DNA of 12,143 nt from a virus. Shown here piece by piece: positions 1 to 12,143 of this stretch. Under the pieces are notes generated by a model, which made no database searches, had not been told where the DNA came from, and saw only the letters and a program-made list of their open reading frames with translations. The number at the start of each line of letters is the position of its first letter. Position 1 is the first letter of the stretch. The translations under genes were made by a program, and so were the position numbers. Location of the stretch: IMG/VR virus record IMGVR_UViG_3300028558_000016, positions 470,014 to 482,156 of that record. One strand, given 5' to 3'.

Positions 1-6810: not shown

Positions 6811-8952
6811 ATGAACAAAAATCAATTCTTTGCAAAATTTCAAAATCTAAATCTAAGACGTGAAGAATTAGAAAGACAATGGAAAGTGCATCTCGAAGAA
6901 CAAGAAGAGATGAATAGAAGATGGCAGATGTTACGTGAAGCTGAAGATGCTGAAGGTAAACAAAATTCATCGACAACTACAACTACATCTAATTCTTCGT
7001 CTTCTGCTGCATCAGCGGGTTCAGGTGGAGCTGGCGGTGGCGGAGGTAGTATAGTTATTTTGGAAGACGAAACATTTTTAGAATTTTTTAAGATAGATGG
7101 TTCTGATACTTGGAAATACTTCTTGATGAATGTTTCAGGAATCAAATCAGAACTTTTAGATAGCGGGATCTCCGCAGATTGGAGCATTGATTGGTATTTT
7201 CCTCCGGTTCAAAAGAAAGGTTATGCAGCCGTTTTTCGCGGTCCAGACACATACACTTTCATCATGATCAACACTGATGGTACTTTATTGGGATCATTTA
7301 CTACGGAAACAAACTGGTGGAATGGCGATGATTTAGACGGAAGAGCAATTGCATTTTATTATACAATAGGTTCAGATTATAACTTCATTTATTATGATGG
7401 AGAAAATTATAGACAAACTTTGTTCACTGGAAGTTTTTCAACAGGAAATATACAAAATTTTAATATAGGTACAGACTGGGATTACACGACAATAGACAAT
7501 AAAACATTGGTTACCATTGAATATTCTAATGGAGATCAAAGCTACAGAATACTTGATATACACGGCAACAACGAATTTTATTACTTGGTAAGTGGAAATA
7601 TACGTGCTTCAGTTGCCTTTTACTCATTTGGAAATTTTATTTTATTATTTCTTTATGATAACAACACTAACCAATACACCAGATTACAGCTATATAATAC
7701 AAGCGGAATTCTTCTCAGCGTAGACATTGATTTAACTGCTGTAAATATTTTTGACAATTTAGATTATAATTTTTACGGAACAAATAAACTCCAAGCCATA
7801 TTTTCAAATAGTGGAAATAATGCCATTGATTATTACATAGTAAATTACAATGGCACAACAACTAATGCAATAATAACTTCACAAATAAGAGGACCGTTCG
7901 TTTCGATTATTACTCAGACTGAAAATAAATATCCATTCAATAATTTATCTTTTGATCCAGAAGGAATATTAAACACATTTTACAGTTGGGATGGATATGA
8001 TGGTTTTATAAGAACAGGATATGCCAAATTTACATTTTTGTTTGAAGGTGATTCTGCGTATGGAGAATATTTGTTTACAAATTCAGGAGTTCCTGATAAA
8101 GGCGTTATTCCTTGGATTCAAAGTTCAACATCTGATTCAGCTGGTGTAATAGTTGACGGTCTTAACGGAAGCCTAACTAATCTTTTATTTTTTCCAGGAG
8201 GTTCTACATCTTCAATTCCGTTAGCGTTAACGTCTGACATGGACAGCATAAACAATTTTTCTTATTCTAACTGTGGAAGTAAAAAGCTTTTTTCCTATCC
8301 AGTAACTGGGTCAACCGGAACAAGATGGAAATTGTATTCAGCGGTTGGTTCTCTCTTGGGTTCTATTTTTACAACCACCAATTCATATTCAGATACGAGA
8401 TATAATTCATTTTATGTAAGACAGTATGACAGTGGGAATGAGAGATTTTGGTATTTTAATAATTCAGTAACTTCATTCACTGAAATATCTCCAGCTTTTG
8501 TTATTGATAATGTTTATCAACCTTTTTACGAGATTCCAGATAACATTGATAAGGGTCCTTTTTTATTCTTTAATATTGCAACTCCATGCGCAAGAATTCT
8601 TTCAATTGATAACACTCCTGGAACTTTGGATCTTCCACCAACATCTAATGATTATAGAATAGGACTTGCTATCGAAAATTTCTTTTATGTTTACCAAGAC
8701 ATTGATAGCAAAGTAATAATAAATCTTTATGATTTAGCAGGAACACTTTTGAACACAATATCAACTGAATTTACTTCTGTAGCTTCTCTTAACGATTATA
8801 TCTCAGTTGAACATAGATTTGTATTCGTATTTGTGGAAGGTTCAACATACACTACTTACATGATGACTCCAACTTCAGTTGAAACGGATGTTACAACGGA
8901 TGTATTAGATCGAGGAAGAATGGTTAACGACTTTGCTTATTACGATGATTAA
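6811..8952 (+). CDS. Large hypothetical protein, 713 aa, with a charged helical (coiled-coil-like) N-terminus, a Ser/Thr/Gly low-complexity linker, and a roughly 630-aa N/Y/T/S/G/F-rich beta-type domain with internal repeats
   Basis: The long ORF has no competing frames. Residues 1-50 are rich in E/R/Q/K (LRREELERQWKVHLEEQEEMNRRWQMLREAEDAE). Residues 52-80 read NSSTTTTTSNSSSSAASAGSGGAGGGGGS. The recurrent motif [YN]-x-x-G-[TS]-LL appears at about aa 166, 300, 515 and 650 (TDGTLLGSF, TSGILLSVD, AVGSLLGSIF, LAGTLLNTIS). Confidence 0.7.
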   Translation: MNKNQFFAKFQNLNLRREELERQWKVHLEEQEEMNRRWQMLREAEDAEGKQNSSTTTTTSNSSSSAASAGSGGAGGGGGSIVILEDETFLEFFKIDGSDTWKYFLMNVSGIKSELLDSGISADWSIDWYFPPVQKKGYAAVFRGPDTYTFIMINTDGTLLGSFTTETNWWNGDDLDGRAIAFYYTIGSDYNFIYYDGENYRQTLFTGSFSTGNIQNFNIGTDWDYTTIDNKTLVTIEYSNGDQSYRILDIHGNNEFYYLVSGNIRASVAFYSFGNFILLFLYDNNTNQYTRLQLYNTSGILLSVDIDLTAVNIFDNLDYNFYGTNKLQAIFSNSGNNAIDYYIVNYNGTTTNAIITSQIRGPFVSIITQTENKYPFNNLSFDPEGILNTFYSWDGYDGFIRTGYAKFTFLFEGDSAYGEYLFTNSGVPDKGVIPWIQSSTSDSAGVIVDGLNGSLTNLLFFPGGSTSSIPLALTSDMDSINNFSYSNCGSKKLFSYPVTGSTGTRWKLYSAVGSLLGSIFTTTNSYSDTRYNSFYVRQYDSGNERFWYFNNSVTSFTEISPAFVIDNVYQPFYEIPDNIDKGPFLFFNIATPCARILSIDNTPGTLDLPPTSNDYRIGLAIENFFYVYQDIDSKVIINLYDLAGTLLNTISTEFTSVASLNDYISVEHRFVFVFVEGSTYTTYMMTPTSVETDVTTDVLDRGRMVNDFAYYDD
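6964..7050 (+). other. Low-complexity Ser/Thr/Gly linker-coding segment within the 713-aa ORF
   Basis: This segment encodes NSSTTTTTSNSSSSAASAGSGGAGGGGGS. The antisense strand yields the spurious poly-Pro ORF at 6840-7187. Confidence 0.7.
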
Positions 8953-8970
8953 TCTCACAATATATAGTAA

Positions 8971-9261
8971 ATGAAATACATAATAAATGCAGACTGTTAT
9001 CTTGTAGATAATGATGGAAATATTTCTAATCTGACTAATCCTACATTTGATGTTAATTTTGGAAGTAGCACAGATGCTTCTTTAATAAAAACAGAAATAA
9101 AGAAGAGACTCGTCGCTACATTTCCATATATTAAAATCAAAGAAAGTTTAAAAAACAGAGAAGATAAAGAAGTAGCCGGAGCTGTTTCGGAAAACAGTTT
9201 ATACTACGAATTATATGTAGGAAAAACTGGAACAGAAGTAATTAAAGATAAAACAAAGTAA
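8971..9261 (+). CDS. Hypothetical protein, 96 aa
   Basis: ATG at 8971, 18 nt after the upstream stop, and 2 nt before the next gene. No recognisable motifs. Confidence 0.45.
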   Translation: MKYIINADCYLVDNDGNISNLTNPTFDVNFGSSTDASLIKTEIKKRLVATFPYIKIKESLKNREDKEVAGAVSENSLYYELYVGKTGTEVIKDKTK

Positions 9262-9263
9262 TC

Positions 9264-9617
9264 ATGATAAAGAAATTCAATGATTTTAAATTAGACGAAG
9301 CAGCTGACGTAAATTGGAGAGCTGAAAATGGCGCCAACACTTTTACATTTGAATATCCTGCGAAAGAAGGCAGCTTAATAAATCAATTCGTTGATTTTGT
9401 TTACAACAACCCAGGAAAAACAGTAAAGGATTTCTACAAATCTATCAATAGAGAATACAGACCAGGAAACAACTCCTCCTTCTTTGCTGCAATAAACCAA
9501 TCAGGAATAGTTGAATTGGTAACAGGAAAATATTACATTGGACCTAATTTTGGTAAGTGGACACAAGGACTCTTAAAGAGAGACCGATCTCCAAGAAAAT
9601 CAAATCTCGTACAATAA
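9264..9617 (+). CDS. Hypothetical protein, 117 aa, N-terminal MIKKFNDFKLDEA (weakly CTS-like, with an L-D-E site)
   Basis: ATG at 9264. It is the last gene before a strong terminator. Confidence 0.5.
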   Translation: MIKKFNDFKLDEAADVNWRAENGANTFTFEYPAKEGSLINQFVDFVYNNPGKTVKDFYKSINREYRPGNNSSFFAAINQSGIVELVTGKYYIGPNFGKWTQGLLKRDRSPRKSNLVQ

Positions 9618-9621
9618 TTCA

Positions 9622-9650
9622 ATCCCTCCTTCCTGGAGGGATTTTTGTTT
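9622..9650 (+). terminator. Rho-independent terminator with an 8-bp GC-rich stem (ATCCCTCC/GGAGGGAT), a 5-nt loop and a TTTTTGTTT tract
   Basis: A perfect inverted repeat at 9622-9629 and 9635-9642 is followed by a T-run, 4 nt after the stop of the 9264 gene. Confidence 0.75.
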
Positions 9651-9876
9651 TACATAATTCATGTTAAAACACTGATAATTATGTAACATTTTATGAACAT
9701 TATGTAACAATTAACAACAAGAATGTTCGTAAATTTGTACACGATTATACCCAATATGCTTACTAAAATACACATTTAAGTTGAACGGATGCATTAACCT
9801 GTTGAAACTCAATAAGTAACATTGCCGGCATAATTTTAACTACGTAATCAATATAAACCAATAAATAAATAAAACC
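9651..9876 (+). promoter_or_regulatory. 226-bp AT-rich non-coding region upstream of the 9877 gene; putative promoter or regulatory region
   Basis: No ORF of 60 aa or more on either strand. It contains tandem TTATG(T)AACA repeats, a MotA-box-like aTGCTTAc (about 9755-9762) with a TAnnnT about 13 nt downstream, a TAAATTTG element (9730-9737) and an A-rich leader. All of these are weak matches in AT-rich DNA. Confidence 0.3.
9679..9709 (+). repeat. Three tandem copies of TTATG(T)AACA (at 9679-9688, 9691-9699 and 9700-9709)
   Basis: Read directly: aaTTATGTAACAtt TTATGAACA TTATGTAACAatt. The approximate period is 10-11 bp, about one helical turn. Confidence 0.6.
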
Positions 9877-10278
9877 ATGAAAACCACGAGAACGTCAAAC
9901 ATCAGAAACAAAAAGAAAACAAAGAAAAACAGAGATTACTCTAAGTACCTATTCAAAGGTGAACAGTACGGTAAAGGAACTCTTGTTCATGCAGTAATCA
10001 GCGACTATGCTAAAGAGCATCCACGCACAACGGCTGAAAAACTGCAAAGCATCTTTCCAAGGAAAGTAATTCATTCAACATTTGAAGTTGTTGAAACAGT
10101 TAAGAAAGCAACAAAGGGACGTTTCTTCTTAAATCCCGATCTTCTAATTAAAACCGCAAACTCTAAAGTGGCTGTAACAAGTCAATGGAGCAAAAACAAC
10201 ATCGACTCATTCATCGATTTTGTGAAGAAAAACCTCCACATGCGGATACAGCACAGGTCATACAAAATGGCCGCTTAA
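9877..10278 (+). CDS. Hypothetical basic protein, 133 aa, with an N-terminal Lys/Arg-rich tail (RNKKKTKKNRDYSKY); possible nucleic-acid-binding protein
   Basis: ATG at 9877. The gene sits between the promoter region and its own terminator, so it looks monocistronic. Family not recognised. Confidence 0.55.
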   Translation: MKTTRTSNIRNKKKTKKNRDYSKYLFKGEQYGKGTLVHAVISDYAKEHPRTTAEKLQSIFPRKVIHSTFEVVETVKKATKGRFFLNPDLLIKTANSKVAVTSQWSKNNIDSFIDFVKKNLHMRIQHRSYKMAA

Positions 10279-10282
10279 AATT

Positions 10283-10316
10283 AAATCCCCTTCTAATTAG
10301 AAGGGGATTTTTTATT
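10283..10316 (+). terminator. Rho-independent terminator: palindrome AAATCCCCTTCTA-at-TAGAAGGGGATTT followed by a TTTTTTATTT tract
   Basis: An 11-13-bp perfect inverted repeat starts 5 nt after the stop at 10278 and is followed by a T-run. Confidence 0.75.
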
Positions 10317-10342
10317 TAACTAAACTTTACTAACTAAACTTT
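10317..10342 (+). repeat. Direct repeat TAACTAAACTTT x2 (10317-10328 and 10331-10342) upstream of the 10360 gene
   Basis: Two perfect 12-bp copies separated by 2 bp lie between the terminator and the next start codon. They may be an operator or promoter element. Confidence 0.5.
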
Positions 10343-10359
10343 TAAAAAATGGAATAGAT

Positions 10360-10644
10360 ATGAACAAAATACAATCGGAAGAAAAAAGATTAATATTGAC
10401 AATTGCTTTGAAACAAGAATTGATAAAGATCGATCCATCACACTACGTGCCAATTGAAGAATGTTACATCAAACTTGATGATGCTAAAAAAGCCTGCCCA
10501 TCTTATACCCCCACCGAAAAATTTCACTTTGATGTAGTAGAACACGGAAGAACTTCAAAAGTTCATTTCGTTAAATGTCATGATGTGTTGAATACGATAA
10601 TAATGAAAAATAATCTAATGCACTACGATTGGTATAAATTATAA
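10360..10644 (+). CDS. Hypothetical protein, 94 aa, with Cys/His residues (C35, C46, H-x-x-x-H, C-H) that could form a metal-binding site
   Basis: ATG at 10360. An upstream ATG at 10349 is followed by an immediate stop. The stop TAA at 10642-10644 abuts the terS stop on the other strand. Confidence 0.45.
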   Translation: MNKIQSEEKRLILTIALKQELIKIDPSHYVPIEECYIKLDDAKKACPSYTPTEKFHFDVVEHGRTSKVHFVKCHDVLNTIIMKNNLMHYDWYKL

Positions 10645-11445
10645 TTAGAAATTATCTTCATCTATTTGAAAACCATTTTCATCCTCGAACTTATCGTGGA
10701 CGTCATCAGCGGAATCCATTGGATTAGCAGGTCTGTTATGCGGATCTGTTAATCTTGGTTTCGTTTCTTCCTCTTTGGTTTCTTCCTTTGCATCTTCTAT
10801 TTTGCTCTTGATGGATAACATCAAACCCTTAGTTCCTCTTATCTTTAAAGAATCACCTTCACCAAGAGTTTTCATCTCATCTGGTTCATCTTTGCTTTTA
10901 TCAAGACTCTTTTGATATTCAACTCTGTCATGATCATCTTTGATCTTCTTGTAACCTTCTTCAAGAGTTATCATGTAAGCTGCTTGATGTTTTACAACAA
11001 CCATCATTTGATTTTGTAATTGTGCAAGAACCTCAAATATCCTTGGGTGAATGTTTCCCATATCAATTTCTTCCATCAACTTAATGATGGCATGCTGTGT
11101 TGTCTTCAATGAGAATATGATGTTAGATAACGTCATCTCATCAACTGCCTTCTTGTACTTAAGGTAATCGTTTTTCTTTATGATCTTAGCATCGAGGTAG
11201 AAGTCTATAACACTCTTCAAGAGTTTTTTAGATTCTCCTTCAATCTCGTCCTTGACGCTATAGAAGTCCATGTTCTTTGTTTGAGGATGTTGCACCTTAG
11301 CAAGAGGTCCTTGCTCTTCACCATTGGCGATAGGTTTATCTTCCTTCATGCTTTTCTCATTGATCTGTTCTCCTCCGAGAAGCATGTCTTCGAGCTGCTT
11401 TCTAATATTGTCTTGTGCAGCCTTTTCTTTTTTATCTTCAGCCAT
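10645..11445 (-). CDS. terS: Terminase small subunit (T4 gp16-like), 266 aa, with an acidic C-terminal extension
   Basis: The central segment HPRIFEVLAQLQNQMMVVVKHQ aligns with T4 gp16 as I recall it ([21 protein letters not shown]). The protein has a Lys/Glu-rich, coiled-coil-like composition typical of gp16. It sits immediately downstream of, and coupled to, the preceding gene in a late-gene block, although it is longer than T4 gp16. Confidence 0.65.
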   Translation of the reverse strand: MAEDKKEKAAQDNIRKQLEDMLLGGEQINEKSMKEDKPIANGEEQGPLAKVQHPQTKNMDFYSVKDEIEGESKKLLKSVIDFYLDAKIIKKNDYLKYKKAVDEMTLSNIIFSLKTTQHAIIKLMEEIDMGNIHPRIFEVLAQLQNQMMVVVKHQAAYMITLEEGYKKIKDDHDRVEYQKSLDKSKDEPDEMKTLGEGDSLKIRGTKGLMLSIKSKIEDAKEETKEEETKPRLTDPHNRPANPMDSADDVHDKFEDENGFQIDEDNF

Positions 11446-11962
11446 TTAATTCTATTTGTGTTTTTTCTCCATTCGGCATTGAATACGTTGCATCAGTTAG
11501 AAGCATGCTAAGAGGAAAATCAACTTGAAGTCCCTCATACTTCTTTGCAGCACCCTTTTTGACGTATGAAATAGTCGTATGCGGTCTGTAATTTGGAAAT
11601 GTTTCTTCATTTGGCAATACTGAAAGAGCAAGATTCATCTTTGCGAGATCTTCGCTCTCAACAGTTATCATCACAATGTCGAAATCCGGATGGTCTTCGA
11701 AAATACCAATGCTTCCAAAATTTGCTTTTGGTGGTGAGAATGTATTTAAAATTTCTGATACGTCTTCGGGTTTAACGAAGGAATAGAAACCATAAAGGAC
11801 TGTTACGTGTGGTTCGTCTTCAATTCCATGATCTTCATCAATGTCATAGACATCTTCTGGTTTGATTATCGAACAGACTTCGTCCCACTGTGGAACTTCC
11901 ATCTTCATCATAACGCATCCTCGTTTTCTCACTTTGAAATCTTTGAATGTTTCAATTGCCAT
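11438..11962 (-). CDS. 2H phosphoesterase superfamily protein (LigT-like or Acb1-like), 174 aa
   Basis: Two H-x-T-x motifs sit in the spacing and context typical of 2H enzymes: PHVTVLYG (H52, T54) and RPHTTISYV (H128, T130). The stop TGA at 11438-11440 lies 2 nt before the terS ATG at 11445, indicating translational coupling. Confidence 0.75.
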   Translation of the reverse strand: MAIETFKDFKVRKRGCVMMKMEVPQWDEVCSIIKPEDVYDIDEDHGIEDEPHVTVLYGFYSFVKPEDVSEILNTFSPPKANFGSIGIFEDHPDFDIVMITVESEDLAKMNLALSVLPNEETFPNYRPHTTISYVKKGAAKKYEGLQVDFPLSMLLTDATYSMPNGEKTQIELNG

Positions 11963-11980
11963 CTATTCTATATATCTCCA

Positions 11981-12015
11981 TAAACAAAAAGAGGGCAAGT
12001 TTTAATTGCCCTCTT
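11981..12015 (-). terminator. Rho-independent terminator on the minus strand: stem AAGAGGGCAA/TTGCCCTCTT with a 7-nt loop, followed on the minus strand by a TTTTTGT tract
   Basis: A 10-bp perfect inverted repeat lies at 11989-11998 and 12006-12015. The T-run is on the minus strand only. The loop contains the stop codon of the upstream partial ORF. Confidence 0.65.
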
Positions 12016-12143
12016 CTAAATCTAAGAATTTGTTCCAGGACCTAATAAGTCCCTCTATGTTGTCCTTGCCGACACTGTTTGCACTATGGACGTTTATGTC
12101 CACGTTCCTGAGATCGTATTTCATCTCATAGATCATCCACTTG
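12002..12143 (-). CDS. Partial ORF, with 46 C-terminal codons visible (...WMIYEMKYDLRNVDINVHSANSVGKDNIEGLIRSWNKFLDLEEGN), running off the window end. Product unknown.
   Basis: An open minus-strand frame runs from the window edge to TAA (rc of 12002-12004) inside the terminator loop. It could instead be a 44-aa ORF starting at the internal ATG. Confidence 0.3.
   Translation of the reverse strand, partial: KWMIYEMKYDLRNVDINVHSANSVGKDNIEGLIRSWNKFLDLEEGN

Follow-up and report, generated by a model that had tools for sequence, protein, structure and literature searches.

Results

Gene content of the locus

The window, meaning the whole 12,143-nt stretch of DNA that we analyzed, matches a segment of a 482,059-bp contig at 99.99% identity (the source genome; ENA ERZ27245401, k141_1209612). 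Its minus strand carries a gene for a 174-aa 2H phosphoesterase (11438..11962), assigned from the open reading frame (ORF), Pfam and PHROG matches, homologues, and a structural model. On the upstream side lies the 3′ end of a gene for a cyclic-phosphate-processing receiver (cREC, PF20274; 12002..12143, minus strand), which is cut by the window edge. On the downstream side lies a gene for a 266-aa all-helical protein, a probable small terminase (10645..11445, minus strand), followed by an island of 10 variable ORFs on the opposite strand (4616..10644, plus strand) and a T4-type large terminase gene (2740..4554, minus strand; PF03237 at 74.3 bits, PHROG terminase large subunit at 2.9e-52). A megablast search with positions 10000-12143 of the window found no match among GenBank phages.

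In the source genome, the 2H gene closes a same-strand block that begins with 11 tRNA genes (two Lys-UUU and one Lys-CUU among them) and continues with genes for an RF-1-domain protein (GGQ), a DUF4326 protein, an RNaseH-like protein, an Rnl1-type RNA ligase, a HAD phosphatase, a 61-aa ORF, and cREC. The ligase (473 aa) is encoded 1.1 kb upstream of the 2H gene and was assigned from PF09511 (52.6 bits), phrog_562 (2.5e-37), and a KMDG motif. The HAD phosphatase has a DMDGT motif and matches HAD_SAK_1 at 23.4 bits, slightly under the cut-off. For cREC, the C-terminal 32 residues inside the window match PF20274 at E 1.9e-4; taken at its complete length of 102 aa from the source contig, the gene product reaches 95.5 bits.

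The 2H and ligase genes are adjacent on the same strand, but two features stand between them: a terminator-like hairpin (11987..12017, minus strand), with the cREC stop codon in its loop, and the motif GATATATA (11969..11976, minus strand), a candidate promoter element 7-14 nt upstream of the 2H ATG. A hairpin with a different stem sequence occurs at the equivalent position in two related contigs, L003 and L002, and a (G)ATATATA motif at the equivalent position in L002, L003, L004, and L005. The window contains three copies of GATATATA, against 0.34 expected; another of these precedes the first island gene by 32 nt. The 2H gene appears to be co-transcribed with the probable small terminase gene, starting at a promoter-like motif of its own that lies beyond the terminator, and is therefore probably expressed on a schedule unlike that of the ligase genes.

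The sequence-only reading had placed a 2-nt gap between the 2H gene and terS; in fact the two ORFs overlap by 8 nt (11438-11445, ATGGCTGA), with the 2H stop codon TGA (11440..11438) falling within the ORF that follows, which starts at the ATG 11445..11443. The same junction in relatives shows overlaps of 8, 14, 11, and 20 nt. The name terS itself holds only as a probable assignment: the 266-aa protein has no Pfam or PDB match, and matches to the terminase-small family phrog_735 are weak and found in 3 of 23 homologues. In its favor are a PRxxEVxAxLxxQM motif in common with T4-type gp16 (a 20-column match) and a gene order (266-aa gene, island, large terminase, sheath) that resembles T4 16-17-18. 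The protein has 47 homologues, and its model contains long helices at residues 91-128 and 134-185.

A 2H phosphoesterase of a large phage family

The gene product is a genuine two-histidine phosphoesterase, encoded by a phage of ∼482 kb. It matches Pfam 2_5_RNA_ligase2 (PF13563) at 26.6 bits and Acb1 (PF23474) at 23.4 bits, slightly below the Pfam cut-off of 27 that applies to both; the shortfall for PF13563 is 0.4 bits, and this family is present in all 16 homologues found (33-94% identity), whereas PF02834 is matched by just 8 of the 17 proteins when the window protein is included. The match to PHROG 755 has an E value of 7.5e-11. The predicted structure (pLDDT 88) has the 2H fold, and a Foldseek search of the PDB supports that fold without separating its subfamilies: penguinpox cGAMP PDE, Usb1, LigT, CPDase, and Acb1 all fall within E 5e-5 to 3e-3. 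A Usb1-like or VP3/ns2-like activity, in which the enzyme would trim RNA 3′ ends or act as a 2′-5′ phosphodiesterase, removing 3′ nucleotides or 2′-5′-linked oligoadenylates, is extremely unlikely given an identity of 8% to Usb1 and the absence of a sequence-level signal to Usb1 or VP3; the gene neighborhood says nothing specific about 2′-5′ oligoadenylates.

Two catalytic motifs, H52-V-T54 (11801..11809, CAC GTA ACA on the minus strand) and H128-T-T130 (11573..11581, CAT ACG ACT on the minus strand), are the sole H-x-[ST] motifs of the protein, and both are invariant across 17 homologues and 57 distant relatives. At the first, P51-H52-x-T54 is invariant in the alignment and aligns with catalytic H50 of PDE-9. 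The second lines up with H123 in PDE-9 and with H114 in FBB1 Acb1; around it P127, H128, T130, Y133, K136, G137, and Y142 are invariant, and it is followed by the family-specific block Y133-V-K-K136-G137-x-x-K-K-Y142. In the model, the predicted 2H fold places the two histidines where known catalytic histidines sit. Alignments and model thus bear out what had been read from the sequence about the two HxT motifs, the fold, and where the catalytic histidines are located.

The start of the gene is ambiguous, and one gene caller began it at M18, giving a 157-aa form. We rejected this shorter form and favor 174 aa, since protein-level conservation extends over residues 1-17 and the β1 strand (residues 15-20) begins ahead of M18.

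The phage 2H family that contains the window protein comprises 6,062 cluster representatives. On a profile of this family, true members score 115-160 bits and the huge-phage homologues 152-161 bits. We conclude that the window enzyme is a metal-independent 2H phosphoesterase of a large phage-specific family, a sister group of Acb1.

Maribacter phage Colly_1 gp180 (2H PDE-11; PF13563 family), with 115.6 bits on the family profile, is the same domain end to end. It shares with the window protein the HxT/HxT motifs, the β1 segment GCVM, W26, D37, F88, D95, and the YVKKGxxKKY block. Relative to the PDE-11 family, the window protein has a short form of the N-terminal leader, without an (L/I)xE site, and its gene is located between cREC and the probable terS.

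Neighborhoods and fusions of relatives

The adjacency of cREC and 2H is retained in three related contigs, with one 83-aa ORF intervening in L002. A ligase is also kept in the block though its type varies, since it is Rnl1-type in L003 and Rnl2-type (PF09414) in the P0007 contig; no RNA ligase was recognized in the L002 block. The four contigs that share this synteny are close relatives, so their conservation is partly a matter of ancestry. Among relatives at ∼35% identity the context varies, and includes a DEDD-exonuclease fusion beside gp32 and a position beside DNA polymerase.

An unbiased census of neighbors took in 76 IMG/VR loci, which form 40 independent lineages when clustered at 70% identity. 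The neighbor family seen most often was HAD_SAK_1 (68.6 bits), the Swiss-army-knife HAD of RNA repair, found in 10 of the 40 lineages and in every case on the same strand as 2H. A CCA-adding enzyme was fused to or adjoined 2H in 11 lineages, and 14 had a HAD, CCA, or cREC partner; other neighbors were NUDIX (6 lineages), YqeY (6), calcineurin-like phosphoesterase (5), and cREC (2). When 67 multi-domain relatives were scanned, 15 carried a PolyA_pol/CCA-adding head domain and 4 carried ART-PolyVal. Arrays of tRNA genes within 8 kb of 2H were seen in 4-5 of the 40 lineages, which lends weak support. Recurrent neighbor families of 271, 130, 304, 315, and 513 aa gave nothing useful with PHROG and Pfam. 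Searches with phmmer for the source Rnl1, RF-1, RNaseH-like, DUF4326, TerS-like, and TerL proteins turned up no counterpart close to 2H in 80 IMG/VR loci, so the lineage of the window is the only one in which linkage to a ligase is shown.

The same data bear on the idea that 2H and cREC hydrolyze not RNA ends but Appr>p (ADP-ribose 1″-2″ cyclic phosphate) or related small molecules, NAD- or ADP-ribose-derived cyclic phosphates that are made during 2′-phosphate removal or used as immune signals. We consider this very unlikely: the 20-kb source locus showed no gene for KptA/Tpt1, a sirtuin, Macro, or ART, ART-PolyVal accounts for just the 4 fusions noted above, and NUDIX partners are less frequent than HAD and CCA-adding ones.

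Relationship to Acb1 and PDE-9

Among PDB sequences, only Acb1-type enzymes match at E≤0.001. In the profile search, BCSR5 PDE-9 matched at E 7.3e-8 and FBB1 Acb1 at 7.1e-4, compared with 0.054 for the LigT-like protein PH0099, and hhalign aligned the 2H family with an Acb1/PDE-9 alignment at 96.9% (E 1.6e-10). These matches raise the possibility that the window enzyme is an Acb1-like immune-signal nuclease, which would degrade the cyclic oligonucleotide messengers of CBASS, type III CRISPR, and related systems by 2′-OH attack via a cyclic-phosphate intermediate, and so blunt abortive-infection signaling; we regard this as possible, although unlikely.

Comparison with Acb1 and PDE-9 (T4 gp57B, FBB1 Acb1, and BCSR5 2H PDE-9; PDB 7T26/7T27 and 9Q2G/9Q2Y) shows how far the likeness extends. 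All are phage-encoded, with the 2H fold, an HxT/HxT tetrad, and a common block F-x-x-Y-x-P-H-x-T-(L/I)-(S/A)-Y. Two nucleobase-stacking aromatics of T4 Acb1, W74 and F107, align with F88 and F122 of the window protein. PDE-9 has an N-terminal lid, which the flexible, conserved N-terminus of the window protein, with F6 and F9, could mimic. Moreover, according to Doherty et al. 2025 (bioRxiv 10.1101/2025.08.21.671373), most structural groups of phage 2H enzymes that were assayed show in vitro cleavage of at least one cyclic oligonucleotide.

There are also differences. The C-terminal lid of T4 Acb1 (residues 145-152, including W147), and E141, which contacts adenine N6, are without equivalent: the alignment offers no counterpart of W147 and no clear one of E141, and the window C-terminus (..TYSMPNGEKTQIELNG) is Trp-free and modeled as β-strands (pLDDT 75-89). 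T4 Y12 aligns with V17 of the window protein, in a β1 register taken from sequence alignment only. At ∼20 residues longer than Acb1, the window protein has an additional W/D/Y-containing subdomain at its N-terminus and a basic insert, KKGxxKKY. On the family profile, T4-type and FBB1 Acb1 score 16-22 bits and PDE-9 35 bits, far from the range of true members, and PDE-11, which does belong to the family, was in the Doherty et al. panel and lies outside structural group 3, that of Acb1. The Acb1-like label given to the gene at the outset therefore survives as distant kinship and not as membership of the Acb1 family, given the sub-threshold Pfam score, the missing lid, and the family-profile scores.

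Gene order cuts both ways. In T4, acb1 adjoins the internal-protein gene ipI, and the window 2H gene is likewise near a hypervariable island of internal-protein type. The T4 gene, however, sits in a 57A/dNMP-kinase/ipI arrangement, whereas the window gene sits in a neighborhood that, like the fusions of its relatives, consists mostly of RNA-repair enzymes and not of anti-defense genes. Function is thus poorly predicted by sequence similarity to Acb1 alone: at this locus the Acb1-like signal comes from a family of thousands of phage proteins with RNA-repair genomic partners, a point that bears on the annotation of "anti-CBASS" genes in metagenomic phages.

The alternative label, LigT-like, draws little support from sequence. 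Among the LigT/ThpR-type bacterial RNA 2′,3′-cyclic phosphodiesterases (PF02834), E. coli ThpR gave an hhalign value of 1.5% and a family-profile score of -0.6 bits, so that no relationship to it was detectable by sequence. After its second motif the window protein reads S-Y-V-K-K-G, in place of the LigT-type L-x-R.

Discussion

Proposed role in RNA end healing

We favor, by a modest degree of confidence, a role for the window enzyme in healing RNA ends that bear 2′,3′-cyclic phosphates. We consider this likelier than an Acb1-like role because the genes around it encode an RNA ligase, phosphatases of RNA repair, and an array of tRNAs; of the two options raised by the sequence-only reading, RNA repair is thus the one favored by neighbors and by links or fusions to HAD and CCA-adding enzymes, with the Acb1-like option kept as its rival. 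Starting from the fold, catalytic motifs, family membership, gene neighborhood, and domain fusions, each of which is a direct result, we infer the substrate, the order of steps, and the target as follows. Host ribotoxins (e.g., anticodon nucleases) or other metal-independent RNases would cut tRNA or other RNA, leaving 2′,3′-cyclic-phosphate and 5′-OH ends. With its HxT/HxT tetrad, 2H would convert the cyclic phosphate into a monoester, the neighboring HAD phosphatase (DMDGT), and perhaps cREC, would strip the resulting phosphate, and the neighboring Rnl1-type ligase (KMDG) would then reseal the RNA. In relatives, the fused CCA-adding enzymes may rebuild tRNA 3′ ends.

The block resembles an RNA healing-and-sealing module in combining a ligase with 3′-end-healing phosphoesterases (HAD, cREC, and 2H), and it resembles known jumbo-phage neighborhoods in having an Rnl1-type ligase, a DxDxT HAD, cREC, and 2H on one strand beside a tRNA array. 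A role of this kind in large phages has been predicted before: Iyer, Burroughs, Aravind, and colleagues proposed that 2H, cREC, HAD, and RNA ligases of jumbo phages clear cyclic ends (PMC7824862, PMC9503650), and the window gene adds a member. A similar logic is that of Trl1, which pairs an Rnl1-like ligase with a 2H CPDase (PMC7145591). The fungal/plant enzyme unites these two activities with a kinase. Here the window locus departs from both Trl1 and the T4 pair of Pnkp and Rnl1: we found no kinase domain or Walker A motif, and hence no polynucleotide 5′-kinase, in the nine upstream proteins or the rest of the 20.8-kb locus. With its tRNA array, RF-1-domain protein, Rnl1, HAD, cREC, and 2H, the locus is a compact candidate for a kinase-less or non-T4 pathway of RNA healing and sealing.

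The absence of a kinase from this locus is one of several points that count against RNA end healing. The only PDB sequence matches below the threshold given above are to cyclic-oligonucleotide nucleases (Acb1 and PDE-9). In addition, the hairpin and promoter-like motif separate 2H from the ligase, HAD, and cREC genes and leave it coupled instead to the probable terS, an arrangement that differs from that of a healing-and-sealing pathway. Finally, cyclic-phosphate chemistry has already been ascribed both to HAD and to cREC, so that 2H may be redundant for RNA ends and have another target. The locus thus raises the question of why three different cyclic-phosphate enzymes occur together.

The N-terminal leader

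Residues 1-14 of the 2H protein (MAIETFKDFKVRKR; 11921..11962, minus strand) form a leader that may be a lid or a vestigial capsid-targeting-like segment. Its first 10 residues have pLDDT<50, and the segment is conserved in close homologues. As a separate observation, the 2H N-terminus resembles the capsid-targeting leaders of T4, which the neighboring cassette ORFs also carry: its MAIETFKDFKV matches the leaders of the island ORFs and the T4-type internal-protein start MKTFKEF. No (L/I)xE prohead-protease site follows the leader in the window protein, and the T4-type Acb1 N-terminus reads MEFKDF. We therefore dropped the view of the FKDF segment as purely a capsid-targeting sequence, because the (L/I)xE site is missing and the segment aligns with the Acb1 N-terminus.

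An aromatic-xx-aromatic pattern occurs in the first 14 residues of 41 of 81 free-standing family members, compared with 11% of internal sequence windows; a leader and an (L/I)xE site occur together in 20 of the 81 (e.g., MKTYREFVED.. and MKTWKQFLLE|KQ). The leader common to 2H and the internal-protein-like cassettes leads to the hypothesis that some 2H enzymes are delivered with DNA. For the window enzyme, this would mean synthesis late in infection with TerS, packaging into the capsid via the T4-type leader, and injection with the DNA, after which it would destroy immune signals or heal RNA; we hold this to be unlikely. If true, the injected enzyme would be present from the first seconds of infection, and injected enzymes would include 2H phosphoesterases as a widespread class, the leader being found in about half of the free-standing members of this family.

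Several of the island ORFs combine a leader like the T4 capsid-targeting sequence with an (L/I)xE site, their leaders being MKRIKLFEAFINE, MNHIKLFEDFQGK, MKHLKLFEGFLNE, and MIKKFNDFKLDE. The corresponding island of L004 has a different set of ORFs with the same leaders.

Results

Identification of the 2H gene

The minus-strand ORF at 11438..11962 encodes a 174-aa protein that is a real two-histidine (2H) phosphoesterase, as the sequence-only reading had proposed. The protein contains two H-x-[ST] motifs only: H52-V-T54 (nt 11801-11809, minus strand) and H128-T-T130 (nt 11573-11581, minus strand). It falls slightly short of the 27-bit cut-off for both Pfam 2_5_RNA_ligase2 (26.6 bits) and Pfam Acb1 (23.4 bits), and it matches PHROG 755 ('RNA ligase') with an E value of 7.5e-11. 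Across 16 homologues (33-94% identity), residues P51, H52, T54, F88, D95, P127, H128, T130, Y133, K136, G137 and Y142 are invariant. A family profile search of 1.84 billion representatives returned 6,062 members at E <= 0.001 (874 at E <= 1e-30), and about half of the best 150 of these 6,062 have a multi-domain architecture. The gene is a newly found case of a kind already described computationally.

Genomic context and proposed RNA end healing

The window matches a 482,059-bp ENA contig, reached through the 266-aa protein encoded next to 2H, at 99.99% identity, with one mismatch in the 11,499 nt shared with the 20.8-kb locus retrieved from that contig (L005). This mismatch, at window position ~12125 (minus strand), changes His to Tyr in the C-terminus of the cyclic-phosphate-processing receiver (cREC; WMIHEMKY in the window, WMIYEMKY in L005), so the window derives from a near-identical second assembly or a variant. 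The source virus is a megaphage; the nearest GenBank relatives of its TerL and 2H proteins belong to uncultured phages of 460-640 kb (31-37% identity), and for TerL also to Lak phages.

We listed the genes upstream of 2H, on its strand, in the source contig. An array of 11 tRNA genes (L005 820-4147; Met x2, Thr x3, Lys-UUU x2, Lys-CUU, Gly x2, Asn) immediately precedes a block containing RF-1, Rnl1, HAD, cREC and 2H genes; two called minus-strand ORFs that overlap the array (162 and 157 aa) are probably spurious. The block is headed by a conserved 135-aa RF-1-domain protein with a GGQ motif (L005 5379-5786 and 5097-5234), also present in the related contigs L002, L003 and P0007 and preceded in L002 by a small PCRF-like ORF. 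This protein resembles an ArfB-like peptidyl-tRNA hydrolase, suggesting a role in ribosome rescue. Also upstream are a DUF4326 protein, an RNaseH-like protein, an Rnl1-type RNA ligase (PF09511, 52.6 bits; phrog_562, 2.5e-37; KMDG motif), a 180-aa HAD with a DMDGT motif (HAD_SAK_1, 'Swiss Army Knife RNA repair', 23.4 bits, slightly under the cut-off), a 61-aa ORF, and the 102-aa cREC (95.5 bits), the end of whose gene forms the final 47 codons at the right edge of the window. The block recurs in three related contigs, where cREC stays beside 2H (one small ORF intervenes in L002). One of the three has an Rnl1-type ligase and another an Rnl2-type ligase (PF09414), whereas in the third no RNA ligase was recognised. 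This arrangement matches the 2H/cREC/HAD/RNA-ligase neighbourhoods of jumbo phages, whose predicted role is to prepare RNA for ligation by removing 2',3'-cyclic phosphate ends (Iyer, Burroughs, Aravind et al.).

Alongside the observed fold, motifs, family, neighbours and fusions of the 2H protein, we infer a substrate and an order of steps. The likeliest mechanism, in our judgement somewhat probable, is healing of RNA 2',3'-cyclic-phosphate ends by 2H, HAD/cREC and Rnl1: host ribotoxins would leave cyclic phosphate ends on tRNA or other RNA, the 2H enzyme would open these ends to a monoester, the HAD phosphatase (perhaps together with cREC) would take that monoester off, and Rnl1 would then reseal the cut strand. 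A wider translation-maintenance island fits with the presence of the tRNA array and the RF-1-domain protein. Against end healing, no 5'-kinase was found nearby, within the 20.8-kb locus, and the adjoining 2H, HAD and cREC proteins are all three credited with the same chemistry. The 2H enzyme might instead process ADP-ribose cyclic phosphate, which we consider improbable, or perform Usb1-like or 2'-5'-PDE-like trimming, which appears more improbable still.

Relation to Acb1

Characterised 2H relatives are signal nucleases, and most phage 2H groups cut some cyclic oligonucleotide in vitro, which argues against RNA end healing and for an Acb1-like signal nuclease, an alternative that we regard as rather unlikely. 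Sequence matches in the PDB at E <= 0.001 were of Acb1 type only, and the 2H family profile detected BCSR5 PDE-9 (E 7.3e-8) and FBB1 Acb1 (7.1e-4) ahead of the LigT-like protein PH0099 (0.054). By hhalign, the probability was 96.9% against an Acb1/PDE-9 alignment and 1.5% against E. coli ThpR, a LigT-type enzyme. However, the family HMM gives 152-161 bits for huge-phage homologues and 115.6 bits for gp180 of Maribacter phage Colly_1, versus 35.2 for PDE-9, 22.0 for FBB1 Acb1, 16.0 for T4-type Acb1 and -0.6 for ThpR.

The ligand contacts of Acb1 (T4 numbering) are Y12, W74, F107, E141 and W147, and residues 145-152 form its C-terminal lid (Hobbs et al.). In sequence alignments, F88 and F122 of the window protein place aromatics at the positions of W74 and F107, and V17 stands opposite Y12; the C-terminal lid and its Trp are missing. 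The window protein also has two elements that Acb1 lacks: an additional subdomain at the N-terminus (W26, D37, Y39) and, following the second HxT, a basic Y-V-K-K-G-x-x-K-K-Y block. By these comparisons it is a cousin of Acb1 and not a member: the kinship in the earlier Acb1-like proposal is real but distant. The other option offered there, RNA repair, is better supported by gene context.

Breadth of the neighbourhood association

In 80 IMG/VR loci, we called ORFs, collapsed the loci at 70% identity into 40 lineages and clustered neighbours without prior labels. The commonest neighbour family was the HAD_SAK_1 phosphatase (68.6 bits), found in 10 of 40 lineages, on the same strand every time, and homologous to the HAD of the source genome (phmmer down to 1e-27). 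A CCA-adding enzyme was fused to or adjoined 2H in 11 lineages, followed by NUDIX (6), YqeY (6), calcineurin-like phosphoesterase (5) and cREC (2); HAD, CCA or cREC occurred near 2H in 14 of the 40. Among 67 multi-domain relatives scanned, 15 carried a CCA-adding (PolyA_pol) head, 5 DUF5661 and 4 ART-PolyVal. Phmmer detected no Rnl1 homologue in the 80 loci, so linkage of 2H to a ligase is particular to the lineage of the window.

Two further homologues, from huge phages at ~35% identity, have other partners. In a 635-kb uncultured phage (L011 4501-5817, LR745206.1), one protein, encoded beside gp32, combines the 2H domain with a DEDD (RNase_T-type) 3'-5' exonuclease and begins with the leader MKLKKYKQFIKES. 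In the other, a phage of 484 kb (L012 5035-8088, LR756508.1), the 2H gene adjoins a family-B DNA polymerase that has weak, below-threshold Hint/intein-like Pfam matches. Because these two loci differ, tRNA arrays are rare (4-5 of 40 lineages only) and Rnl1 is confined to the window's lineage, the context is not uniform: it varies among lineages, and wherever recognisable it is RNA-end chemistry.

Many lineages among the IMG/VR loci (L014-L093) carry the 2H domain within giant proteins of 1,300-3,200 aa, also with CCA-adding and sometimes HAD domains. In the same loci, recurrent neighbour families of 271, 130, 304, 315 and 513 aa had no Pfam or PHROG annotation.

Gene overlap, hairpin and promoter-like motif

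The 2-nt gap reported between 2H and terS was an error: the 2H gene ends (TGA, 11440..11438) only after the next ORF has begun with its ATG at 11445, an overlap of 8 nt (ATGGCTGA; 8-20 nt in relatives). That ORF encodes a highly conserved, all-helical 266-aa protein with 47 homologues and no match in Pfam or PDB. Three of 23 homologues match phrog_735 ('terminase small subunit') weakly, a segment of the protein, HPRIFEVLAQLQNQM, aligns with T4-type gp16 over 20 columns spanning the family-invariant P, R, E, L, Q and M, and the T4 order 16-17-18 is retained as 266-aa gene, opposite-strand island, TerL, sheath. On this indirect evidence we regard the neighbour as a probable TerS. The plus-strand island has a terminator-like hairpin of 16 pairs (10721-10755, plus; conserved at 1842-1808, minus, in related contig L004) that falls in the 3' coding region of this convergent gene, where the conserved RLTDPxNRPxNP motif is encoded.

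A terminator-like hairpin also separates the upstream gene from the 2H start (12017..11987, minus strand), with the upstream stop codon within its loop. It is probably real, since L003 and L002 keep a hairpin at the matching position with a different stem sequence, in agreement with the terminator described earlier. This hairpin counts against RNA end healing in that it parts 2H from the ligase genes, 2H being coupled to the probable terS instead.

In the interval from hairpin to ATG, (G)ATATATA occurs 7-14 nt before the 2H start in 4/4 related loci. The octamer GATATATA is over-represented in the window (3 copies; 0.34 expected): just upstream of 2H (11969-11976, minus), 32 nt ahead of the island's first gene (4577-4584, plus), and within the terL 3' end, ~190 nt before the start of the sheath gene (2855-2862, minus). 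Another copy is at L005 6092-6099. GATATATA is a candidate phage promoter element, possibly a late one.

N-terminal leader and the variable island

The disordered N-terminus of the 2H protein, MAIETFKDFKVRKR, is similar to those of four ORFs (MKRIKLFEAFINE, MNHIKLFEDFQGK, MKHLKLFEGFLNE, MIKKFNDFKLDE) in the variable, opposite-strand island of 10 ORFs that separates the probable terS from terL (window 4616-10644, plus; L004 2152-4234, minus). These four (235, 91, 131 and 117 aa) are alike solely in this leader, M..(I/L)KLFE.F(I/L)NE or MIKKFNDFKLDE, which resembles the capsid-targeting sequence (CTS) of T4 internal proteins; in L004 these leaders occur on another set of island ORFs. A second leader, MN(T/I)F(D/N)(V/I)..R......(Y/F)EE(F/W)(L/M)K(D/N)RK, is common to two more island ORFs, of 138 and 100 aa. 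T4 prohead protease cleaves (L/I)xE-type motifs, and such a motif ends 3/4 of the island leaders; the window 2H has none after its leader.

Within their first 14 residues, 41 of 81 free-standing 2H family members bear an aromatic-xx-aromatic motif (versus 11% of internal windows), followed in 20 of the 41 by [ILVMF]xE (e.g. MKTYREFVED, MKTWKQFLLEKQ, MIKYYNDFINESKE). The motif is absent in the remaining 40, aligned examples of which lack the N-terminal extension entirely. T4-type Acb1 begins MEFKDF. The leaders, a late-type position beside the probable terS, the octamer shared with the island and the relatives in polyvalent proteins together allow a reading in which 2H enzymes with such leaders would be packaged into the capsid and injected. 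It is equally possible that the 2H N-terminal segment could form an N-terminal lid as in PDE-9.

The 713-aa island ORF (6811-8952, plus strand) contains a Ser/Thr/Gly/Ala-rich low-complexity stretch at residues ~50-80, and a conserved counterpart of 700 aa is present in the P0007 contig.
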